Assembly: GCA_965263035.1 (NCBI GenBank) | Contig: OZ253580.1 | Location: 6,080,001 to 6,144,000, forward strand | Direction of reading: 5' to 3' | Source of the DNA: Acidobacteriota bacterium | GTDB lineage: Bacteria; Acidobacteriota; UBA6911; RPQK01; JAJDTT01 | Length of the DNA: 64,000 nt | Part shown: positions 1 through 64,000 of the stretch, one piece after another | Numbering within the stretch: position 1 is the first letter of the stretch | How the letters are laid out: every line of letters begins with the position of its first letter | Translations under genes and position numbers: made by a program | Notes under the pieces: model-generated | The model's database searches: none | Told to the model about the DNA's origin: nothing | What the model saw: only the letters and a program-made list of their open reading frames with translations

Positions 1-62
1 AAGGAAGGGGCCACGCCGATTGGCGCCGGTCCGAAACGTCCATCACAGGCGGCGATTCCGTG

Positions 63-1619
63 TCAGGATCGAGATCCTGGCCGCCAGACGGTAAGTCCCC
101 GCAGATCCCTGTCATGCCGGCTTCCGATCAGGAGGCTGACGAAATACGCCACTCCAAAGAGAAGGAGATTGGCGAACGCGCTCACCCAGAAGTTGTCGGG
201 GACGTGTGCGGACAGGCCGGGCAGGAGCTGCTTGCCGAGGGGAGTGCCCACGAACAGCCACCCTCCGACTGAGAGGACCGTGACCGCGGTGGCGGTCAGG
301 GCCGCCCGGCTGTCCACGCGCAAGGTGACCATCCCCACGACGAACAAGCTGAAGAGACCCCCTCCCAGGATCGAGAGGAACATTCTGGAAAGATCGTCCA
401 GGGTCTCGGAGACCCGGTAGAAGTGGATCGTACAGGCGGTGGTGATCATCACCACGCTGAAGAGCAAACTGACCAATCTTCCGACTTTCGCATAGTGATG
501 CGGTCCCCGATCCTTGACCCACAATCTTCGGTAGAAGTCGGTGGTGACGGTGGCCGCCGTGGCGTTGATGCTCGAATCTAGCGTCGACATGGCGGACGCG
601 AGCAGTCCGGTCAACACCAGCCCGGCCAAGCCGGCGGGGAGCTGAGTCAGGATGAATCTGGGAAATACGGCATCCGCTGGGAGCCCCTCCAGCCCGGTGT
701 TGGGAACCACCTTCACGAAGACGTATAGGGCCGTACCCAGAAACACGAAGTAGGTCCAGGTCGGCACCGCCAGGCAGCAGCCGATGATGGCGCCCCGGTA
801 GGCATCCTTGTCGCTCTTGGCGGCCGCGTAACGCTGGACGTTCGTCTGATCCGTGCCCGAGATCTGCAGCAGGATCATGAATTCGGCGACGATGTAGGCC
901 CAGACGGTCTTCCCGTGGAGGGTGAGGTCGGTGCTGCCCAAATCGAACTTGTTGTCGGCTTCGGCCACCTGCAACAACTCGGCAAAACCTCCCGGCAGTT
1001 GAGACACGATGATGGGCAGACACAGGAGTCCTCCCCCGATGAGGGCGATTCCTTGAAAGACGTCCGTCCAGATCACCGCCTGGAGCCCTCCCAGGATGGT
1101 GTAGGCGGAGACCAGGATCCCCGCGACGATGATGATCACGGGCAGCGAGTCCTCGTCCGTCCCCAGGATGGACCGGATCGCCAGGGAGACGGCGTAGAGC
1201 ACCAGTCCGGTCCGGAAAAAGTGGAAGAGCACGAAGGCGGCGGCCGCATAGATCCGGGCCCAGAGTCCGAATCTGAGTTCCAGGTACTCGTAGGCCGAGC
1301 GCACACGCGTCGCCCGGTAGAAGGGAATGAACAGATAGACGGCCACGAACACCGCCGGAATGTAGGTGAAGAGGGACAGGACATTGCGCCAATTGGCGTC
1401 GCCGAAGGCGAAAGCGGGAAGTCCCAGGAAGGTCAGAGAGCTGACGATGGTGGCCATCAGGGAGAAGCCCACGACCCAGCCCGGCATGGACCGGCCCGCC
1501 AGGAAGTAGCCTTCATCCGTCTGGCTGCGGCGGGAGCAGTGAATTCCGATGGCGACCAGCAACAGGAAACCGAGGCCGATGATGATCTGGTCGAGCAATC
1601 GGATGTTGAGTCCCGTCAT
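63..1619 (-). CDS. Sodium:solute symporter (SSS) family transporter
   Basis: 518 aa, many TM helices, SSS motifs YFLAGRS, YEYLELRFG, AVIWTD, ASAMSTLDS. Confidence 0.92.
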   Translation of the reverse strand: MTGLNIRLLDQIIIGLGFLLLVAIGIHCSRRSQTDEGYFLAGRSMPGWVVGFSLMATIVSSLTFLGLPAFAFGDANWRNVLSLFTYIPAVFVAVYLFIPFYRATRVRSAYEYLELRFGLWARIYAAAAFVLFHFFRTGLVLYAVSLAIRSILGTDEDSLPVIIIVAGILVSAYTILGGLQAVIWTDVFQGIALIGGGLLCLPIIVSQLPGGFAELLQVAEADNKFDLGSTDLTLHGKTVWAYIVAEFMILLQISGTDQTNVQRYAAAKSDKDAYRGAIIGCCLAVPTWTYFVFLGTALYVFVKVVPNTGLEGLPADAVFPRFILTQLPAGLAGLVLTGLLASAMSTLDSSINATAATVTTDFYRRLWVKDRGPHHYAKVGRLVSLLFSVVMITTACTIHFYRVSETLDDLSRMFLSILGGGLFSLFVVGMVTLRVDSRAALTATAVTVLSVGGWLFVGTPLGKQLLPGLSAHVPDNFWVSAFANLLLFGVAYFVSLLIGSRHDRDLRGLTVWRPGSRS

Positions 1620-1626
1620 GGTTTGG

Positions 1627-1793
1627 CTAGGAGTCTGCGCGGTAGAAATGATCGTAGCGAGAAAGTGGGGAATCGAGGCCAGATTTTCTCGATTTGGAGG
1701 TGCATAGTTGTTCTATTCGCCGAGAAATCGAGGAAATATGGACCGATTCTACCGCTTTCGCAGTAGATCAATTTCTGCGGCGCAGGCTCCTAG
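1627..1793 (+). mobile_element. MITE family A, copy 1 (159-bp core, flanked by CTAG on both sides)
   Basis: TIRs GAGTCTGCGC/GCGCAGGCTC; near-identical copies at 34623-34789 and 54711-54877; no ORF. Confidence 0.88.
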
Positions 1794-1890
1794 GAGGGGC
1801 GACTTTCTTGTCGCCCACTCCGGTCTTGTTCGCTCACGCCTCGGGGTTTCGTTACTCGGGAGTTCGGCGGCAAGAAATCCGCCGCCCCCA
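1791..1890. repeat. REP-like palindrome doublet
   Basis: TAGGAGGGGCGACTTTCTTGTCGCCC ... GGCGGCAAGAAATCCGCCGCCCCCA; same family as 26331, 26991, 28368, 33659 and 34875-35564. Confidence 0.7.
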
Positions 1891-1927
1891 TGCCTCCCCT
1901 ATTTCCGACTTGTAGGCGCAACCGTGG

Positions 1928-3466
1928 TTACTCTCCTCCGTGGGCCTGGAACCAGAATGCGTACAGGTCCGCCTCGCGCATATGGAAACGCAATCTTACG
2001 GATCGGCCTCGCAATGAATCCAGTTGAAAGGCCCGATTCCAGCGGATCATCTGACGGAGCCCGTCGGAGCGGATCGGAACGCAGTCTTCGGCGGAATAGC
2101 CGGGAAGAACGCGCCCCTCGGAATCCAGGAACTCGGCCCTCAGTTCCCCTTTTACATCGGCGTTCACGAACAACGATCCACCCGGCACGTGCAGAGTCCT
2201 GGTCGTGACCGTCCCCGGTTCCCGAGTCGCCGCCAGAGAGACGAAACCGTCCAGTCGAAGAGTCGCCAAGCCGATGGCCCGCTGCATCCGTCGCTCATCT
2301 TCGATCCAGCCCTCCTGCACCCGTTCCATCGCGTCCCGCCGGTACGGATGATTCCAAGCTCCGTAGTAGATCCAGATCTGGCCGTGACGGACGATGGGAG
2401 TGTTCAGGGAAACCATTTCAGAGTCCCACGTACCGGGTGCGCCGAGGCGGAACGCGACCCTCCCCGGAAAGATCCGCTGCCACCGAACGCCGTCCCGGCT
2501 GGTCGCCAGCTCGAAATGCGATTCCCGGCCTTTCCAGACCCAGAGCCAGGCGACGTAGTAGTGCTCGTAGATCAACGCCGGAAAGCCCTTGTAGTCCAGG
2601 TCCTCTCGCTCCGGAGCCAGGACCAGCTTCGGCTCGGACCACCGGAGAAAATCGTCGCTGGTGGAGCGAAAAATCGAGATCTGCGACTCCGCCGGGGAGG
2701 ATCCGGACGGATACATCCGAATGTAGACGACGTATTTTCCCGCGGCACGGTCCCAGCCCAACACGTTGGTTCCATTGCCTCCGGGACGCCAGGGATTGAG
2801 GTCCACATTGTGTTGCCAGTTTATTCCGTCCGGCGACGTCGCTTTGGTGATTCCCGCGAGTTGCCGGTAATCGGTCCGTGGCCAATCGCCGACGACGTCC
2901 GTATAGAGCATCTTGAAACGGCGTTGGGGATCCGGGTCCCGCGGGTCCCGGATGACGTTGGGCCGGCGCATCCAATGCTGTCCCCAGGGAAGGATGTTGT
3001 TTGCCCGGGAGCCGGCCCACTCCACCAATCCCAGATCGGGTTTCGTCCATCGGACTCCGTCTTCGGAAAAGGCGTAGCAGACCTTGTACCTCAGACCGCT
3101 GGGAACGGCGTCATCGAAGGTCGGAGCGAGGTACCAGGTCTTGAACAACCGGTCGTCATCGTCGTAGAGGATTCCACGACCATTCAGGTAGGCGGTCCAC
3201 TTCTCCCAGGGCTTGTCGCCGATGATCACCGGGTTTCCCGGCCAGCGTTGCGGTTCCTTGAGCAACCGCGAAACGTTCTCGGTGGAATCGATAACCCAGT
3301 CGTCCAGGAATAGCTGTTTCTGCCAGCCGACGGTGAGCACCGGCTCCTCTGAAGGCGCTGCGGACAGCCATGCCGTGGCTGTCAGGGCGGCAAGAAGGAC
3401 TGATAACGAGCCGTTTAATCCCATCATGCTCTTACGCATGAGTGTAAGCGCCTCAGGTGTGATCAA
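1928..3466 (-). CDS. Secreted glycoside-hydrolase-like beta-propeller protein (GH32/GH130-like)
   Basis: Signal peptide; KQLFLDD; Asp-box-like SEDGVRW, SPDGINW, SRDGVRW; LRLDGFVSL and C-terminal ADLYAF typical of this group. Confidence 0.7.
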   Translation of the reverse strand: MITPEALTLMRKSMMGLNGSLSVLLAALTATAWLSAAPSEEPVLTVGWQKQLFLDDWVIDSTENVSRLLKEPQRWPGNPVIIGDKPWEKWTAYLNGRGILYDDDDRLFKTWYLAPTFDDAVPSGLRYKVCYAFSEDGVRWTKPDLGLVEWAGSRANNILPWGQHWMRRPNVIRDPRDPDPQRRFKMLYTDVVGDWPRTDYRQLAGITKATSPDGINWQHNVDLNPWRPGGNGTNVLGWDRAAGKYVVYIRMYPSGSSPAESQISIFRSTSDDFLRWSEPKLVLAPEREDLDYKGFPALIYEHYYVAWLWVWKGRESHFELATSRDGVRWQRIFPGRVAFRLGAPGTWDSEMVSLNTPIVRHGQIWIYYGAWNHPYRRDAMERVQEGWIEDERRMQRAIGLATLRLDGFVSLAATREPGTVTTRTLHVPGGSLFVNADVKGELRAEFLDSEGRVLPGYSAEDCVPIRSDGLRQMIRWNRAFQLDSLRGRSVRLRFHMREADLYAFWFQAHGGE

Positions 3467-4635
3467 GATGTCGGCATCGCCTCACTTAACTGCCGAGCCA
3501 GTCCGACAAATGCTTTCTCCGCTTCTTCGATCGCGCCATCGTTAGTCGCAAACGCGAGAACAGTGTTCTTGGCGGGCAGCAACATCAGCAAGGCGTACCA
3601 GAGCGTGTTGCTGCCGTTGTGCCAGATCAAAGGACCGCCCGCCCATTCTCGCTTGTATCGGACCCAGCCGTGCGCATAGTTCTCGAGAAACGGCGTATGC
3701 AGGCGTTCCCAACTCTCCTGCGGTAGCAAGGATGTTGCAGTCCTGCTTTCTCCCTCGAGATGGATGGCGCCGTAACGCGCCAAGTCCCGGATGCTCAAAT
3801 GCAGCCCGCCGGCCGGTGCCATTACCGGCGTATTGTCAGCAGGCGATTCGAATGGATCGACGGCGAACCGAAACCACAGCAACTTCATATGACCGAGCGG
3901 TTCCTCGTTCGGCTTGCCGCCCTTCGGCGGGCCAAATCCAGCGCTCTTCAGTTCCAGTGGAGTGAACACCTTCTGCGCAATCAAGGCTTCGTACGGGACA
4001 CCGGCGATGGCCTCGGAGATATGGCCGACGATGGTGTAACCAACGTTGGAATAGGCGAAACGCTTGCCACACGAGGATTCCGGTTCCTCCGCGAGGATGT
4101 CGGAGATGAATCGGCGTCTCGCGGCGACGAGTTCTTCCGCGCTGTCCGGCCACACCTGCAGCACCTTCCAAGAAAAGTTGGCGGGCGCTCCGGCGGTGTG
4201 AGTCAGCAGGTGTTGCAGCGTGCAGGGACGCCAACCGTCGGCCATCTCGATCTCGGGCAACAGATCAGGCAACGGCGTGTCGACCGACAGCCGCCCCTCG
4301 TGTTCCAGAACCGCAATCAACGTAGCCGTCATCGACTTGGCGATCGAGCCGGCGTGCCAGCGGTCGTCTACGGTCACCTCAATGCCCGTGCCCCGTCGGC
4401 GTTCGCCGCTGACGGCCACACCATTGAACCGGCCATCGGTGATCACGGCGGCGGCGACGCCGGTCAGACCCGTCTCGGATCGAAGTTGCCGGATGCTGGA
4501 CTCCAGAACCGTTTGGAAGTCTCCGGCGGACCAGTCGACAGTGACCTCCTCTGAACTGGAACAAGCGGTCGTCAACGCGATGATTGCCGTCGCGAGGCCG
4601 TTTGCGACCGAAAGGCAGAGGCGGCGGATTCCCAT
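3463..4635 (-). CDS. Serine hydrolase, beta-lactamase/AmpC-like family, probable lipoprotein
   Basis: SxxK (GSIAK), LLTHTAG, YSN, HNGS motifs; lipobox-like TTAC. Confidence 0.88.
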   Translation of the reverse strand: MGIRRLCLSVANGLATAIIALTTACSSSEEVTVDWSAGDFQTVLESSIRQLRSETGLTGVAAAVITDGRFNGVAVSGERRRGTGIEVTVDDRWHAGSIAKSMTATLIAVLEHEGRLSVDTPLPDLLPEIEMADGWRPCTLQHLLTHTAGAPANFSWKVLQVWPDSAEELVAARRRFISDILAEEPESSCGKRFAYSNVGYTIVGHISEAIAGVPYEALIAQKVFTPLELKSAGFGPPKGGKPNEEPLGHMKLLWFRFAVDPFESPADNTPVMAPAGGLHLSIRDLARYGAIHLEGESRTATSLLPQESWERLHTPFLENYAHGWVRYKREWAGGPLIWHNGSNTLWYALLMLLPAKNTVLAFATNDGAIEEAEKAFVGLARQLSEAMPTS

Positions 4636-4705
4636 ATCTTCCTGAGAATCGCTATTCTAGACGGAATTGCTCTCCGCTTCCCCGATGATAAAGGCATCCG
4701 ACATC

Positions 4706-6373
4706 ATGAGAAGGCCATCCAGATCTCGGCTGATTCTCATCGCGATCGCCATCCTAGCTCTGATTGCCTCCCTGTGGCTCATCTGGGACCGACCACCCGA
4801 CGTTGCCTCTCACACAGAGAATTTCACTCCGCAGATCACCAGCGACAACGAAGCACTTGATGTGGTCTCGGCGCGCAAGAGAGACACCGGGCGAAAGCAG
4901 ATAAGGCTCGAAGCCTCGAGTTCGGCAGCTTTGGAGGAATCAGCAGCGATTCCAGACAGGCGCTGGCCGTCTGTTGGCACAGAGAAGCGACGGGCTGTGC
5001 AATCGATCATCGCCGGCATCGTCGCGAACAGCCAGGATGATGCTCCCATACAAGACGCACGCGTCACGCTATCTACGGCTGGCAGCGAGGAGGTACGGCT
5101 CGAAGCCGTCAGCGGTCACGACGGCAGGTTCCAGATGACCATCCGCGGATCAGGACGATACACGCTCCGTGCCCAGGCGAACGGCTTCCGGCCCTATTTC
5201 ACCGACGGGATACTCATTACGCCTGCTGAGGGAAGCCTTAATAAGAACATCCTGATGACACCGCAGATGGAACTTAGGGGCAGAGTCGTAGACCGGCACT
5301 CCCGAGGGATCGCTGGAGCGCCAGTCTGGCTCCGGGATGTGACCCGTAGACCGTTTGATAAGAAATCCAAGGTGCAGAGTGACAAATCAGGCCGTTTTCT
5401 GATGGCCGAGACACCTGTCTCCGGAACTTACTTCGCCGAGACCGCGCATCCTGAGTATGAACTTGATTCTGGTGTTCCTGTCACACTGCCCGAGGACGAC
5501 GAGGTGGTCATCACGATGCGCCGAGTGCCGGATCCGCTATTGGCCTCCGTATCTGGTCATGTTTGGGATTCGGACGGGCAACCCATTCATGGGGCACGCG
5601 TCAAATTAATTGAAGTTGAACCAGGCAGTCGGCTTTTGAACTATCTTGGAGACTCGTCGACAGACCCGACGGGCCGCTTTTTCTTTTCCAGAGTTCGTTG
5701 GGGTACATATTCGATAGGTGCGGAAGCCGGAGATTACGTCCACGGGAGGAAGGCATTAAAAGTTGAATCAAGTCAAGAATATGAAATCGATCTGGTTCTG
5801 AAAAGTGGGACGATAGTCCAAGGTGTCGTTGTCGACACGGAAGGTCTGCCCGTTGCCACAGCAGGCGTACATGTAACAATCGTAAAGGGAACAGGAGGAT
5901 CAGTTATTGGTGTTTTTACTCCCTCTGACGGCACTTTCAATATTCCAAAAGTTCCCCATGGAAGACACAGGATACAGGTGACCCATCGCGATTACGTTAT
6001 CTATGAATTCGCATTGGTGACGCCTACAGACGAATTCCTCACCGTCACCCTGCAGCCGGGACTCTCGTTGACCGGCTACGTCATGGATAAAAACAATGAA
6101 CAGATAAGAGAATTCTCCCTTCGACTGTCCCCAGCCAGTCGCCAACACGACGTAGCCGCCTACCCCTTCGAGTCAAAGACCGCAGACGTCTCCTCATCGG
6201 ACGGTTATTTCCGCATCAACGGTCTGGCACCCCAGACATATATTCTCTCTCTGCACCCGCCGAACGCAGAAAGCTTGGAGACTCTTCTCGAACTCTTGGA
6301 ATCGACGAGCGTCACCATCGTGCTCGACCCGTCAGACTCGGACTCACCCATTCAGATTCGCAAGTCCCGGTAG
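4706..6373 (+). CDS. Membrane-anchored protein with multiple carboxypeptidase-regulatory-like (Ig) domains, paralog 1
   Basis: N-terminal TM helix; repeated GxVxD..G.P..GA.V motifs; paralog at 18284-19975; start chosen at MRRPSR. Confidence 0.8.
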   Translation: MRRPSRSRLILIAIAILALIASLWLIWDRPPDVASHTENFTPQITSDNEALDVVSARKRDTGRKQIRLEASSSAALEESAAIPDRRWPSVGTEKRRAVQSIIAGIVANSQDDAPIQDARVTLSTAGSEEVRLEAVSGHDGRFQMTIRGSGRYTLRAQANGFRPYFTDGILITPAEGSLNKNILMTPQMELRGRVVDRHSRGIAGAPVWLRDVTRRPFDKKSKVQSDKSGRFLMAETPVSGTYFAETAHPEYELDSGVPVTLPEDDEVVITMRRVPDPLLASVSGHVWDSDGQPIHGARVKLIEVEPGSRLLNYLGDSSTDPTGRFFFSRVRWGTYSIGAEAGDYVHGRKALKVESSQEYEIDLVLKSGTIVQGVVVDTEGLPVATAGVHVTIVKGTGGSVIGVFTPSDGTFNIPKVPHGRHRIQVTHRDYVIYEFALVTPTDEFLTVTLQPGLSLTGYVMDKNNEQIREFSLRLSPASRQHDVAAYPFESKTADVSSSDGYFRINGLAPQTYILSLHPPNAESLETLLELLESTSVTIVLDPSDSDSPIQIRKSR

Positions 6374-6521
6374 ACATCGGGGTCTACGGGACGGAAACCG
6401 GCGGTAATACGACTCGTCGTGAGGCACCAGCCGTCCTTGGATTCCTTGCCCTGGGCCGTCCGCCATCGCTACACTTCCGGGCATCGGTGGAGAGCCCGCG
6501 GGTTCGAAACCGACTTCAGCC

Positions 6522-9500
6522 ATGAAGAGTCTATCGGCAAGCTTGAGCGCCGGAACTGCACTATCGGTCTGCCTGACCGCTGCTCTGGCCTTGCCTACTG
6601 ATCCCGCCTCGCTCGAATTCTTCGAAAAAGAGATCCGTCCCCTGCTGGCCAACCACTGCTACGAATGCCACAGCGCCCAGACGGCGACGCCCTTCGCCGG
6701 ACTGCGCCTGGACCGGCGTGAAGACCTGATCAAGGGAGGCGTATCGGGCCCGACCGTCGTTCCCGGCAAGCCGGACGAGAGCCCCTTGATCCATCGCGTC
6801 CAGGGACGGCCGGCACTGATGCCGCCCGCCGGAGCGCTTTCGGACGCGCAGATCCAGTCCCTCATCGAATGGGTGAAGATGGGAGCCCCTTGGACCGATC
6901 CCGCGGCGACCTCGGCGGATTCGAGCGAGGCATTCCATCTGGAAGCCCGAAAGCGCAGCCACTGGGCCTGGCAACCGGTCCGATCCGTCCCGCCGCCGGC
7001 GGTGACCGACACCAGTTGGCCGTACCAGCCCCTGGACCGGTTCATCCTGGCCCGATTGGAGCAGGAAGGGTTGCAACCGGCGCCGGCGGCGGACCGGCAC
7101 ACACTGATCCGGCGCCTTTCCTACGACCTGAGAGGACTCCCACCCCTCCCCGGAGAGGTCCAGGCCTTCGTCGGCGACTCCTCTCCACGGGCCTACGAAA
7201 ACCTGGTGGACGAATTCCTGGACTCGCCCCAATTTGGCGAGCACTGGGCTCGCCACTGGATGGACCTGGTCCGCTACAGCGAGTCCCACGGGAGCGAAGG
7301 CGATCCCGACACTCCATCCGCGTGGCGTTACCGCGACTACCTGATCCGGGCCCTGAACGCCGACGTCCCTTACGACCAGCTCATCCGGGAACATATGGCG
7401 GGCGACCTGATTCCCTACCCCAGGATGAACTCGTCTCTTGGAATCAACGAATCCCTCGTGGGCACCGCCCACTTCCGCATGGTGGAGCACGGGTACCAGC
7501 CGGTGGACCCGTTGGAAGACCGGATCAAGTGGACCGACAACCAGGTCGACGTCGTCTCCAAGGCGTTTCAAGGACTCACCATCTCCTGTGCCCGCTGCCA
7601 CGACCACAAGTTCGACGCCATCAGCCAGGAGGACTACTACGCCCTCTACGGAGTGCTCTACGGCGCCCGGCCCACCCAGAGGGCCATCGACGACCCGGAG
7701 CGCCTCGATTACGGCCGGCTCGAACTCGTGGACCTCAAGGAGGAGGTCCGCTGGGAACTGGCCAAGAGCTGGATCCGGGAGGCGTCCGCCTTCGGTTCGC
7801 GGTTGGCGGAGACACCGTACGAAGACTTCGCCGACCCGCCGGACACCCCGTGTGAGTCGGAAGAGTCTCGGGCCAAGGCCGGTGAACCGGCTGCTGCTGA
7901 CGCCACGGGAGCCCCTGCCGAAACCGCTGAGCCTAAAGCCGCCAACACAACGGCGTCAGCCGCCGAGCAGGCGCTGGCAGGTGCGCTGCAGGAGGCGCGA
8001 TGCAATCCCGCCAGTCCCCTGGCGGCCTGGGTTCGCCTGGCGGGCCGGCCGGGTGACGAGTTTCTCCCGGAATGGACCGCCTTGAATCAGGAATGGGATA
8101 CCAGGACCCGCAACGACAAATCTTTCAACCGGGACCACTTCCAGGTCCGCTGGGATCTGGCCGGGCCCGACTACCTGGAGTGGATCGGTCACGGCGCGGG
8201 TCTTCCCCCGGAACCGTCCCCTCCCGGCGATTTCGCCGTGAACGCCGACGGGAAACGGATTCTCAACGGCATCTATCCCGGAGGGGTCTACACCCACCTC
8301 CTGTCCAACAAGCACAACGGCGTGGTCCAGTCGCCCCGATTCACCATCGACAGCAATTTCATCAGTCTGCGCGTGCTGGGCTCCGACTTCGGTTTCGCCC
8401 AACTGATCGTGGAGAACTACGCCGTTCCCCGGGGTGGCATCTATCACATGCAGCACATCCCCGAATCGGACCGGATGGAGTGGGTTCAGTGGGACGTCGA
8501 ATACTGGAAGGGTTTTTCCGCCTATATCGAGCTGGCCACTCGGGACGACGCCGCGAGGGTCGAGACCCAGCCGGAGCAGCGCACGGATGGACGTTCCGCC
8601 ATCGGCGCCAGCCGGATCCTGTTTCACGAAACGAAGGAAACCCCCAGAGAGAGCCGCGCCCCGATTCTTTATCTGCTGCGGGGAAATGCGCCGCGGTCGG
8701 CCGACGATCTGGCGCGTCGAACGGTCCGCCGCTTGGTGGAGGCCATCGAAGCGTGGCGAAACGGCAGCGCGTCCGAGCTCCAAGCCGCGTATCTGGACGC
8801 GTTCGTCCGGTCCGACCTGCTGCCCCGTTCCCTGGATCGGCTCCCCTCCCTAAACCCGCTCCTGACTCAATACCGGGAAGTGGAGGCCCAAGTGCCGGTT
8901 CCGCGGCGGGCTCCTTCCGTCCTGGACGAAGCGGCTCCGGATCATCCATTTCTGGTGCGCGGCGACCAGGATGCCCGCGGGGAACCGGTGCCCAGACGCT
9001 ATCTCGCTGCCCTGGGCAGCGCTCCCTACTCCGATCCCGGACGGGTTCGGCTGGGGCTCGCCCACGACCTCGCCTCACCCGACAATCCCCTTACCGCCCG
9101 GGTGATGGTCAACCGCATCTGGCGGTACCTGTTCGGATACGGCATCGTCCGCACCACCGACAACTTCGGCAAGCTGGGCGACGCGCCGACGCACCCGAAG
9201 CTGCTGGATCATCTGGCCGCCCGCTTCATTGAGGAGGGCTACTCCATCAAGAGCATGGTGCGCCGGCTGGCCACGTCCCAGACTTACCGCATGAGCAGCC
9301 GGGCCTCCGCCGAGGCGTTCCGGGTGGACCCCGCCAACCGTCTCCTCCAGCATGCCAACCTGAGACGGCTCGAAGCCGAAGAGATCCGCGACGCCATGTT
9401 GCGCGTCTCCGGCAGCCTGGACCCGACCCTCTACGGCCGCTCCATCCCCGTCTATCACCAAATCAGAAAAGGCAAGAGCAAAGGGATCACCCCGCCCGGC

Positions 9501-9926
9501 CCCCTGGACGGAGCCGGGAGGCGCAGCGTCTACCAGGAGATTCGGCGAAATCCCTACAACCCTTTTTTGGAGGCCTTCGGTCTGCCCAAGCCCGCCAGCA
9601 CCCGGGGACAACGAGACCTGACCAACGTCCCGGCCCAATCCCTGACCCTGCTCAACAGCCCCTTCGTCTGGCATCAGGCCGAAGCGTGGGGCAAGCATCT
9701 GGCGGCCGGGGAGGGCAACACCGTCTCCTCCCGTATCCGGCACATGTTCCTCAAGGCTCTGGGCCGGGAGCCCTCCGCCCACGAAGCGTCCCGCGCCGAG
9801 GCGTTCCTCGCCACCGTCATACGCCAGCGGAAGACTCGGGAGCATCTGGTCCTCACCGACCACCGGGTCTGGACCGACCTCGCCCACGCCCTCTTCAATC
9901 TGAAGAGCTTCATCTACCTGCAATAG
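6522..9926 (+). CDS. Planctomycete-type cytochrome c / DUF1549 / DUF1553 protein, paralog 1
   Basis: CYECH and CARCHDHKFD haem motifs, HWAW, RVMVNRIW, RRLEAEEIRDAML. Confidence 0.92.
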   Translation: MKSLSASLSAGTALSVCLTAALALPTDPASLEFFEKEIRPLLANHCYECHSAQTATPFAGLRLDRREDLIKGGVSGPTVVPGKPDESPLIHRVQGRPALMPPAGALSDAQIQSLIEWVKMGAPWTDPAATSADSSEAFHLEARKRSHWAWQPVRSVPPPAVTDTSWPYQPLDRFILARLEQEGLQPAPAADRHTLIRRLSYDLRGLPPLPGEVQAFVGDSSPRAYENLVDEFLDSPQFGEHWARHWMDLVRYSESHGSEGDPDTPSAWRYRDYLIRALNADVPYDQLIREHMAGDLIPYPRMNSSLGINESLVGTAHFRMVEHGYQPVDPLEDRIKWTDNQVDVVSKAFQGLTISCARCHDHKFDAISQEDYYALYGVLYGARPTQRAIDDPERLDYGRLELVDLKEEVRWELAKSWIREASAFGSRLAETPYEDFADPPDTPCESEESRAKAGEPAAADATGAPAETAEPKAANTTASAAEQALAGALQEARCNPASPLAAWVRLAGRPGDEFLPEWTALNQEWDTRTRNDKSFNRDHFQVRWDLAGPDYLEWIGHGAGLPPEPSPPGDFAVNADGKRILNGIYPGGVYTHLLSNKHNGVVQSPRFTIDSNFISLRVLGSDFGFAQLIVENYAVPRGGIYHMQHIPESDRMEWVQWDVEYWKGFSAYIELATRDDAARVETQPEQRTDGRSAIGASRILFHETKETPRESRAPILYLLRGNAPRSADDLARRTVRRLVEAIEAWRNGSASELQAAYLDAFVRSDLLPRSLDRLPSLNPLLTQYREVEAQVPVPRRAPSVLDEAAPDHPFLVRGDQDARGEPVPRRYLAALGSAPYSDPGRVRLGLAHDLASPDNPLTARVMVNRIWRYLFGYGIVRTTDNFGKLGDAPTHPKLLDHLAARFIEEGYSIKSMVRRLATSQTYRMSSRASAEAFRVDPANRLLQHANLRRLEAEEIRDAMLRVSGSLDPTLYGRSIPVYHQIRKGKSKGITPPGPLDGAGRRSVYQEIRRNPYNPFLEAFGLPKPASTRGQRDLTNVPAQSLTLLNSPFVWHQAEAWGKHLAAGEGNTVSSRIRHMFLKALGREPSAHEASRAEAFLATVIRQRKTREHLVLTDHRVWTDLAHALFNLKSFIYLQ

Positions 9927-10521
9927 CCGGCGTACGACCGGCGTCATCCGCGGGAGAGGACCGCAGCGTTCCGCACGAGCCGCGTCCGGACATGCGTGGG
10001 ACAGGAGTATGCCCAAGAATCGGGGAGCAATCTACGAAAGCGATTGATAACAGGAGAGTAAAACGATCTGACAAATAGACTGTCGTTTCTTATTCCAGAT
10101 CCTGCCGAAATACACCGACAAGGGGCTTCTAATTGCAGTTTGAGAAGAAGAATCCGCTACGTTCTATAGGCCTAGCCATCGACGCTTTCGAGCAATAGCA
10201 TGTGCCTTGTATGATCGTATAAAGTTAACAACGTCGAGCCCAGATTATTCACCACGCAAACATAAAATGAGCAAGCGTGCCCGTCATGTCGAGTCGGATC
10301 AGAGGGTTACCGGATACCCACAGAAAACGGCTGAGACCCGACCTGGGTGAAACGCTATCTTTGTTTTCAACGTCGGTTTAAACTCAGGATTCAAGGGGGG
10401 CCGAAAGCCAAGAAATTCCACGGTTTTCGTCCCCTCCAAGGGCGGCATAAAGAGGCGGCGTGCCCGTCATTTGTGGTATGATTATAGTGCTAAGAAACAA
10501 CCACAATAAACGGAGCACGCC

Positions 10522-11994
10522 ATGCCTGAGACGATACCGCAGATCCGGCCCTCATTCAACCGATCCCTCCGCCTCGAGACCCGCCCCGAGTTGCTCAGTG
10601 CGGACACGGGAGCCCTGGTGCAACGGGAGATGATGGATCGTAGCGGCCTCATCGACTGGTTGACCGGGCGGTTGCACGATCCGCGACACCCGAGTTCGAT
10701 CCGCTATCCGCTGTCGGATCTGCTGCGGACTCGACTCCTGCTGCTGGGTCAGGGCTGGCGCGACCAGTCCGACGCCGACCGCCTGCGTCAGGATCCGAGC
10801 TTGCGGGTGGCGAGCCGGACCCGTCGGGGCACGGCGGCCTTGGAGGAGGGCCAGGGGCTGGCGTCGCAGCCGACCTTGTCCCGACTGCTGGACACGCTCA
10901 GCCGGGAGGAGAACCTTCCGGTCCTGCACCAGGCGGTGACGGAGCTGGCGTGCCGTCGGATCGAGATGATCGAAGGCCGGCGGCGAAAACGGAGGGAAAA
11001 GACCCCACGGAAGAAGAGACGGAAAAAGACGATGGTCCTGGACGTGGACGGTCTCCCGGTCGAGGTCCATGGGCATCCCCCGGGAAGCGAATGGAACGGA
11101 TACTATCGCCAGCGGATGTACCACGGGTTGGTGGCGAGTTGTGCCGAGACGGGGGACCTGATCGACGGGGAGATTTTTCCGGGAGCCAGCTACCTGGGGA
11201 AAAAGGCGCTGAAGTTGACGCTCCGGGTGGTGGACCACTGTCGCGGGCGTCTGTGCGGCTCGATGATCGTGCGGATGGATGCGGGGTTCCCGGAGCCGGG
11301 GCTGCTGAAGGGGCTGGAGTCGAGAAGCGTGCCCTATATCGCTCGAATCCGCAAGAATGAGGTCCTGAACCGGATGGCGAAGCCCTACTTGACCCAACCG
11401 GCGGGGCGATCCCCGGATGCACCACCGAGGCTCTGGTTCCATGAGCTGACCTATCAGGCGGAGAGTTGGGATCGGGCGCGCCGGGTGGTGCTGGTGGTGC
11501 GGGAGCGACCGGAGGAGTTGTATCCGGATCATTTCTGGTTGCTGACGAGCCTGAGCCGGAAACGATACCAGGCTCAGGAGTTGCTGGCACAGTATCGAAA
11601 GCGGGGGAAGGCGGAAGGGCACATGGGGGAGTTGATGGACGTGCTCGATCCGGCCTTGTCCTCCGCGAGCCGGCCCAAGACGCACTATCGGGGCCAACCG
11701 CTGAAGTCGGAAGCCAAGCCGGAAGCGAGGACGGAGGCCGGGGTTCGACCCCACAACGAAGTCTTGTTCCTGCTGAATCTTCTGGGGTACGAGATCCTGC
11801 ACCTGGGTCGGGTGCTGATGGAGCAGGCGACGCGTCGGGGCTGGAGTCTGCGTCGTTTTCGCGAGCGGGTGTTGCGAGTGGCGAGTCGGGCGCTACGTCA
11901 GGGGAGGCGATTGATTTTCGTCATCAGTCAAGGGGCGACGGACTGGAAGGAGTTGTGGCAGAGACTGGCGCGGGTGTCCTGGGCGCCGGGATAG
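10522..11994 (+). CDS. IS1380-family DDE transposase, copy 1
   Basis: LASQPTLSRL, LDVD, VRMDAGF, YRKRGKAE motifs. Confidence 0.93.
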   Translation: MPETIPQIRPSFNRSLRLETRPELLSADTGALVQREMMDRSGLIDWLTGRLHDPRHPSSIRYPLSDLLRTRLLLLGQGWRDQSDADRLRQDPSLRVASRTRRGTAALEEGQGLASQPTLSRLLDTLSREENLPVLHQAVTELACRRIEMIEGRRRKRREKTPRKKRRKKTMVLDVDGLPVEVHGHPPGSEWNGYYRQRMYHGLVASCAETGDLIDGEIFPGASYLGKKALKLTLRVVDHCRGRLCGSMIVRMDAGFPEPGLLKGLESRSVPYIARIRKNEVLNRMAKPYLTQPAGRSPDAPPRLWFHELTYQAESWDRARRVVLVVRERPEELYPDHFWLLTSLSRKRYQAQELLAQYRKRGKAEGHMGELMDVLDPALSSASRPKTHYRGQPLKSEAKPEARTEAGVRPHNEVLFLLNLLGYEILHLGRVLMEQATRRGWSLRRFRERVLRVASRALRQGRRLIFVISQGATDWKELWQRLARVSWAPG

Positions 11995-12445
11995 TGGACG
12001 GAGGAGGCATCGGGCCCGTGGAAGGGACCGAAACGGTGGGGATTTCTCACCGGAAAGTCAACCTGTTGGCGGGTGACGGTCCCCCTGGCCGGAAAACGGT
12101 TAATGACTGGTTCAATCGTCCTGTTTTCGAGCCGATTCAGTCGAATCGACAGAGGTTCAAGCCCAGATTATTCACCACGCAAACATAAAATGAGCAAGCG
12201 TGCCCGTCATGTCGAGTCGGATCAGAGGGTTACCGGATACCCACAGAAAACGGCTGAGACCCGACCTGGGTGAAACGCTATCTTTGTTTTCAACGTCGGT
12301 TTAAACTCAGGATTCAAGGGGGGCCGAAAGCCAAGAAATTCCACGGTTTTCGTCCCCTCCAAGGGCGGCATAAAGAGGCGGCGTGCCCGTCATTTGTGGT
12401 ATAGTTATGGTGTTACAAAAACAACCACAATAAACGGAGCACGCC

Positions 12446-13918
12446 ATGCCTGAGACGATACCGCAGATCCGGCCCTCATTCAACCGATCCCTCCGCCTCG
12501 AGACCCGCCCCGAGTTGCTCAGTGCGGACACGGGAGCCCTGGTGCAACGGGAGATGATGGATCGTAGCGGCCTCATCGACTGGTTGACCGGGCGGTTGCA
12601 CGATCCGCGACACCCGAGTTCGATCCGCTATCCGCTGTCGGATCTGCTGCGGACTCGACTCCTGCTGCTGGGTCAGGGCTGGCGCGACCAGTCCGACGCC
12701 GACCGCCTGCGTCAGGATCCGAGCTTGCGGGTGGCGAGCCGGACCCGTCGGGGCACGGCGGCCTTGGAGGAGGGCCAGGGGCTGGCGTCGCAGCCGACCT
12801 TGTCCCGACTGCTGGACACGCTCAGCCGGGAGGAGAACCTTCCGGTCCTGCACCAGGCGGTGACGGAGCTGGCGTGCCGTCGGATCGAGATGATCGAAGG
12901 CCGGCGGCGAAAACGGAGGGAAAAGACCCCACGGAAGAAGAGACGGAAAAAGACGATGGTCCTGGACGTGGACGGTCTCCCGGTCGAGGTCCATGGGCAT
13001 CCCCCGGGAAGCGAATGGAACGGATACTATCGCCAGCGGATGTACCACGGGTTGGTGGCGAGTTGTGCCGAGACGGGGGACCTGATCGACGGGGAGATTT
13101 TTCCGGGAGCCAGCTACCTGGGGAAAAAGGCGCTGAAGTTGACGCTCCGGGTGGTGGACCACTGTCGCGGGCGTCTGTGCGGCTCGATGATCGTGCGGAT
13201 GGATGCGGGGTTCCCGGAGCCGGGGCTGCTGAAGGGGCTGGAGTCGAGAAGCGTGCCCTATATCGCTCGAATCCGCAAGAATGAGGTCCTGAACCGGATG
13301 GCGAAGCCCTACTTGACCCAACCGGCGGGGCGATCCCCGGATGCACCACCGAGGCTCTGGTTCCATGAGCTGACCTATCAGGCGGAGAGTTGGGATCGGG
13401 CGCGCCGGGTGGTGCTGGTGGTGCGGGAGCGACCGGAGGAGTTGTATCCGGATCATTTCTGGTTGCTGACGAGCCTGAGCCGGAAACGATACCAGGCTCA
13501 GGAGTTGCTGGCACAGTATCGAAAGCGGGGGAAGGCGGAAGGGCACATGGGGGAGTTGATGGACGTGCTCGATCCGGCCTTGTCCTCCGCGAGCCGGCCC
13601 AAGACGCACTATCGGGGCCAACCGCTGAAGTCGGAAGCCAAGCCGGAAGCGAGGACGGAGGCCGGGGTTCGACCCCACAACGAAGTCTTGTTCCTGCTGA
13701 ATCTTCTGGGGTACGAGATCCTGCACCTGGGTCGGGTGCTGATGGAGCAGGCGACGCGTCGGGGCTGGAGTCTGCGTCGTTTTCGCGAGCGGGTGTTGCG
13801 AGTGGCGAGTCGGGCGCTACGTCAGGGGAGGCGATTGATTTTCGTCATCAGTCAAGGGGCGACGGACTGGAAGGAGTTGTGGCAGAGACTGGCGCGGGTG
13901 TCCTGGGCGCCGGGATAG
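12446..13918 (+). CDS. IS1380-family DDE transposase, copy 2
   Basis: Translation identical to copy 1. Confidence 0.93.
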   Translation: MPETIPQIRPSFNRSLRLETRPELLSADTGALVQREMMDRSGLIDWLTGRLHDPRHPSSIRYPLSDLLRTRLLLLGQGWRDQSDADRLRQDPSLRVASRTRRGTAALEEGQGLASQPTLSRLLDTLSREENLPVLHQAVTELACRRIEMIEGRRRKRREKTPRKKRRKKTMVLDVDGLPVEVHGHPPGSEWNGYYRQRMYHGLVASCAETGDLIDGEIFPGASYLGKKALKLTLRVVDHCRGRLCGSMIVRMDAGFPEPGLLKGLESRSVPYIARIRKNEVLNRMAKPYLTQPAGRSPDAPPRLWFHELTYQAESWDRARRVVLVVRERPEELYPDHFWLLTSLSRKRYQAQELLAQYRKRGKAEGHMGELMDVLDPALSSASRPKTHYRGQPLKSEAKPEARTEAGVRPHNEVLFLLNLLGYEILHLGRVLMEQATRRGWSLRRFRERVLRVASRALRQGRRLIFVISQGATDWKELWQRLARVSWAPG

Positions 13919-14369
13919 TGGACGGAGGAGGCATCGGGCCCGTGGAAGGGACCGAAACGGTGGGGATTTCTCACCGGAAAGTCAACCTGTTGGCGGGTGA
14001 CGGTCCCCCTGGCCGGAAAACGGTTAATGACTGGTTCAATCGTCCTGTTTTCGAGCCGATTCAGTCGAATCGACAGAGGTTCAAGCCCAGATTATTCACC
14101 ACGCAAACATAAAATGAGCAAGCGTGCCCGTCATGTCGAGTCGGATCAGAGGGTTACCGGATACCCACAGAAAACGGCTGAGACCCGACCTGGGTGAAAC
14201 GCTATCTTTGTTTTCAACGTCGGTTTAAACTCAGGATTCAAGGGGGGCCGAAAGCCAAGAAATTCCACGGTTTTCGTCCCCTCCAAGGGCGGCATAAAGA
14301 GGCGGCGTGCCCGTCATTTGTGGTATAGTTATGGTGTTACAAAAACAACCACAATAAACGGAGCACGCC

Positions 14370-15842
14370 ATGCCTGAGACGATACCGCAGATCCGGCCCT
14401 CATTCAACCGATCCCTCCGCCTCGAGACCCGCCCCGAGTTGCTCAGTGCGGACACGGGAGCCCTGGTGCAACGGGAGATGATGGATCGTAGCGGCCTCAT
14501 CGACTGGTTGACCGGGCGGTTGCACGATCCGCGACACCCGAGTTCGATCCGCTATCCGCTGTCGGATCTGCTGCGGACTCGACTCCTGCTGCTGGGTCAG
14601 GGCTGGCGCGACCAGTCCGACGCCGACCGCCTGCGTCAGGATCCGAGCTTGCGGGTGGCGAGCCGGACCCGTCGGGGCACGGCGGCCTTGGAGGAGGGCC
14701 AGGGGCTGGCGTCGCAGCCGACCTTGTCCCGACTGCTGGACACGCTCAGCCGGGAGGAGAACCTTCCGGTCCTGCACCAGGCGGTGACGGAGCTGGCGTG
14801 CCGTCGGATCGAGATGATCGAAGGCCGGCGGCGAAAACGGAGGGAAAAGACCCCACGGAAGAAGAGACGGAAAAAGACGATGGTCCTGGACGTGGACGGT
14901 CTCCCGGTCGAGGTCCATGGGCATCCCCCGGGAAGCGAATGGAACGGATACTATCGCCAGCGGATGTACCACGGGTTGGTGGCGAGTTGTGCCGAGACGG
15001 GGGACCTGATCGACGGGGAGATTTTTCCGGGAGCCAGCTACCTGGGGAAAAAGGCGCTGAAGTTGACGCTCCGGGTGGTGGACCACTGTCGCGGGCGTCT
15101 GTGCGGCTCGATGATCGTGCGGATGGATGCGGGGTTCCCGGAGCCGGGGCTGCTGAAGGGGCTGGAGTCGAGAAGCGTGCCCTATATCGCTCGAATCCGC
15201 AAGAATGAGGTCCTGAACCGGATGGCGAAGCCCTACTTGACCCAACCGGCGGGGCGATCCCCGGATGCACCACCGAGGCTCTGGTTCCATGAGCTGACCT
15301 ATCAGGCGGAGAGTTGGGATCGGGCGCGCCGGGTGGTGCTGGTGGTGCGGGAGCGACCGGAGGAGTTGTATCCGGATCATTTCTGGTTGCTGACGAGCCT
15401 GAGCCGGAAACGATACCAGGCTCAGGAGTTGCTGGCACAGTATCGAAAGCGGGGGAAGGCGGAAGGGCACATGGGGGAGTTGATGGACGTGCTCGATCCG
15501 GCCTTGTCCTCCGCGAGCCGGCCCAAGACGCACTATCGGGGCCAACCGCTGAAGTCGGAAGCCAAGCCGGAAGCGAGGACGGAGGCCGGGGTTCGACCCC
15601 ACAACGAAGTCTTGTTCCTGCTGAATCTTCTGGGGTACGAGATCCTGCACCTGGGTCGGGTGCTGATGGAGCAGGCGACGCGTCGGGGCTGGAGTCTGCG
15701 TCGTTTTCGCGAGCGGGTGTTGCGAGTGGCGAGTCGGGCGCTACGTCAGGGGAGGCGATTGATTTTCGTCATCAGTCAAGGGGCGACGGACTGGAAGGAG
15801 TTGTGGCAGAGACTGGCGCGGGTGTCCTGGGCGCCGGGATAG
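14370..15842 (+). CDS. IS1380-family DDE transposase, copy 3
   Basis: Translation identical to copy 1. Confidence 0.93.
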   Translation: MPETIPQIRPSFNRSLRLETRPELLSADTGALVQREMMDRSGLIDWLTGRLHDPRHPSSIRYPLSDLLRTRLLLLGQGWRDQSDADRLRQDPSLRVASRTRRGTAALEEGQGLASQPTLSRLLDTLSREENLPVLHQAVTELACRRIEMIEGRRRKRREKTPRKKRRKKTMVLDVDGLPVEVHGHPPGSEWNGYYRQRMYHGLVASCAETGDLIDGEIFPGASYLGKKALKLTLRVVDHCRGRLCGSMIVRMDAGFPEPGLLKGLESRSVPYIARIRKNEVLNRMAKPYLTQPAGRSPDAPPRLWFHELTYQAESWDRARRVVLVVRERPEELYPDHFWLLTSLSRKRYQAQELLAQYRKRGKAEGHMGELMDVLDPALSSASRPKTHYRGQPLKSEAKPEARTEAGVRPHNEVLFLLNLLGYEILHLGRVLMEQATRRGWSLRRFRERVLRVASRALRQGRRLIFVISQGATDWKELWQRLARVSWAPG

Positions 15843-16687
15843 TGGACGGAGGAGGCATCGGGCCCGTGGAAGGGACCGAAACGGTGGGGATTTCTCACCG
15901 GAAAGTCAACCTGTTGGCGGGTGACGGTCCCCCTGGCCGGAAAACGGTTAATGACTGGTTCAATCGTCCTGTTTTCGAGCCGATTCAGTCGAATCGACAG
16001 AGGTTCAAGAGAAACCGGGCTCCGACCGCACGAAAACGCCGGGTTGGAAGCCCTTATCAACATGTCCCATGAATAATCTGGGTCGAGAGCTTCTATGCCT
16101 GAATCAAACAATACACTTTCATTTCCATTGATGCGGACTGTATACAGTCTCCCTCCTTCATCACGGAGCAGATATCCGTTTTCGACAAGGTAGCGTCGTA
16201 ACGACACACAATCAAACGACACACAGTCTAAGGATGCATCCAGGCCGATTGAACCAATCCACTCTCTAAGCGAACTATTCAATTCTCGTTCCGAGTACGG
16301 ACTCTTGCTCTCAAGTGTTTGAGCAATTGCTCGAAACAATATGTGGCGATCACGCTGCTTCCGTGGCAGCACAATCACACCGCCGCCACACACAGCGGAT
16401 AGCCTCGCCTCAAACTCGCGCCGATCTACTGGGGGCTGTTTTCCATTCATCCTATCCCTTACTGTCTCTTACCGGCCGGCAAGTATAAACGAAAGTTCCG
16501 TTTCTACCTGATCGCAGATGGCATCAAGCAGCTCTTGTTCGGCCGTGCCGCCGGAATTTGGAAAACCTCGTCATGAACCCCGAGCGAACTTGCTTCCCCT
16601 GTTCTCCTAAACCTCCAGAAAGATGGGGAAAGTCCAGATGCGTGGGAAGCTCGACGGATGTGCGGTTGCCTTGTAAACTGGAGTTTC

Positions 16688-18151
16688 ATGTCGAGCCTCT
16701 CACCCGACCCGTTGCCGCCGTTCCATCCCGGCTTCTCCCGGCGGGAGATGCTCCGGCGCACTTCCACCGGGTTCGGGATGCTGGCCCTGTCGGCCCTCCT
16801 GGCCGACCCGGCATACGCCGGTCGGGCTCCCTCTACTCCCAAAAATCCGCTGGCGCCCAAACCGAGCCATTACAAGCCCCGGGTCCGCAACGTCATCTTC
16901 TGCTATCTGTCGGGGGGCCTCTCCCATATCGATTCCTTCGATCCCAAGCCCCGCCTGGACAAGGAGGCGGGCGAGCCCATGCCGTTCAGGACCGAACGGA
17001 CCATGTTCAACCTGGACGGCAACATCTTCCCCAGTCCCTGGAAGTTCCGGCGTTACGGGAGCAGCGGAATCCCCGTCAGCGACCTGTTTCCCCACATCGG
17101 AAGCGTGGCCGACGAGTTGACGGTGATCCGTTCCATGACCGCCAAGTTCATGGCCCACGCCCAAGCCAACTACTATTTCCACTGCGGGACCCCCTTCTCG
17201 GGGTTCCCCAGCATGGGCGCCTGGATCAGCTACGGCCTGGGCAGCGAGAACCGGAACCTGCCCGGTTTCGTAGTGCTGGGGAGCGGCGGGATCCCCCTGG
17301 GGGGCATCAACATGTTCGGCAACGGATTCCTGTCGGCCGTCCACCAGGGATCCTTCATCTTTCCCGGACGCGAGGAGCCTCTCGGCAACATCCGGCCCCG
17401 GGAATCGGACCTCCGCCAGCGACAGACGATGTCTTTCGTCAACGACCTGGACCGGGAATTTCTGGCGGCTGCCGGCAGGCACTCCCAGGTGGAGGCCGCC
17501 ATCCGGAACTACGAGACCGCCTACCGGATGCAGAGTTCGGTGCCCGAGTTGGTGGATCTGAGGGGAGAAAGCCAGGCCACTCGAAAGTTGTACGGTGTCG
17601 ACTCGGCAGTTCCGGCCAAGGCGGCCTACGCACGCCAGTGCCTGGTGGCCCGGCGGCTCGTGGAACGGGGAGTGCGTTTCGTGGAGCTCACCATGGTCCG
17701 GGGCGACGGCAAGGGGGGCATGAGCAACCCGTGGGACCAGCACACCAAGCTGGTTCACGGGCACGGCTCCAACGCCCTGGCGGTGGACCAGCCGGTGGCG
17801 GCCCTGATCAAGGATCTCAAGGCCCGGGGTCTCCTGGACGAGACCCTGGTCATCTTCTCGGGCGAGTTCGGACGGACGCCTTTCATCCAAGGCGAGGACG
17901 GCCGGGACCACAATCCCTTCGGCTTCAGCCTCTGGCTGGCCGGCGGCGGCCTCAAGAAGGGATTCATCTACGGCGCCACCGACGAGTACGGTTACCGGGT
18001 GGTGGAGAACCGGCAGACCATCCACGATCTCCACGCCACCATCCTCCACCTCATGGGACTCGATCACCAGGCGCTCAGCTACCGTTTCGGCGGACGAGAC
18101 TTCCGTCTCACCGACGTCCACGGGCACGTGATCCAGGGTATTCTGGCCTGA
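16688..18151 (+). CDS. DUF1501 (sulfatase-like) TAT-exported protein, paralog 1
   Basis: SRREMLRR twin-arginine signal, [33 protein letters not shown]. Confidence 0.92.
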   Translation: MSSLSPDPLPPFHPGFSRREMLRRTSTGFGMLALSALLADPAYAGRAPSTPKNPLAPKPSHYKPRVRNVIFCYLSGGLSHIDSFDPKPRLDKEAGEPMPFRTERTMFNLDGNIFPSPWKFRRYGSSGIPVSDLFPHIGSVADELTVIRSMTAKFMAHAQANYYFHCGTPFSGFPSMGAWISYGLGSENRNLPGFVVLGSGGIPLGGINMFGNGFLSAVHQGSFIFPGREEPLGNIRPRESDLRQRQTMSFVNDLDREFLAAAGRHSQVEAAIRNYETAYRMQSSVPELVDLRGESQATRKLYGVDSAVPAKAAYARQCLVARRLVERGVRFVELTMVRGDGKGGMSNPWDQHTKLVHGHGSNALAVDQPVAALIKDLKARGLLDETLVIFSGEFGRTPFIQGEDGRDHNPFGFSLWLAGGGLKKGFIYGATDEYGYRVVENRQTIHDLHATILHLMGLDHQALSYRFGGRDFRLTDVHGHVIQGILA

Positions 18152-18283
18152 TTCGAGAGTCGGCGAGCTTCCAACGAACCATTCGATTAGAGTTCCGAAC
18201 ACTGGTGACGTCCAGCGACCACCCGGTCTGAGTCGCATCGTGCGATAATTACTGAAACCTCGCCTCGCCACATGGTCGACGTC

Positions 18284-19975
18284 ATGAGAAAGCGAACCAA
18301 GTCTCGGTTCATTCTCATCGGGATCGGCATATTGGCTCTGATTTTCTGCCTGTGGGTCATTTTCCTTGAACCTCGGGGCGATTCCTCAAATGCCGTCAGT
18401 CTCGCTCCCCAAACGATCAGCGACGACGGAGCACGGGATTCTGACCCGGTGCGCAATAGAAACGCTGAACGAGCGCACGTCAGGCTCCAAGGGTCAAGAT
18501 CGGCAGTCCCGGACGAATCCGTTCCAAATCAAGGCAGGCCTCCGCAATCTATTGGCTCGGAGAAGCGACGGGCAGTGCAATCGACCATTGCCGGCATCGT
18601 CGCGAACAGCCAGGATGGCGCTCCAATCCAAGGCGCACGCCTCAAGTTATCGCCGGTTGGCAGCGAGGACGTGCGGTCCGAAGCCGTCAGCGGTCACGAC
18701 GGCAGTTTTCGGATGACCATCCGCGACGCAGGGCGATACACGCTCCGTGCCCAGGCGGACAGCTTCCGCCCCCATTCCACCGACGGGATACTCATTACGC
18801 CTGCTGAGAGAAGCCTCCAAAAGAACATCCTGATGACACCGCGGTTGGAACTTCGGGGCAGAGTCGTAGACCGCCATTCTCGAGGTATCGCTGGAGCGCA
18901 GGTCCGGCTCCGAGAAGAGACCCCAGGGCGGTTCGGGCGGTTCAAATCTTGTTGCGGCGAGCAGAGTGACGAATCGGGCCGTTTTCTGATGCCCAGACCA
19001 CCTGTTTCCGGAACCTTCTTCGCTGAGGCCGCACATCCTGAATACGAACTTGATTCTCGCGTTCCTGTGACATTGCCCAAGGATGACGAGGTGGTCATCA
19101 CGATGCGCCGCGTGCCGGAACCGCTATTGGCATCGATATCTGGTCACGTCTGGGATGCGAAAGGACATCCTATACACGGGGCAAGTGTCGGATTAATTGA
19201 ACGTGAACAAGACAGTCGTGTTTCGAACTATCTTGGAGACACGTCGACGGACCCGATGGGCCGCTTTTTCTTTCCCCGAGTCCGTTGGGGTACGTATTCG
19301 ATTAGTGCGGACGCAGAAGGCTACGCCGTACCAAGTCCTGGCCAAGGAAGGAAGGACTTAATAGTTGAATCCAGTCAGGAATATGAAATCGATCTGGTTC
19401 TGGAACGTCAGACGGCAGTCCAAGGTGTCGTTGTCGACACGGAGGGTCGGCCCGTTACCAAAGCTGGCGTAAATGCCGTTTTCGAACTGGGAACAGGAAG
19501 AACATTTATCGGTGTTTTTACTCCCTCTGACGGCACTTTCAATATTCCAGAAGTTCCCCCTGGAAGACTCTGGATGCAAGTGACTCATCGTGATTACGTT
19601 ACTTATGAAGCCGTTTTAGTGACGCCGACAGACGAATTCCTCACGGTCACCCTGCAGCCGGGATTTTCGTTGACCGGTTATGTCATGGACCAAAATAATG
19701 AACCGATAAGAGAATTCTCCCTTCGACTGTCCCCAGCCAGCCGCCAACACGACGTACCCGCCTCCCCCTTCGATTCCAAGACCGCGGACGTCTCCCCATC
19801 GGACGGTCATTTCCGCGTCAACGGTCTGGCACCCCAGACATACATTCTCTCTCTGCGCCCGCCGAACGCAGAAAGCTTGGAAACTCGTCTCGAACTCTCA
19901 GAATCGACAAGCGTCACCATCGTGCACGACCCGTCAGACTCGGACGCACCCATCCAGGTCCGCAAGTCCTGGTAG
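18284..19975 (+). CDS. Carboxypeptidase-regulatory-like domain protein, paralog 2
   Basis: Colinear homolog of 4706-6373. Confidence 0.8.
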   Translation: MRKRTKSRFILIGIGILALIFCLWVIFLEPRGDSSNAVSLAPQTISDDGARDSDPVRNRNAERAHVRLQGSRSAVPDESVPNQGRPPQSIGSEKRRAVQSTIAGIVANSQDGAPIQGARLKLSPVGSEDVRSEAVSGHDGSFRMTIRDAGRYTLRAQADSFRPHSTDGILITPAERSLQKNILMTPRLELRGRVVDRHSRGIAGAQVRLREETPGRFGRFKSCCGEQSDESGRFLMPRPPVSGTFFAEAAHPEYELDSRVPVTLPKDDEVVITMRRVPEPLLASISGHVWDAKGHPIHGASVGLIEREQDSRVSNYLGDTSTDPMGRFFFPRVRWGTYSISADAEGYAVPSPGQGRKDLIVESSQEYEIDLVLERQTAVQGVVVDTEGRPVTKAGVNAVFELGTGRTFIGVFTPSDGTFNIPEVPPGRLWMQVTHRDYVTYEAVLVTPTDEFLTVTLQPGFSLTGYVMDQNNEPIREFSLRLSPASRQHDVPASPFDSKTADVSPSDGHFRVNGLAPQTYILSLRPPNAESLETRLELSESTSVTIVHDPSDSDAPIQVRKSW

Positions 19976-20115
19976 GCCTGCGCGACGGCAACCGGCGTCA
20001 ATGCGATTCGTCGCGAGACACCGGCAGCACTTGGATTCCTTGCCTCTCGCCATCCACCATCGCTACACTTCCGATCAGCGGTGGAGAGCCCGCGGGTTCG
20101 AAACCGGCTTCAGTC

Positions 20116-23100
20116 ATGAAGAGTCTTTCAGCGAGCTTGGGCGCGAGTTCCGCGCTTTTCGTATGCCTGACCGTTGCTCTGGCCTCGCCTACGGATCCCG
20201 CCTCCCTGGAATTCTTCGAAAAAGAGATCCGCCCCCTGCTGGCCGATCGCTGCTATGAATGCCACAGCGCCCAGACGGCGACGCCATTTGCCGGATTGCG
20301 CCTGGACCGGCGCGAAGACCTGATCAAGGGGGGCGTCTCGGGACCGGCGGTCGTTCCGGGCAAGCCGGAGGAGAGCCCCTTGATCCTCCGCATCCAGGGC
20401 CGGCCCGCGTTGATGCCACCCACCGGTGCCCTGTCGGATGCCCAGATCCGGTCGCTCATCGAATGGGTGAAGATGGGAGCCCCTTGGACCGATCTTGCGG
20501 AGGCCTCTCAGGCGTCAGCCGGCGGTTTCGACCTGGAAGCTCGCAAGCGCAGCCACTGGGCCTGGCAACCGATCCGGTCCGTCCCGCCACCTGCGGTAGC
20601 CGACACCAATTGGCCGCTTCATCCTATGGACCGGTTCATTCTGGCCAAACTGGAGCAGGAGGGGTTGGAACCGGCGCCGGCGGCGGACCGGTACACGCTG
20701 ATCCGGCGCCTTTCCTACGATCTGCGGGGACTGCCACCCCTCCCCGGAGAGGTCCAGGCCTTCGTCGCCGATTCCTCTCCACGGGCCTACGAAAACCTGG
20801 TGGACGACTTCCTGGACTCGCCTCATTTCGGCGAGCAATGGGCCCGCCACTGGATGGACCTGATCCGCTACAGCGAGTCCCACGGCAGTCAGGGCGACCC
20901 CAAGGCGCCTTACGCCTGGCGTTACCGCGACTACCTGATTCGGGCTCTGAATGCCGACATCCCCTACGACCAGCTGATCCGGGAACATCTGGCGGGCGAC
21001 CTGCTTCCTTCCTCCAGGATGAATCCGGCCCTGGGGATCAACGAGTCCCTCCTGGCCACGGCTCACTTCCGCATGGTGGAGCATGGGTTCCAGCCGGTGG
21101 ACCCCCTGGGAGACCGAATCAAGTGGACCGACAACCAGGTCGATGTCGTTTCCAAGGCATTTCAGGGGCTCACCATCTCGTGCGCGCGCTGCCACGACCA
21201 CAAGTTCGACGCCATCAGCCAAGAGGACTACTACGCCCTGTACGGAGTGCTCTACGGAGCCCGGCCGACCCAGCGGGCCATCGACGACCCGGAGCGCCTC
21301 GATTGGGGCCGGAGTCAACTCTCGGAGGTGAAGGAGGAGTTTCGCCGGCGGCTGGCTGAAATCTGGATCCAGGAAGCGTCGGCGCTAGCCTCCATGCTAT
21401 TGGAAGCACCGCATGAAACCTTCAGCAACCCACCCGACTCTCCCTGCCAGCCTGAAGAGTCAGCGGACACTGCCACTGATCCGGCGGCTCCGGAAGCCGA
21501 GGCCGCTCCCATCGAAACGGGCGAGACCAAGGTTGCCGGGACCAAGAGCCCGGCCGCCGAACAGGCGCTGACTCGAGCGCTGGAGGAGGCGCTGTGCGAA
21601 CCCGGCAGTCCCCTGGCGGCGTGGATTCGCCTGGCAGGCAAGGAGGGTGCCGAGTTCCGTCAGGAATGGGGCACCTTGAAGGAGGAATGGGACAACAGGA
21701 TCCGCACCGACAGGGCCTTCAACCGGGATCACTTTCAGATCCGCTGGGATCTGTCCGGCCCCGATTACGCGGAGTGGATCGGACACGGCACCGGACTTCC
21801 TCCCGAACCGTCTCCGCCCGGCGAGTTCTCTGTGGCTGCCGAAGGGAAACGGATCCTCAGCGGAATTTATCCCGGGGGTGTCTACACCCATCTCCTGTCC
21901 GGCAAGCACAACGGCGTAATCCAGTCGCCCCGCTTTACCATCGACAGCAATTTCATCAGCCTCAGCGTCCTCGGATCCGACTTCAGCTTCGCCCAGTTGA
22001 TCGTGGAGAACTACGCCGTCCCCCGAGGCGGCATCTACCACATGCGGCACAACCTCAAAACGGACCGGATGGAGTGGGTTCAATGGGACGTGGCCTATTG
22101 GAAAGGATTCTCCGCCTATATCGAGTTGGCCACCCGGGACGACGTCACACTCACCAGATACGACTCCACCGAGACCAGAACCAAGGCGGAGAAGCGCACC
22201 GACGGCCGTTCCGCCATCGGCGCCAGCCGGATCCTGTTTCACGAGACCAAGGAGACGCCGCGAGAGACGCGCCCGCCGCTTCTCTATCTGCTCCGGGGCC
22301 TGCCACCCCGCTCGCCCGCCGATCTGGCCGAGCGATTGGGCCGCCGCCTGGTGGAAGCCATCGAAGCCTGGCGGGATGGCGGCGCATCCGAGCTCCAGGC
22401 CGCATATCTGGACGCGTTCGTCCGCGCCGACCTGCTGCCCCGGTCCCTGGACCGGCTCCCCTCCCTGGATTCCCTCCTGAGCCAATATCGGGAAGTCGAT
22501 TCCCAAGTGCCGGTTCCCCGGCGCGCACCTTCCATCCTGGACGAAGCGGCGCCGGATCATCCCTTCCTGGTCCGCGGGGACCAGGATGCGCACGGCGAAC
22601 CGGTCCCCAGGCGCTATCTTTCGGCCCTTGGGAGCCTTCCCTACCCCGATCCGGGACGGGTCCGCCTGGACTTGGCCCGGGACCTCACTTCGGCCGACAA
22701 CCCCCTCACCTCCCGGGTGATGGTCAACCGCATCTGGCGCTACCTGTTCGGATACGGTTTGGTGCGCACCACGGACAACTTCGGAAAGCTGGGCGACCCG
22801 CCCACGCATCCGGAGCTTCTGGATCATCTGGCCGACCGGTTCGTGGAGGAGGGCTACTCCATCAAGAGCATGGTGCGCCGGCTGGCCACATCTCAGACCT
22901 ACCGCATGAACAGCCAGGGATCCGCGATGGCGCTCCGATTGGACCCCGCCAACCGGCTCCACCAACATGCCAACCTGAGACGGCTGGAGGCCGAGGAGAT
23001 CCGCGACGCCATGCTGCGAGTCTCCGGAAACCTGGACCCCGCGCTGTACGGAGCCTCCATTCCCGTCCAACACCAGATCGAGAAGGACAAGAGTACGGGA

Positions 23101-23541
23101 CTCGGGCCGTCTGGCTCCCTGGACGGGGCCGGAAGACGCAGCATCTACCAGGCGATTCGGCGAAACTTCTACAACTCCTTCCTGGAGACCTTCGGGCAAC
23201 CCAAACCCGCCAGCACCCGGGGGCAACGGGATCAGACCAACGACCCGGCCCAATCCCTGACCCTGCTCAACAGCCCCTTCGTCTGGAACCAGGCCGAGTC
23301 CTGGGGCAAGCATCTCGCGGCCGGTGAAGGCAACACCGTCCCGTCCCGCGTCCGCCACATGTTCTTCAAGGCTCTGGGCCGGGCACCCACCGCCCAGGAG
23401 GCCTCCCGCGCCGAGGCGTATCTCAACACGGTCATCGACCAGCGAAAGATCCGGGAGCACCTGGTCCTCACGGACCGCGCGGTCTGGACCGATCTTGCCC
23501 ACGTTATCTTCAACCTGAAGAGCTTCATCTATCTCCAGTAG
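20116..23541 (+). CDS. Planctomycete-type cytochrome c / DUF1549 / DUF1553 protein, paralog 2
   Basis: Same motifs as 6522-9926 and colinear with it. Confidence 0.92.
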   Translation: MKSLSASLGASSALFVCLTVALASPTDPASLEFFEKEIRPLLADRCYECHSAQTATPFAGLRLDRREDLIKGGVSGPAVVPGKPEESPLILRIQGRPALMPPTGALSDAQIRSLIEWVKMGAPWTDLAEASQASAGGFDLEARKRSHWAWQPIRSVPPPAVADTNWPLHPMDRFILAKLEQEGLEPAPAADRYTLIRRLSYDLRGLPPLPGEVQAFVADSSPRAYENLVDDFLDSPHFGEQWARHWMDLIRYSESHGSQGDPKAPYAWRYRDYLIRALNADIPYDQLIREHLAGDLLPSSRMNPALGINESLLATAHFRMVEHGFQPVDPLGDRIKWTDNQVDVVSKAFQGLTISCARCHDHKFDAISQEDYYALYGVLYGARPTQRAIDDPERLDWGRSQLSEVKEEFRRRLAEIWIQEASALASMLLEAPHETFSNPPDSPCQPEESADTATDPAAPEAEAAPIETGETKVAGTKSPAAEQALTRALEEALCEPGSPLAAWIRLAGKEGAEFRQEWGTLKEEWDNRIRTDRAFNRDHFQIRWDLSGPDYAEWIGHGTGLPPEPSPPGEFSVAAEGKRILSGIYPGGVYTHLLSGKHNGVIQSPRFTIDSNFISLSVLGSDFSFAQLIVENYAVPRGGIYHMRHNLKTDRMEWVQWDVAYWKGFSAYIELATRDDVTLTRYDSTETRTKAEKRTDGRSAIGASRILFHETKETPRETRPPLLYLLRGLPPRSPADLAERLGRRLVEAIEAWRDGGASELQAAYLDAFVRADLLPRSLDRLPSLDSLLSQYREVDSQVPVPRRAPSILDEAAPDHPFLVRGDQDAHGEPVPRRYLSALGSLPYPDPGRVRLDLARDLTSADNPLTSRVMVNRIWRYLFGYGLVRTTDNFGKLGDPPTHPELLDHLADRFVEEGYSIKSMVRRLATSQTYRMNSQGSAMALRLDPANRLHQHANLRRLEAEEIRDAMLRVSGNLDPALYGASIPVQHQIEKDKSTGLGPSGSLDGAGRRSIYQAIRRNFYNSFLETFGQPKPASTRGQRDQTNDPAQSLTLLNSPFVWNQAESWGKHLAAGEGNTVPSRVRHMFFKALGRAPTAQEASRAEAYLNTVIDQRKIREHLVLTDRAVWTDLAHVIFNLKSFIYLQ

Positions 23542-23575
23542 GGGCAACCTGGAATCGAGTCCGGCCATCCCGCTA

Positions 23576-24436
23576 ATGAAGAAGCGCAGAAATCATATAG
23601 TCCCTCGGTTTTATCTGGAGAGGTGGGCTCCAAAGGGATACGTTGGTCTATGGGTGAAAGAGGAGAAGAAAATCAAGCTGATTCCTCCGAAAAAAGTACT
23701 TCGAGAAAAAGGGAAACATGAAACTGTTGATGATCTTCTACAGGTAGTTGAAAGCCATATTGCACCTATAATTTCTAAAATAGTTGAAAACGAAGAGATT
23801 CCGAGAAATTATCAAGAGAGGGAAAATATTTTAGTTTGGATATTAATCCAAATTCAACGAACCCATCTTTGGGAAAAAAAGACACAATCCCTGTATAGAG
23901 GGATCTTGGATATGATCCGCAGTGATTCCGTTATTCGTCGTTATATAAGAGAGGATGGGATTGGGATTGATGAGGTCATGTCTTTCTACAAGAGGAAGTT
24001 TCCGCGCGACATATTTAACTTTAATCGAATGAGGACTGAGCTCTACATAAAATATATGAAGGATTGTCGCATGGTTCTTGGCAGGTCAAAGATTTCGATG
24101 GTTACTAGCGATGATCCAGTACTTGATATGCCAGACAAAAGGAAGAATCTGTTGGAAACATGGTATCCAGTCTCGCCTCACTTGGCGATAATTTTAGAGA
24201 AAGGATCGATAGATTCAGTTCATGATTTCCCGTCTGTGATCGATGTGTCGGACAGGGTGGTCAAGGATCGGTCTATCGGGCATTATCTGAATTGCAATCG
24301 TTTTTTGGTGATCGACCCGAACTCGATACCAGAATATTTCTCTAAGGACGGAGACTTTCGGTTTCGAATGCCAAAAAATCGTGTTATGAGAACAGCGATT
24401 GCTGACTGGGTTCGTAGGAGCTATGCACAATATTAA
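23576..24436 (+). CDS. DUF4238-like protein (low GC)
   Basis: N-terminal HIVPRFYLERW and TSDDPV resemble DUF4238 motifs; clearly more AT-rich than its flanks. Confidence 0.6.
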   Translation: MKKRRNHIVPRFYLERWAPKGYVGLWVKEEKKIKLIPPKKVLREKGKHETVDDLLQVVESHIAPIISKIVENEEIPRNYQERENILVWILIQIQRTHLWEKKTQSLYRGILDMIRSDSVIRRYIREDGIGIDEVMSFYKRKFPRDIFNFNRMRTELYIKYMKDCRMVLGRSKISMVTSDDPVLDMPDKRKNLLETWYPVSPHLAIILEKGSIDSVHDFPSVIDVSDRVVKDRSIGHYLNCNRFLVIDPNSIPEYFSKDGDFRFRMPKNRVMRTAIADWVRRSYAQY

Positions 24437-24855
24437 TTCTGAGAGAGTAGGAAGCAAAATGATGAATGTTTGCGTCGAAAGGTTCGTCGATACAGCCGTA
24501 CGGATGATACCGATCATCCACGAAATCGAAGGTGATGATGCGTAGCCGCCACTACCAGATTGGTTTCAAACTAATACTGATACAAAGTTAGGGTCCGTTT
24601 CTGGATGGGTACTTACGTCTCACTCCTCGGAAAACAATAGGAAATTGGAGTAGCAATCAATGGTCTCTACTTTATATGCGTCCAAGAGACCTTTTTCCTT
24701 CCGAACGCGGTGAGTAAAAACGAAGTCCCTTGGCCTCAGATGCCAATTGCCTCCGGTTGGAGACGCCCGCGGAGCCGGCGTCCCAATGCAGCCCTGGCTG
24801 ACGCAAATATACTGGATATCGACGAGTGGACAATTCCTCTGTAGACTGGATCTCG

Positions 24856-26319
24856 ATGCCGCCTGTGCCGCACTACACCTCGCCGCCATTCCCACCCGGT
24901 TTCTCCCGGCGCGAAATGCTGCGGCGGACATCCACCGGATTCGGGATGCTGGCGCTCTCGGCCCTCATGGCCGACCCCGCATACGCGGGCCTGGCACCCT
25001 CCCCTCCCGAGAATCCCTTGTCCCCCCGGCGGGGACATCACCAGCCTCGGGTCAAGAACGTCATCTTCTGCTATCTGTCGGGAGGCCTGTCCCAGATCGA
25101 TTCCTTCGATCCCAAGCCCCGGCTGGACAAGGAAGCGGGCGAACCCATGCCGTTCAAAACCGAACGAACCATGTTCAACCTGGACGGCAACATCTTCCCC
25201 AGTCCGTGGAAGTTCAAACGCTACGGAAGCAGTGGAATCCCCGTCAGCGATCTCTTTCCCCACATCGGCAGCGTCGCCGACGAGTTGACGGTGATCCGCT
25301 CCATGACCGCCAAGTTCATGTCCCACGCCCAGGCCAACTTCTATTTTCACTGTGGGACGCCCTTCGCCGGGTTTCCCAGCATGGGCGCCTGGATCAGCTA
25401 CGGGCTGGGCAGCGAGAACCGGAACCTGCCCGGATTCGTGGTGTTGGGCAGCGGCGGGATCCCGCTGGGGGGCGTCACCATATTCGGCAACGGATTCCTG
25501 TCGGCCGTCCATCAAGGCTCGTTCATCTATCCCGAACGTAAGGAGCCTCTCGGCAACATCCGTCCCCGGGAATCGGACCTCCGCCAGCGACAGAGGATTT
25601 CTGTGATCGACGACCTGGACCGGGGATTTCTGGCTGCTGCCGGCGGCCACTCGCAGGTGGAAGCCGCCATCCGGAACTACGAGACCGCCTACCGCATGCA
25701 GAGCTCGGTGCCCGAGCTGGTGGACCTGAGTGGAGAAACCCCGGCCACCCGCAAGCTGTACGGTGTCGACTCCGCGGTTCCGGCCAAGGCGGCCTATGCG
25801 CGCCAGTGCCTGGTGGCGCGAAGGCTGGTGGAACGCGGCGTGCGTTTCGTCGAGCTCACCACGGTCCGAGGCGGCGGCGAGGCCATAGATGCCAATCCCT
25901 GGGACCAGCATACGAAGCTGGTCGAAGGGCACAGCGCCAACGCCTTGGTAGTGGACCAGCCCGTGGCGGCGCTGATCAAGGACCTCAAGGCCCGGGGCCT
26001 CCTGGACGAGACCCTGGTCATCTTCTCGGGCGAGTTCGGACGAACGCCATTCGTCCAGGGCAAGGACGGCCGGGACCACAACCCCTTCGGCTTCAGCCTG
26101 TGGCTGGCCGGCGGCGGACTCAAGAAGGGATTCATCTACGGCGCCACCGACGAGTACGGTTACCGCGTGGTGGAGAACCGCCAGACCATCCATGATCTCC
26201 ACGCCACCATCCTCCACCTCCTGGGGCTCGACCACCAAGAGCTCAGCTACCGCTTCGGCGGACGCGATTTCCGGCTCACCGACGTTCACGGAAGCGTGAT
26301 CCAGGGGATTCTGTCCTGA
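24856..26319 (+). CDS. DUF1501 TAT-exported protein, paralog 2
   Basis: Colinear homolog of 16688-18151. Confidence 0.92.
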
Positions 26320-26330
26320 CTCGAGAAGGG

Positions 26331-26404
26331 GTAGGAGGGGGGACATTCTTGTCCCCCTCTTCAAAACGCATCCGGAATCGGGAACCGAGAGGCACCGCTC
26401 CCAC
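26331..26404. repeat. REP-like doublet (degenerate)
   Basis: GTAGGAGGGGGGACATTCTTGTCCCCC ... CCGCTCCCAC. Confidence 0.55.
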
Positions 26405-26453
26405 TCGATGGGACATACTCCACTTCTGGCATCGCAAATAGGCGGAGGCCGAA

Positions 26454-26948
26454 ATGACGTCTTCCGATACCGCTCAAAGCTTCCTGTCCCAGGCCCGCCA
26501 CCATCTGAACGACGATTACCTGCCCAAGATCCGCCGCTGTCTCGAAGTGCTGTCCCGTGAGGATATCTGGTGGCGGGCCCACGAGAACACCAACAGCATC
26601 GGCAATCTGGTCCTGCACCTGTGTGGAAACGTGAGGCAGTGGATCGTCTCGGGCCTGGGCGGCGAGGAGGACCAGCGACGGCGGCCAGCCGAATTCTCCC
26701 GGCGCCTCCCCCTTCCCAAGGACCAATTGCTGGAAATGCTGGAGGCGACCGTCCAAGAGGCGACCCAGGTGCTGGATTCCTTGACCGAACAGGATCTGGC
26801 AACGACCCGAAGGATTCAGGTTTACGACATTTCCGGGCTCCAGGCTGTCCTCCACGTCGTCGAGCACTTCGCCTATCACACGGGACAGATCATCTACATC
26901 ACTCGTCTGCGCAAGAACGTGGACTTGAGATTCTACGACCTTCCGTAG
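26454..26948 (+). CDS. DinB/DUF1572-family protein
   Basis: NSIGNLVLHLCGN and HVVEHFAYHTGQI motifs. Confidence 0.85.
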   Translation: MTSSDTAQSFLSQARHHLNDDYLPKIRRCLEVLSREDIWWRAHENTNSIGNLVLHLCGNVRQWIVSGLGGEEDQRRRPAEFSRRLPLPKDQLLEMLEATVQEATQVLDSLTEQDLATTRRIQVYDISGLQAVLHVVEHFAYHTGQIIYITRLRKNVDLRFYDLP

Positions 26949-26990
26949 CCGTCACTTACGGCGTCCCGGCCGGACTCAGGCATACGGTTA

Positions 26991-27056
26991 CAGAAGGGGA
27001 CATCCTTGTCCCCCGTTCTCCATTGGGAGTTCAGCGGTTGGAAACCGACGCTCCTG
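26991..27056. repeat. REP-like doublet
   Basis: AGGGGACATCCTTGTCCCC ... GCGGTTGGAAACCGACGCTCCTG. Confidence 0.65.
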
Positions 27057-27122
27057 TCCCCTTTGATCTGCGGCGTGTCCTGAATATTCTCAGAGGCCTG
27101 GGCAGAAAAAGGGGAGAGGACA

Positions 27123-28352
27123 ATGAAACGATCGTTGCTCGTGTTTCTGTTGACGAATACGCCTTGGTGGGTCGCCGGAGCGGATCGGGCTGATCAGGTC
27201 GGGACCTGGAGAGGTCTCCAGATCGCTCCGGAAGAGAGATGCTCTGAGTACGACCGGGGCGACTATCCCATTCCGCCGGCTCTGGAAGATGAGATCGTCG
27301 CCGTGATGGAACAGATTTACGGGCGCTGCTTCGAAGACACTACGGACACCACCGTTGAGCACATCGTCGCTGTTTCGGAGGCTCACGACAGCGGATTGTG
27401 TTCGGCCGATGCAGAGACGAAAAAAGAATTTTCCAGGGATCCTCTCAACTTGACCCTCGCCAGTCCGCACCTGAACAGCGTCAAGGGGGATCGGGACGCA
27501 GCCGAGTGGTTGCCCGGCGAAAACCGGTGTTGGTTCGCCGACCGGGTGCTCCAGGTACGCCTCAAGTACGACTTGACGATAGACCAGGCGGAAGCCGATG
27601 CCCTGGAACTCATTCTGGCCCGATGCGAGTCTACCGAGTTGAAGGTCCGCGACTGTTCGGAAGACCAGCCGGAACCCTGCCCCTCAGGTTCTTCCACTCT
27701 GATCTTCCCCCAATATGTCGACGGTGAATACGGAGGTTTCCAGAACCGGACACGCCTGATTCTGCTCAACTTGGCGGCCACGACCGACAATCCGGTGATC
27801 GTCCGGTATCTCGACGACATGGGTCAAGTCGTTGACAGTCAGACCCATACGGTTCCGGCCCGCGGGCTGATCGACCTGAGTACCAGCGGCGAGGGCCCGC
27901 TGAAGGTGGGACCTCTGACCGTCGAATCCGAGTTGGCGGAGGATTCCCTGCTGCGAGGTTCCGTCGTCTACGAGCTGCTGGGACACCGGGTCTCGGTTCC
28001 GGCAGCGAAGCTGACCGACGAGGCCACCGTCTTTGTCAGCAAGTCTCCGCAAGAAAATACCGGCATCGCTCTGTTCAATCCCAACCCGGAAGATCCTGTT
28101 GAACTGGAACTCGCGCTGCACGATGCGGACGGGAGCCGTGTTGGGCAAGTTGACCTGACTCTGGAACCCGGACAACATCTGGCCCGCTATATGGACGAGG
28201 CCCCATTGTTCCCGGACGCCCTGGGTCCCCAATCCGAGTTCGTCGGACACGCCATTATCAGGAGCACGGAGGATGGACAGTTCGCCGTCGTCAGCATATT
28301 ACAGGATACAAGGACGGGAGCCGTCGCCCTTGTAACGCCGGGAATACGATAA
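27123..28352 (+). CDS. Secreted HNH/DUF1524-type nuclease domain fused to a C-terminal beta-sandwich domain
   Basis: Signal peptide; VEHIVAVSEAHDSG, DPLNL, N..KGDRDAAEWLP, KYDLTID; C-terminal LIFPQYVDG / NTGIALFNP domain. Confidence 0.72.
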   Translation: MKRSLLVFLLTNTPWWVAGADRADQVGTWRGLQIAPEERCSEYDRGDYPIPPALEDEIVAVMEQIYGRCFEDTTDTTVEHIVAVSEAHDSGLCSADAETKKEFSRDPLNLTLASPHLNSVKGDRDAAEWLPGENRCWFADRVLQVRLKYDLTIDQAEADALELILARCESTELKVRDCSEDQPEPCPSGSSTLIFPQYVDGEYGGFQNRTRLILLNLAATTDNPVIVRYLDDMGQVVDSQTHTVPARGLIDLSTSGEGPLKVGPLTVESELAEDSLLRGSVVYELLGHRVSVPAAKLTDEATVFVSKSPQENTGIALFNPNPEDPVELELALHDADGSRVGQVDLTLEPGQHLARYMDEAPLFPDALGPQSEFVGHAIIRSTEDGQFAVVSILQDTRTGAVALVTPGIR

Positions 28353-28367
28353 ATATGCGTTTCCTTC

Positions 28368-28431
28368 CCGAGGGGACATCCATTTCCCCGTTAGCCATTG
28401 GGAACTCGGCGGTCGGAAACCGCCGCTCTTG
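28368..28431. repeat. REP-like doublet
   Basis: GAGGGGACATCCATTTCCCC ... GGCGGTCGGAAACCGCCGCTCTTG. Confidence 0.65.
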
Positions 28432-28815
28432 CCTGGCAAGAGGTGAGACATTCCAGGATACAGGCAAAAAAGGGCGCATGGTACACTACTTGGGAAGTTT
28501 GATCAGTGGAGTGGTCAGAGGCCCTGATCCGGCTGTGCACCTGGACAAAGCCTGCCCGTCCCGGCAGTTCCCAAGCCGTTTGAAGATCCGCGACATGGTT
28601 CGAAAATATCCGCGAAACGGCGCGATGATCGGGGAAGAGATCGGGCGTGGAACGAGCCCAGCCCAAGAAGCTGTAAGCTCTTCAACCCGTGAAGGCGAGA
28701 AGCAAAGACGCCACGAGCGGCTACGCGAGTTGTGGCGCGTACCCGCCATCCTGGGCAGCTCGGGGAACGCTGGCATCGAGGCCGGTCCGCATGCCTTAGG
28801 GATTGGGAAAGAAGC

Positions 28816-30552
28816 ATGACTTACAGTGATGCAGAGATCTTGCTTCAGTTGGAATTGGGTGAGGACAGCCGCTGGGAATTCAAACAGATCGAGTTTGCCG
28901 GGAATATCCCAAAGAAGCCACGGCGCGATGATTTGGCAGATGAGATCGCGGCGTTCGCCAACGCCGACGGTGGCGTTCTAATGTGTGGCGCAACCGACAA
29001 TGGAGATGTACAGGATCTGTCGCGCGCGCAGATGGTCGAGTTCGACTCCTTTCTGGTCGAGGTGAGTTCCGATTCCATCAAGCCACCCGTTCGCATCCGC
29101 ACCTACCACCGGCAACTCTCGGTTGGCGGGCGCTTGCTGCTGGTCGAGATACCGCGGGAGGATTCGCAACATGACAGTCCCGGCGGGAGTTTTATTCGCG
29201 TCGGCGGGTCGAAGCGAAAGATGACGAGTGACGAGCGGTTGCGCTTGGCGCAACGGCGGGGACAGGCGCGCTCCCTTTCGTTCGATGAGCAGTCTATCCA
29301 GGGCACGGGATTCAAGACTCTGGACGAATCACTTTGGAAACCCCTGTTGACCGCAGAGGGCGCGGCGAATCCCGAGTCCGCGCTCGAAAAGTTGGCGCTC
29401 TTGGCAGACGACGACGGGATTCGGCGCGCCACGGTCGCCGGCGTGTTGTTGTGCACCCGCAATCCCGAGCAGTGGCTTCCCAGCGCCTGCATCACCGCGA
29501 CCCGTTACCAGGGAAAGGACCGCGCGTCCGCCCAAATCGATGCCCGGGAAATCACCGGTCCGCTGAACCGCCAGATCGCAGATGCGGTGGATTTCTCCGT
29601 GAAGAACATGCGGGTTGCGGCGCGCAAGGATCCGGCGCGGGTGGACCTGCCCCAGTACAGCAAGAAGGCGCTGTTCGAGGCAATCGTCAACGCCGTGGCG
29701 CATCGCGACTATTCGATGCGTGGAAGCAAAATTCGTCTTTCGATGTTCGAAGACCGTTTAGAGATTCAGTCGCCGGGCGCGCTCCCGAACAACCTGACGA
29801 TCGAGAACATGGGCACACGCCAAGCGACTCGCAACGAAGCGTTGACTTCCGTATTGGGGCGCCTGCCGGTAGGAGGAGTCCGAGGCTCGGAGAACAGACG
29901 GTATTTCATGGAAACCAGGGGAGACGGGGTTCCTATTATCCGGCGTGAAACTCGGGAACTCTGCGGAAAACTGCCGGAATTCCGAATGATCGACGATTCG
30001 GAACTCTGCCTCACTATCCCTGCGGCAGCACAAGAGCCGAGTCCTGCCCGCGCCGTCATCATCGTGTGGTCTGAGGGCCAGCCCTTGAGTGGCATCGACC
30101 TGTTGGTTCTTTTCCCGAACCATACCTGGAAGCATGCGAGTACGAACGAAGATGGTGAGGCGACCGTAGACCTGTACACAACTCATCTCCCTATGACGGT
30201 GTTCGCCTCCGCTCCCGGGTACGCGGCTCACCTGGAACGATACTGGGAGCCCAACCGGGGAGCGCTGGCGATCGAACTCGATTCCTTACCCGAGGGTGGA
30301 AGCGTCATCTTCTCCGAGGCGACTGGCACCCTCCCGGGACTCAAAGGCAGATTGAACCCCATTCGCGATACTCACGACCGCACGTATCTCTATGCTTCCA
30401 ATATCGCCATCAACCAAGGGAGCCCGCAACCGGTCAATTTCATGCTCGGAGAAGAACTGCGTCTGACCGATGCATACGGAGGGGAGAAGCGGATTCGCAT
30501 TATCGAAATCCTGGGCCGGTCGGTGCTGGTTGAATACAGGTCTTGCAAATAG
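28816..30552 (+). CDS. AlbA_2 (Schlafen-like) + HATPase_c_4 protein with an extra beta-rich C-terminal region
   Basis: GEDSRWEFK, AFANADGG, EAIVNAVAHRDY, IQSPG, ETRGDGVP; start at MTYSD. Confidence 0.8.
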   Translation: MTYSDAEILLQLELGEDSRWEFKQIEFAGNIPKKPRRDDLADEIAAFANADGGVLMCGATDNGDVQDLSRAQMVEFDSFLVEVSSDSIKPPVRIRTYHRQLSVGGRLLLVEIPREDSQHDSPGGSFIRVGGSKRKMTSDERLRLAQRRGQARSLSFDEQSIQGTGFKTLDESLWKPLLTAEGAANPESALEKLALLADDDGIRRATVAGVLLCTRNPEQWLPSACITATRYQGKDRASAQIDAREITGPLNRQIADAVDFSVKNMRVAARKDPARVDLPQYSKKALFEAIVNAVAHRDYSMRGSKIRLSMFEDRLEIQSPGALPNNLTIENMGTRQATRNEALTSVLGRLPVGGVRGSENRRYFMETRGDGVPIIRRETRELCGKLPEFRMIDDSELCLTIPAAAQEPSPARAVIIVWSEGQPLSGIDLLVLFPNHTWKHASTNEDGEATVDLYTTHLPMTVFASAPGYAAHLERYWEPNRGALAIELDSLPEGGSVIFSEATGTLPGLKGRLNPIRDTHDRTYLYASNIAINQGSPQPVNFMLGEELRLTDAYGGEKRIRIIEILGRSVLVEYRSCK

Positions 30553-33500
30553 CCTTGTCCATCCTATGGTTCACAAGACGATCGCTCGCATGCATATTGG
30601 CCGCTGTAACGGTGGCCTTGTCCCACGGTCCCGGAATCCTTCCAGGCCAGTCCTTGGAAAAAGGCGCCATCAGCGGCACCATCTTCGATCCCTCCGGCGC
30701 CTTGGTCCCGGGAGCCGACGTGACGGTGATCAACACCTCGACGGGCGGCGAGAGGGTGCTGATCAGCAACCAGGCGGGACGGTTTCGAGCCGATGTCCTG
30801 CCGGCCGGAGAATACGTGATCGAAATCTCCCTGGCCGGTTTCGCCAGGACGATCGTGGAAGGCGTGGTGCTCTCGGTGGGGCAGGAGTTGATCGAGGACG
30901 TCACCCTCCAGCTCGAGGCGGTCGGTCAGGAAATCACAGTCCAGAGCGGAACCGCCCGCATGGACAAGAGCGAGACCCGCGTCAATACCGCGATCAACAA
31001 CGAATACGTGGAGAACCTGCCCATCAGTGGCCGTGACTTCCGGGATTTCGCCAACCTGTCGCCGACGGCCGACACCACTCCGGGGCTGCGCTCTCCCGTC
31101 AGGCTCCAGGGTCAGGCCGGAGAGTACACGGGACTGATCATCGATGGAGTGGACAACCGGAACTCGTTCTTCGGCGAATGGTTCGGTTCGTTGGAAACCA
31201 AGAACTTCACCGTGCCGCAGGATGCGATTCAGGAGTTCCAGGTTCGCGACACGGGACTCTCGGCGGAGTTCGGGCACGCCACCGGAGGTTTGATCAACGT
31301 GGTGACCAAGTCGGGCACCAACGATTGGCACGGGTCGGCCCACTGGTTCTTCCAGTCCAACACCTTCATCGCGGACACCTCGGTTCCGGCCGATCCGGAA
31401 ACCACCATTGCGCCGGGTTTGAATACCCGGCACCAATTCGGGGGTACGGTCGGGGGACCGATCGCCCGGGACAAGGCCTTCTTTTTCCTGGCCCTGGACG
31501 CCCAACAGCAGAAGGGACCCCTCACCGCCGTCTTCGCCCGCGACGTGTCCGTCCCGCCCTGCCCTTGTCCGGTCCCGTCGTTTTACGGCGGCTCCACTCT
31601 GGCCGAGCTGGAGCGCGGCAGTTCCCAGCGGCAGGACCTGACCGCCGTTCTATCCAAATTCGACTACAACCTCACCAACAATCACTTGGCGACGACCCGC
31701 CTGAACTACACCCGCAACGAGACCGACAACTTTACCGGTTACGCCGGCAGCCAGACCTTCGTGCTGGGCCGGGTGGAATCCAACTTCGAGAACTTCGTCA
31801 ACGAAGGCTGGGCCGCGGCTCAATCGATCACGTCATTGCTGGGGAACGCGAGCGTCAACGAATTTCGATTCTCCTACTCGCAGGAAGTCCGGCCCCGCCG
31901 GGAACGGGCTCCCGGACCGGAGACCGCCATCACCGACACGGGCAACTTCGGCCAGATCTTCTTTCTTCCCATCGACAGCCAGCACAAGCGCTACCAGGTC
32001 ATCGACAGTTTCAGCCGCACCTTCGGAAAACATGACCTCAAGCTGGGAGGCGACCTGAACTCCAACGCGTCCAACCAGACCTTCATCGGGTTTGCCGGGG
32101 GCGTCTACACTTTTTTCAGCCTGGAGGATTTTGTGGCCCGCACTCCGGCCTTCCTGCTCCAACGGGTAGGAATCAACGGTGTCAGTGTGGTGGAGAGCGG
32201 CACCTTGCGGGATTTCTGGCAACACGAACTGTCGTTTTACGTGCAGGACAACTGGCGGGTGCATCCCGATTTCAACCTGAACCTGGGATTGCGATGGGAC
32301 GGAGTCTGGAACCCGAAGTCCGGATTCGGCCTGCCCGAGGCGATGCTGCCGATCGGCAAGCCTCGCATCAATGGAAACAGGGTCTCAGTCGACGTGGCTC
32401 CAGCCTCCTCCGATGTACCCGACGACTTCAACAACTTCGCGCCCCGCGTCGGATTCGCCTGGGACGTGGGCGGCCGGCGCAGCACCATCGTCCGGGGCGG
32501 CGGCGGCATTTACTACGCCGCGACTCCCACCATCTTCGTTGCCGCAATGCTTTCCGGACCGGGACTGCGTTCCGCCGTCGTCTTCGTCCCCTTCTTCGGT
32601 TCCCGTACCGACCTGCTCGGATTCGGCCTGAGTTATCCCGGCCTGCTCCCTTCGACGGCGACTCCCGAGGTCGAGAGCCTCATCGGCCCCCCTCCCATCG
32701 ACTACGTGGATCCCAACTATCAGAGCGCCCGTGTGATCAACGGCCAGGTCGGAATCGAACAGCAGATCGCAGGAGACCTGAGCATCACCGGCACCTATAC
32801 CTTCAACCGGTCGGCCAATCTGCGGACCGGCGGTTTCTTCTCCACGCCTTGGGACCGCAACCTGGACCCGTCCGGCGTGACTCTGGACGAGTACGGCCGC
32901 ACGGTGGGCGGATTCAACCTCCCGCGCCTGGATCCGAACGTCGGCAACGCCAACGCCATCGCCAGCTTCGGAGAGGCCGAGTATCACGCCTTGATCGTCC
33001 AGTTGAAGAAGGATTTCCGAAATCGCACCCAGTTCGGGGTGAACTACTCGTTCTCCAACAACAGAGACAACGCCGCCAGCGACCGCTCCAGCGATGCCTA
33101 CTTCGGACCGTCGGATCCCTTCAACTTCCTGGAGTTGGATTGGGGGCGCAGTCAACTGGACATCACCCACCAGTTCTCGTTTTTCGGCTATTTCGAGCTG
33201 CCGGGGAAACTCCAGTTCAGCACCCTGGTGTCCGCCCGCAGCGGCCGACCTTTTCCGGCGTATTCGGGCCGTTGCGGAGATCCCGGCGTGGCCGACGGGT
33301 CCCCGGGATCCGCCTTCGAAAACAGCTTCCAATGCTCCAACGATTTCAATCCGATCCGCCCGGTGCAAGACGGCGCCCTGCTCGAACGCTACCCGTTCAC
33401 CACCGGCGCCTTCTTTCGCTGGGATTTCCGCCTCAGCCGAGAGTTTGCCTTGGCGGCCAGTGACGCCGCCTTGATTCGTTTCACCTTCGAGGTCTTCAAC

Positions 33501-33635
33501 CTGACCAATTCCGGCAACTACTACAGCACGCCCTTGGCGGCGCGAAACGCCATCTTGGGCGACCCCAACTTCATGCAGTTGGACCAGACCCCGGGTCCCA
33601 TCTCGGCCCAGTTCGGGTTGAAGGTGGTTTTCTAG
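30543..33635 (+). CDS. Oar-like TonB-dependent outer-membrane receptor
   Basis: N-terminal carboxypeptidase-like domain, LPISGRDF, AEFGHATGG.INVVTKSGTN, NNFAPRVGFAWD, terminal F; start codon uncertain. Confidence 0.9.
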   Translation: MQIALSILWFTRRSLACILAAVTVALSHGPGILPGQSLEKGAISGTIFDPSGALVPGADVTVINTSTGGERVLISNQAGRFRADVLPAGEYVIEISLAGFARTIVEGVVLSVGQELIEDVTLQLEAVGQEITVQSGTARMDKSETRVNTAINNEYVENLPISGRDFRDFANLSPTADTTPGLRSPVRLQGQAGEYTGLIIDGVDNRNSFFGEWFGSLETKNFTVPQDAIQEFQVRDTGLSAEFGHATGGLINVVTKSGTNDWHGSAHWFFQSNTFIADTSVPADPETTIAPGLNTRHQFGGTVGGPIARDKAFFFLALDAQQQKGPLTAVFARDVSVPPCPCPVPSFYGGSTLAELERGSSQRQDLTAVLSKFDYNLTNNHLATTRLNYTRNETDNFTGYAGSQTFVLGRVESNFENFVNEGWAAAQSITSLLGNASVNEFRFSYSQEVRPRRERAPGPETAITDTGNFGQIFFLPIDSQHKRYQVIDSFSRTFGKHDLKLGGDLNSNASNQTFIGFAGGVYTFFSLEDFVARTPAFLLQRVGINGVSVVESGTLRDFWQHELSFYVQDNWRVHPDFNLNLGLRWDGVWNPKSGFGLPEAMLPIGKPRINGNRVSVDVAPASSDVPDDFNNFAPRVGFAWDVGGRRSTIVRGGGGIYYAATPTIFVAAMLSGPGLRSAVVFVPFFGSRTDLLGFGLSYPGLLPSTATPEVESLIGPPPIDYVDPNYQSARVINGQVGIEQQIAGDLSITGTYTFNRSANLRTGGFFSTPWDRNLDPSGVTLDEYGRTVGGFNLPRLDPNVGNANAIASFGEAEYHALIVQLKKDFRNRTQFGVNYSFSNNRDNAASDRSSDAYFGPSDPFNFLELDWGRSQLDITHQFSFFGYFELPGKLQFSTLVSARSGRPFPAYSGRCGDPGVADGSPGSAFENSFQCSNDFNPIRPVQDGALLERYPFTTGAFFRWDFRLSREFALAASDAALIRFTFEVFNLTNSGNYYSTPLAARNAILGDPNFMQLDQTPGPISAQFGLKVVF

Positions 33636-33658
33636 ATCCGGCTCCCGCGGCGGCGGCT

Positions 33659-33683
33659 TGGAGCGGCAACTTTCTTGTCGCCG
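33659..33683. repeat. REP-like palindrome
   Basis: TGGAGCGGCAACTTTCTTGTCGCCG. Confidence 0.6.
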
Positions 33684-33716
33684 ACCCGGGGGCTTGGTTT
33701 ACGGAGGATGACTGAA

Positions 33717-33830
33717 ATGGCCAAGTTGACGGTCCGGCTTCCTGATGCCCATCGTGATCGCTTGAAGGCCATGGCCGCGCAGCGTGGCCTGAGTTTGAAT
33801 AGGCTGATGGAGGAAATTTCCGTCCGCTCA
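33717..33830 (+). pseudogene. Ribbon-helix-helix (HicB-like) antitoxin fragment
   Basis: GGAGG RBS; MAKLTVRLPDAHRDRLKAMAAQRGLSLNRLMEE; similarity is lost where it runs into the convergent gene; no toxin partner. Confidence 0.55.
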
Positions 33831-34595
33831 GAACCGAAACTCGTGATCCGGACCCTGGACATGCCGCACAAAGGCTTCCGCGAACTCGCACCGGTACTCG
33901 GCGCCGCGGAATCGGTTCATCAGGTCATGCCGCCGATACATCCCCTCCGGGTTCTGACTGGCGTGGGCATAGGTAGCCTTCTTCTTCAGGGACTCGGTCG
34001 CCGTAATATCCACGTAGTGGGTGGGTGAAAAGGTCTGGCTCTGGATCCCCGAGTAGACCTCGTAGAAGTAGAGGTCGAACTTCCGGTCCATTTTCAGCCA
34101 GGCATCGAAAGCCAGCGTGCCGGCCGCGCGGTGATCGCGGTGGCGGTCGATGGGCCAGTGCGTGAAGAGAAGGTCCGGGTCTTCTCCCTGGATGATCTTC
34201 AGGAAATCCTCGTAGCGCCGATTTCCGGTCTCGGTGTCGCCGTCGATCTGCCCGGCGAAGAGGGGACGCGCTCCCAGAATCCGGCACGCTGCCTGAGCCT
34301 CGGCAGTGCGGATGCGGGCGGCCTCTTCCAGCGACTTTCCCCGGATCCCCCGCTCGCCTCGGGTCAGGTAGAGGGCCGTCACCCGGTGTCCCGCGCCGGC
34401 GTAACGGGCGATGGTCCCGCCGCAACCGGTTTCGGGGTCGTCCGGATGGGCTCCCACGACTACGACCTTGAGTCGGTGGTTGCCCTCGGATTGCTCCGCA
34501 GGGGTCTCGCCCTCGCCTGCGGCGAGCCCTAACAGCGTCCCGCCGGCCAATACTGCCGGAACACCCAACAGGTCACGTCTCGGGATCGATGGCAT
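33828..34595 (-). CDS. PIG-L/LmbE-family deacetylase with TAT signal
   Basis: PRRDLL, GAHPDD, HRDH, HASQ, AEAF. Confidence 0.9.
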   Translation of the reverse strand: MPSIPRRDLLGVPAVLAGGTLLGLAAGEGETPAEQSEGNHRLKVVVVGAHPDDPETGCGGTIARYAGAGHRVTALYLTRGERGIRGKSLEEAARIRTAEAQAACRILGARPLFAGQIDGDTETGNRRYEDFLKIIQGEDPDLLFTHWPIDRHRDHRAAGTLAFDAWLKMDRKFDLYFYEVYSGIQSQTFSPTHYVDITATESLKKKATYAHASQNPEGMYRRHDLMNRFRGAEYRCEFAEAFVRHVQGPDHEFRF

Positions 34596-34622
34596 CTCAT
34601 GCCTCCTTGGAGGAGCGACGTT

Positions 34623-34789
34623 CTAGGAGCCTGCGCCGCAGAAATTAATCTACTGCGAAAGCGGTAGAATCGGTCCATATTTCCTCGATTTCTCGGCGAA
34701 TAGAACAACTATGCACCTCCAAATCGAGAAAATCTGGCCTCGATTCCCCACTTTCTCGCTACGATCATTTCTACCGCGCAGACTCCTAG
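34623..34789 (-). mobile_element. MITE family A, copy 2 (inverted)
   Basis: Reverse complement of 1627-1793, CTAG on both sides. Confidence 0.88.
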
Positions 34790-34885
34790 TCGCCCAAATC
34801 CTTCGCTTATATTCCCCCTCGCACCAGTTTCCCTCTTCATCCGTCGCCTTGTCGCTTCAAGCTCCTCCGGAGTTCGGCGACTGGA

Positions 34886-35527
34886 GTCGCGGTAGGGACG
34901 CCGGTTGCCCAGCGCCCCCCGCGCAGATCCGTGCGTGCCCGTTAAGGCACACGGCTCCTACCTCAGGTAATGACGGCAGGTCGCGACGCCCGCCGTATCC
35001 GACCCCCGCCTGTGTCACGGTAGCCCGGCTCTGAGTCCGGTCCGTACTTTGGTGAGCCGAATTCCCCTTGGTTCCACCCCTTCGCTCCACCGACTCCGCA
35101 GAGAGTTCCCCCTCCTTGTTCGCCCGCTTCATCACTACTATGGGTGAATCCGATTGCTTCCTCTCTCCCCTCATGGGTTACGGCTTTCCCCTTTCCCACA
35201 AGGCCCCGGCTCTCGCCGGGGAGAGAGTAAGCCCTCCCAGGTCCCGACACCAGATGTACGTACGTGCATGGGTTCTTTGACACCGCAGAGCCCGGCTGCC
35301 CCTCACCCTGGCGGTCCAGCCGGTGTTGCCTTCGACCGCGACTACAGCCTCGGCACTTCCGATCAGGGAGCTTTCGATGCTCAATAGCCTGCCCATACGC
35401 ACCGCTACCGACGCTTCGCCGACACCCTCACGGGTGCCCACGCACGGCTCGCGGAGAAACGTGGATGGTTAGTCCTTCGTTTCAGCGGACTTTCACCGCC
35501 TATCTTGTGCCAGTTAGCCTGGCGCAC
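34886..35527 (-). mobile_element. ORF-less group II intron (642 nt) inserted in a REP palindrome
   Basis: 5' GTGCG; domain V GAGCCGTGTGCC..GGCACGCACGGATC (34957-34926); domain VI ending CCCTACCGCGAC; EBS1/EBS2 complementary to the 5' exon; only short RT-terminus remnants in domain IV. Confidence 0.9.
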
Positions 35528-35577
35528 AGTCGCCGCTCCTGCTCGGCGGTTGGAAACCGCCGCTTGTCTGTTTAAAT

Positions 35578-35744
35578 GGGGCCGTCCGGGTCGCTCATGA
35601 GCGACCCGGACGGCGGTGGCTGGACCGTACCGCCGCGGACTGTTACGAACCGTATGGGAGTGAGGTCGGCCACCGTCTTTCCCGATGTCCTGAATGGATA
35701 CGAGGGCATCAAGGCCCGAATGACAAGCACAGGAGACAGGAAAG
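35578..35744 (+). ncRNA. IS110 bridge RNA (5' hairpin, target-binding loop, donor-binding loop)
   Basis: Perfect hairpin 35581-35614; guides ACCGCCGC (35629-36), ATGGGAG (35654-60), ATGGATAC (35694-701), GACAAG (35722-27); RNA ends approximate. Confidence 0.82.
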
Positions 35745-36692
35745 ATGAAACAGCATACCGTAGGCATCGACATCTCGAAAGCGCACCTGGACGCGCACCG
35801 GCTGGCCGACGGCCATTCCGCCCAGTTCGACAATGACCCGGCCGGCTTCCGGGCGCTGATTGATTGGATCGGAACTCCGGTCGAGTGCGTCGCGTACGAG
35901 GCCACCGGTCCCTACCACCGGGACCTCGAGGAAGCGCTGTCCAAAGCGAAGCTGCCGCTGGCGAAGGTGAACCCCTGGCAGGCGCGGCGCTTCGCCGAGG
36001 CGACCGGGAGCCGCGCCAAGACCGACGCCGTAGACGCTCGGAAACTGGCCCAGCTGGCCGCCACGCTGGAGCCGCGCCGGACCCAGGTGCCGTCCAAAAC
36101 GCAACGCCGGCTCCAGGATCTGCAGACGTCCCGGGACGCGCTGATGCGCCAGCGCACGGCCGCGCTCAACCGCCGCCGACAGCTCCGCGAACCCCTGCTC
36201 AAACAGCAGAACCAGATCCAGATCAACATGTTCGAGCGCCACCTGCGCGCCATCGACCGCAAAATGCAGCAGCTGATTGCGGCCGACGAGGCGCGGGCCC
36301 GCAAGTTGGAGATCCTCACCTCCATCCCGGGGATCGCGGCCACCACCGCCGCCGGTCTGCTGGCCGAGATGCCCGAGCTGGGCGCCCTCAGCGGCAAGGC
36401 CGCCGCCAGTCTGGCCGGGTTGGCCGCCGTTCCGCGCGAGTCGGGGGCTTGGCAGGGCCGGGCCTTCATCCGGGGCGGACGGGCGCGGGCGCGACGGCTC
36501 CTGTACATGCCGGCGGTGGCCGCCCTGCGTTGGAACCCCGACTTGGCCGAGGTGTACCGGAGGCTGAGCGAGCGCGGCAAGCCCGGCAAGGTGGCCCTCG
36601 TCGCCGTCATGCGCAAGCTTATCGTCCTGGCCAACACCCTCGTCCGGCAGGACCGCACCTGGTTGCCCGTAGCGCCCCGAGCGACCTTCTGA
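35745..36692 (+). CDS. IS110-family DEDD recombinase/transposase
   Basis: GIDISK, EATGPY, AKTDAVDA, SIPGI, GLA..PRESG, AVMRKL. Confidence 0.95.
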   Translation: MKQHTVGIDISKAHLDAHRLADGHSAQFDNDPAGFRALIDWIGTPVECVAYEATGPYHRDLEEALSKAKLPLAKVNPWQARRFAEATGSRAKTDAVDARKLAQLAATLEPRRTQVPSKTQRRLQDLQTSRDALMRQRTAALNRRRQLREPLLKQQNQIQINMFERHLRAIDRKMQQLIAADEARARKLEILTSIPGIAATTAAGLLAEMPELGALSGKAAASLAGLAAVPRESGAWQGRAFIRGGRARARRLLYMPAVAALRWNPDLAEVYRRLSERGKPGKVALVAVMRKLIVLANTLVRQDRTWLPVAPRATF

Positions 36693-37086
36693 GGCCACGG
36701 AGAAACCCCGTGAGGAAAGGGAGCGTGTGGACCCCCTGATGGCCGTCTGTCGAACTTCCGGTCAAGTCTGGCCGGAAGCTTGCTTACGGCCATGAAAGCT
36801 CTTCACGCCCTGGGGAGCGCCGGGTCACCCGAAGGGTCGCAGCGAAGCGGAGGAGCCGGAGGCTTGACCCGACGCTCCCCAGGGCGTATCCGGACCTCCC
36901 GGAGGACTGACGTCGACGATCTCAGGTCCCTCGATCCAGTTATCGGTCCACTCATCGCCCCCTGCACGGCGCCCGGCGGATCCAGCTCGATCTCCGCCTC
37001 ACCTCCGGCGGAAGAACGCTCCTCCTAACCCTGTGCCCTTTGGACCGGACAGATCACGTACTAACGACACGGGATGGAAACACCGA

Positions 37087-39330
37087 TTAGCACCCACCAC
37101 TTGCAACATGGATACTCCTCTCCAGAAACCGGTCGGTGCTGTCGGGATCGATCCGGCGGCAACTCCGGCGCAGGGCGAGAGCCACCACTTCCAGGTCCCG
37201 GCTGCAGGCGGTGTCCCACTTGGAGAGCGCGGCGAACTCGCCGCACAGCAGGGCCAACCGGAGCATATGGCGAAACAGAATCCCCTCCTGCTTGACCAGA
37301 CCGCGGCTGTGGACGAACCGGTTGAAGTTCCCGCCGAGATCCAGGAGGTGCCCGGCGGCCCAGACCGGCCGAACCCTCAACTGGGAGACCTGGGGCAATC
37401 GCCCATTGAAGACGAGCCGCAGCTTGGCGGCCAGAGTCGGACCCGGACCCGCCTGCATGAGTTCCTCCCGCAACCTCGTCTCCGTCCCCCCGGCCGGTCC
37501 CAGCCGCGCCAACTCGGGATTGAGACAGTTCGTCTCCAGCGGTCCGGGGTCCAACCTTCGAGCGTCCGGTACCGGAACGGATCGGGCGACGGCTCCCGAG
37601 AGCTCCAGCACGCTCTCCAGGGCCTGAATTCGCTCGCTCCGGCTGGCCCGGGGGAGCAGATCCCTCAGGAAGTCGCCGTAGAGGGGATTGATGCCGCGAA
37701 AGGCCAGCAGCCGATCCAGCCGCGGCGTGGCCTGGGCCAACACCGGCCGGTAGTCTCCGCGGTCCTCCGGATCCGGAGGCGGCTCCGGGTCCAACGTCAC
37801 ATAACCTCCCAGCCGGAGGGTGAGCAGCATGTCATTCAGGGCTCTCTGGGCCGACTGCACCGCTCGGGCGCTGAGCAACCGCTTCCCGACCATGGCTCGG
37901 ACCTCGCCGACCCGGGGGGAACGTTTCAACAGGTAAGCCAGATACCTCCAAGGCAGGGGGCCCCGGCTGGCCAGGGCCGCCGGCCGCGCGGCGACCAGAC
38001 GGCGAAACTGGGCCTGGTCCCAAGCGGGCCGGTTCTGCCTCCCGGACCTCATCTTCCGGGCCAGGGACTTGCGAGCCTGGCGAAACGCGGACTTGCGGGT
38101 GCGGGCGGGGATCGACTCCAACCGCCGCTTGCGGCGCAGGAGTTTCACCTGTTCCTCCGGCGCCAGGGCCAGGACAAAGCCCCGCCGGTCCCATTGGGGC
38201 CGTCCGGCCCGGCCGAAGATCTGGTGGGCGGTGGTGGCGTCCAGCGCCCGTTTCTGCCGGGGCGGGCCCTTGACCAGGCTCTTCAGCACCACGGACCTGG
38301 CCGGCAGATTGATCCCGGCCGACAGGGTCTCGGTGCAGATGACCACGGGGAGAAGCCGGCGCTGGAACAACTCCTCCACCACGCGCCGGTACTTGGGGAG
38401 GATCCCGGCATGATGAACCCCCACGCCGCGCAGCAGGAGTTGCCGCAGGACGGGTCCGGCTCCGTCGGACAGGTCCAGGTCCCGTACCCGGGCGGCCAGC
38501 GTCCGCTTCCGGCTCCCGTCCACCAGGGGCCGGCCCTTGAGCCGTACCGCCATCGACCAACACTCCCGGCGGTTGAAACAGAACACCAGACAGGGGCTCC
38601 TTCGCCCCTTCTTCCCTCCCCGGACCAGTTCCACCAGCAGCTCTTCCAGCAGCAGGTCGCCGACCCACTGGTACGTCAACGGCACCCGCCGTTCCCTTCC
38701 CTGGAGCAGCTGCATTTGCCGGCCGTGGCTGTTCCGAAGCCAGCGCGTGAAGGACTCGGGACGGCCCACCGTGGCCGAGAGCAGCAGCAGCCTCACGTGC
38801 TTGGGAAGCAGCGAAAGGGACAACTCCCAGACGATGCCGCGTTCCGGGTCCCGGAACGTGTGGAATTCGTCCTTGACCACCACGGCGACGCGATCGAAAT
38901 CGAAGTTGTCGGGTCGCAGCAGGCGATTGAGGAGGATCTCGGCCACCACCACCCGTACCGGCGCGTCAGGGTTGACCTGCCGGTTCCCGGTCACCAGCCC
39001 CACGGTGTCGCCGGGGAATCCCCAGCGTACGGCGGCGGCCTGCATCTCCCGGAATTTCTGCTCGGTCAGCGCGATGAGCGGAGTGGTGTAGTAGGCCGTT
39101 CGGCCGCTGTGGAGAGCCTCGAAGAGGGCCCCTTCGGCGATCAAGGTCTTGCCGGTGCCGGTGGGCGCGGTCACCAGCAGGTCCTCTTCCGAGGCGTACC
39201 AAGCCTCCAGAGCGTCCCTCTGAAAAGGATAGGGTTTGAAAGGAAGAGACTGCAGGTAACGATCCAGCAGCTCTCGCCGCCGGGTCGAGGCTGTTTCGAT
39301 CACTCGCTGGGAGTCAGCCGTGGACCTCAC
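37087..39330 (-). CDS. Ski2-like DEAD/DEAH-box helicase; present C-terminus supplied by the IS110 right end
   Basis: APTGTGKT, DEFH, LSAT, HHAG, TETLSAGINLPAR, QIFGRAGR. Confidence 0.9.
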   Translation of the reverse strand: MRSTADSQRVIETASTRRRELLDRYLQSLPFKPYPFQRDALEAWYASEEDLLVTAPTGTGKTLIAEGALFEALHSGRTAYYTTPLIALTEQKFREMQAAAVRWGFPGDTVGLVTGNRQVNPDAPVRVVVAEILLNRLLRPDNFDFDRVAVVVKDEFHTFRDPERGIVWELSLSLLPKHVRLLLLSATVGRPESFTRWLRNSHGRQMQLLQGRERRVPLTYQWVGDLLLEELLVELVRGGKKGRRSPCLVFCFNRRECWSMAVRLKGRPLVDGSRKRTLAARVRDLDLSDGAGPVLRQLLLRGVGVHHAGILPKYRRVVEELFQRRLLPVVICTETLSAGINLPARSVVLKSLVKGPPRQKRALDATTAHQIFGRAGRPQWDRRGFVLALAPEEQVKLLRRKRRLESIPARTRKSAFRQARKSLARKMRSGRQNRPAWDQAQFRRLVAARPAALASRGPLPWRYLAYLLKRSPRVGEVRAMVGKRLLSARAVQSAQRALNDMLLTLRLGGYVTLDPEPPPDPEDRGDYRPVLAQATPRLDRLLAFRGINPLYGDFLRDLLPRASRSERIQALESVLELSGAVARSVPVPDARRLDPGPLETNCLNPELARLGPAGGTETRLREELMQAGPGPTLAAKLRLVFNGRLPQVSQLRVRPVWAAGHLLDLGGNFNRFVHSRGLVKQEGILFRHMLRLALLCGEFAALSKWDTACSRDLEVVALALRRSCRRIDPDSTDRFLERSIHVASGGC

Positions 39331-40288
39331 CCCCGGCCCGGTCCAGGCCGGCTCGTTCCGGATCTCGCTTCCAGTCCTCCAGCTCGGGCCCCGCCAGCCG
39401 GCGGGCGCGATCCCTGAGGGCTGCCATCTGCGGTTCCTCCAGAGCGGCGAAGCGCTGGGCGATCCGGACGTCGTCCTCGATCTGCCCCAGTGTGGTGGCG
39501 CCCATGGTCAGGCAATGGATGGGGAGGCTGAGGACGTACTGGAGGCACTGTTCGACGCTGAAGGATTGGAGCAGCTTGGCGTTGGCCAGACTCTTCATGC
39601 CCTGGATGCCCAGTCCCTGGCGGACGGCCTCGGGAAGCACGACCTGCTCGAAGCTCAGGTAGGAGGGGTCCGCGGGATTCAGGGGCATCAGGATGGTGTC
39701 GAACTGGTCGTAGCGCTTCAGCATCTCCATGTGGACGTGGGGATCCGTATGCCCGGTGAAGCCGATGAACCGGGTCTTGCCGCTCCGCTTGGCCTCCTCG
39801 AAGGCCTCGATGGCGCCGCCGGGACCGAAGATCTGGTCCACCTCCTCCATCCGGCCGACGGAGTGGATCTGCCACAGGTCCACGTAGTCCATCTTGAGCC
39901 GCTTCAGGGAGATCTCCAATTCCTTGGCGGCTCCGTCCCGGGTCCGATCGGCACTCTTGGTGGTCACGAAGACCTCCTTGCGGAAGGCGGGCAGCACCTC
40001 GCCGTACACCTCTTCGGAACGTCCGGACCAGTAGGTATGGGCGTTGTCGAAGTAGTTGATCCCGAGCTCGTAGGCCCGAAGCGTCACCGCCTTGGCGTCC
40101 TCGAAGGAGATCAGAGGAAAGCGTCCTCCGGCCTGCCCAACGATGGTCAGCTTTTCTCCCGTCTTGCCGAAGACGCGCTTGGGGATGTCCCCGCCGGTCG
40201 CCGACGGGACCGGGTTCCGGCCCCAAGCCTTGCTCCTGAGAGCAAACAAACCGGTCAGGGCGCTGCCAAAAAAGGTTCTGCGACGCAT
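39314..40288 (-). CDS. Aldo/keto reductase with TAT-like leader
   Basis: MRRRTFF, GINYFDNA..Y, SLKRLKMDYVDLWQIH, GKTRFIGFTGH. Confidence 0.9.
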   Translation of the reverse strand: MRRRTFFGSALTGLFALRSKAWGRNPVPSATGGDIPKRVFGKTGEKLTIVGQAGGRFPLISFEDAKAVTLRAYELGINYFDNAHTYWSGRSEEVYGEVLPAFRKEVFVTTKSADRTRDGAAKELEISLKRLKMDYVDLWQIHSVGRMEEVDQIFGPGGAIEAFEEAKRSGKTRFIGFTGHTDPHVHMEMLKRYDQFDTILMPLNPADPSYLSFEQVVLPEAVRQGLGIQGMKSLANAKLLQSFSVEQCLQYVLSLPIHCLTMGATTLGQIEDDVRIAQRFAALEEPQMAALRDRARRLAGPELEDWKRDPERAGLDRAGGEVHG

Positions 40289-40593
40289 ATTCTTTCCTCC
40301 AGAAGCACTGGCCTTAGATTGCCGCCATAATATCGCATGTTCCCGACGGTCGAAAGCCCGGCGGTCCCCGTCCATCGGCTGTTCGACTCCCGTCTCCGGC
40401 CATGGATACGAACATCCGGTGGCAACCGCCCACCAGCGTGATTCGACTTCTTCCCCTCCCGTTCCGCGCTCCTCCCGGCCGGTGCCGTCAGCATGTCAGG
40501 TTGTCCGTCCTCAGCTTCGGACCTCACTGAAACACTCGCTACGGAAATGCAGTTTGCAATGGGAAACACTCCTTGAATCTCCTAAACTCCTAA

Positions 40594-40752
40594 CAGCCCG
40601 TGGCGAAAGTCCCGCGAGCACCGAGACCGGTCCTGCGCCCGCCGGACCAGGCGCGATGAGGGAGCATACCGGGAGTATGTGAGCCGATAGCAACGCAGTC
40701 CGCGCACGATGCAGGGACGGTCGAATGCCGTGACGACTTTTGCCACGGGCTG
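40594..40752 (+). mobile_element. MITE family B, copy 1
   Basis: TIR CAGCCCGTGGCGAAAGTC/GACTTTTGCCACGGGCTG; TSD CTAA. Confidence 0.88.
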
Positions 40753-40822
40753 CTAATCCTGAAGGCTGTTCTCAAGACACCACCGAGATTCCTCAGGATC
40801 GGAACATTTTGGAGATTATTCG

Positions 40823-42898
40823 ATGAAGCAAGCCGGCAGAATCTTCTTGATCACCATGCTTCTGGTGTTCGTGGCGGGGCAGCCCATCCTGGGCGAAGAA
40901 ACTGACGCTTCGCTGCATGATCTCCAACTCTCGGAGGGGCCCCCGGAAGCCGGTTTCATGGGTCAGGCTCTGGCGGGCAAGTTGTCTGAAGGGAAGCTGA
41001 GTCTGACTCCGGCGTTCAAACCGGCCGTGGATACCTACACGGTTACCGTGTCTCAGCCGCTTCTGGCGATCAGGGCGCGGGCGGGCGCCGGGGTGAAGAT
41101 GAGTGTCAGCGGAACGGCCCCCGGCGGCGACGAATTGAGGGTCGCCAACCGATTCAGTATCGGCAACGCCAACGACCATGGCGCGTTCATGAGCGCGACT
41201 ATGTCCGAACTTGCTGCGGGAGAGAACGTCATGACGGTGACCGTCTCGGACTCCAGCGGCTCCTCGACCCACAGCTACACCGTGACGGTAACCAGGATTG
41301 CTACTGCTGATAAAGCCCCCGTGGATCTGGATGACCTTCAACTGTCGGAGGGGGCGCCGAAACCGGGATTCATGTTCAACGCCCTGGCCGGCAAGTTGCC
41401 TGAAGGCGACTTGACTGTGACACCGGCGTTTGAACCGCAGGTGACCTCCTATGCGGCCAACGTGTCCCAACCGCTGGTGACGGTCAGAGCCCGCGCAGCC
41501 GCGGGTGTGGAGATTCGTGTCACCGGTACGGCAGCCGGTGGCGATGAATTGACCACCGGCAACCGATCCCGGGTCAGCAACGCCAGCGGCCATGGTACGT
41601 TCCTGAGCATAACGCTGTCGGGGCTCACTGCAGGGGAGAACCTGGTCACGGTGGAGGTCACGGATCCGGACGGCGCGGAAACGCGAGGGTACAAAGTGGT
41701 GCTGACCAGGGTCGCGCAGAGCGCCGGCGACACGGCCCAGAGCGCTCAGACAACAAAAGCTCTGCAGGCCCCTGAAGCGGTACGGCCAGGCCCTGAGGCG
41801 GCACGGCAAGCCCGCGAGGAAAGGCTGCAAGAACGCGAGAAGGCACGGCAAGCCCGCAGGGAAGCACGGCAAGCCCGCGAGGAGGCACGAAAAGCCCGCA
41901 GGGAAGCGCGGCGAGCCGGCCAGACGGATGCTTCGAGCGACCAGAAGGGTCAGGATCTTCTCTCGTCGATCAGGTACAAGGACGCTGACGGAGTCAGACG
42001 AGCCATTGAAGCGGGTGAGAATGTCAACGAAATTATTCCCGGCAAAACCAGAGTATCACCGCTTCTTCTCGCGGTGGACAAGGAAGATACGGAGATCGTT
42101 CGATTGCTGATCGATGCCGGCGCTGATGTGAACCATATCCTTCCCAAGCAAGGATTTCAGAGTAACAGCTCCACCGGAATATCGGCCCTGCTCATGGCGG
42201 TGAACAAGGAGAATGCTGAGATCGTTCGGCTGCTGATCGAGGCCGGAGCCGACGTGAACCATGTCCTTCCCGAGCAAAAATTCCCCAGAAAGAGCGAAAC
42301 CGGCACCTCGGCTCTCCTCCTGGCCGTGGGTAGTGGGAATGAGGAGATCGTGCGATTGCTGATCGACGCCGGCGCTGACTTGAACTACGCCCTTCCCAAG
42401 CAGGGTTTTCCCAGCAAGAACGCGACCGGAACGTCGGCCCTCCTCGTAGCCGTGAAGAAGGGGAATGAGGAGATCGTCCAAGCGCTGATCGAGGCCGGCG
42501 CCGACGTGAACTATCCCCTTCCCAAGCAGGACTTCCAAAGCGATTCGATTAGCGGATTGTCGGCCCTGCTGCTTGCGGTCAGCGAGCGTAACGAGGCGAT
42601 CGTCCGGCTCCTGATCGAAGCTGGCGTCGATGTGAATGCCGCCTTTCCGGAGCAAGGGTTTCCCGCACGCAAATCAACAGGCGGAGTGTCGGCTTTGATC
42701 CTTGCGGTAAATTCGGGGCAGGAGGAGATCGTCCGGCTGCTGATCGAGGCCGGTGCCGACGTCAGTTACCAGATTCCGGGAAAACGCCGGATGGGAAAAA
42801 ATCCGAAAACCGCCGGCCTGACCGCATTGCGGGTTGCCAAAGCGAAAGACCACTCCGGGATCGCCGAATTGCTTCGAAAGGCTGGGGCGAAGCGCTGA
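40823..42898 (+). CDS. Secreted protein: two cadherin-like beta-sandwich domains, charged linker and ankyrin repeats
   Basis: Signal peptide; duplicated L.DLQLSEG..LTPAF..Y domain; ARQAR repeats; six ~40-aa SALL.AV...EIVRLLI.AGADVN repeats. Confidence 0.88.
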   Translation: MKQAGRIFLITMLLVFVAGQPILGEETDASLHDLQLSEGPPEAGFMGQALAGKLSEGKLSLTPAFKPAVDTYTVTVSQPLLAIRARAGAGVKMSVSGTAPGGDELRVANRFSIGNANDHGAFMSATMSELAAGENVMTVTVSDSSGSSTHSYTVTVTRIATADKAPVDLDDLQLSEGAPKPGFMFNALAGKLPEGDLTVTPAFEPQVTSYAANVSQPLVTVRARAAAGVEIRVTGTAAGGDELTTGNRSRVSNASGHGTFLSITLSGLTAGENLVTVEVTDPDGAETRGYKVVLTRVAQSAGDTAQSAQTTKALQAPEAVRPGPEAARQAREERLQEREKARQARREARQAREEARKARREARRAGQTDASSDQKGQDLLSSIRYKDADGVRRAIEAGENVNEIIPGKTRVSPLLLAVDKEDTEIVRLLIDAGADVNHILPKQGFQSNSSTGISALLMAVNKENAEIVRLLIEAGADVNHVLPEQKFPRKSETGTSALLLAVGSGNEEIVRLLIDAGADLNYALPKQGFPSKNATGTSALLVAVKKGNEEIVQALIEAGADVNYPLPKQDFQSDSISGLSALLLAVSERNEAIVRLLIEAGVDVNAAFPEQGFPARKSTGGVSALILAVNSGQEEIVRLLIEAGADVSYQIPGKRRMGKNPKTAGLTALRVAKAKDHSGIAELLRKAGAKR

Positions 42899-42989
42899 TG
42901 CCGGCCGGAGCTTTCGGGCAGGCGATCCGGCGTCACGAGACGCGACGCTCATATTCTTGAGCGAGTCAAGGAGAACAAGGAGAACAAGC

Positions 42990-43835
42990 ATGGATGAATC
43001 CCTCAAGATCATGGCCGTCATGTGCCATCCTGCCGACGCCATCGACCACGCCGGAGGAACCCTCTGCCTCCATGCCCAGCGGGGCGACCAGGTCACCACG
43101 GTGGTCTGCACCCACGGTGTGGACACCCACCACACGCGCCGCAACGAACTCATCAAGAGCGGCCGGCTCGATCAGGTCTCCGATCTGGAAGAGGCCATTC
43201 GAGAAAAGGAGGAGGAGGCGCGCCGAGGGATGAAGATCCTCGGGGTCCGCGACGTTCGATTCCTGCGTCTGAAGGACGATGTCGTGATCCAGAGCCGGGA
43301 ACTGATCGAAGCCATCGCCAAAGAGCTGGCCGACGTCCGTCCCCACCTCCTGATTCTCCACAACCCCACCGAGGAGCTGGGTTTCGCCCATCAGGAGACG
43401 GCGGTGGCGGCCCTCCGAGCCTGCGACCTCGTCAAGACCTCCAATTACGTCCAGGACGCCGGAGACCCGGTCACTCCGGCGCAGATCTTCTTCATCACCA
43501 TGTGCGGCCACACCAACCAGCTCTCGGCCGAAGGCCGGCGATTCGCCAATGTTTTGGTGGACATCACCCCGGTGGTGGAAAAGAAGGCCCGCGCCCTGGA
43601 CTGCGTGGCGAGCCAATACTACACGGGAGATCTGGGCCGCAAATGCATCGAAGTCACCAACGGAAGAATGGGCCTGCACTCCTCCGTCTCATACGCCGAG
43701 GCGTATCAGGTGCTCAATCCCCACGTCTATTCTCATCTGCCGGCCAACGAATACCTCATGCGCCAGGCCTCGAACTCCAAGAGTAGCCGGGGGGAGAGCC
43801 TTCAGATCCTGCTGGGCGGGTCCGGCCGGGGATGA
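42990..43835 (+). CDS. PIG-L/LmbE-family deacetylase
   Basis: CHPADAID..GGTL, VDITPVVEKK, YAEAY. Confidence 0.8.
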   Translation: MDESLKIMAVMCHPADAIDHAGGTLCLHAQRGDQVTTVVCTHGVDTHHTRRNELIKSGRLDQVSDLEEAIREKEEEARRGMKILGVRDVRFLRLKDDVVIQSRELIEAIAKELADVRPHLLILHNPTEELGFAHQETAVAALRACDLVKTSNYVQDAGDPVTPAQIFFITMCGHTNQLSAEGRRFANVLVDITPVVEKKARALDCVASQYYTGDLGRKCIEVTNGRMGLHSSVSYAEAYQVLNPHVYSHLPANEYLMRQASNSKSSRGESLQILLGGSGRG

Positions 43836-43854
43836 GATCGGAACCAGGGAAGGC

Positions 43855-45522
43855 TCATTTGCGCTTGAGGACGAAAGCCGCCGCCATCACGCTCAGGCAG
43901 CCCACCACGTTGTAGTAGAGAAACGACAACGAGGTGAATTCGCTGACCGCCCACACTGAGAGCATCCCCAGGATCAGTCCCCAGAACGCTCCCCGTGCCG
44001 TGGCCCAGGGGGCCAGGAAGGCCAGGAGAAAGACTCCCAACAGGGAGCCGTAGAAGTAGGAGCCGACCTGGTTGACCAGCTCCAGGAGTGACGCCTCCTG
44101 CTGGCCCACGTAGAGCGCGACCCCCGTGGCCAACACCCCCCAGGCCAGGGTGCTGAGACGAGCCACCCAGAGATAGTGCCGGGTAGAGGCCGCTCGAACC
44201 AGGTAGCGCCGGTAGAAATCCATGACCGTGGCGCTGGAGAGCGCCGTCAGCTCCGAGTCCAACGAAGACATGGCGGCGGCAAAGATGACGGCGATCATCA
44301 AGCCCAGGATCCCGGCCGGCACGTAGCGCACCAGATAGGAAGGAAAGACGTAGTTGACGTCGGTGGAGGAACGTCCCTGGACCGTCTCGACCAACGCCTT
44401 GGAGCGGCCTCGCAGGGCCTCCATCTCATCATGGTATTCCCGGATCCGGGAGCGGCCGGGCTCCAGGTCACCCCCCTCCTGGCGGGTTTGGACCAGGTCC
44501 AGCGTCGCCTGCCGCCGGAGCGAGTGAAGTTTCCGGTAGTCCTTTTCCAACTCCTCGTAGGCCGGACCCTGGCCGCTCTGGCGCACCTGCGCCTCCTCCG
44601 CCGGGTTGAAGATCAGGGGCGGCTGCTCGAAGTGGTAGAAGACGAAGAGCAGCACCCCGATGGCCAGGATCAAGAACTGCATGGGCACCTTGAGGAAGGC
44701 GTTGAAGAGGAGAGCGAGGCGGCTCTGGGTCAGGGATCGGGCCGTCAGGTAGCGCTGGACCTGGCTCTGGTCGCATCCGAAGTAGGCCAGGGCCAGAAAG
44801 AATCCCCCCACGAGCCCGGACCAGAGCGTATACGTCTTCCGGGGATCCGGAGAGAGGTCCACACTCTTCCACATCTCCTCGATTCCTCCGATATAGAAGA
44901 CGTCCCCGACGCCGACCTGGGGAGGCAGCTCGCCGAAGAGGGTCCAGAGCGCCGCGCCGATCCCGCCGAACATGAGCAACATCTGCAGCATGTCGGTCCA
45001 GATGACCGCCGTAATTCCCCCCGCCGCGGTGTAGAGAATGGTCACGGCTCCGATGATCAGCACCGTGACCCGTTCGTCCCAGCCCATCAGCACGGAGAGC
45101 ACCACCGCCGGAGCATAGAGGACGATTCCCGCGGCCAGGCCCCGGGAAACCAGGAACAGGAAACTGGTCAGGGAACGGGTCCGGGCATCGAAGCGCTGCT
45201 CCAGGAACTCGTATGCCGTGTAGACCCTCTGACGATAGAAGAACGGGACGAACAGAACGCAGAGAACCACCATCACCAGCGGCTGGGACAAGTAGACCTG
45301 AATGAACTTCATCCCGTAGCCGTAAGACTGCCCGGTGGTCCCGATAAAGGTGATGGCGCTGGCCTGGGTGGCCATGACGGAGAGGCCGATCAGACCCCAG
45401 GAAAGGCTGCGGTTCCCCAGGAAATAGCCTTCGACGCCGGAGCTCTTGCGGCTCTGGTACAAACCGACCAGGAGGATCAGGACCACGTAAAAGGAAAAGA
45501 TCGACCAGTCGAGACCTGTCAC
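43855..45522 (-). CDS. Sodium:solute symporter (SSS) family transporter
   Basis: YFLGNRS, AYEFLEQRF, AVIWTD, DQSQVQRYL, AAAMSSLDS. Confidence 0.92.
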   Translation of the reverse strand: MTGLDWSIFSFYVVLILLVGLYQSRKSSGVEGYFLGNRSLSWGLIGLSVMATQASAITFIGTTGQSYGYGMKFIQVYLSQPLVMVVLCVLFVPFFYRQRVYTAYEFLEQRFDARTRSLTSFLFLVSRGLAAGIVLYAPAVVLSVLMGWDERVTVLIIGAVTILYTAAGGITAVIWTDMLQMLLMFGGIGAALWTLFGELPPQVGVGDVFYIGGIEEMWKSVDLSPDPRKTYTLWSGLVGGFFLALAYFGCDQSQVQRYLTARSLTQSRLALLFNAFLKVPMQFLILAIGVLLFVFYHFEQPPLIFNPAEEAQVRQSGQGPAYEELEKDYRKLHSLRRQATLDLVQTRQEGGDLEPGRSRIREYHDEMEALRGRSKALVETVQGRSSTDVNYVFPSYLVRYVPAGILGLMIAVIFAAAMSSLDSELTALSSATVMDFYRRYLVRAASTRHYLWVARLSTLAWGVLATGVALYVGQQEASLLELVNQVGSYFYGSLLGVFLLAFLAPWATARGAFWGLILGMLSVWAVSEFTSLSFLYYNVVGCLSVMAAAFVLKRK

Positions 45523-45666
45523 GGCGTTGGACTTGGAAAGAGGAAAGAGAAAAGAGAAAAGAGTGGGGAGAGGAAAATCGGAGGCTGTGAGCTAGAAGAA
45601 ACACCGTCGGTCAGGGATGGGCGGGGGACGGGGGCTGCAGCAAGGTTTACCACGAACTCTCGGTTT

Positions 45667-45765
45667 TCAGCTGATGAGATACAGGAGAAGAGTCAGGACC
45701 AGGGTGTATCCGGCCACCGCCCAGTAGAGCCGGTTCCAGCGGAAAGGGTTCGAGTCGGCCGGCAT
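45667..45765 (-). CDS. 32-aa single-TM protein upstream of the SSS transporter (not in ORF track)
   Basis: Manual translation MPADSNPFRWNRLYWAVAGYTLVLTLLLYLIS; ATG overlaps an upstream TGA. Confidence 0.6.
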   Translation of the reverse strand: MPADSNPFRWNRLYWAVAGYTLVLTLLLYLIS

Positions 45766-45914
45766 CAGATGGCTCCGAAGTACTGGAGATCGGGATCGAC
45801 CCGAACTACGGCGTCGCGCCGGCGAATCTCATGATAGTGGGGCAGCATGAGATAGCTGCAGGGTGGCCAGAAGTTCGCCAGGAGGATGCATCCGGCCACG
45901 GTAGTCAGCCTCAG

Positions 45915-46074
45915 CAGTCCGTGGTGAAAGTCCCGCGAGCACCGAGACCGGTCCTGCGCCCGCCGGACCAGGCGCAACGGAGGGAGCCTGCCGGGAGTAT
46001 GTGAGCCGATAGCAACGCAGTCCGCGCACGATGCAGGGACGGTCGAATGCCGTGACGACTTTTGCCACGGGCTG
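45915..46074 (+). mobile_element. MITE family B, copy 2
   Basis: Homologous to 40594-40752; flanks TCAG/CCAG. Confidence 0.88.
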
Positions 46075-46108
46075 CCAGAGCCTTTCGGAGGAGCATCCGG
46101 GACACCGG

Positions 46109-47401
46109 TCAACTCTCGCCTCGGATCTTGGCGCCTACGCCGCGCAGCCTGTCCACCACGTTCTCGTATCCCCGCAACACCACTTCGGCGTGCTCGATTC
46201 GGGTGTCGCCCTCGGCGCACAGGCCGGCCACCAGAAGCGCCATGCCGGCCCGAATGTCGGGAGACTCCAGCTGCTTGCCGCGGAGACGGCGCGGGCCTTC
46301 CACCAGAACCCGGTGGGGATCGCACATGGTGATCCGGGCTCCCATCCGAACCAGCTTGTCCACGAAGAACATGCGGGCCTCGTACATCCAGTCGTGAACC
46401 AGGCACAGACCCTGGGCCTGAGTCGCCAACACGATCACCAGCGACACCAGGTCGGTGGGAAACAGTGGCCACGGGCCGGCGGTGAGCTGCGAGGGATTGA
46501 CCATTCTGGAGGCCTCGACCTGCAACCCGCCTTCACAGGGCCGAAACTCGATTCCGAAGCGCTCCAAGACGGGGATGACGCCCATCAGATCCTGCTGCCC
46601 CACTCCTTGGAGGCGAACCGATCCGTGGGTGACGGCAGTGGCGATGGCCAGAGTGCCGGCATCGATGTAGTCCGGCGGCACGTCGAACTCCATATCCTCC
46701 CTCTGTTCATTCACACCAGTGAGAACCCGGTAGTAGAGGGGGTGGAGCTCGATCCGGCAACCCAACGCCCGCAGGAAGTCCACCAGGGCCAGAACGTGGG
46801 GCTCGCGGGCCGGGTTCCGGATGGTCCCGCCGCCCAAGGCCGAGAACAGAAGCAGGGCGTTCTCCGTAGCCGTGACCGACGCCTCCTCCAGATAGACCAT
46901 CGGGTCTTCCACCTGCCGGCTCTTGAAGATGTCGATGGAGGAACTCTCTTCCCGGACCCGGAAGCCGGCCGCTTCCAGGACCGACCAATGGACGTTGAAG
47001 GACCGGCGGCCGATGGGGCAGCCGCCGGGACTGACGCAGGAGACCCGGCCGAAAACGGCGGCCAAGGGACCCAGAAGCAGGATGGCGCCCCGGAGCTTTT
47101 CCACCAGATCGGCGGGAAGCTGCTCCGGCTTCAACCCGCTCGAGTCCATATGGAGGTCTTCTCCCTGCCATTCGGCCTCCACGCCCACGACCCGGACCAG
47201 CCGCAGAAGGTTCTCCACGTCGTCGATGCGGGGCACCCGGTTCAGAACCACGCGGGAACGGGCCAGCAGGACGGCGCAGATCAGCGGCAGGGCGGCATTC
47301 TTGTTGCCCTGGACCGGGTAGTCTCCGTAGAGGGTGTATCCCCCCTCGATGAGAAACTTGCGTGTCGGTGCCCGGTGGGTGTCTATCGCGGTCAAAGCCA
47401 T
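46109..47401 (-). CDS. murA: UDP-N-acetylglucosamine 1-carboxyvinyltransferase
   Basis: KNAALP, PGGCPIGRR (catalytic Cys), SVTATEN, FPTD, PDIRAG, RGYE. Confidence 0.95.
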   Translation of the reverse strand: MALTAIDTHRAPTRKFLIEGGYTLYGDYPVQGNKNAALPLICAVLLARSRVVLNRVPRIDDVENLLRLVRVVGVEAEWQGEDLHMDSSGLKPEQLPADLVEKLRGAILLLGPLAAVFGRVSCVSPGGCPIGRRSFNVHWSVLEAAGFRVREESSSIDIFKSRQVEDPMVYLEEASVTATENALLLFSALGGGTIRNPAREPHVLALVDFLRALGCRIELHPLYYRVLTGVNEQREDMEFDVPPDYIDAGTLAIATAVTHGSVRLQGVGQQDLMGVIPVLERFGIEFRPCEGGLQVEASRMVNPSQLTAGPWPLFPTDLVSLVIVLATQAQGLCLVHDWMYEARMFFVDKLVRMGARITMCDPHRVLVEGPRRLRGKQLESPDIRAGMALLVAGLCAEGDTRIEHAEVVLRGYENVVDRLRGVGAKIRGES

Positions 47402-48342
47402 TGATTTGGACTGACGATCAGGATCTCGGGTTCCAACTCGATGTCGAATCTCTCTCGGACCCGGATCGAGTATTTCCGGGCCAAAGCCAGCATATCACGG
47501 CTGGCTGCGCCTTCTTCGTTGACGAAAAGGTTGGCGTGATGAGGCGCGATCAGGGCGCCTCCGAGCCGCCGCCCCCGCGCGCCCACCTGGTCCAGGAGCT
47601 TCCCGGCCGGAATCTTCCCGTAAAAGATGAAATCCGTGGGAATCCTGCTCAGAACCTCCGGATCCAGCTCCTTCGCGATCACGTTCTTGAAGAAGCTTCC
47701 CGGGCATTTCAGCCCGGCCGGGTACTTGGCCAGGCGGGTGGCCAGGATCTCGTCCGAGACCGGCTGCAGCGGCTCGGAAGCCGGCTCCAGAGCCAAGGTG
47801 CAGGAGAGCATGAACCAGTCCCGCCGCTCCTTGACGAGGCTATGGCGGTAACGGAAGTCCAGGTCCGATGCCGGGAGGGTCCGAACACCCTCCTTCGGCG
47901 ACCAGAGAGACACCTCCCGAATCCGGTTCCCGATCTCCTGCCCGTAGGCACCCGCGTTGCCCACCACGGCTCCGGCCAAAGTCCCCGGAATTCCGTAGAG
48001 ACGCTCCATCCCGGCCAGACCGAGTCCGTTGACCCAGCGGATCGTCTCCCCCAGGTCCTCCCCTCCCGAAACCCGGACCTCGTTCCCGGCACGTTCCCGT
48101 CCCCGCAGACGATTCCGTACGACCAGCCCCTCGTATCCGGCGTCGGCGAAGAGTACGTTGCTTCCCGCTCCCAGAAAGAGAACCGGCAGACCCTGGCGCC
48201 GGGCCCATCCCCAGGCGGTGTCCAGTAGTCCCGGGTCGCGCAATTCCAGCAGCCAACGGCCTCTTCCGCCAATGGCCAGCGTGGTCAGGGGAGCCAGTAG
48301 AGCTTCCGGACGGAGTCCCAACTCGGCAGGCGGGGCATCCAT
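47392..48342 (-). CDS. murB: UDP-N-acetylenolpyruvoylglucosamine reductase
   Basis: GAGSNVL, GIPGTLAGAVVGNAGAYG, FRYRHS, GSFFKN, HANLFVN, LEPE. Confidence 0.95.
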   Translation of the reverse strand: MDAPPAELGLRPEALLAPLTTLAIGGRGRWLLELRDPGLLDTAWGWARRQGLPVLFLGAGSNVLFADAGYEGLVVRNRLRGRERAGNEVRVSGGEDLGETIRWVNGLGLAGMERLYGIPGTLAGAVVGNAGAYGQEIGNRIREVSLWSPKEGVRTLPASDLDFRYRHSLVKERRDWFMLSCTLALEPASEPLQPVSDEILATRLAKYPAGLKCPGSFFKNVIAKELDPEVLSRIPTDFIFYGKIPAGKLLDQVGARGRRLGGALIAPHHANLFVNEEGAASRDMLALARKYSIRVRERFDIELEPEILIVSPNQWL

Positions 48343-48623
48343 GGGCAGCCTAGGCGACCCTCATTTTCCCTGAGGGGAAACCGGGTCTGACTGAAAGTGC
48401 CGGCGAATTCTCAACTATTACGGGCGGCATACGGACCACGGAGCCTTCCTGACGTGAATTGACGAGTTCGAGGGATAACCGGAAAGGGTGACATTCGGGG
48501 TGTTCTGCACAGTCATGGAACGTTTTCCGATTGACCCCTTTTCCGTTCTTTGAGAGATTCTGCCGGAGAACCGGCTCGGCGGACAAGGTCCCCGGTGTCG
48601 CCGGACCACGGAGGAGAGGAAAG

Positions 48624-49139
48624 ATGTCCATCAGCGCAGCCTTGTTGCCCGAGTTCGATCAGGAGATCGACGGCGCCCGCAGGACCTTGGAGCGGGTGCC
48701 GGAAGACCGGTTCGACTGGAAACCCCACCCCAAGTCCGGGAGCATGATCTGGCTGGCGAGTCACCTGGCCAACATCCCCTACTGGGCCATCATCACGATC
48801 CAAGACGACGAGTTGGACCTCACGCCCGGCGGAAAACCGCTCCCGCAGCCTCCGGCTCCCACCAGTGTGGATCAGCTCCTCGCCGAATTCGACCAGCGCG
48901 TCCGTGAGGCACGCGCCGCCATCGCCCACGCCGGCGACGAAGCCTTTTTCAGACCCTGGTCGCTCCTTCGAAACGGGGTCACCGTTTTCAGCATGCCCAA
49001 AGTCGCGGTCCTGCGGACCTTCGTCATGAATCATCTGATTCACCACCGCGCCCAACTCGGGGTCTACCTGCGCCTCAACGACATCCCGGTCCCCTCCATC
49101 TACGGTCCCTCTGCCGACGAGAACCCGGTGGGAATGTGA
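48624..49139 (+). CDS. DinB-family protein
   Basis: WKPHPKS, LASHLA, NHLIHHRAQLGVYLRL..PSIYGP. Confidence 0.9.
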   Translation: MSISAALLPEFDQEIDGARRTLERVPEDRFDWKPHPKSGSMIWLASHLANIPYWAIITIQDDELDLTPGGKPLPQPPAPTSVDQLLAEFDQRVREARAAIAHAGDEAFFRPWSLLRNGVTVFSMPKVAVLRTFVMNHLIHHRAQLGVYLRLNDIPVPSIYGPSADENPVGM

Positions 49140-50449
49140 GTTCGGTTCCCTACCCCGCAAAAGACGGTTCCCTACCCCGGAACTGGGACCTGTCCCCGCC
49201 GGCGACGGCCCGTTCCATCATCGACGAATTCAAGCATCAGATGGAATTGGGACTGGCGGCGGACCGCTCCGGTTCCCTGGCCATGATCCGGACCTTCATT
49301 CCAAAAACGGCCCGTTTTCATCCGGGAACCTATGTGGGTCTGGACATGAGCGGCACCAACTTCCGGATCGTCGTGCTCTCGGTCAACCCGGATCAGACTC
49401 TTGCCGGACACCCTCGAATCCGGATCTTTCCCATTCCCTCGAGGCTCAAATACGGAAAGGCGGGCCGCAAAGCCCATTCCCGGGACCTCTTTCGATTCCT
49501 CGCTGCCGGCATCGCCCAGACGTTGGAGGAGAAGGGTATCGCCGCCTCCGGACTCCGGGTGGGGTTCACCTTCGCCTTCCCCACGCGCATGGAGTCGGCG
49601 GACCGGGGCGTGCTCCTGAAGTGGACCAAGGAGTGGGACCTGCCCGACCTGATTGGACGGGATCCGGTGCCGGAACTGGCCCGGGCCTGCCGGCAGGCCG
49701 GCCTGCAAGGAGTGAAGGTCAACGTCCTGCTGAACGACACGGTGGGAACCCTGATCCTGGGGTATTTCCGCGACCGCCGGACCCTCGCCGGAGGAATCCT
49801 GGGAACCGGGACCAACCTGGCCGCCTGGCTGGGGTCCACGGCCATCAATTTCGAGTGCGGCAACTTCGATTTCGGCCCTCTCCAGGATCGGATCCTCACG
49901 CTTGTCGACCGCGACCTGGACTCGCGGTCCAGAAATCCGGGACAGCAACGGTTCGAAAAGATGGTGGCCGGCCGTTACTTGGGCGGGCTTCTGCGCCGGC
50001 TTCTGGCCGGGACCCACCCGTCGGGACGATTCGCGGAGCGGGATTCCGTAGATGCGGAGGATCTCTCACGCCTGGCCGCGGATTCGGGGGATCTGCCGGA
50101 GACGCGCCGCTTTCTGGAACGACTGGGCGTGGAGGAAAATCTCGTGGGGCAGCGGCAACAGGCGGTCTCTCTGGCCCGCATGATACTGAGACGGTCGGCC
50201 CAGCTCAGTGCGCTGGCCATGATCGCCACGGCGGAATGGGTCGATCCGGGACTGACGGATCCCCACCTGATGACCGTGGACGGCTCCCTGTTCGAGCACG
50301 CTCCAGGTTATCCCGAGGCCATGCGCCGGATGTTCCGAAGTGTCCTCGGTTCCCGCGCCGATCGGATAGAATGCCGTCTGGTCAAGGACGGATCCGGAAT
50401 CGGCGCCGCCCTGGCCTCCTCTGCCGTGGAAGCCCGGGAGACGGTTTGA
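49136..50449 (+). CDS. Hexokinase (eukaryote-type hexokinase family)
   Basis: LDMSGTNFR, GFTFAFP, WTK, LNDTVGTL, ILGTGTN, FEKMVAGRYLG, VDGSLFE, DGSGIGAAL. Confidence 0.88.
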   Translation: MSSVPYPAKDGSLPRNWDLSPPATARSIIDEFKHQMELGLAADRSGSLAMIRTFIPKTARFHPGTYVGLDMSGTNFRIVVLSVNPDQTLAGHPRIRIFPIPSRLKYGKAGRKAHSRDLFRFLAAGIAQTLEEKGIAASGLRVGFTFAFPTRMESADRGVLLKWTKEWDLPDLIGRDPVPELARACRQAGLQGVKVNVLLNDTVGTLILGYFRDRRTLAGGILGTGTNLAAWLGSTAINFECGNFDFGPLQDRILTLVDRDLDSRSRNPGQQRFEKMVAGRYLGGLLRRLLAGTHPSGRFAERDSVDAEDLSRLAADSGDLPETRRFLERLGVEENLVGQRQQAVSLARMILRRSAQLSALAMIATAEWVDPGLTDPHLMTVDGSLFEHAPGYPEAMRRMFRSVLGSRADRIECRLVKDGSGIGAALASSAVEARETV

Positions 50450-50515
50450 ATGAAAGGGGGAATCTCTCGCGGAACCATCGGTTGACGCCCGGCGGTGATG
50501 CCTGGAGAAGCTGAC

Positions 50516-52210
50516 ATGTCGAGTCCGATCCGTCCGGCGGTGAGACGAATCCGGATCCTGTTTCTGGGCGGCCTGCTGATCTCGTTCGCCTATTCCATGC
50601 AACTGCGCCGCCACCGGCAGGTGGAAGTTCCGACGCCGTCGCCCCCTCCGGCGGTGGAAGTCGGAACCGACGCGGCAACCCTGAACCTGAAGCTCGTCGA
50701 GCGCGGCTCGGAAGCTCCCGTCAGCGCCACCGTGAGCGTCAACGGAGGAGCCGTCGAGGGGGAAAGGGCCTACCTGGAACACTCCCTGAGACTTTCCGCC
50801 AATCGGCACAAGGGACCGATCCGGTTCCGCCCGCTGAACTACTACTTTTTCGCCGACGGCACTCTCAGCCTGAAGGTCCCGCCCGGGCGGTGTACGGTGG
50901 AGGTCCGCAAGGGCTACGAATACATCCCCTCGCACCGCACCTTCGAGCTGGATCAGGGGCAGGTCCTGGACGCCACCGTCTCCCTCTCCCGCTGGATCGA
51001 CATGGCGGCCCTGGGCTGGTACTCGGGCGACACCCACATCCACTTCGAACGCACCGGAACCAACGACGACGACCTGCTGACTCTGACCTCGGCCCGGGAC
51101 ATCCGCTACGCTTTCAGTCTTTCCATGAACACCCGGGGCTACTCCCTGGGCAGGGCGTTCGAGTCGTGGCACCAGGCCCACGGTCTGGGCGACGGCTCCG
51201 TGCGCAACCGTGGCCCCTATTTCCTGACCTCCGGCCAGGAGTATCGAACCCGGACCCTGGGGCACGTCACCATCCTCATGGGCAGGGAATACGTCCCGGG
51301 AGCCGGTCACACTCGAAGCACCGACAGCGGGCCGTCGCTGGGAGTCATCGGCGATCAGGCCCGGAAGCTGGGGGGAGCGATCGGCCTCAATCACGGTGGC
51401 TACACGCGCCTGGAGGCGGACTCCCTGGCTCTTGCCGGCAAGATGGACTTCCTGGAGCTGCTCCAGTTCGGAGGCTATCGCGGGTTGGGTCTGGACGGAT
51501 GGTACGATTTCCTGAATCTGGGTTACCGCTGGCCCATCGTCGGCGCCTCCGACTATCCCTACACGCGCGAGTTGGGAGACTGCCTGACCTATGTGCGAGC
51601 TTCCCGTCCACCTACGCCCCGGGAATTCGTCGAGGGACTGGTCCGGGGAGAGAGCTTCGCCACCTCCGGCCCCATGCTTCGAGTGACCGTCAACGGGAAG
51701 CAGCCGGGCGAGTCGATCCTGGCCGAAGGGAAGACCGGATTGGAGCTGCAGGTGGAGATCCGAGTTTCCAGTCCCCTTTATCCGGTCCGTTACGTGGACC
51801 TGATCCGGAACGGACGCGTCGTCTCCCGGGAATTTGCAGCCGAAGGCCGAGCCTACTGGGAGCTGACCCGCCGGATCGAGGCCTCCTCCAGCGGTTGGGT
51901 GGCGGTGCGAGCTTATTCCGACGCCGGCACCGAGGCCCACTCCAATCCGGTCTACGTCTACCTGGACGGAAAACTCCCCTTCGATGACGACGCCTGCGGC
52001 CAGATTCTGGCCCGCCTGGACTCCTCCATCCGCACCATCCCCGAAGCGACCCTGGCCGAGCAGGTCCGAACCCTGCGGGACCGGCTGGCCCGTTACCGGG
52101 ATTCCGGCGATTCCCAGGGCCTGGCTCTACCCTCCGTCGCCCGGATCGCGGAGGCTGAGAGAAAACGATCCACCGCGGGTCCGGCGGCGAGAGGAGCGAC
52201 GTCGAGATGA
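50516..52210 (+). CDS. CehA/McbA-like PHP-fold metallohydrolase, paralog 1
   Basis: GWYSGDTHIH, GQEYR..LGH, WYDFLNLG, GASD, FATSGP, AHSNPVYV. Confidence 0.8.
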   Translation: MSSPIRPAVRRIRILFLGGLLISFAYSMQLRRHRQVEVPTPSPPPAVEVGTDAATLNLKLVERGSEAPVSATVSVNGGAVEGERAYLEHSLRLSANRHKGPIRFRPLNYYFFADGTLSLKVPPGRCTVEVRKGYEYIPSHRTFELDQGQVLDATVSLSRWIDMAALGWYSGDTHIHFERTGTNDDDLLTLTSARDIRYAFSLSMNTRGYSLGRAFESWHQAHGLGDGSVRNRGPYFLTSGQEYRTRTLGHVTILMGREYVPGAGHTRSTDSGPSLGVIGDQARKLGGAIGLNHGGYTRLEADSLALAGKMDFLELLQFGGYRGLGLDGWYDFLNLGYRWPIVGASDYPYTRELGDCLTYVRASRPPTPREFVEGLVRGESFATSGPMLRVTVNGKQPGESILAEGKTGLELQVEIRVSSPLYPVRYVDLIRNGRVVSREFAAEGRAYWELTRRIEASSSGWVAVRAYSDAGTEAHSNPVYVYLDGKLPFDDDACGQILARLDSSIRTIPEATLAEQVRTLRDRLARYRDSGDSQGLALPSVARIAEAERKRSTAGPAARGATSR

Positions 52211-53841
52211 GCCGGTCGGGCCGGACACGCCTGCGGCTGATTCTCCCCTTTGCCGGGTTGCTGTTTCTGACCTTCGTCCACTCCATGCAGACCCGCCGCA
52301 AGGCCCAGATCAGCGAGGATCATCCCCTTCCGCCTCCCCTGCCGGATCCCGGCCCCGACGCCGCCACGCTCCAGCTGTGGATCGTCGACGGGCGGACCGG
52401 ACGCCCGGTCAGCGGCACGGTCAGCATCAACGGAGGCACCCAGGAGCCCCAAGAGGATCCTTATCTCCCCTACTCGCTGCGCCGTACCAACGGAGAGCGG
52501 CAGGGGCCCATGCGGTTCCGGAAACTCGACGACTACTTCTTCACCGATGGCTCCGTCAGCGTCCGGGTCCCTCCCGGCCAGTGTGTGGTGGAGGCCGGCA
52601 AGGGGTACGAATACCAACGGACCCGCCGCGTCTTTCAACTGGCGAAGCAAGAGGTCCGCCAAGCCACGATTGCCGTTTCCCGCTGGATCGACATGGCGGA
52701 GCTGGGCTGGTACTCGGGCGACACCCACATCCATTTCGAGCGGGACGGAAGCAACGACGATCGGCTGCTGGTGCTCACCTCCGCCAAGGGAATCCGCTAT
52801 GCCTACAGCCTGTCCATGAACACGGGCGGGTATGCCCTGGGCCGGGAGTTCGAATCGTGGCGCCAAGCCCATGGTCTCGGACCGGCGTCCGACGTGAGGC
52901 GGGGAGATTATTTCCTGTCGTCGGGCCAGGAGTACCGCAACTCCTCCATGGGACACGTCACCATCGTTCTGGCCGATGATTACGTGCCGGCCCAGGGATG
53001 GTCCGCGAACGCCAACCTGGGACCTTCACTGGCCGTCATCGGCGATCAGGCCCGGGAACTGGGCGGCTACATGGGCCTCAATCACGGCGGGTACTACCGC
53101 CGGGAGGCCGACTATCTGGGCCTCACCGGCAAATCGGACTTCCTGGAACTGCTGCAGTTGGGCGGTTACCGCGGCCTGAGACTGGATGGCTGGTACGATT
53201 TCCTGAACCTGGGGTACCGCTGGCCCATCGTGGGCGCCTCCGACTTCCCCTACAGCCGGGAATTGGGGGACAGCCTCACCTACGTCTTCTCGGAGACGGA
53301 ACCGACGCCGCGCAGTTTCATGGAGGGCGTGGTCCAGGGACGCAGCTTCGTCACCAGCGGTCCCATGCTTCTGGTCTCGGTCAACGGGAAGGGTCCGGGA
53401 GAATCGCTTCATTTCCCGGGCGACCAGCCCGCCGGTCTGGAGTTGGAGGTCCGGGTCCGGAGCCCGCTCTATCCGGTCCGGTACCTGGAGATCGTGTGGA
53501 ACGGAAGGGTCGTCTCCCGGTATTTCGACGCGGAGGGACGAAGCGTCTGGGACCATGCCGAAAGGCTTCGGGTCACCGAGAGCGGTTGGGTGGCCGTGAG
53601 GGTCCAGGGAGATCCGGGAACCGAAGCTCACTCCAACCCGGTCTATGTCGATGTCGAAGGCCGGTTGCCCTTCGACGACGACGCCTGCGGGCAGATTCTG
53701 GCGCGCCTGGAGGGCTCCATACGCTCGGCCATGACTCCCCAGATTCGGGAGCGGTACCGGGACATCCACGCCCGTTTGAAGCGCTATCGAGAAACCCGGG
53801 ACGCCGCTGGACTGGCACTTCCCGCGAATCTCCGGCCCTGA
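52207..53841 (+). CDS. CehA/McbA-like PHP-fold metallohydrolase, paralog 2
   Basis: Colinear tandem paralog; 4-nt overlap with paralog 1. Confidence 0.8.
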   Translation: MSRSGRTRLRLILPFAGLLFLTFVHSMQTRRKAQISEDHPLPPPLPDPGPDAATLQLWIVDGRTGRPVSGTVSINGGTQEPQEDPYLPYSLRRTNGERQGPMRFRKLDDYFFTDGSVSVRVPPGQCVVEAGKGYEYQRTRRVFQLAKQEVRQATIAVSRWIDMAELGWYSGDTHIHFERDGSNDDRLLVLTSAKGIRYAYSLSMNTGGYALGREFESWRQAHGLGPASDVRRGDYFLSSGQEYRNSSMGHVTIVLADDYVPAQGWSANANLGPSLAVIGDQARELGGYMGLNHGGYYRREADYLGLTGKSDFLELLQLGGYRGLRLDGWYDFLNLGYRWPIVGASDFPYSRELGDSLTYVFSETEPTPRSFMEGVVQGRSFVTSGPMLLVSVNGKGPGESLHFPGDQPAGLELEVRVRSPLYPVRYLEIVWNGRVVSRYFDAEGRSVWDHAERLRVTESGWVAVRVQGDPGTEAHSNPVYVDVEGRLPFDDDACGQILARLEGSIRSAMTPQIRERYRDIHARLKRYRETRDAAGLALPANLRP

Positions 53842-53845
53842 TTAG

Positions 53846-54006
53846 CAGTCCGTGGTGAAAGTCCCACGCAGCACCGAGACCGGGGCTGCGCCCGCCGGAC
53901 AAGGCGCTTCGGAGGGAGCATACCGGGAGTATGTGACCGAGGAGCAACGCAGTCCGCGCACGATGCAGACCCGGTCGAATGCCGTGACGACTTTTGCCAC
54001 GGGCTG
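53846..54006 (+). mobile_element. MITE family B, copy 3
   Basis: Homologous to other B copies; TSD TTAG. Confidence 0.88.
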
Positions 54007-54039
54007 TTAGGGCTCTGCAATCGACCGATCGGCCGTTTC

Positions 54040-54714
54040 ATGAAGGCGTTGCACTCCTGGGACCTCACTCCGAAGCAGGCGGTCCAACTCCAGAAGCGGC
54101 TTCGCTCTCGCATCCACACCGATCTGCCCTTGTCTGACCCGGGAAGAATCGCCGGCGTGGACGTGGGGTACAGCCGGTCCCTCGGCCTTTCCGTCGCGAC
54201 CGCGACGGTCCTTTCGTTCCCCTCCCTGGAACTTGTGGAATCGGCGGTGGCCACTACTCCCACGCCATTTCCGTACGTCCCGGGATTGCTGAGCTTTCGG
54301 GAGCTGCCCCCCATTCTGGAGGCCCTCGACCAGCTCTCGGCGCCGCCGGAGATGATCCTGGTGGACGGCCATGGACGGGCCCATCCCAGGCGATTCGGCA
54401 TCGCCTGCCACCTGGGCCTGTGGCTCCGGATTCCCACCATCGGCGTGGGCAAAACCCGCCTCTGCGGAGAGTACGAGGAGCCGGGTCTGACCAAGGGATC
54501 GGCCAGTCCCCTGCGAGACGGATCCGAAACTCTGGGTGTGGTCCTGCGCACCCGCACCCGGGTCCGGCCCGTCTTCGTTTCGGTGGGATACGGGCTGCCC
54601 CTGGAAGCCTGCGTGAATTGGACCCTGGCCGTCACTCCCCGTTACCGAATTCCCGAACCGGTCCGCCAAGCCCACAACTTGGCGGCCCGGCAGACCGGGA
54701 ACCGGCCGTGTTAG
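54040..54714 (+). CDS. nfi: Endonuclease V (deoxyinosine 3' endonuclease)
   Basis: AGVDV, FPYVPGLLSFRE, VDGHGRAHPRRFGIACHLG, IGVGK, YRIPEPVRQAH. Confidence 0.95.
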   Translation: MKALHSWDLTPKQAVQLQKRLRSRIHTDLPLSDPGRIAGVDVGYSRSLGLSVATATVLSFPSLELVESAVATTPTPFPYVPGLLSFRELPPILEALDQLSAPPEMILVDGHGRAHPRRFGIACHLGLWLRIPTIGVGKTRLCGEYEEPGLTKGSASPLRDGSETLGVVLRTRTRVRPVFVSVGYGLPLEACVNWTLAVTPRYRIPEPVRQAHNLAARQTGNRPC

Positions 54715-54877
54715 GAGTCTGCGCGGTAGAAATGATCGTAGCGAGAAAGTGGGGAATCGAGGCCGGATTTTCTCGTTTTGGAGGTGCATAGTTGTTCTAT
54801 TCGCCGAGAAATCGGGGAAATATGGACCGATCCTACCGCTTTCGCAGTAGATCAATTTCTGCGGCGCAGGCTCCTAG
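54711..54877 (+). mobile_element. MITE family A, copy 3
   Basis: Homologous to 1627-1793; inserted at the nfi stop codon (TTAG/CTAG flanks). Confidence 0.88.
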
Positions 54878-54886
54878 GTCCGTATA

Positions 54887-56161
54887 ATGGCCCCCATGCC
54901 TGATCGAGAGGAAACCGAATCTGTACTGGCTCCCCTGGGACTCCACCGTCCTTCCGAGCTGATCTACCGAGCCTGCTACGCGCCGGTGGACTTGGCGGGT
55001 CTGCTGGAGACGGCGGAGAACCGCTCCCGGATCCGGCGCCTGTCCGTGCCCCAGCTCTATTTCGGACTCAAGGAGCTGGGCGAGCACCAGGTCCACGCGC
55101 TGCTGCCCCACATCACCGAGACGCAATGGCAGGGGGTTCTGGATCTCGATCTCTGGAATCGGGACCGGGCCAACGCGGGTAAGTTTCTCTTCTGGGCGGG
55201 GCAGATCATCCAAGCCGAGAACCCGGTGGCCGCCAAGATCGTCCGGGGCACGGACCGTCAACTTCTGGAACTCTGGTTCAAACGCCGGATCAGGATCGAG
55301 GAGATCGTCGAGGACGATCCGGGACTCGCTCCGAAAGGCGACTTTATGGAAACGCCGGACCGCTCCTTTCTGGTCCATCTGCCCAGGAACCCGGAGGAAT
55401 CCCGGCTCGCTCGCGGCCTGCTGTTGAAGCTGTACGAGTTGAGCCCGGAGGAGACCAGCCTCTGGATCCAGGAATCCCGGTACCGGACCTCCATCGAGCT
55501 GGAGGAGAGCGCCTACCAGAATCGGAAACGGCGGATCGAGGTCATGGGATTCCAGGACTACTTCGACGCCTTGGACGTGTATACCTATCTTCCTCACGGA
55601 ACGCCGCTTCCAGAGAAAATACGGGACAAATTGCGAGCCGTCGGCACCCTGCCCGCGCCAGTCGCCCGGATGAAGTCGGGTCCCCTTCTCCTGTTCCAGG
55701 CCCTGGCCGCCTTCGCCCGGCCCCACGAGTTGGAACCGCTGATGGAGGAGCTGTTCTTCGTCTGCAACAAGATCCTCTCCGCCGACCGGACGCCTCCCAA
55801 CCGAACCTCCCGGGTGAAGCGGGCCATTCGCAAGGCGCTCAGCGGCATCAACCTGGGACTGGAGATCTGGGCCGAAGGAGACCTGAACCGTGCTCGGGAC
55901 GGACTCAGGCGCCACTACCTGCAGTCCTTCTTCCATACCGGCTACAGCCGGTTGGTGGAACTGCGCGACCGGGCCCGAGAGATTCGAGCGCAGGTCCCCC
56001 TCGAACCCGGGTCACCGCTGGATGACGCCCTGGCGGAGCTGGCCCGGAATTATCCGCTTCTGCTGGTGGAGATCCGGGAAAAGAGGCGGCGGCGATTCCT
56101 CAAGAACACCGCGGACCTGGAACGCGCCAGCGGTTATCTGGCGGCGGCCCAAGAGGCGTAG
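54887..56161 (+). CDS. Conserved hypothetical protein (DUF6178-like)
   Basis: 424-aa ORF; LDLDLW, ELEESAYQNRKRRIEVMGF, INLGLE, FHTGY recalled for this family. Confidence 0.6.
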   Translation: MAPMPDREETESVLAPLGLHRPSELIYRACYAPVDLAGLLETAENRSRIRRLSVPQLYFGLKELGEHQVHALLPHITETQWQGVLDLDLWNRDRANAGKFLFWAGQIIQAENPVAAKIVRGTDRQLLELWFKRRIRIEEIVEDDPGLAPKGDFMETPDRSFLVHLPRNPEESRLARGLLLKLYELSPEETSLWIQESRYRTSIELEESAYQNRKRRIEVMGFQDYFDALDVYTYLPHGTPLPEKIRDKLRAVGTLPAPVARMKSGPLLLFQALAAFARPHELEPLMEELFFVCNKILSADRTPPNRTSRVKRAIRKALSGINLGLEIWAEGDLNRARDGLRRHYLQSFFHTGYSRLVELRDRAREIRAQVPLEPGSPLDDALAELARNYPLLLVEIREKRRRRFLKNTADLERASGYLAAAQEA

Positions 56162-56175
56162 GGGCGCCCCTCGTG

Positions 56176-56564
56176 GGTACGGTGGTTCGCCGGGAGCGTT
56201 CATTTATCCAGACTTGATGATACGAGTGAGGTTTTCTCCAGAAGTTAACTTAAGATTTGTTCATCTTTTCTGTGTATCTCCGGTGGCTAGGAGCTACTTT
56301 TCGGAGAATACAACAGGGGCGCAGAAGACCATGTCTAAGATTAATCAGGCTATTCTTCGAGCCTTGCCGATTCCCCTTCCGCCCCTCTCCGAGCAACGCC
56401 GCATCGTCGCCACGGTCGATGAACTCATGGCGCTCTGCGACCGGCTGGAGACCGGTCTTGCTACCGCAGATGGCACTCGCAATCGCCTTCTCGAATCCCT
56501 TCTGCATGACGCTCTGGCATTCGCCATATACGAAGCCGCGATCGCCAGGAGGGTTGAGGCATGA
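56176..56564 (+). pseudogene. hsdS: Type I R-M specificity subunit (HsdS) C-terminal remnant
   Basis: KINQAIL..LPIPLPPLSEQRRIVATVDELMALCDRLE; no N-terminus or start. Confidence 0.75.
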
Positions 56565-56673
56565 AGTACCTGGGCCGCGAGGGCACGAAGGGGAGACACC
56601 CCAACCAGGCGCTAGACTACTGCGGTGCGCGCTACGTCCGGTCCAGCCGGGATGGTGTCGCGAGGATAAGGGT

Positions 56674-56930
56674 ATGATCCGCGTCCCAGTGCCCCCGAGA
56701 TGTTTCGCTGGGCCTGCGAACGTGCCGGCTACGACATAACGCACGTTGTGGAGCGCATGCCACAACTCCCGGCCTGGGTCCGACGCGAGAGACAGCTGAC
56801 GCTGAAGCAGCGGGAGAAGCTGGCCAAACTTACGCATACGCCGCTCGGCTACCTGTTCCTCCCCGAGCCCCCCGACGAATGCCTCCCGGTTCCTGACTAT
56901 CGCACCTCACGGATGGATCAGGTGTGGTGA
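56674..56930 (+). pseudogene. Truncated XRE-HTH / ImmA-IrrE family protein
   Basis: RWACERAG, TLKQ.EKLAK..HTPLGYLFLPEPP..LPVPDYRT; frameshift near the start; no peptidase domain. Confidence 0.65.
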
Positions 56931-56973
56931 TGAGGGGTGACACCGCGAGGAAGAGGCTCCCAAGAGAGGTTCG

Positions 56974-58164
56974 CTACTGGGCGCGACGTGGACGCCTCGC
57001 TCTAGGCCGCAGGGTTAGCACCGTTTCAATGCGCATGCGGGTATCCAGAGCGTTCATGCCCTCGCCCGGCGGCGGCAAGTAGCGCCGCCGCGCGGGTATT
57101 TCCCGGATTCGTCGGTCTTGGACTCGGAAGCCAACCCTCATGGCCAACGCCTCGATCAGCGCCGCGTTGTTGACTATCGTCCCACGAATGAACGAGTTGC
57201 CGAGAACCATAACGACGTGCCCAGTCTGTTTGACGGTTCTGTGGACCTGCTTCAGTACGGCCTCCATGTCTGCCGCGTATCGCCGAATCCATCCCAAGTG
57301 GCGGGAACCGATGGTCGAGCCCTCAGCCTTCACCAAATAGGGTGAGAGCTCCAGCGACATCGCCGACGGCGAGAGAATTCTCTCTGCCCCGACGTTCGAG
57401 GCACGCGTGTGTCTCAGCGACGCCATCACATGCCCCATCCATACCAAGGCCAATCTGTGACCCCGGATGTAGTCGATTGCGTTCAGGTAAGGTGGCGATG
57501 TCAGCACTAGGTCGAATCCTTCGTCGCTAATGCCTTCAAGCGTACGTGCGTCACCAAGGCAAATGTTCGCCTTGCCAACGATGAGATCGGGTAGTAGTCG
57601 GCGGGCGACAAGCTGAGCGGACTGTCGGAACCCAGGATACACATCGAAAGGGTTCTCCTCGGCAACCTTATGCGGCCGGCTGTGCGATGTGTCTCGTGCC
57701 AAAGATGCCATCATCTCCTTCGAAACGATGATTCTGCTCAGTGCGATCATCAAAGCTTGCTTTGTCGGTCCATCATGCCGTCCAAGAACCGTCGTAAGCC
57801 TTGCGATTTCGTCTTCCTGCTTGGCTGCGAACCAATAGAAGATGAACTTCCGGGTCTCGGCATCGGCCGGCCGCTGGACCGCGCTGGAAGAGAGCGACTC
57901 CGCTCTCTTCACGAGATCCCCAGCATCGACACGTATATCCTCTGGATCCAAACGACTGGTCCATACTTGGGACATCATCACGGCCAAAGGATCGATGTCA
58001 ATGCCGACGCACCTGAGGCCTGTTTCTACGGCCGCGCGTGGAACAGTCCCGGAACCACACATCGGATCCAGAACCTGACCGCCTGGGGGAACCATCTTGA
58101 GCGCGTCACGTGCCAATTCCGGTGCCATGCGAGCCGGAAACGGATGTATGGTAGCGAGTTCCAT
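56974..58164 (-). CDS. Amino-DNA methyltransferase (probably N4-cytosine)
   Basis: IHPFPARM, LDPMCGSGT (SAM binding), TSPPY catalytic motif. Confidence 0.85.
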   Translation of the reverse strand: MELATIHPFPARMAPELARDALKMVPPGGQVLDPMCGSGTVPRAAVETGLRCVGIDIDPLAVMMSQVWTSRLDPEDIRVDAGDLVKRAESLSSSAVQRPADAETRKFIFYWFAAKQEDEIARLTTVLGRHDGPTKQALMIALSRIIVSKEMMASLARDTSHSRPHKVAEENPFDVYPGFRQSAQLVARRLLPDLIVGKANICLGDARTLEGISDEGFDLVLTSPPYLNAIDYIRGHRLALVWMGHVMASLRHTRASNVGAERILSPSAMSLELSPYLVKAEGSTIGSRHLGWIRRYAADMEAVLKQVHRTVKQTGHVVMVLGNSFIRGTIVNNAALIEALAMRVGFRVQDRRIREIPARRRYLPPPGEGMNALDTRMRIETVLTLRPRARRPRRAQ

Positions 58165-58834
58165 TACTTAGGCTCCAGCTGACCGTGTCCATCTGGCGAA
58201 TCCATTTTCCCAATCTGTCGGTCAAGCTCCGCCAGGATCTGCTCCCCTGTCTGATACATTACAACATCATCAGAATCGTCTACCTGAAGCCATCTCTCAC
58301 CGATAATGTTCTCCACCGCCTTCAGGCGGGCGGTCAGCCGACTCGGCGAAAATTCTCGTAGGCCCGGGGTCATTACACGAGCGACTTTAACGTTCGGTAC
58401 AGCCTTTTTGTCATTCTTCAAGCGCTCAAGTGCCTCGATCAAGAAGGCGAGAGGGATTTCACTTTTCGAGAGGCTGTGTTGCTTTTCACCTATCCACTGG
58501 TCTACATGAGCGACGGTACGGCACTCTTCGAACATGTTCCAAAGGTCCGTCAGAGTCAGGCCATGGTGAAAGTGCAACCGGATCAGGCGATCCAGATGTA
58601 CAATCTTGAGCAAGGTCAGGTACCGATAGGCTTTTCGGCGCGGTTCCGGGAACATCTTTCGATTAACCTTTCCCGCCGGATCGTCTTCCGCTGCGTACTT
58701 GGCCGCGATAAAGAAGCCGTACGCTGCGCATTCCTGCGAACGAAAGTCTTCCAGGCTCGATGGATCAATTTTGTCCGCCGGCACGGATGGTTTGTCGGTG
58801 TGCTTCGCATCGTAGACTAGCTTATAGTCCCTAT

Positions 58835-60599
58835 CCTGCATTTCTCATCAGTAGAACAATAAACGGAAGTTGAACCGTCGTCTGGGTGATTCTTTATCCA
58901 TACGAGTTCAAGAGGCAGTTTTCGTGCTCGAACGTGCCGACCAACGGCCAGATGCAGCGCTTCTCCAGAGCCTTTTGACGCCCATCCTGCGCTTCTGAGC
59001 GACGACTCTCGACCCGGTGCCCACTCCGGGGCGCAGTCCATCCTGGGGACTCCCAAGTCGCCATCGTCCAAAGAGTTCTTTCCATCCGTTGCTAACAGCG
59101 AAGCGGGAGGGCTTGCACTTGCGTCAGAGCCGTCCTCAACAGCGCCGCATACGGATAGCTCTCGGAAAAGGACAACCAGACCTTGCGGCTGGTGATCCGG
59201 ACCTGTGCCCCGATCTTCAGCAATCTCACCCGCAGGGTCCAGCTCTGCGCCCGCGCCAGCTTCGTCCCCGCCAGCCCCACCCGTCGCAACGTCTCCATCA
59301 TCACGTAGGCGAATGCCGAGAAATACAACCGCAGTTGATTCCCCGCCAGCTTCCGGGTCGACGTGCGGTCCGCAAACAGACCCATCTGCTGTTCCTTTAT
59401 CCGATTCTCCATGTCTCCCCGCGCGCAGTAGACCTCCTCGTACAATCTTCGCCCATCGCATTCCTGGACCGGGACCGAAGTCACGATGAATCGCGGGTTC
59501 TTTCCCCGGGGCAGGTGCTCCACCTTCGCCACCACCCGGCGCTCGCACGACCAACTCTTGTGCGTCTGATAGCGCAGTTCCTGGAACTGCCTCACGGCCT
59601 TCCCGATCGCCCGCTGCAACTGCCGGACGGTCTCCATCCGGGTCGCGATCCTCCGCTTCAGCCGATCGTTCTGCGCCAACCCCAGGACGTAATCGATCCC
59701 TTCCTTCTCGCACCAGACCATCAACTCGTCGTTGGAGAAGGCACTGTCCCCTCGAACCGTGATCCGCACCTGGGGCCACGCTTCACGCAGCCGCCTCACG
59801 ATTGGTTCCAACTCCGCCACCACCCCGTGGGCCGCGCCTCGATCCGCCGTGCGCAGCCGCGCACGCAACAGGTGTTCCCCACAGAAGACGTACAGCGGCA
59901 GGTAGCAGTAGCGTTTGTAATAGCCGTGGAAGAACCGTCCCTCCTGCTTCCCATGCAGCGGATCGTCCGTGGCGTCTACATCCAGGATCACCTCCTCCGG
60001 GGGCTCCGGATGCGCTTCCACAAACACCTCCAGCAGCAGCTCGTCCATCCCCGCCGGGTCGGCCACGATCTTCTTGTACGCGCCCTCCGGTCCCTCCAAC
60101 GGAGTCCGCTCCAGTCGGTTCAGGGTGCTCTTGCCTGCCAGCGGCTTGCCTCGATCCGACTCCACGCGCCGGAACTCCCCCGTCAGATCATCTCGATCAC
60201 ACAACAGCGCCAAGAGCCGGTCCCGGCACAACTCGTCGTGGTCGTTGAGGTCCTCGTAGCCCAGGCACAGCCCCAGCACCCGCTGTTTGATCAACGCCTC
60301 CACCGGGTGTTCGACTCGATCCGAGTCTCGATAGTCGGTGAAGCATTCGCTCAGACGACCCAGAATCCGGGTCCGCTGCTCCACTTCGCGCAGGAGCACG
60401 CCACCGGCGTCGGAGGTGATCTCGCCGCCGTCGAACCGGCCCACGACATCCCGTCCGTCCAGGCCCTGAAATCTGAGCTTTATTCTGGTACACTCTGCGG
60501 TCATAAGGTCGCGTCCCTTCTGCTTTGTAAGTTATTGATTACACAACACTTATAGCAGAAAACGCGGCCTTTATCAATCTTTCTGATGAGATATCCGGG
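58835..60599 (-). mobile_element. IS1380-family element (distinct from the trimer)
   Basis: 17-bp imperfect TIRs CCTGCATTTCTCATCAG / CCCGGATATCTCATCAG; 4-bp TSD CTAT at 58831-34 and 60600-03. Confidence 0.92.
59092..60504 (-). CDS. IS1380-family DDE transposase
   Basis: FDGGEITSDAG, GYEDLND, LDVDATDDPLHG.QE, RGDS, YCARGDMENRIKE. Confidence 0.95.
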   Translation of the reverse strand: MTAECTRIKLRFQGLDGRDVVGRFDGGEITSDAGGVLLREVEQRTRILGRLSECFTDYRDSDRVEHPVEALIKQRVLGLCLGYEDLNDHDELCRDRLLALLCDRDDLTGEFRRVESDRGKPLAGKSTLNRLERTPLEGPEGAYKKIVADPAGMDELLLEVFVEAHPEPPEEVILDVDATDDPLHGKQEGRFFHGYYKRYCYLPLYVFCGEHLLRARLRTADRGAAHGVVAELEPIVRRLREAWPQVRITVRGDSAFSNDELMVWCEKEGIDYVLGLAQNDRLKRRIATRMETVRQLQRAIGKAVRQFQELRYQTHKSWSCERRVVAKVEHLPRGKNPRFIVTSVPVQECDGRRLYEEVYCARGDMENRIKEQQMGLFADRTSTRKLAGNQLRLYFSAFAYVMMETLRRVGLAGTKLARAQSWTLRVRLLKIGAQVRITSRKVWLSFSESYPYAALLRTALTQVQALPLRC

Positions 60600-62367
60600 C
60601 TATGGTCACGGGCTGCATCGCCATGCCGGCCCAAACGGGCAAAGAGTACTCCATCCGTTCCGGGCTTGCTGCCTCCCCTCCGCTCGTATTCGAATCCAAG
60701 AACACGAAACGCGGCACCGGTGGCGCGCTCAAGTACGTTCTCATTCTGATTGGCAACCTGGAGTAACCTAACGGCTTCGCTCGCGGTTGGCGGTGCTTCG
60801 CCTGCCATGAGCCTCAGGATACGGTCCCGATCGCGAAGGATCTCCGCAATCGCGCCGGTTTCGACGCCTTGCTCTTGAAGCAGTCCTTCCAGTAGCACTT
60901 CTGATGGAGCGAACAGCTTTGCCGGATTTCGATTCTTGCCGTCACCTGTGAGCTTGTCGACAAATGGATGCTCAAGATTGATTGCGAGGCGCCGCGTACT
61001 GGGATCGTAGCGAACCGCAGCGGCGTGAGGGCCATATCGGCCGAAAGTAGGATCTTCAAATGGCCTACTCGTGACCTCGTCGCAAAAACCGTCGAACCAA
61101 TCGGAGGCATCGTCTTCGGCCACGTCCTTGGGAGCGGCGATGTAAAACGACTCCTCACCGGATTCTACTGTGGTGCGAACCCCACGAAGCAGAGGCTCGA
61201 GGATATGAGTGCTAGGCTCGTCAGACAGGAGCAAATGGATATCCAGATCCTTGACTTGTGTTCGCAGCCACTCCTCATACGCGCTGCGACATTGATTGAA
61301 AACCGTCAACAAGTACTGACGGAACTCGCGCACAAGCTTCGAATCCCTTACCCCTTCGCGTGACGACAGAAGATGGTTCCGCAGTCCTTCGGCGCGCACC
61401 TCCAAGGCGAATCGAGCCCATGCGGCGTAATTTGGCTGAGTGATTCCGAACAGTTCATCTTCGAGGTTAATGACACGTTCTCGGACTCGTACGAAGAATC
61501 CGTGACTCCGGGCAAGGTCGGCTGATTTTCCTCCGGTCAGAGGTTTTTCGTATATCCGAGCGTCGCCTTTAATGACTCCGATGCCTGACAAGTTCTCATC
61601 GATCTCGATAGTCTTTATTGGCTCAAGCCTCTCCTTGCTGGAAACGACACGCTCACCGTCGAGATAGATTTGAAAATCTAAATGGAGTGGCAAACCGGTG
61701 CTCAACACCCATCGCAATGTCCCGACCGAAAGCTGATTATAGAGATCCCGAAAGTCAGATAATCCGGCCACTGTCCACGATCTATCTCGGCCATTCACGC
61801 CAAATAAGAGGTCCCACGCAATCGCATCGCGTTCTTCGACGTCAGCCAGAAGGGCCCTAGCCGTTTGCTCGTCAACTTCACGAAGCGAGATTGTGGCTGG
61901 CTCAGGGTTGTCGGCTTGCCGTCCCGTGACCGTTCGAAAATCCATCACTGTCAAGAGGAAGCGATCGCGGACACGACTTAGATGCATGAGATGCCATGCA
62001 AGGACGTAGGCGGCAAGCTTTCCGATGCCGAATTGCCCAATGGGAAGACGCCCATTGGATGGAGATGCGTCGGTCTTGTCGGAGTCAGCCACCCGCCAGA
62101 GCTGGTGGAATCCATCGGCATTCATGCCGTGTCCGTCGTCAATAACCCAGAGGGGTGAGAGGGGAGTGACCTCGTTTTGGGGGTCCGGAAGCAGCACATG
62201 AACGCTGCCGGCCCCGGCGTCATAGCTGTTGCTAACGAGTTCCTCAATTGCCTTGTGCGGACTCTTATACAGGCCTTCCGAAAAGAGGCGAATGATGTCG
62301 TAGCTTATGAAAACAGAAATCTCGTCGACTTCATCGCCGACGTGCCCGAAGTCCGACATGGCCGAGG

Positions 62368-63000
62368 TCATTGCTTTCTCCTTTCATCTCGCTCCAAGTT
62401 GCCAAACGGATCCGGCATCGTGTCTACGATCTTCTCGGTCTCGAATCTGAAGCAGACAATCCGCACGATGGTTAGTGACCGAGTCGTTGGGGTGGGGGGG
62501 GAAGAAATTCGTTGGCGTCGTTCACCGTTGCGCTTGTCGGTGGTGGTCGTGTAGGAGTAGATCAGCCACTTAGAAAGCGTTCGTCCGTTGACGGCGTAGC
62601 AGTGGGCTTCCACGGGACTCCCGGTCAGCCGCGCGCGGTCGTTCAGGATCAGGATGGCGCGAGCCTTGTCGGCCGGACCCATCCGACCCGTCCCGAGACG
62701 GTAGTCGCCGGGCCGAAGCGTGTGGCCCGTGGAGGACAGGACTTCGAACGGATGCTCCGGGAAGTCCGTGTCCTCGTATCGCAGGTGCAGTTTTGCCAGC
62801 GCGGCCCGTGTGTCAACGAAGGCGCGGAAGTCCGGAGCGAAGAGGATGCGCGGCAAGTCCTTGCCATCCTGTAGGTGTCGTGCAGGCTGTCTTTGGGGGT
62901 CGCCATGAAGCGCGCCGCGTATGTGTGCGCGATGCGAGTTTCTATCTCGGGTAAGCGCGGGTTGAGGTTGTCGTCTGCGGAGTTCTTCTGTCAAGCCGAC
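62368..63000 (-). pseudogene. Type ISP restriction-modification enzyme C-terminal remnant
   Basis: DLPRI.FAPDF.AF, LAKLHLRYE, P.EAH.Y.VNGR..WLI..Y..TTDK; degenerate, apparently frameshifted; boundaries approximate. Confidence 0.65.
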
Positions 63001-64000
63001 CACGGGCAGATTGTCCAGGATCACCAGAATGGGCGGTTCTTCCGCCGCCAAGAGCGCGCGCTGTTCTCCGACAAAAAGACCGTGCTCTGGGAGTTGTTCA
63101 GGTTGGACGTATCGGTTAGCACGGTTCCGCCAAGGGCTCTTGGCGGCGTTCGTCCCACGCCGCTCTCGGTACGATTCCTCAACGTTTAACGCCGCAATGC
63201 AATAGTGACGGTTTCGCAAGACTCTCGTCGCCCACCCAGATCCATCCAAACACCGCTCCTTGTCCATTTGCCGACTCCTCGCGCGTCAAGCACGCTCCGC
63301 AAGAACTGGAAGATAGTCTACCGCCCCTCAAATGCGGCGATCAGCTCCGCCCACGCTCCCGGTTCGCAGTTCCAGTCGCTCTGCAGCCTGCACGTTGAAC
63401 CACTTCTCCATGAAATACGGAAGGCCGGCCCCCGCCGGAATACCGTGGGCTAGCACCCCCGTGAGCGGAGGTGCCAAGCCACATGCGACGCCTCAATGTT
63501 ACACGGGAATACAGGCGACCGGCCCGTTTCAGCCGTTCGAGTGAGGAGCCAGGGTGCTCGGTTTTCCCCTGAGAAACTGGAATCCTTTCGGACTATGTCG
63601 TTAAGTGTGTCCCGAATGGGAGGTCGGCCGCCAGGGCCTGGCTTAGGCGACATCAGTAAAACATCTTAAGGAAAGAACAGGGCTCGTGGAGGGCGGCGAG
63701 AGACTTGGCAAGAGGGTCGAGCACTTTGCGGACGGGTCCCTCCACAAATTCCGCCTTGTGGGGGAAGAGTAGTGTGGAGAGCCGGTTTCTCGCGACTTGG
63801 ACGGGGCCGACGGCTCGTTCGGAGAACAGTCGGATCCGCGTCGCGGAAGATGATGGTGCCATCTTGGTGCTTGTCACGGGCGGGATAAGCGCGCTTGATA
63901 CTCGGTAGCGTGCGCGTGCGCTGCGCTTGGGGCTCAACGCACGGATGCCCGGCCCACTGCGGCAGCGCATGCTCCGGACCGGCCACATTGGATTGAGGGG

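Follow-up and report, generated by a model that had tools for sequence, protein, structure and literature searches.

A Doublet of RAYT-Associated REPs in an Acidobacteriota Genome Occupied by Two Unrelated RNA-Guided Mobile Elements

Introduction

The 64,000-nucleotide stretch of Acidobacteriota DNA analyzed here (the window) holds a tandem REP doublet, with a DEAD-box helicase-like gene on one side and a PIG-L deacetylase gene on the other, that is interrupted by both an ORF-less group II intron and an IS110-family element. This raises the question of how two unrelated RNA-guided elements came to share a single doublet, and whether their guides account for it. A sequence-only reading of the window had proposed that both are programmed for the repeat; our analysis confirms the observation behind this proposal and supports its interpretation, each of the four checks it suggested having had a favorable outcome, and we consider it very likely that a doublet of a RAYT-associated REP family was invaded independently and recently by the two elements.

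Results and Discussion

The Restored Doublet and Its Empty Alleles

The minus strand reads ..GGAGCGGCGACT/GTGCGCC...CCGCGAC/TCCAGTCGCCG across the intron, which sets its bounds at 34886-35527, while those of the IS110 element, 35565-37116, follow from the ends TGTCTGTTTAAA...AACATGGATACT common to its 13 genome copies, with an ambiguity of 2 nt owing to the CT core (Table 1). The 37 nt between the elements (35528-35564) agree with the gap reported earlier, and excision of both restores a tandem doublet identical in sequence to that of the sequence-only reading. Empty alleles, for which that reading had proposed a search, exist in metagenome contigs and in related genomes. Specifically, the restored doublet occurs naturally on metagenome contigs (runs X15 and X3), where one X15 contig (record 9) and joints in X3 jump from 34885 to 35528 and from 35562 to 37115, leaving out exactly 642 nt and 1552 nt, and both elements are absent from the orthologous spacer in all seven congeneric genomes read (G001-G007). 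This spacer holds no REP in G006 and G007, one in G003, two in G002 and G005, three in G004 and at least four in G001; the REP pair would postdate the divergence of this lineage from the closest relatives sampled. A search of 35450-35800 gave no promoter-like site.

Table 1. Features of the occupied REP doublet, in window coordinates
Feature	Position	Strand	Basis or remark
ORF-less group II intron, 642 nt	34886..35527	-	RF02005 and RF00029; 7 genome copies, 92-100% identity
Intron domains V and VI, 3' end ..CCUACCGCGAC	34886..34959	-	Full-model RF00029 alignment, below curated cut-off
EBS1 (AGUCGC), terminal loop of D1 hairpin	35338..35343	-	Loop placed by Rfam alignment; 6/6 pairs with IBS1 GCGACT
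EBS2 (GCUCC), unpaired 13-nt D1 stretch	35367..35371	-	5/5 pairs with IBS2 GGAGC = REP head
REP-1 5' part (head GGAG and 5' arm CGGCGACT)	35528..35539	-	IBS2 and IBS1 = intron 5' exon
REP-1 3' part (loop TCC and 3' arm AGTCGCCG)	34875..34885	-	Intron 3' exon; joined to 35528 in empty-allele contigs
REP-2 (CGGCGGTTGGAAACCGCCGCT), ends in CT core	35544..35564	+	IS110 left target; left target guide 8/8
REP-2 CC tail	37117..37118	+	Right target begins here
IS110-family element, 1552 nt	35565..37116	+	Ends common to 13 genome copies; joint 35562 to 37115
IS110 recombinase gene, 315 aa	35745..36692	+	PF01548 81.5 bits, PF02371 68 bits, NF033542 208.2 bits (cut-off 140)
Predicted bridge RNA: 5' hairpin, target-binding loop, donor-binding loop	35578..35744	+	Left end; fold -89.8 kcal/mol, z -5.88
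Left target guide (ACCGCCGC)	35629..35636	+	Same sense as target top strand
Right target guide (AUGGGAG, complement of CTCCCAT)	35654..35660	+	5/7 match, window copy
Left donor guide (AUGGAUAC)	35694..35701	+	Matches right end ..ATGGATA and core C
Right donor guide (GACAAG)	35722..35727	+	Complement of CT and TGTC at left end
Right non-coding end, 424 nt	36693..37116	+	~75 nt shorter in three genome copies

A Dispersed, RAYT-Associated Repeat Family

That the palindrome belongs to a dispersed family, as proposed, is borne out genome-wide by 616 head-plus-hairpin matches, vs 98 in a third-order Markov simulated genome. Its members, several hundred in number, each consist of a GGAG head followed by a GC-rich arm of 7 nt, a short loop and a second arm complementary to the first, and free sites number 108 of the intron type and 91 of the IS type. 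Among the relatives listed earlier for the window, those at 1793, 26334 and 33660 pass a strict test, and the GGGGAC subtype has degenerate relatives at 26991 and 28368. Another of the suggested checks turned up a RAYT gene with these REPs on its flanks; this gene, RAYT#1, also lies between an intron copy and an IS110 copy, its ORF separated from them by 14 nt and 16 nt, and another RAYT gene, in G007, has an IS110 right end directly upstream. As a negative control, a MITE with 112 copies shows no REP preference, a REP arm lying within 26 nt at 1/112 ends. We note that the 2.43-2.50 Mb region holds many element copies.

Target Choice by the Intron

The intron is matched on the minus strand by RF02005 (group-II-D1D4-6) at 35271-35493 with 165.4 bits (cut-off 49), and by RF00029 (D5/D6) at 34886-34959 with 36.9 bits (E 5e-5), a full-model score below the curated 40 bits. 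While the sequence-only reading had placed it in the loop of the repeat, the true site is the boundary between 5' arm and loop, always 12 nt from where the GGAG head starts. Its suggestion that copies enter the REP at the same nucleotide held, as a GGAG/GTAG head lies 12 nt ahead of the insertion point in 7/7 full copies of this genome (G000) and at -12 to -9 in 28 of the 31 full-length copies from six genomes of five species (G000, G002, G004, G005, G006 and G007); a 67-nt fragment in G000 likewise follows a GGAG/GTAG head and arm.

EBS1 and EBS2 do spell the repeat, as was claimed, in the window copy at every position (Table 1), and over the 31 copies with 170 Watson-Crick and 13 G-U pairs out of 186 (EBS1-IBS1) and 140 Watson-Crick pairs and 1 G-U pair out of 155 (EBS2-IBS2). 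Four REP-directed EBS1 variants (AGTCGC with GCGACT, AATCGC with GCGATT, AGTCCC with GGGACT, and GGGTGC with GCACCC) and two EBS2 variants (GCTCC with GGAG(C/G), and CCTAC with GTAGG, so that EBS2 becomes CCUAC in copies within GTAGG-headed REPs) are each found in the matching REP subtype, i.e., they covary, and a fifth EBS1 variant, GGATGC, matches the non-REP site of the three G004 introns outside REPs. Furthermore, an A-to-G change at positions 250 and 252 of the intron goes together with a T-to-C change at the first base of the 3' exon. At REP-1, the intron would have reverse-spliced into the GGAG-head strand exactly 12 nt past the start of the head, with EBS2 pairing with the head, EBS1 with the 5' arm, and a candidate EBS3 adenine with the first loop T.

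Origin and Mobility of the Intron

The window intron derives, by deletion, from an ORF-carrying intron of 1917 nt that occurs in sister species. The ORF-bearing relatives have ~1273 nt extra between intron positions 547 and 551, and encode an RT that scores 356.9 bits against TIGR04416 (cut-off 300). No endonuclease domain was detected in this RT/maturase, for which Pfam gives only RVT_1, and we thus consider retrohoming at replication forks, with the lagging-strand template as the target, to be the likely route. The sense strand of the intron has the leading-strand sense in 8/8 copies; this bias could instead reflect gene co-orientation, and the REP heads are themselves biased 369:247.

The ORF-less intron would presumably rely on an RT acting in trans. 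No cognate RT was found in the single-contig genome (0 matches at E<=1e-50), where the best RTs are 33-36% identical, and yet identity is 99.8-100% among three intron copies and close strains are polymorphic for the window copy, which counts against our preferred explanation. The ORF-less introns of Thermosynechococcus elongatus (Mohr et al. 2010; PMC2882425, in its accessible part) go back to a single ancestral deletion of the domain IV ORF, with common breakpoints in all copies, and the present intron resembles them in this and as a deletion derivative that proliferated and diverged into families with site-matching EBS1, EBS2 and EBS3. It differs in that related RTs in the T. elongatus genome act in trans, where here none was found closer than the 33-36% identity given above, and in that its targets are subtypes of one repeat family, not unrelated unique sites.

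Target Choice by the IS110 Element

The IS110 copies of G000 follow [A/G]CCGCCGCT in 10 of 13 cases, which agrees with the suggestion that they sit in REPs at the same nucleotide; the other three (subfamily C) lie in another, MITE-like repeat and carry matching guide changes. In an alignment of nine variants, the bridge RNA scaffold and donor loop are invariant, and changes are confined to the left target guide, the inner stem-loop and the right target guide. The left target guide fits 150/152 target positions over 19 copies, and its three variants ACCGCCGC, GTCGCCGC and ACCGACGC each stand beside the matching target. The right target guide fits 86/112 positions (16 copies, core counted), and only 2-5 of 7 in three copies of one subfamily. 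The claim that the guides spell the repeat at CT therefore holds in the window for the left target guide (8/8), and only in part for the right, which is a poor fit (5/7 with the core, 3/5 without).

Copies outside REPs had been named as a possible refutation. Those we found (three IS110 elements in G000, three introns in G004) have target-matching guides, and so support RNA programming instead. If this reading of the guides is true, the IS110 recombinase with its left-end RNA would insert a donor at ..ACCGCCGCTCC.., and a C-to-A change in the left target guide would shift insertion to ..ACCGACGCTCC... At REP-2, bridge-RNA-guided recombination would have used the CT core within the tail of the REP (..ACCGCCG-CT-CC..), with the left target guide reading the 3' arm of the hairpin and the right target guide reading CTCC and little beyond. 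Both guide sets read one conserved 12-bp part of the repeat (head and adjacent arm), which is presumably kept constant by RAYT and makes the REP family a landing pad that is multicopy and mostly harmless. Whereas the element boundaries, the site specificity across the genome, the covariation of guides with targets and the empty alleles are observed here, the sequence in which the two elements arrived is something we infer.

Independent or Linked Insertions

That the intron and the IS110 element are neighbors in a single doublet exceeds the chance expectation only modestly. With random placement among compatible sites, the probability of at least one pair within 60 bp is 0.053, and that of at least two pairs within 1 kb is 0.005, in a post hoc test whose site classes were defined by the analyst. 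Two close pairs do exist, one 37 bp apart in the window and the other flanking RAYT#1, and the second of these values, post hoc as it is, means that full independence may not explain everything. The insertions could be linked through a hot spot favoring both elements (frequently single-stranded, transcribed or RAYT-processed DNA) that takes in the doublet and the REPs around the RAYT gene, or the first could promote the second, in line with the IS110 right end upstream of the G007 RAYT gene and the element-rich 2.43-2.50 Mb region. However, the arrangement of REPs in arrays already gives 26 of the 209 intron-compatible sites an IS-compatible neighbor within 60 bp, the other five intron copies and eight REP-borne IS110 copies are unpaired, and the sequence indicates no mechanism. 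We regard linkage as unlikely, and the presence of two elements in one doublet as mainly a by-product of the common landing pad.

Recognition of the hairpin by the recombinase and the intron-encoded protein, with the RNA matches being secondary or coincidental, is less probable again. The targets are indeed hairpins, the right target guide matches loosely, and there are precedents in the sequence-plus-structure logic of the IS110 member ISPpu10 (a 2026 preprint, 10.64898/2026.03.19.712850) and in the DNA stem-loops used by group IIC introns (PMC4424553), as given in the available parts of these sources. In both elements, however, the guides follow their targets at several positions, and both have been retargeted to non-hairpin sites (IS110 subfamily C to the MITE-like repeat, the G004 introns to non-REP sequence). 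Moreover, a strict hairpin test is passed at 20 of the 31 intron sites and failed at 8 of the 28 head-bearing ones, indicating that an intact hairpin is not required. Finally, spread of REP-plus-element units by RAYT-mediated REP mobilization, duplication or homologous recombination, and not by one-by-one insertion, is hardly credible, since, although some intron copies have mixed-subtype 5' and 3' REP arms (e.g., G000 2437044 and G007 L045, read by eye), which suggests recombination between copies, and flanks of ~40 nt are similar among the three IS110 copies in the MITE-like site, different copies have unrelated flanks past the REP, the empty alleles are precise, the guides covary with their targets, and free REPs far outnumber element copies.

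Relation to Known Systems

IS110 elements in REPs are already known: IS621, ISPpu9, ISPpu10 and ISPa11 are bridge-RNA-guided members of the IS110 group that insert into REPs (PMC11208160, PMC1525189 and PMC12288879, as far as their accessible text goes). Like these, the window element has DEDD and Tnp domains, no inverted repeats, a CT core, a multicopy REP target and a left-end RNA with target and donor loops, each with an 8-nt left guide in the sense of the top strand and a complementary right guide of 6-7 nt. Unlike them, it resides in another host lineage and another REP family, and its natural subfamilies within one genome show retargeting from one REP subtype to another and also to a MITE-like repeat. 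Its right end (424 nt) is longer than its left end (180 nt), opposite to the IS110-group trend reported in the accessible part of PMC1525189.

The sequence-only reading knew of no description of the two kinds of element converging on REPs. This stands for the intron, in that our literature search yielded no account of a homing intron that targets REPs, and the REP-directed intron appears to be new. Convergence as such has a published parallel, as group IIC-attC introns and IS1111-attC elements converge on integron attC sites (PMC3001079 and PMC4424553, in the portions available). There, too, intron and IS110-family lineages use one multicopy family of imperfect palindromes, near the same end of the motif; here, a RAYT-associated REP takes the place of the integrase site, and the IS, with its left-end RNA, is a member of the IS110 group rather than of IS1111. 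Assignment of the window intron as IIC-like was rejected, as it inserts inside the palindrome, uses EBS2 in addition to EBS1, and is matched by another of the Rfam D1-D4 models.

Group IIC introns insert after intrinsic terminators or palindromes, and, unlike the window intron, a second intron family ("a"), which the sequence-only reading missed, resembles them in this behavior only, class C not being assigned. It also uses these REPs, with 23/24 copies inserted right after the REP hairpin plus GCTC.

Both Elements Recognize One Stretch of the Repeat

Removing the intron and the IS110 element restores, from the 37 nt between them and the outer flanks, the tandem REP doublet that the sequence-only reading had reconstructed. 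In the orientation of the intron, the repeat reads GG/AGCGGCGNCT/loop, where the first slash is the IS110 cut after GG (CT/CC on the other strand) and the second, 10 nt beyond, is the point of intron entry. The 5'-exon segments IBS2 and IBS1, which are paired by EBS2 and EBS1 of the intron, form the reverse complement of the left target (LT) of the IS110 element, its core, and the first two bases of its right target (RT). Judging from these sequences, the intron and the IS110 element are both predicted to read the same 12 bp of the REP.

The orthologous flanks lie 56-200 bp apart in all eight congeneric relatives, and the spacer between the PIG-L and helicase-like genes, which was read in seven of them (G001-G007), carries neither the intron nor the IS110 element in any (7/7). 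The REPs in this spacer number none in G006 and G007, one in G003, two in G002 and G005, three in G004, and at least four in G001. Near-identical sequence is also present in public runs, some of them labelled sponge metagenome, which are assembled contigs, and in which the RNA labels of two runs (X15 and X17) say nothing on transcription. An 831-nt contig of X15 covers 34763-34885, 35528-35562, and 37115 onward, such that both elements are absent, and both joints recur in a further run (X3), where 642 nt and 1552 nt are skipped, with a 2-nt ambiguity at the IS110 joint. No contig was found to bridge the filled junctions with at least 31 letters on both sides. Three other joints (34885 to 35530, 34789 to 35531, and 34789 to 35539) have short sides and probably belong to other REP or MITE loci. 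The empty-allele contigs keep the MITE end at 34763-34789, and the MITE is therefore older than both insertions.

When six introns were placed at random among 209 compatible sites, and nine IS copies among 122, 5.3% of trials gave a pair within 60 bp and 0.5% gave two pairs within 1 kb. Two such intron/IS110 pairs are observed (the window doublet and a pair around the transposase gene RAYT#1 described below), in what is a post hoc test. That both elements sit side by side in one doublet is, in our view, largely a consequence of their shared target. Both the original observation and its main inference, of a REP family as a common landing pad, stand.

Features of the doublet and of related loci (coordinates are those of the window unless prefixed; G000:C1 is the single contig of this genome, L003 and L016 are fetched loci; IS positions count from the left end of the IS110 element)
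Feature	Location	Strand	Remarks
MITE-like element, 167 nt	34623-34789		ends CTAGGAGCCTG.. and ..CTCCTAG; in loop region of third REP
Group II intron, ORF-less, 642 nt	34886-35527	minus	from Rfam matches and exon/intron junction sequence
IS110 element	35565-37116	plus	ends common to thirteen G000 copies
IS110 recombinase ORF, 315 aa	35745-36692	plus	PF01548 and PF02371
Predicted left target guide (LTG), ACCGCCGC	IS positions 65-72		equals target top strand up to core C
Predicted right target guide (RTG), ATGGGAG	IS positions 90-96		complement of CT + CCCAT
Predicted left donor guide (LDG), ATGGATAC	IS positions 130-137		equals right end + core C
Predicted right donor guide (RDG), GACAAG	IS positions 158-163		complement of CT + TGTC at left end
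Predicted IS110 target forms			..ACCGCCGCTCC.., ..GTCGCCGCTCC.., ..ACCGACGCTCC..
Diverged IS110 subfamily	G000:C1:653129-654683, 3695500-3696976, 1125872-1127345		host repeat starts with CTAGGAGCCTG end
Intron family 'a', example	L003:1006-2853 = G000:C1:529488-531335	minus	nearest to window: L016, G000:C1:6059981-6060612

The REP Family and Its RAYT Genes

The genome (G000) is a single contig of 6.198 Mb with 62% G+C, of which the window is G000:C1:6080001-6144000. We searched it with a pattern comprising a GGAG or GTAG head, a 7-nt arm, a 3-8-nt loop, and a complementary arm with at most one mismatch, obtaining 616 sites vs 98 in a third-order Markov simulation of the same genome. Nine arm types cover most of these sites, which fall into 474 clusters, 107 of them with 2-5 units. 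Their features (short, GC-rich palindromes, a conserved head, and hundreds of scattered copies) are those of a REP/RAYT system, and a GTAG-like head is a feature of REPs. Among the other REPs claimed for the window, those at 1793, 26334, and 33660 pass the pattern test; the two at 26991 and 28368 are related but degenerate. On local reading, the doublet itself overlaps the helicase-like ORF in its 3' tail, which is not conserved.

RAYT#1 (genome positions 2482816-2483487) is a Y1 transposase gene of 224 aa that matches PF01797 at 35-39 bits (cut-off 23), has as its best NCBIfam match NF047646, "REP-associated tyrosine transposase" (73.9 bits, under the cut-off of 80), and shows HVH and YIRENP motifs. 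It is bordered on both sides by REPs of the GGCGAC/GGCGGY type, such that G000 does possess a RAYT gene flanked by REPs of this family, as had been anticipated. The orthologue in the congener G003 has a REP doublet downstream, and its upstream 160 nt hold no REP of this family. A second RAYT gene in G000 has an in-frame TAG and is bordered by REPs of the GGGGGAC and CGGGGGT subtypes, and each of the nine genomes of the genus gives 2-4 RAYT matches.

We also note that at RAYT#1, the intact gene (locus L002, 1390-2064, minus strand), an intron copy lies 14 nt past the stop and an IS110 copy 16 nt ahead of the start, both of them in the bordering REPs (L002:736-3177, G000:C1:2482159-2484600). At another RAYT gene, in G007 (locus L071), an IS110 right end lies immediately upstream.

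Guide Sequences of the Intron Covary with Its Target

Rfam family RF02005 (group-II-D1D4-6) matches 35271-35493 on the minus strand with 165.4 bits (cut-off 49), spanning the entire model and accounting for ribozyme domains I-IV. The D5/D6 family RF00029, likewise spanning its entire model, matches 34886-34959, in the expected place, at 36.9 bits (E 5e-5), under the curated 40 bits. The minus-strand junctions read ..GGAGCGGCGACT/GTGCGCC...CCUACCGCGAC/TCCAGTCGCCG, in which GTGCGCC...GCGAC agrees with the 5' GUGCG and 3' AY ends of group II introns. Taken together, the Rfam matches and the junction sequence therefore place the intron at 34886-35527; it is 642 nt long and has no RT ORF.

EBS1 is positioned in the terminal loop of a D1 hairpin in the Rfam alignment, and EBS2 among 13 consecutive nt that the Rfam consensus leaves unpaired; in the window copy, they pair with the 5' exon at 6/6 and 5/5 positions, respectively. 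G000 holds seven full copies with 92-100% identity and one 67-nt 5' fragment, all of which are preceded by a GGAG or GTAG head and an arm. Including copies fetched from relatives, we tabulated 31 full-length copies (G000, 7; G005, 8; G007, 4; G006, 1; G002, 8; G004, 3), and the REP head stands at -12..-9 in 28 of these. That insertion occurs consistently in REPs, at the same nucleotide, is thus borne out for 7/7 full copies in G000 and 28/31 overall. A strict hairpin test that requires the arm to end at -1 is passed by 20/31 copies, and a few further sites are, by eye, hairpins with a T at -1 as the first loop base.

The guides change along with the sites that they adjoin. EBS1 AGTCGC is found beside IBS1 GCGACT or GCGGCT, AATCGC beside GCGATT, AGTCCC beside GGGACT, and GGGTGC beside GCACCC, and, similarly, EBS2 GCTCC adjoins GGAG(C/G) and CCTAC adjoins GTAGG. 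Over the 31 copies, the EBS1-IBS1 pairing comprises 170 Watson-Crick and 13 G-U pairs of 186, and the EBS2-IBS2 pairing 140 Watson-Crick pairs and one G-U pair of 155. At a candidate EBS3, intron positions 250 and 252 are G rather than A in three copies with a 3' exon starting with C rather than T. The three copies of G004 occupy another, non-REP repeated site, which their EBS1 GGATGC and EBS2 CATGC match; the guides of these copies fit their own site, and the intron lineage is therefore programmable, with REP targeting being one programme among others.

Group IIC introns, which lack EBS2, use a short IBS1 alone and insert just past a stem-loop. The window intron does not fall in this group: its entry point is where the 5' arm meets the loop, and it has an EBS2 that covaries with the REP head. 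The group IIC features used here are in part those described in PMC4424553 and PMC3001079.

The cumulative GC skew places the origin of G000 at around 2.86 Mb and the terminus at around 5.84 Mb. The sense strand of the intron is the leading-strand sense in 8/8 G000 copies (binomial P 0.008, or 0.025 when the REP heads, themselves biased at 60%, are the reference), such that the copies are inserted into the lagging-strand template. Introns without an endonuclease are described as using replication-fork priming (PMC4424553), and the strand bias observed here fits such priming, with gene co-orientation as a possible confounder. The IS110 copies show no clear strand bias (9 vs 4).

Among 76 genomes of the order, 34 contain introns of the D1D4-6 class, a single genome giving as many as 25 matches. 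In a small sample of 22 D1D4-6 loci from other genera, a pattern search picked three and a second look six, with no GGAG REP recognizable by eye. One genome has three D1D4-6 matches in tandem, 750 bp apart (G035:C51:191759-193483). Separately, intron copies at G000 2437044 and 3351629, and at loci L044 and L045 of G007, have by eye 5' and 3' REP arms of mixed subtype, as if copies had recombined or arms had decayed. The 67-nt fragment (G000:C1:4424636-4424702) has a REP-like 5' exon before it and unrelated sequence after it; as a 5' fragment, it is not the remnant expected of incomplete reverse transcription.

An ORF-less Intron and Its Missing Reverse Transcriptase

The same intron measures 1912-1917 nt in G002, G004, and G007, with approximately 1273 nt extra between positions 547 and 551 that encode a group II RT/maturase (TIGR04416, 356.9 bits, cut-off 300), for which Pfam returns RVT_1 alone and no nuclease domain. 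The window copy and all seven G000 copies lack this domain IV RT/maturase, ORF-bearing relatives being present in G002, G004, G005, and G007, and the element in G000 is therefore a non-autonomous derivative. The ORF-less copies of G000, G005, G006, and G007 align end to end, which argues for one old deletion that spread, as is likewise described for the introns of T. elongatus (PMC2882425).

Matches to the cognate RT number 10 in G002, 12 in G007 (nine full-length, the others partial), three in G004, and one in G005, and G003 has a partial match (residues 323-439). At E<=1e-50, no cognate RT was found in G000, G001, G006, or G008. A cognate enzyme resident in G000 is thus rejected, the best RTs of this genome being 33-36% identical. 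According to a 2015 review, bacterial ORF-less introns nearly always co-occur with related RTs, with exceptions almost unknown (PMC4424553). From sequence comparison, the ORF-less family looks to have been recently mobile in a genome without its RT. We note that no RT of G000 is closer than 33-36% identity to the cognate enzyme, yet three of the intron copies reach 99.8-100% identity, and near-identical metagenome contigs lack the window copy.

The IS110 Element and Its Predicted Bridge RNA

The recombinase matches PF01548 (N-terminal DEDD, RuvC-like) at 81.5 bits, PF02371 (C-terminal Tnp) at 68 bits, and the NCBIfam IS110 RNA-guided transposase NF033542 at 208.2 bits (cut-off 140). Thirteen copies in G000 have the common ends TGTCTGTTTAAA...AACATGGATACT, on which the placement of the element at 35565-37116 is based, and 12/12 copies with both ends read ..CT/TGTCTG...GGATACT/C.. 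As is characteristic of the family, terminal inverted repeats are absent, and both junctions share one core dinucleotide. The left end measures 180 nt and the right end 424 nt, which is opposite to the trend of the IS110 group toward a longer left end, a tendency rather than a strict criterion (PMC11208160).

The left end, which folds at -89.8 kcal/mol (z -5.88), is a predicted bridge RNA with target and donor loops, assigned from sequence and modelled folding. The guide geometry published for IS621 matches the four guide segments listed in the table (PMC11208160). An Rfam scan of 34700-37300 at E<=1 returned no family over the left end, so that its assignment as a bridge RNA follows from sequence logic only. 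Aligned left ends of nine variants, drawn from five genomes, hardly differ in the 5' hairpin, the outer stem, or any part of the donor loop; most changes fall in the LTG, the inner stem-loop, and the RTG. The IS110 relatives of G001, G003, and G023 enter only this alignment and stand outside the counts because their left boundaries are unclear.

As expected if REPs are the target, 10/13 G000 copies are preceded by (A/G)CCGCCGCT; by eye, eight of these ten sites are clear REP hairpins, one is degenerate, and one is unclassified. The other three copies, those of the diverged subfamily in the table, lie in a MITE-like repeat, at CACCGACGCT/CCCTA, and have the LTG ACCGACGC and an RTG with the matching A-to-T change. 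In G007 and G004, the LTG GTCGCCGC adjoins ..GTCGCCGCT in 3/4 copies. Overall, the LTG matches its target at 150/152 positions in 19 copies, with three LTG variants each beside a matching target, and the RTG, with the core counted, matches more loosely, at 86/112 positions in 16 copies.

No IS110 circle (right-end/left-end joint) was found among the contig joints, in which rare forms are invisible. The right-left junction would read TTGCAA-17 nt-TTAAAT, the latter hexamer lacking the A at position 2 demanded by the promoter scan, which found no sigma-70-like site in 35450-35800. REP-2 and the first bases of the IS110 left end (35544-35574, ..CTTGTCTGTTT) have an intrinsic-terminator-like score.

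Other Introns and a MITE as a Control

There are 35 D5/D6 matches in G000. A second family, 'a' (Rfam RF02001 and RF01998, D1D4-3 and D1D4-1), has two copies with a 515-aa RT frame and approximately 20 that are ORF-less. Its recognizable 5' ends lie directly past a REP hairpin and GCTC in 23/24 cases, on the strand opposite to that of the window intron, at an insertion point one base past the IS110 cut, and 20/24 copies are in the leading-sense orientation. Family 'a' is akin to class C introns in where it inserts, a likeness of behaviour alone. The four copies of a further family, 'b' (RF02003), have no REP in their 3' flanks.

The MITE-like element in a third REP provides a point of comparison. 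A REP-directed MITE is rejected, with a REP arm within 26 nt at only 1/112 MITE ends in G000; insertion in REPs is therefore rare for mobile DNA that has no REP programme. Other genera, and another family of the order, also have copies of the MITE, at 87-99% identity.

Relation to Known Targets

IS110-family elements in REPs are well documented, in the form of IS621, ISPa11, ISPpu9, and ISPpu10 (PMC1525189, PMC11208160), and the attC sites are common to introns and IS1111 elements (PMC3001079). The target specificities of bacterial introns given in a 2015 review are homing sites, terminators, and attC (PMC4424553), and a group II intron of P. putida is REP-associated in only 2/9 copies (PMC1525189). 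Beyond this last case, we found no REP-directed group II intron in the literature searched, most subscription journals and supplements being outside its scope. The IS110 half of the present case is a known habit, and what appears to be new is the intron half, together with the second intron family and the missing RT.

We give an even chance to the broader proposal that the RAYT-maintained REPs of this genus are a landing pad common to a bridge-RNA IS110 element, an endonuclease-less intron of homing type (mainly ORF-less, and here without its cognate RT), and a second intron family with insertion sites beyond the hairpin, with guides that diversify along with the REP subtypes. If true, bacterial group II introns, known from homing sites, terminators, and attC, would have a fourth class of natural target in the REP head and arm, widening their known targets to REPs, and the system would be a natural case of parasites of a parasite tracking each other via base-pairing. 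It also suggests that RAYT-driven repeats can serve as safe harbours for several selfish elements at once, even beside the RAYT gene. Few bacterial repeats are as common as REPs, and IS110 elements have become tools of genome editing; the within-genus series of retargeted bridge-RNA guides and intron EBS seen here, matched to subtypes of one repeat, is a ready specificity data set.

The IS110 Right End and the Neighbouring Gene

Three IS110 copies are approximately 75 nt shorter in the right end, in the part corresponding to window positions of around 36808-36873 (IS positions of around 1244-1309), and pieces of this part occur alone elsewhere in G000, in both orientations, which suggests a small palindromic repeat nested in the right end. 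The helicase-like ORF (37087-39330, minus strand; DEAD and Helicase_C) now ends within the IS110 right end, which contributes nine residues and the stop (37087-37116), such that the protein ends ..FLERS/IHVASGGC*. This ORF is conserved among relatives up to the insertion point, and the tails past that point vary by species.

What the first reader, a model, noticed from the sequence alone, without database searches (positions are those of the whole stretch)
34886..35527. ORF-less group II intron whose EBS1/EBS2 are complementary to a REP hairpin
Seen: the 5' exon ends GGAGC-G-GCGACT. The intron carries AGUCGC (plus-strand gcgact 35338-35343), in the stem-loop between GCCGAG and GAAGGC where EBS1 normally lies, and GCUCC (35367-35371) just upstream as EBS2. 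The exons rejoin into the perfect hairpin CGGCGACT-TCC-AGTCGCCG. Domain IV keeps only remnants resembling the RT N-terminus (STDRTQSRATVTQA) and C-terminus (PAVIT-stop), so the RT appears deleted internally while domains I, V and VI look intact. REPs at 1791 and 33659 each differ by one base from the IBS set, so they are candidate empty sites. Inference: a non-autonomous, class-E-like intron mobilised in trans that uses REPs as many homing sites. This differs from class C introns, which insert downstream of hairpins with a short IBS.
Basis: partly seen in the sequence, partly recalled or inferred. Interest (0 to 1): 0.85.

Follow-up and report, generated by a model that had tools for sequence, protein, structure and literature searches.

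The report
RT-less group II intron homing into REPs
A 642-base self-splicing-type intron that has lost its own reverse transcriptase sits in the loop of a small repeated DNA hairpin, and its relatives in sister genomes show that this intron family finds such hairpins by base pairing, a target niche apparently not described before.

Summary
Window 34886-35527 (- strand) is a 642-nt group II intron: Rfam D1 model RF02005 scores 165 bits, and D5/D6 are present. Its RT gene is deleted in frame.

The genome holds 7 full copies and one 67-nt fragment. Congeners (records titled Acidobacteriota MAGs) hold dozens more, including the 1.9-kb parent with a 519-aa RT/maturase that has no endonuclease domain.

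Across 43 scored insertion sites, EBS1, EBS2 and a newly located EBS3 pair with exon positions -1..-6, -8..-12 and +1. Seven different EBS sets covary with their targets.

Of 45 sites, 32 have a perfect stem of at least 6 bp spanning the insertion point. Orthologous empty hairpins exist.

The hairpins behave as REPs: about 290 copies, mostly extragenic, flanking a RAYT-like gene.

All 8 copies run co-directionally with replication. This fits insertion into the lagging-strand template, as for other endonuclease-less introns.

No cognate RT is found in this genome, so present mobility is unproven. The intron class (D, E or F) is unresolved.

Verdict: a real feature and a new variant of a known kind.

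The parts
34886..35527 (-). ORF-less (RT-deleted) group II intron, 642 nt, GUGCG...CGAC
   Evidence: It is 100% to 92% identical to 6 other full copies in the genome. A precise 642-nt skip, 34885->35528, is seen in assembled contigs of 4 runs.
35271..35493 (-). Domain I core matching Rfam RF02005 (group-II-D1D4-6)
   Evidence: 165.4 bits against a gathering score of 49, E 6.6e-48, full model 1-225.
35367..35371 (-). EBS2 (GCUCC, intron nt 157-161)
   Evidence: Unpaired stretch in the RF02005 alignment. It covaries with exon -12..-8: GCUCC/GGAGC, CCUAC/GUAGG, CAUGC/GCAUG.
35338..35343 (-). EBS1 (AGUCGC, intron nt 185-190), in the terminal loop of the EBS1 hairpin
   Evidence: One search gives the structure line. 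Seven EBS1 variants pair with their own 5' exons; 40 of 43 sites are paired at 6 of 6 positions.
35278..35278 (-). Proposed EBS3 (A, intron nt 250, the base after GCGGUGUC)
   Evidence: A, G or U at this base goes with U, C or A as the first base of the 3' exon. Watson-Crick in 42 of 43 sites.
34977..35174 (-). Domain IV remnant: start codon and the first ~56 codons of the IEP, then the deletion junction near intron nt 547-551
   Evidence: tblastn of the parent IEP matches residues 6-56 at 75% identity. Parents match intron nt 1-547 and 551-642 around a ~1273-nt insert. The frame is broken in 9 of 15 ORF-less copies compared.
34886..34959 (-). Domains V and VI (AGC triad, AC bulge, bulged A 8 nt from the 3' end)
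   Evidence: RF00029 at 36.9 bits, gathering score 40.
35528..35539 (-). 5' exon target: IBS2 GGAGC (35535-35539), spacer G, IBS1 GCGACU (35528-35533). Positions -8..-1 form the 5' arm of the REP stem.
34875..34885 (-). 3' exon: IBS3 U (34885), loop UCC, then the 3' arm AGUCGCCG of the REP stem
   Evidence: The same uninterrupted hairpin stands at the orthologous site in G014 and G008.
35544..35562 (-). Neighbouring REP unit CGGCGGU-UUCCA-ACCGCCG, between the IS110 end and the occupied REP
1791..1816 (+). Empty REP with IBS-like sequence TAGGAGGGGCGACT|TTCTTGTCGCCC
   Evidence: Its IBS is the same as at occupied sites of copies 2 and 4.
33659..33683 (+). Empty REP TGGAGCGGCAACT|TTCTTGTCGCCG

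Best explanation
What it is:
- Window 34886-35527 (-) is a non-autonomous copy of a IIB-like group II intron whose parent encodes an RT/maturase without an endonuclease domain.
- An in-frame deletion of about 1.27 kb removed IEP residues ~57-489 from domain IV. The ribozyme domains were left intact.

How the family picks targets (shown by comparison):
- EBS1 pairs with the 5' arm of a REP stem plus the first loop base.
- EBS2 pairs with the GGAG or GUAG tag just upstream.
- EBS3 pairs with the next loop base.
- The intron therefore lands inside the loop of REP hairpins.
- Lineages that changed their EBS letters sit in REP variants with the matching letters.

How it inserts (inferred):
- A nascent DNA end primes the cDNA, as established for RmInt1.
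- Every copy is therefore co-directional with replication.
- REPs offer hundreds of extragenic sites, often just past a stop codon.

State in this genome:
- The cognate RT is not found here.
- The 7 copies are either recently stranded or depend on an RT outside the single assembled contig.
For: 1. Intron identity: RF02005 at 165 bits, D5/D6, GUGCG...AC. D5 keeps its helix through two compensatory changes against the parents. Five pairs with changes on both sides, and few broken pairs, among 15 ORF-less copies.
2. Parent: congeners G011, G013, G009 and G007 hold 1.9-kb copies that match intron nt 1-547 and 551-642 around an ORF of 499-519 aa. That ORF scores TIGR04416 at 351 bits over residues 83-455 and RVT_1 only in Pfam, with no HNH hit.
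3. Single origin: ORF-less copies form one clade and full-length copies the other.
4. Pairing: of 45 unique sites, 43 could be scored. IBS1 is paired at 6 of 6 positions in 40. IBS2 is paired at 4 or more of 5 in 42. IBS3 is Watson-Crick in 42. There are seven EBS sets. Mean paired positions are 11.4 of 12 with the site's own EBS against 9.0 with other lineages' EBS.
5. Hairpins: 32 of 45 sites have a perfect stem of at least 6 bp across the insertion point.
6. Empty orthologous sites: copy 2 in G013 and G010; the window's copy in G014 and G008, where 37 nt are identical to the joined exons.
7. REP nature: 290 major-loop hairpins, 42 of them inside crude coding calls that cover 75% of the genome. 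A RAYT-like gene has REP units on both sides.
8. Replication:
   - The GC-skew minimum at 2.86 Mb coincides with dnaA at 2.87 Mb.
   - 8 of 8 copies are co-directional, against 64% of REPs (p = 0.029).
   - In G007, G011, G013 and G009 the strand of the copies switches at dnaA.
Against: 1. No cognate RT in this genome. The best resident RTs are 31-37% identical to the parent's IEP and belong to introns with other Rfam D1 types. Yet three copies are 99.8-100% identical.
2. RF00029 is 3 bits under its gathering score. The middle base of the AGC triad faces A rather than U, though the multi-copy parents share this.
3. Splicing is not shown. The exact 642-nt skip occurs in three RNA-library assemblies of one study and also in a run of unknown kind. 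The contig that shows the skip covers only 37 nt on its upstream side, so it may be an empty allele of another strain.
4. Occupancy is low. Of 228 sites with IBS1 at 6 Watson-Crick pairs and IBS2 at 4 or more, only 4 are occupied.
5. About 5 of 45 sites are not in hairpins, so the hairpin itself may be incidental.
6. Termini of replication in the congeners were not measured, so copies near them (G007 at 5.33 Mb, G013 at 1.90 Mb) cannot be scored.
Confidence: 0.85

Rival explanations
1. The ORF-less copies are still mobile in this genome. They would be driven by one of the resident, non-cognate intron RTs (the 515-aa or the 438-471-aa type), or by a cognate RT on a plasmid or other replicon missing from the single-contig assembly.
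For: Three copies with unrelated flanks are 99.8-100% identical. The genome holds at least 5 intact RT ORFs of other intron families. G010 also shows ORF-less copies without a full-length parent in the search. The ORF-less copies keep the IEP start region of domain IV.
Against: Resident RTs are only 31-37% identical to the cognate IEP and their introns match other D1 models. From general knowledge, maturases are usually specific for their own domain IVa. No extra replicon could be examined. The genome is scored 97% complete and G010 only 94%.
Confidence: 0.2
2. The copies in this genome are stranded fossils. The lineage lost its cognate RT recently and nothing moves any more.
For: No cognate RT is found. 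The remnant ORF is frameshifted in 9 of 15 copies compared across genomes. Occupancy of matching sites is very low. One shared 67-nt fragment with the same flank in G000, G013 and G010 shows that old insertions persist.
Against: Near-identity of three copies argues for very recent movement. The ribozyme helices show almost no broken pairs.
Confidence: 0.5
3. The hairpin structure, not only its sequence, is recognised, as class C introns recognise terminator or attC stem-loops on single-stranded DNA. EBS pairing would only fine-tune the site.
For: 32 of 45 sites are perfect hairpins, and by eye about 8 more have one mismatch or wobble. The copies lie on the strand that is transiently single-stranded at forks. 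A second intron family in the genome uses the same REPs purely as an upstream stem-loop, in 25 of 25 copies.
Against: IBS1 is the 5' arm of the stem, so the stem must melt for EBS1 to pair. Non-hairpin sites (L021/L067, L042, L061) still match the EBS. Related RF02005-type introns elsewhere in the phylum sit in unrelated, non-hairpin exons that match their own EBS1.
Confidence: 0.2
4. The intron copies spread at the DNA level together with REP units, by RAYT action, recombination or segmental duplication, and not by retrohoming.
For: REP arrays vary in unit number between close genomes. Two G013 copies 560 nt apart have identical 3' exons. Some occupied hairpins have arms of two different REP subtypes.
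Against: Flanks beyond the REP are unrelated in the 7 copies. Orthologous sites carry intact empty REPs. EBS and IBS covary. The strand bias follows replication more strictly than the REPs themselves do.
Confidence: 0.05

Closest known systems
RmInt1 and RmInt2 of Sinorhizobium meliloti (class D, IIB3, IEP without endonuclease domain)
   Same: Both have an endonuclease-less RT/maturase and recognise the target by EBS1/2/3 pairing. Both home into a multi-copy repeated element. [quoted passage not shown] A delta-ORF form is mobilised efficiently when the IEP is given in trans, and RmInt2 uses both inverted repeats of an IS (passages read in PMC1802570 and PMC5894124).
   Different: Their targets are insertion sequences (ISRm2011-2, ISRm17), not REP hairpins. 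No natural delta-ORF lineage with its own retargeted sublineages is described in the passages I read. The class of the present IEP is undetermined. Its RNA matches Rfam RF02005, and I could not test RmInt1 against that model.
Class C (IIC) introns, including IIC-attC
   Same: They are associated with stem-loops, have many dispersed sites, lack an endonuclease and link to replication (passages in PMC4424553 and PMC7923331). The second intron family in this genome behaves this way with the same REPs.
   Different: IIC introns insert downstream of the stem-loop, have no EBS2 and only 3-4 bp of IBS1. This intron inserts inside the loop, with a 6-nt EBS1 that pairs with the stem arm, plus EBS2 and EBS3.
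Group IIE and IIF introns (Nagy et al. 2013, PMC3753933)
   Same: IIB-like fold, 450-700 nt without the ORF, an IEP without endonuclease, a covarying EBS2-IBS2, and a non-GNRA loop in domain V (Introduction read in full). Here the ribozyme plus D4 remnant is 642 nt and the D5 loop is UUAAC-like.
   Different: Membership was not tested. The alpha' position in DId3 was not resolved and there is no IEP tree. No REP targeting is mentioned in the sections I read.
REP-targeting insertion sequences (ISPpu9, ISPpu10, ISPa11, IS1397; Tobes and Pareja 2006, PMC1525189)
   Same: Mobile elements that use REPs as landing sites. An IS110-family element next to this intron does so too.
   Different: Those are DNA transposons. 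For group II introns that paper's table lists only 2 of 9 P. putida copies as REP-associated (table passage only).
ORF-less bacterial group II introns acting with a related IEP in trans (review PMC4424553)
   Same: ORF-less copies coexist with related full-length introns in G013 and G007. The review calls such introns rare and says they nearly always sit in genomes with a related IEP.
   Different: Here the ORF-less lineage is 84-88% identical to the parents over intron nt 1-547. It has at least four target-specificity sublineages. It occurs in two genomes (G000, G010) where no cognate IEP was found.

Membership tests
Group II intron | Conserved 5' end GUGYG and 3' end AY | tested here: met
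   GUGCG at 35527-35523 and ...GAC ending at 34886.
Group II intron | Domain I fold (covariance model) | tested here: met
   RF02005 at 165.4 bits against a gathering score of 49, full length.
Group II intron | Domain V with AGC triad and 2-nt bulge; domain VI with bulged A | tested here: inconclusive
   RF00029 scores 36.9 bits, under its gathering score of 40. The AGC, the AC bulge and a bulged A 8 nt from the end are present. The G of the triad faces A. The parents share this and show compensatory changes.
Group II intron | EBS1-IBS1, EBS2-IBS2 and EBS3-IBS3 pairings with the flanking exons | tested here: met
   40, 42 and 42 of 43 sites respectively; seven covarying EBS sets.
Group II intron | Intron-encoded RT/maturase in domain IV | tested here: not met
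   Deleted in the window's copy; only residues ~1-56 and 490-519 remain. It is present in the congeners' parents, TIGR04416 at 351 bits. ORF-less members are an accepted variant of the family (PMC4424553).
Group II intron | Splicing of the RNA | not testable with these tools
   An exact 642-nt skip appears in contigs of 3 RNA-library runs and 1 run of unknown kind. That is either a splice or an empty allele.
REP (repetitive extragenic palindrome) | Short GC-rich palindrome present in high copy number | tested here: met
   GGCGACTTTCTTGTCGCC x87, GGCGGCTTTCTTGCCGCC x68, GGCGACTTCCAGTCGCC x25. 290 major-loop hairpins in all.
REP (repetitive extragenic palindrome) | Extragenic location | tested here: met
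   42 of 290 lie inside crude GC3-based coding calls that cover 75% of the genome. The gene caller is my own and rough.
REP (repetitive extragenic palindrome) | Conserved tetranucleotide tag (GTAG) at one end (PMC3733652) | tested here: inconclusive
   The major families carry GGAG and a minor family GTAG at the matching place. The tag definition was read in passages only.
REP (repetitive extragenic palindrome) | Association with a RAYT (Y1 transposase) gene flanked by REPs | tested here: inconclusive
   A 224-aa ORF scores NF047646 (REP_Tyr_transpos) at 73.9 bits, under its cut-off of 80, and PF01797 at 35 bits, over its cut-off. The same composite REP unit stands on both sides of it.
Class C (IIC) group II intron | No EBS2, 3-4 bp IBS1, insertion just downstream of a stem-loop | tested here: not met
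   EBS2 is present and covaries. EBS1 is 6 nt. Insertion is inside the loop.
Class E or F (IIE/IIF) group II intron | IEP without endonuclease domain; ribozyme 450-700 nt; IIB-like exon recognition | tested here: met
   (no HNH hit; TIGR04416 ends at residue 455 of 519). The intron is 642 nt including the D4 remnant. EBS3 is of IIB type. Class D shares these features.
Class E or F (IIE/IIF) group II intron | 5-nt loop in domain V; alpha' at the tip of a stem-loop in DId3; extra bulge in DId3 (PMC3753933) | tested here: inconclusive
   The D5 loop is not GNRA (UUAAC, or UAAC closed by a U-G pair). Alpha' could not be placed with confidence.
Class E or F (IIE/IIF) group II intron | Placement of the IEP in the class E or F clade of a reference tree | not testable with these tools
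   No classified reference IEP set was available. The nearest annotated plasmid IEPs are 53-59% identical and carry no class label.

The most novel reading that the evidence does not exclude
The ORF-less element may be a long-lived, SINE-like parasite lineage of group II introns. On this reading it has specialised on the REP/RAYT repeat system and re-aims itself by single EBS changes as REP families diversify. It would also stay mobile in genomes that lack its own RT, because a heterologous resident intron RT, or an RT arriving on transient replicons, serves it. REPs would then be shared landing pads for two intron families, an IS110 element and a MITE in this sponge-associated genus.
Probability: 0.2. 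Interest if true: 0.85.

Novelty: new variant of a known kind. Interest (0 to 1): 0.72.

Why it matters
Group II introns are known to home into genes, insertion sequences and other introns, and, for class C, behind terminators or attC sites.

Here a IIB-like lineage uses the full EBS1/2/3 code to land inside REP hairpins. That gives it hundreds of harmless sites per genome. Natural retargeting can be read directly from seven EBS/IBS pairs.

The case also shows the following:
- an ORF-less derivative lineage that has outgrown its parent in some genomes (12 ORF-less copies against 1 full-length in G007; 7 against 0 here);
- a second intron family that exploits the same REPs in the class C manner on the other REP orientation;
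- a clean replication-strand bias in five complete genomes.

Why this is useful:
- It offers a natural system for asking how endonuclease-less introns reach structured single-stranded DNA at forks.
- It could show how non-autonomous introns persist.
- It points to compact (about 0.55-kb ribozyme) retargetable introns with a short, readable code.

My four literature searches that included REP terms found no description of REP-loop homing by group II introns. The nearest item is one table line, 2 of 9 copies in P. putida.

Tried and rejected
1. A nucleotide search for an RT-bearing parent in the window's own genome (blastn, word size 7) found none. The parent was then found in congeners.

2. Class assignment failed by every route tried.
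   - Papers that mention RF02005 give no class mapping.
   - The passages I searched in the papers on Enterobacterales introns and on class D-F ORFs gave no class for relatives of this IEP.
   - The Klebsiella plasmid 'ltrA' that is 53% identical has no Rfam intron match within 1.5 kb either side, so it could not serve as a classified RNA reference.
   - PMC2525955 (Simon et al. 2008) is not held.
   - The class stays open.

3. Read laying: all four runs were contigs, so depth, ends and strand of an RNA cannot be read. Bins without cover (34500-34593 in the RNA runs) mean nothing. The 34885->35528 joint cannot be assigned to splicing as against an empty allele. Other joints in that table lie within or beside the high-copy MITE or join repeats, and I did not interpret them.

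4. The RNAalifold consensus of 15 copies mis-pairs the 5' end with D5. I used it only for pair counts in local helices.

5. The repeat finder found no inverted repeat in 34500-34900 at seed 9. The imperfect terminal repeats of the MITE were read by eye.

6. The remnant mini-ORF as a functional peptide is rejected: it is frameshifted in 9 of 15 copies.

7. REP targeting as a general trait of RF02005-type introns is rejected. Nine copies in 8 other Acidobacteriota loci sit in unrelated exons.

Supplementary files of papers were not opened; the supplementary figures and tables cited in the passages of PMC3552965, PMC7923331 and PMC8919778 may bear on the class question.

9. My first regular expression for the 3' end picked an internal CTACCGTGAC in five G000 copies and in L062 (rows of length 514-516). 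Those rows are wrong and were replaced by the search.
Full report
**1. Observation**

The - strand of window 34886-35527 reads GUGCGCC...CCCUACCGCGAC and is 642 nt long.

- Rfam's RF02005 (group-II-D1D4-6) matches 35271-35493 (-) over its whole length at 165.4 bits, against a gathering score of 49. It is the only gathering-level Rfam hit in the 64-kb window.
- With relaxed thresholds RF00029 (domains V/VI) matches 34886-34959 (-) at 36.9 bits. That is 3 bits under its gathering score.
- In the RF02005 alignment AGUCGC (35338-35343) lies in the terminal loop of a hairpin, and GCUCC (35367-35371) lies in an unpaired stretch upstream of it.
- The 5' exon ends GGAGC-G-GCGACU and the 3' exon begins UCCAGUCGCCG. 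The joined exons form CGGCGACU-UCC-AGUCGCCG.
Each has one mismatch to the IBS set.

**2. Copies and parent**

The genome is a single 6.198-Mb contig. The window is 6,080,001-6,144,000.

- It holds 7 full copies at 92-100% identity, and three of them are 99.8-100% identical. It also holds one 67-nt 5' fragment.
- All 7 full copies have 5' exons of the form GGAG-N-GGCGRCU or, in one case, GUAGGGGUGCCC.
- No RT-bearing relative is detectable at nucleotide level in this genome.
- In the taxonomic family, 8 of 8 other genomes of the same genus have matches and 0 of 6 of the sister genus do.
- In G011, G013, G009 and G007 many matches split into intron nt 1-547 and 551-642 around about 1273 nt. That insert holds an ORF of 499-519 aa.
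- The ORF scores TIGR04416 (group II RT/maturase) at 351 bits over residues 83-455, and RVT_1 in Pfam. It shows no endonuclease domain.
- Records holding it are titled 'MAG: Acidobacteriota bacterium'. Runs that hold the stretch include sponge metagenomes.
- tblastn of this IEP on the genome finds, inside each ORF-less copy, residues ~1-56 (70-75% identity) and 490-519 (63-66%). In the window's copy I checked that the two matches share one frame.
- The frame is broken in 9 of 15 ORF-less copies compared, so no peptide is maintained.
- In a tree of the first 540 nt, ORF-less copies (G000, G007, G010, G013) form one clade and full-length copies the other. That points to a single deletion event.

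**3. Target recognition**

I aligned the first 260 nt of about 50 copies with their exons. I then scored 45 unique insertion sites. Two copies carry an insertion over EBS2 and were dropped, leaving 43.

- EBS1/IBS1 pairs seen: AGUCGC/GCGACU, AGUCCC/GGGACU, AAUCGC/GCGAUU, AACCCC/GGGGUU, GGGUGC/GCACCC, GGUCGC/GCGACC and GGAUGC/GCAUCU.
- EBS2/IBS2 pairs seen: GCUCC/GGAGC, CCUAC/GUAGG and CAUGC/GCAUG.
- IBS1 is paired at 6 of 6 positions in 40 of 43 sites, and all six pairs are Watson-Crick in 24.
- IBS2 is paired at 4 or more of 5 positions in 42 of 43 sites.
- I also located a candidate EBS3. It is the base after GCGGUGUC, intron nt 250, window 35278. It is A, G or U where the first 3' exon base is U, C or A, and Watson-Crick in 42 of 43 sites.
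- This is IIB-type exon recognition. It excludes class C.

**4. Targets are REP-like hairpins**

- In 32 of 45 sites a perfect stem of at least 6 bp spans the insertion point. By eye about 8 more have one mismatch or wobble, and about 5 are not hairpins.
- The intron sits after the first loop base. IBS1 is therefore the 5' arm of the stem, and IBS2 is the GGAG or GUAG tag in front of it.
- The genome holds 87, 68 and 25 exact copies of the three commonest hairpins, and 290 hairpins with the major loops.
- Only 42 of those 290 lie inside my crude coding calls, which cover 75% of the genome.
- A 224-aa ORF scores NF047646 (REP-associated tyrosine transposase) at 73.9 bits, under its cut-off of 80, and PF01797 over its cut-off.
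- That ORF has the same composite REP unit on both sides. Intron copy 6 begins 11 nt after its stop codon.
- Passages of PMC3733652 say REPs end in a GTAG tag. Here the tag is GGAG, or GTAG in a minor family.

**5. Insertion is real and precise**

- At the orthologous site of copy 2, G013 and G010 have uninterrupted REP arrays followed by the same downstream sequence.
- At the window's own site, G014 and G008 have the uninterrupted hairpin. In G014, 37 nt are identical to the joined exons. G013 and G010 lack this REP altogether.
- Contigs of three RNA-library runs of one study, and of one run of unknown kind, join 34885 to 35528 and so skip exactly 642 nt.
- Only 37 nt lie on the shorter side of that joint, and the joint also occurs in the run of unknown kind. 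I therefore cannot tell splicing from an empty allele.

**6. Replication bias**

- Cumulative GC skew has its minimum at 2.86 Mb and its maximum at 5.84 Mb. dnaA lies at 2.87 Mb.
- All 8 copies, fragment included, are co-directional with fork movement. Of 290 REPs in the same orientation sense, 64% are (p = 0.029 against that background, 0.004 against one half).
- G007: 5 copies at 1.63-2.58 Mb are on -, 9 at 3.08-4.81 Mb on +, and one at 5.33 Mb on -. dnaA is at 2.89 Mb.
- G011: 5 copies at 0.87-3.11 Mb are on -, and 5 at 4.30-5.42 and 0.01 Mb on +. dnaA is at 3.50 Mb.
- G013: one copy at 1.90 Mb is on +, 12 at 2.16-4.69 Mb on -, and 3 at 5.17-6.09 Mb on +. dnaA is at 5.01 Mb.
- G009: the 4 copies fit dnaA at 1.45 Mb.
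- Termini were not measured in the congeners.
[quoted passage not shown] That is the preferred pathway of RmInt1, which also lacks an endonuclease (PMC1802570, passages).

**7. Who supplies the RT**

- In this genome PF00078 finds 8 matches.
- Six of these regions are picked up by tblastn with the cognate IEP, at 31-37% identity.
- The introns of the two RT families tested match other Rfam D1 models: RF02001/RF01998 and RF02003.
- So there is no cognate RT in the assembly. Yet three copies are nearly identical.
- Either the RT was lost very recently, or it lies on an unassembled replicon or in co-resident strains, or a heterologous RT serves. I cannot decide among these.
- According to the review PMC4424553, ORF-less introns in bacteria are rare and nearly always share a genome with a related IEP.

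**8. Context**

- The same REPs are used by a second intron family. It has 25 copies, about 23 of them ORF-less, and a 515-aa RT in two. It always inserts directly after the hairpin in the opposite REP orientation plus CUC (25 of 25). Of the 25, 21 are co-directional with replication although only 36% of that REP orientation is.
- An IS110-family element abuts the REPs upstream of the window's intron. Its transposase is at window 35745-36692 (+), and the genome holds about 12 copies of about 1565 nt.
- A 167-nt MITE with about 175 copies lies downstream, at a spot where congeners have a REP-like hairpin.

**9. Comparison and novelty**

- RF02005-type introns with IEPs 48-54% identical occur in other Acidobacteriota; 16 of 301 genomes sampled had a match at E <= 1e-80. 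The nine copies I examined sit in unrelated, non-REP exons that match their own EBS1. REP homing is therefore a trait of this genus lineage.
- Four literature searches that included REP terms found only a table line giving 2 of 9 P. putida intron copies as REP-associated.
- Class C behaviour differs in the ways listed in sections 3 and 4.
- Classes D, E and F remain possible. The non-GNRA D5 loop and the small size recall IIE/IIF as described in PMC3753933, but membership was not tested.

**Verdict**

It is a new variant of a known kind.

Noticed in passing
G000:C1, e.g. 529488-531335 (L009) and 24 other places; nearest to the window is 6059983-6060612: A second group II intron family. Its D1 matches RF02001 and RF01998, and two copies carry a 515-aa RT. 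It has about 25 copies, most of them ~640-nt ORF-less forms. Every copy is inserted right after a REP hairpin in the opposite orientation plus CTC, in the class C manner. 21 of 25 are co-directional with replication.
   Followed up: partly
window 35555-37118 (transposase 35745-36692, +): An IS110-family element (DEDD_Tnp_IS110 plus Transposase_20) of about 1565 nt, with about 12 copies in the genome. Its left end carries a 34-nt perfect hairpin and abuts a REP. Another copy sits between the RAYT-like gene and its upstream REP unit.
   Followed up: partly
window 34623-34789: A 167-nt MITE-like element with imperfect terminal repeats that begin CTAGGAG. It has about 175 copies of at least 150 nt in the genome, up to 99.4% identical, and very high contig depth in the metagenome runs. 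At this spot congeners have a REP-like hairpin instead, so it too seems to sit in a hairpin loop.
   Followed up: partly
L074 1390-2064 (-) = G000:C1:2482813-2483487: A RAYT-like Y1 transposase gene of 224 aa. A composite unit (REP, ~90-nt spacer with a GGGGGGAC hairpin, inverted REP) flanks it on both sides in direct orientation, resembling a REPIN doublet. A weaker Y1 match lies at 3478135-3478365.
   Followed up: partly
L120-L127 and L086-L093 (orthologous loci in congeners): REP arrays at the same locus vary from 0 to more than 5 units between congeners. Where the unit is absent, the sequence GGAGCG stands once instead of twice, hinting at how units are gained or lost.
   Followed up: no
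L063 (G007), L066 (G013) and L027 (G010): ORF-less intron copies that are themselves interrupted. One has a ~2-kb insert near intron nt 587. Two have a ~113-nt AT-rich insert that replaces the EBS2 region.
   Followed up: no
L110 (G308) and L017/L025 (G013): Head-to-tail intron copies. In G308 one copy starts directly after the last base of another. In G013 two ORF-less copies lie 560 nt apart with identical 3' exons.
   Followed up: no
G000:C1:5053672-5056566 (L014, L015): An RT gene of the 438-471-aa intron family is split by about 2.2 kb of inserted DNA.
   Followed up: no
L102 (Klebsiella pneumoniae plasmid): A widespread plasmid gene annotated ltrA is 53% identical to the parent IEP. It has no Rfam group II intron RNA match within 1.5 kb on either side.
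   Followed up: partly
G000:C1:4424636-4424702 (L008), with L069 (G013) and L070 (G010): A 67-nt 5' stump of the intron in the same flanking sequence in three species. This is an old insertion whose remainder was lost.
   Followed up: no

Follow-up and report, generated by a model that had tools for sequence, protein, structure and literature searches.

An IS110-family element with a left-end bridge RNA

The window, a 64,000-nucleotide stretch of an Acidobacteriota bacterium genome (contig OZ253580.1), contains at 35565-37116 an intact, recently mobile insertion sequence (IS) of the IS110 family, with a bridge RNA that is legible against the element's own ends and insertion sites. The element belongs to the IS110 group and consists of a left end of 180 nt, a gene for a recombinase of 315 amino acids, and a right end of 424 nt. 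Coordinates of its parts are collected in Table 1.

Table 1. Features of the insertion sequence and of its insertion site, in window positions.
Feature	Position	Strand	Details
REP hairpin CGGCGG-TTGGAAA-CCGCCG	35544..35562	+	Loop base and 3' arm form the left target ACCGCCG (35556-62)
CT core, left copy	35563..35564	+	Only sequence common to both junctions; empty-site joint has 2 ambiguous letters
IS element	35565..37116	+	1552 bp counting one CT; ends common to 12 full copies
TG-n-TTAAAT, proposed extended -10 half	35569..35577	+	TG 35569-70, TTAAAT 35572-77
5' stem-loop of bridge RNA	35581..35614	+	15 bp; from fold and alignment of relatives
Target-binding loop stem	35615..35674	+	LTG 35629-37 (ACCGCCGCG), RTG 35654-60 (ATGGGAG), handshake bases 35661-62 (TG)
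Donor-binding loop stem	35677..35744	+	LDG 35694-702 (ATGGATACG), RDG 35722-27 (GACAAG), handshake bases 35728-29 (CA)
Recombinase gene	35745..36692	+	315 aa; catalytic residues D9, E52, D94, D97, S233
Right non-coding end	36693..37116	+	424 nt; palindrome 36805-36887 within
TTGCAA, proposed -35 half	37101..37106	+	-35/-10 pair retained in relatives
Left donor and right CT core	37108..37116	+	ATGGATA + CT; 12/12 copies
Right target, this copy	37117..37121	+	CCTCT; 3/5 bases agree with RTG prediction CCCAT

The recombinase matches Pfam families PF01548 (E = 7e-23) and PF02371 (E = 9.5e-19), and scores 208 bits against NCBIfam model NF033542 ("IS110 family RNA-guided transposase"), for which the cutoff is 140. 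Among solved structures searched with phmmer, ISCro4 (structure 9t56) is the best-scoring relative at the protein level (E = 1.7e-35), and IS621 is also found (E = 3e-32), both in end-to-end alignments over residues 3-299. Residues D9, E52, D94, and D97 align with IS621 D11, E60, D102, and D105, and S233-G234 with IS621 S241-G242, this being the conserved serine of the C-terminal Tnp domain (PF02371). The enzyme thus retains each of the five catalytic residues that PMC11208158 names.

Upstream of the gene, the left end folds as a 5' stem-loop and two stems with internal loops, like the IS621 bridge RNA. Its minimum free energy as RNA is -85.8 kcal/mol (z -5.6), and none of 200 shuffles folds as well. 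When 10 sequences are aligned, 14 of the 36 consensus pairs stay paired although both partners have changed; in the 5' stem-loop, such double changes in relatives affect columns 11/39, 12/38, and 15/35 of the alignment. The 3' side of the donor-binding stem spans an AGGAG ribosome site (35731-35). A search of Rfam 15 at E <= 1 over 35300-37400 returned no bridge-RNA family and two sub-threshold chance matches. A preliminary description, made from the sequence alone, had proposed an IS621-type architecture, and the protein family, catalytic residues, left-end stems, and guide order were all found. Its term "distinct" for the ortholog is fair, given a match to IS621 at E = 3e-32, and its "probably intact" agrees with an intact 315-aa DEDD plus Ser frame.

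Copies, junctions, and the empty site

The genome contains 12 full copies and one truncated copy of the element. Differing termini among copies would, by the preliminary description, have counted against it, but the termini are identical in all 12 full copies. CT is present at both junctions in 12/12, and is the sole sequence that both junctions of the 35565-37116 copy have in common. In each of runs X15 and X16, one contig leads directly from 35562 to 37115; it lacks exactly 1552 bp and so gives the empty site. The joint has two shared letters, with no duplication beyond the core. In run X1, the depth of the IS contigs is 370-447 vs 35.6 for the flank, corresponding to about 12 copies. The palindrome in the right end varies, its inner 76 bp being absent from some copies (contig joint 36806 to 36883). 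A group II intron, matched by Rfam 15 in the search over 35300-37400, adjoins the element.

Over 1562-1563 nt, three copies (c1, c2, and c3) show 100% identity, and yet they sit in different REP contexts; beyond REP, flanks are unrelated between copies. A frame of full length (314-315 aa) is kept in 10 of the 12 full copies; a frameshift cuts c7 and c13 to 30 aa, and the c9 frame ends early, at 274 aa. We hold that the element is very probably an active or very recently active IS110-group IS that works like IS621. The frame defects, together with the identical right flank of c10 and c12, the recombinant look of the c12 flanks, and the lack of a circle in assembly or contigs, could instead be read as the marks of a legible fossil, which kept its bridge-RNA anatomy, is no longer mobile in the lineage, and gained copies by duplication or homologous recombination; this is improbable in view of the three identical copies in different REP contexts, the ten full-length frames, the unrelated flanks outside REP, and an empty allele of this very site in other runs.

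Guides and target at the window copy

The left flank reads ACCGCCG (35556-62), then core CT (35563-64), and the left target guide (LTG) is ACCGCCGC at 35629-36. The right target guide (RTG), ATGGGAG at 35654-60, is the reverse complement of CTCCCAT, and the right flank consists of CT (37115-16) followed by CCTCT (37117-21). The left donor guide (LDG), ATGGATAC at 35694-701, equals the right end at 37108-15, and the right donor guide (RDG), GACAAG at 35722-27, is the reverse complement of CTTGTC at 35563-68. All four strings thus lie where the preliminary description had placed them and in the expected order, and the donor that it predicted, ATGGATA-CT-TGTC, is right. Its right target guide holds as a string and for CT-CC, but the rest is loose, agreeing at 3/5 bases here and at 0-5/5 across copies. 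Likewise the target that had been predicted, ACCGCCG-CT-CCCAT, matches best, but only ACCGCCG-CT-CC is consistently required; the full right half is present at c3 and c4, and the genome has two unoccupied 14-mers. In both left guides, LTG and LDG, the ninth base is G, which cannot form a pair with the A that faces the core T.

As a rule the element targets the 3' arm of a REP hairpin together with CT-CC. Folded as DNA, the hairpin at 35544-35562 reaches -10.4 kcal/mol (z -4.4; 0/200 shuffles as good), and a pattern search finds 219 REP hairpins followed by CT in the genome. Sub-families A and C of the element are at REP hairpins. Three further sites had been pointed out beforehand. The left-half match at 28419-27 has ACCGCCGCT within a real REP hairpin, but CTTGC follows; although it is a REP unit, we rejected it as a meaningful half site, as its 9-mer, ACCGCCGCT, occurs near chance genome-wide, being barely enriched (207 observed vs 124 expected). 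At about 1880 there is a REP, which ends CCGCCG-CC-CCCAT, but with core CC rather than CT. At 26395, CACCGCTCCCAC is present, but the pattern search finds no REP hairpin.

Covariation of guides with flanks and ends

The guides covary with flanks and ends. LTG agrees with its own left target at 7/7 positions in 11 of the 12 copies and at 6/7 in the other. Agreement is also complete for LDG with the left donor (7/7 in 12/12 copies), although the invariance of this guide means that it offers no covariation, and for RDG with the first four bases of the right donor (CT-TGTC; 12/12). Judged by flank, RTG pairs with CT-CC in 11/12 copies, and beyond CT-CC it agrees at 5/5 bases in two copies, 4/5 in six, 3/5 in three, and 0/5 in one; c7, c11, and c13 have GCAG in place of the GGAG needed for CT-CC pairing.

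Relatives extend the series. LTG GTCGCCGCT occurs with flank GTCGCCG-CT, GCCCTCGCT with GCCCTCG-CT, and TTCGTGTCT with TTCGTGT-CT, while RTG TCGTGAG occurs with CT-CACGG and TCTGGAG with CT-CCAGA. For TTCGTGTCT, read by eye in Alphaproteobacteria, 29 loci were examined, of which three had no left end in range; the flank matches 7/7 in 19 of the 26 loci with a left end, these flanks being copies of one repeat and not independent. RDG tracks the left end, with GACAAG, TACAAG, and GATAAG accompanying TGTC, TGTA, and TATC, respectively (including L039-L045), and the first handshake base of the donor loop changes with target position 7 (C where that is G, A where it is T). RTG is less regular: in L031, L033, L035, and L036 it predicts CCACA where the flanks read CCCA or CCCG, and a bulged-base reading that would rescue the match in L031, L033, and L035 was dropped as special pleading. 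As far as natural covariation of guides, flanks, and ends goes, the recombinase may be called programmable, as had been proposed.

Copies c9, c10, and c12 carry LTG ACCGACGC and are located at ACCGACG-CT inside another IS. Sub-family B differs by one LTG base (C to A) and one RTG base, and its site lies within an IS1182/IS5-like DDE element, 38 bp in from the left end and upstream of that element's transposase start. This site is unstructured and folds no better than shuffles (z +0.36, +0.29). Empty copies of the host element already have A at that target position, and another copy of it retains a still-empty, perfect 14/14 site. It is quite conceivable, if somewhat short of probable, that this single genome holds a natural retargeting series of one bridge-RNA element. 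If the B insertions were guided, one guide substitution would suffice in nature to switch host site, and a target hairpin would be dispensable in this lineage. For c1 and c6, the C-type RTG suits the flanks (CCTCT and CCTGT) better than the copies' own RTG does, a pattern that would be compatible with guide RNAs that act in trans among co-resident copies.

With 9 of 12 copies at the foot of a stable hairpin, one could suppose that protein recognition of the REP hairpin is the main target choice and that guide matches are secondary. For ISPpu10, an IS110 element of Pseudomonas putida with a GC-rich stem-loop on the 5' side of its target, a preprint reports that stem-loop as an extra specificity determinant (bioRxiv 10.64898/2026.03.19.712850); the corresponding left target here is the 3' arm of the REP hairpin. 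We consider such primacy of the hairpin very improbable, because the B copies, which have a matching LTG change, occupy a site whose fold is no more stable than those of shuffles, and because in relatives LTG changes along with the flank in four further guide classes. In this sub-family B is unlike ISPpu10: it inserted at a site without a stable hairpin, and a target hairpin may therefore not be obligatory.

In 200,000 shuffles of 35578-35744, the 8-mer of the left flank arose in 1302, the 8-mer of the right end in 254, and the 6-mer of RDG in 10862; both 8-mers arose jointly in three, and all three strings in none. That the string matches are due to chance, or to capture of a REP fragment by the left end, is scarcely credible: the 4-mer GGAG is indeed uninformative alone (165174/200,000 shuffles) and the genome is rich in CGCCGCT strings, but the joint shuffle result, the fixed order of the guides inside conserved stems, and the covariation in LTG, RTG, and RDG, which already contradicts such a reading, all tell against it.

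Proposed junction promoter and cycle

The preliminary description had noted that circularization would bring TTGCAA to within 17 bp of TG-n-TTAAAT; the sequences and the spacing are as described, the spacer across the junction being 10 + 7 = 17 nt. Relatives retain the -35/-10 pair that the junction would create, and 7 of 8 scored elements have the -10 at one and the same left-end offset (8). By consensus the promoter is weak (4/6 + 4/6), its -10 lacking A at position 2. A search over 35300-37300 in the integrated form gave no sigma-70-like site. The 13-mer of the circle junction is absent from both strands of the assembly, and four runs gave no back-joining contigs; contigs are blind to rare forms, and these counts are nothing against a circle.

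In the RNA libraries, contig depth is higher over the RNA region: in X16 it is 871.6 over 35584-35701 vs 55.3 over 35703-36084 in the reading frame, and in X15 it is 293 for the RNA region vs 64.9. These values are no more than a hint, because contig depth cannot rank parts of a gene. Contig ends near 35584-85 were not counted as a transcript start, because the same ends also occur in the DNA-like run X1.

For an element that works like IS621, we propose the following cycle. The element would leave as a circle, with right end joined to left end at one CT, and the circle junction would unite TTGCAA and TG-n-TTAAAT, 17 nt apart, as a promoter driving a bridge RNA of about 160 nt with its start near 35584. 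The 315-aa DEDD/Ser recombinase would bind this RNA. In the first internal loop of the RNA, LTG would pair with ACCGCCG-C of the target on the bottom strand and RTG with CT-CC(CAT) on the top strand; the second loop would pair with the donor junction ATGGATA-CT-TGTC. Strand exchange at CT would then insert the element with no duplication beyond the shared CT.

Relation to known systems

The element is a clean further example of a mechanism described in 2024, and no new kind of system. According to PMC11208160, bridge RNAs are predicted for 85.7% of catalogued IS110-group elements, and the present one is an ordinary member of a family in which most catalogued elements have predicted bridge RNAs. 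As portrayed in PMC11208160 and PMC11208158, IS621 of Escherichia coli has the same two protein domains and five catalytic residues, a left-end bridge RNA with a 5' stem-loop and two internal-loop stems, four guides (LTG, RTG, LDG, RDG), all of them covering the CT core, a REP target, and handshake bases 3' of RTG and RDG. It differs in being distant in sequence (E = 3e-32); moreover, the ninth base of both left guides here is G, not complementary to the core T, and RTG here reads 7 nt, of which only the first four are consistently matched. Unlike the IS110 group as described in PMC11208160, with long left and short right ends, this element has a right end (424 nt) longer than its left (180 nt).

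Among the papers listed by a literature search on IS110 and bridge RNA, none showed a mention of Acidobacteriota or of a sponge symbiont. With this element, bridge recombinases gain a well-documented and apparently active representative from a lineage remote from the enteric and pseudomonad models, and the picture of how IS110 elements work stays unchanged. Its donor, target, handshake bases, and junction promoter can all be read, and the same genome supplies natural guide variants with matching sites of their own; the element is therefore a convenient candidate for ortholog screening. It suits two current questions, the importance of RTG beyond the core and the need for a target hairpin.

The choice of the left end of a DDE-type IS by sub-family B resembles that of IS4321/IS5075, which target the ends of other mobile elements (reference 10 of PMC11208160). 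Those elements belong to a different group, IS1111, with the RNA in the right end, and sub-family B targets untranslated 5' sequence, some 38 bp within the host IS, rather than the inverted repeat of that IS.

The element and its recombinase

The recombinase matches Pfam families PF01548 (DEDD_Tnp_IS110, E = 7e-23) and PF02371 (Transposase_20, E = 9.5e-19), and scores 208 bits against NCBIfam model NF033542, "IS110 family RNA-guided transposase", for which the cutoff is 140. In a search of solved structures, its residues 3-299 could be aligned to ISCro4 (9t56, E = 1.7e-35) and IS621 (8wt6, E = 3e-32). Counting along the alignment places D9, E52, D94, D97 and S233-G234 opposite D11, E60, D102, D105 and S241-G242 of IS621; PMC11208158 describes these IS621 residues as the composite active site. 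The closest protein relatives are encoded in Acidobacteriota MAGs (85-94% amino acid identity), followed by those of Candidatus Foliamicus (65-69%). The preliminary description had proposed an IS621-type architecture with a recombinase ortholog, and this reading is supported by the domains, active-site residues, predicted RNA fold, guides and covariation. As far as they can be read in sequence, all defining features of the IS110 group are present. Departures from IS621 are minor: both left guides have a ninth base that does not pair, the right end (424 nt) exceeds the left end (180 nt), and the host lies outside the usual model organisms. PMC11208160 predicted bridge RNAs in 85.7% of catalogued elements of this group and drew on the same sort of covariation, and the element is therefore a further member of a described family.

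Features of the element, in window coordinates (LTG, RTG, LDG, RDG: left and right target and donor guides)
Feature	Position	Strand	Description
IS element	35565-37116	+	1552 bp, CT bounding either side
Bridge-RNA 5' stem-loop	35581-35614	+	15 bp in predicted fold
First internal-loop stem	35615-35674	+	encloses one large loop
LTG	35629-36	+	ACCGCCGC, equal to left flank 35556-63
RTG	35654-60	+	ATGGGAG, reverse complement of CTCCCAT
Second stem	35677-35744	+	encloses two loops with a small hairpin between
LDG	35694-701	+	ATGGATAC, equal to right end 37108-15
RDG	35722-27	+	GACAAG, reverse complement of CTTGTC, 35563-68
Recombinase gene	35745-36692	+	sole long frame of element, 315 aa
Right-end palindrome	36805-36887	+	23-nt arms, inside IS right end

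Predicted bridge RNA fold and guides

The 169 nt upstream of the start codon have a predicted folding energy of -85.8 kcal/mol (z -5.6), equalled or bettered by none of 200 shuffles, and the same three-part shape is given for 103 IS621 orthologues in PMC11208160. Ten versions of the RNA were aligned, three for the sub-families of this genome and seven from relatives whose proteins are 94% to 44% identical. All three stems were retained by RNAalifold; two-sided changes that keep pairing occur in 14 of 36 pairs. A search of Rfam 15 found no family matching the bridge-RNA region. The predicted fold would place the AGGAG ribosome site (35731-35) on the 3' strand of the donor-loop stem.

All four guide strings lie where the preliminary description had placed them. 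When the RNA region was shuffled 200,000 times, both 8-mers arose together three times, and never with the 6-mer as well. The ninth base is G in both LTG (35637) and LDG (35702), making pairing opposite the core T impossible; among relatives T or A is found here, and 35637 reads A in contigs of other runs, so the position is apparently free to vary. Directly 3' of RTG and RDG stand TG and CA, at the positions where handshake guides are placed in PMC11208158. The first handshake base suits position 7 of the donor (U opposite A) and of the target (C opposite G), and an Alphaproteobacteria relative with T at target position 7 has A at the matching RNA base.

Target site

Nine of twelve full copies in the genome sit at the base of a REP hairpin (CGGCGG-loop-CCGCCG, then CT-CC; -10.4 kcal/mol, z -4.4). 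A genome-wide pattern search found 219 REP hairpins with CT next, their last seven bases being ACCGCCG in 78, GCCGCCG in 61 and GTCGCCG in 60. The string ACCGCCGCTCC occurs 91 times in the genome versus 12 expected, and the full 14-mer ACCGCCGCTCCCAT has two unoccupied occurrences versus 0.13 expected. The left target agrees with the copy's own LTG at all seven positions in 11 of 12 copies, and at six in the copy designated c3. The five bases past CT agree with RTG completely in two copies, at four positions in six, at three in three and at none in one. The predicted right target CT-CCCAT held only in part: the ATGGGAG string is present, but the window copy's flank, CT-CCTCT, matches at just three of five bases. 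Judged from these sites, the sequence that the element reads in practice is ACCGCCG-CT-CC, and its effective CT-CC reading resembles the four-base RTG reported for IS621.

Covariation of guides and flanks

Covariation with flanks is the main evidence that the predicted guides direct insertion. The most interesting aspect of the element is a possible retargeting series inside one genome. In the three copies of sub-family B (c9, c10 and c12), LTG is ACCGACGC instead of ACCGCCGC and RTG is TTGGGAG instead of ATGGGAG, and the occupied site, ACCGACG-CT-CCCTA, lies within a DDE-type IS, some 38 bp in from its left end. Five empty copies of this host IS were found, four reading ACCGAAG-CT-CCTTA and one ACCGACG-CT-CCCAA, the last matching the B guides at 14 of 14 positions. 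Since empty copies already carry the A, it is native to the host IS, and the guide follows the host. The c9 host has 81% identity to that of c10 and c12 over the right flank, which means that the occupied hosts are of two variants or more. Sub-family B sites show no excess stability over shuffles (z +0.36 and +0.29). The host IS (L092, G000:C1:1999700-2002700, and L093) is IS1182/IS5-like, with a 501-aa DDE transposase matching Pfam DUF772, DDE_Tnp_1_6 and DDE_Tnp_1.

Among elements of relatives (loci numbered L), LTG GTCGCCGCT is paired with flank GTCGCCG-CT (L031, L035, L036), GCCCTCGCT with GCCCTCG-CT (L040-L044), CACGCCGCT with REP arm CACGCCG (L046, L090), and TTCGTGTCT with TTCGTGT-CT in 19 of 26 Alphaproteobacteria loci, whose flanks are copies of one repeat. 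On the right, RTG TCGTGAG is accompanied by CT-CACGG, and TCTGGAG by CT-CCAGA (L038, 5/5). The left end is TGTA where RDG is TACAAG, and TATC where RDG is GATAAG. LDG is invariant, and therefore offers identity to the right end only, with no covariation. Counter to the pattern, RTG in L031, L033, L035 and L036 predicts CCACA where the flanks have CCCA or CCCG, and c7, c11 and c13 (a truncated copy) have GCAG at a position needing GGAG.

In L038, L046 and L090 (~1000-1520; two Acidobacteriota MAG records), a second, divergent bridge-RNA-like module (LDG ATGGAGAC) precedes the intact element. The module is followed by a decayed N-terminal piece of a transposase and then by TTGCAAAGCTGGAGACT, a string resembling the right end. 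Two readings fit this arrangement: a tandem, or a nested relic.

Proposed junction promoter and right end

A consensus scan of the integrated form (35300-37300) returned no promoter-like site. With the right end joined to the left, TTGCAA would stand 17 nt from TTAAAT, which has TG in front of it; these strings and this spacing, put forward earlier as a junction promoter, are present in the sequence. The predicted pair is identical in Acidobacteriota relatives and reads TTGACA, 18 nt, TTGAAT or TGTAAT in Foliamicus relatives, with the -10 at left-end offset 8 in all of these. The predicted -10 is weak, and would fail the scan's rule of A at position 2. At 35544-35573, the REP hairpin and the T-rich start of the IS together score as intrinsic-terminator-like, a site created by insertion that could protect the element against read-through.

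The long right end is enlarged by the palindrome, which lacks its inner 76 bp in c10-c12 and in contigs of sequencing runs X15 and X16. Pieces of 36770-36899 recur at other genome positions with 76-90% identity, and 36805-36887 is apparently a small palindromic repeat acquired by the IS.

Copies and mobility

The genome, a single contig of 6.2 Mb, has 12 copies that are full and one that is truncated, together with a lone 255-bp right-end piece. The termini, on which the preliminary description had staked its reading, are the same in all 12 full copies, which begin CT-TGTCTGTTTAAAT and finish TTGCAACATGGATA-CT. The window copy (c1), c2 and c3 are identical at 100% across 1562-1563 nt. The frame is 315 aa long in nine full copies and 314 aa in c12; c9 has a stop at 274 aa, and a frameshift leaves 30 aa in c7 and c13. 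In X15 and X16, from one study, one contig each joins 35562 straight to 37115, skipping 1552 bp, with two letters shared. The left-side fit of these contigs is only 35 letters, ending at the start of a neighbouring intron-like repeat, and the population therefore has neither the IS insertion nor that of the repeat. Contig depth in run X1 is 370-447 for the element versus 35.6 for the flank, in agreement with about 12 copies. The lone fragment (G000:C1:4205110-4205364) is 100% identical to the element, and more partial right-end-like pieces adjoin it.

Neighbouring repeats

The intron-like repeat (34876-35540, minus strand; 665 bp, seven genome copies) fully matches Rfam RF02005, group II intron domains D1-D4, with 165 bits at 35271-35493. 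It contains no long frame and no domain V/VI match at gathering score, and resembles a group II intron without an ORF. Between its 5' end (~35527) and the REP hairpin used by the IS there are ~17 bp. A repeat of ~170 bp at 34620-34792, found also at ~1627-1751 and 54712-54835, is MITE-like, with ~173 genome copies at 93-98% identity.
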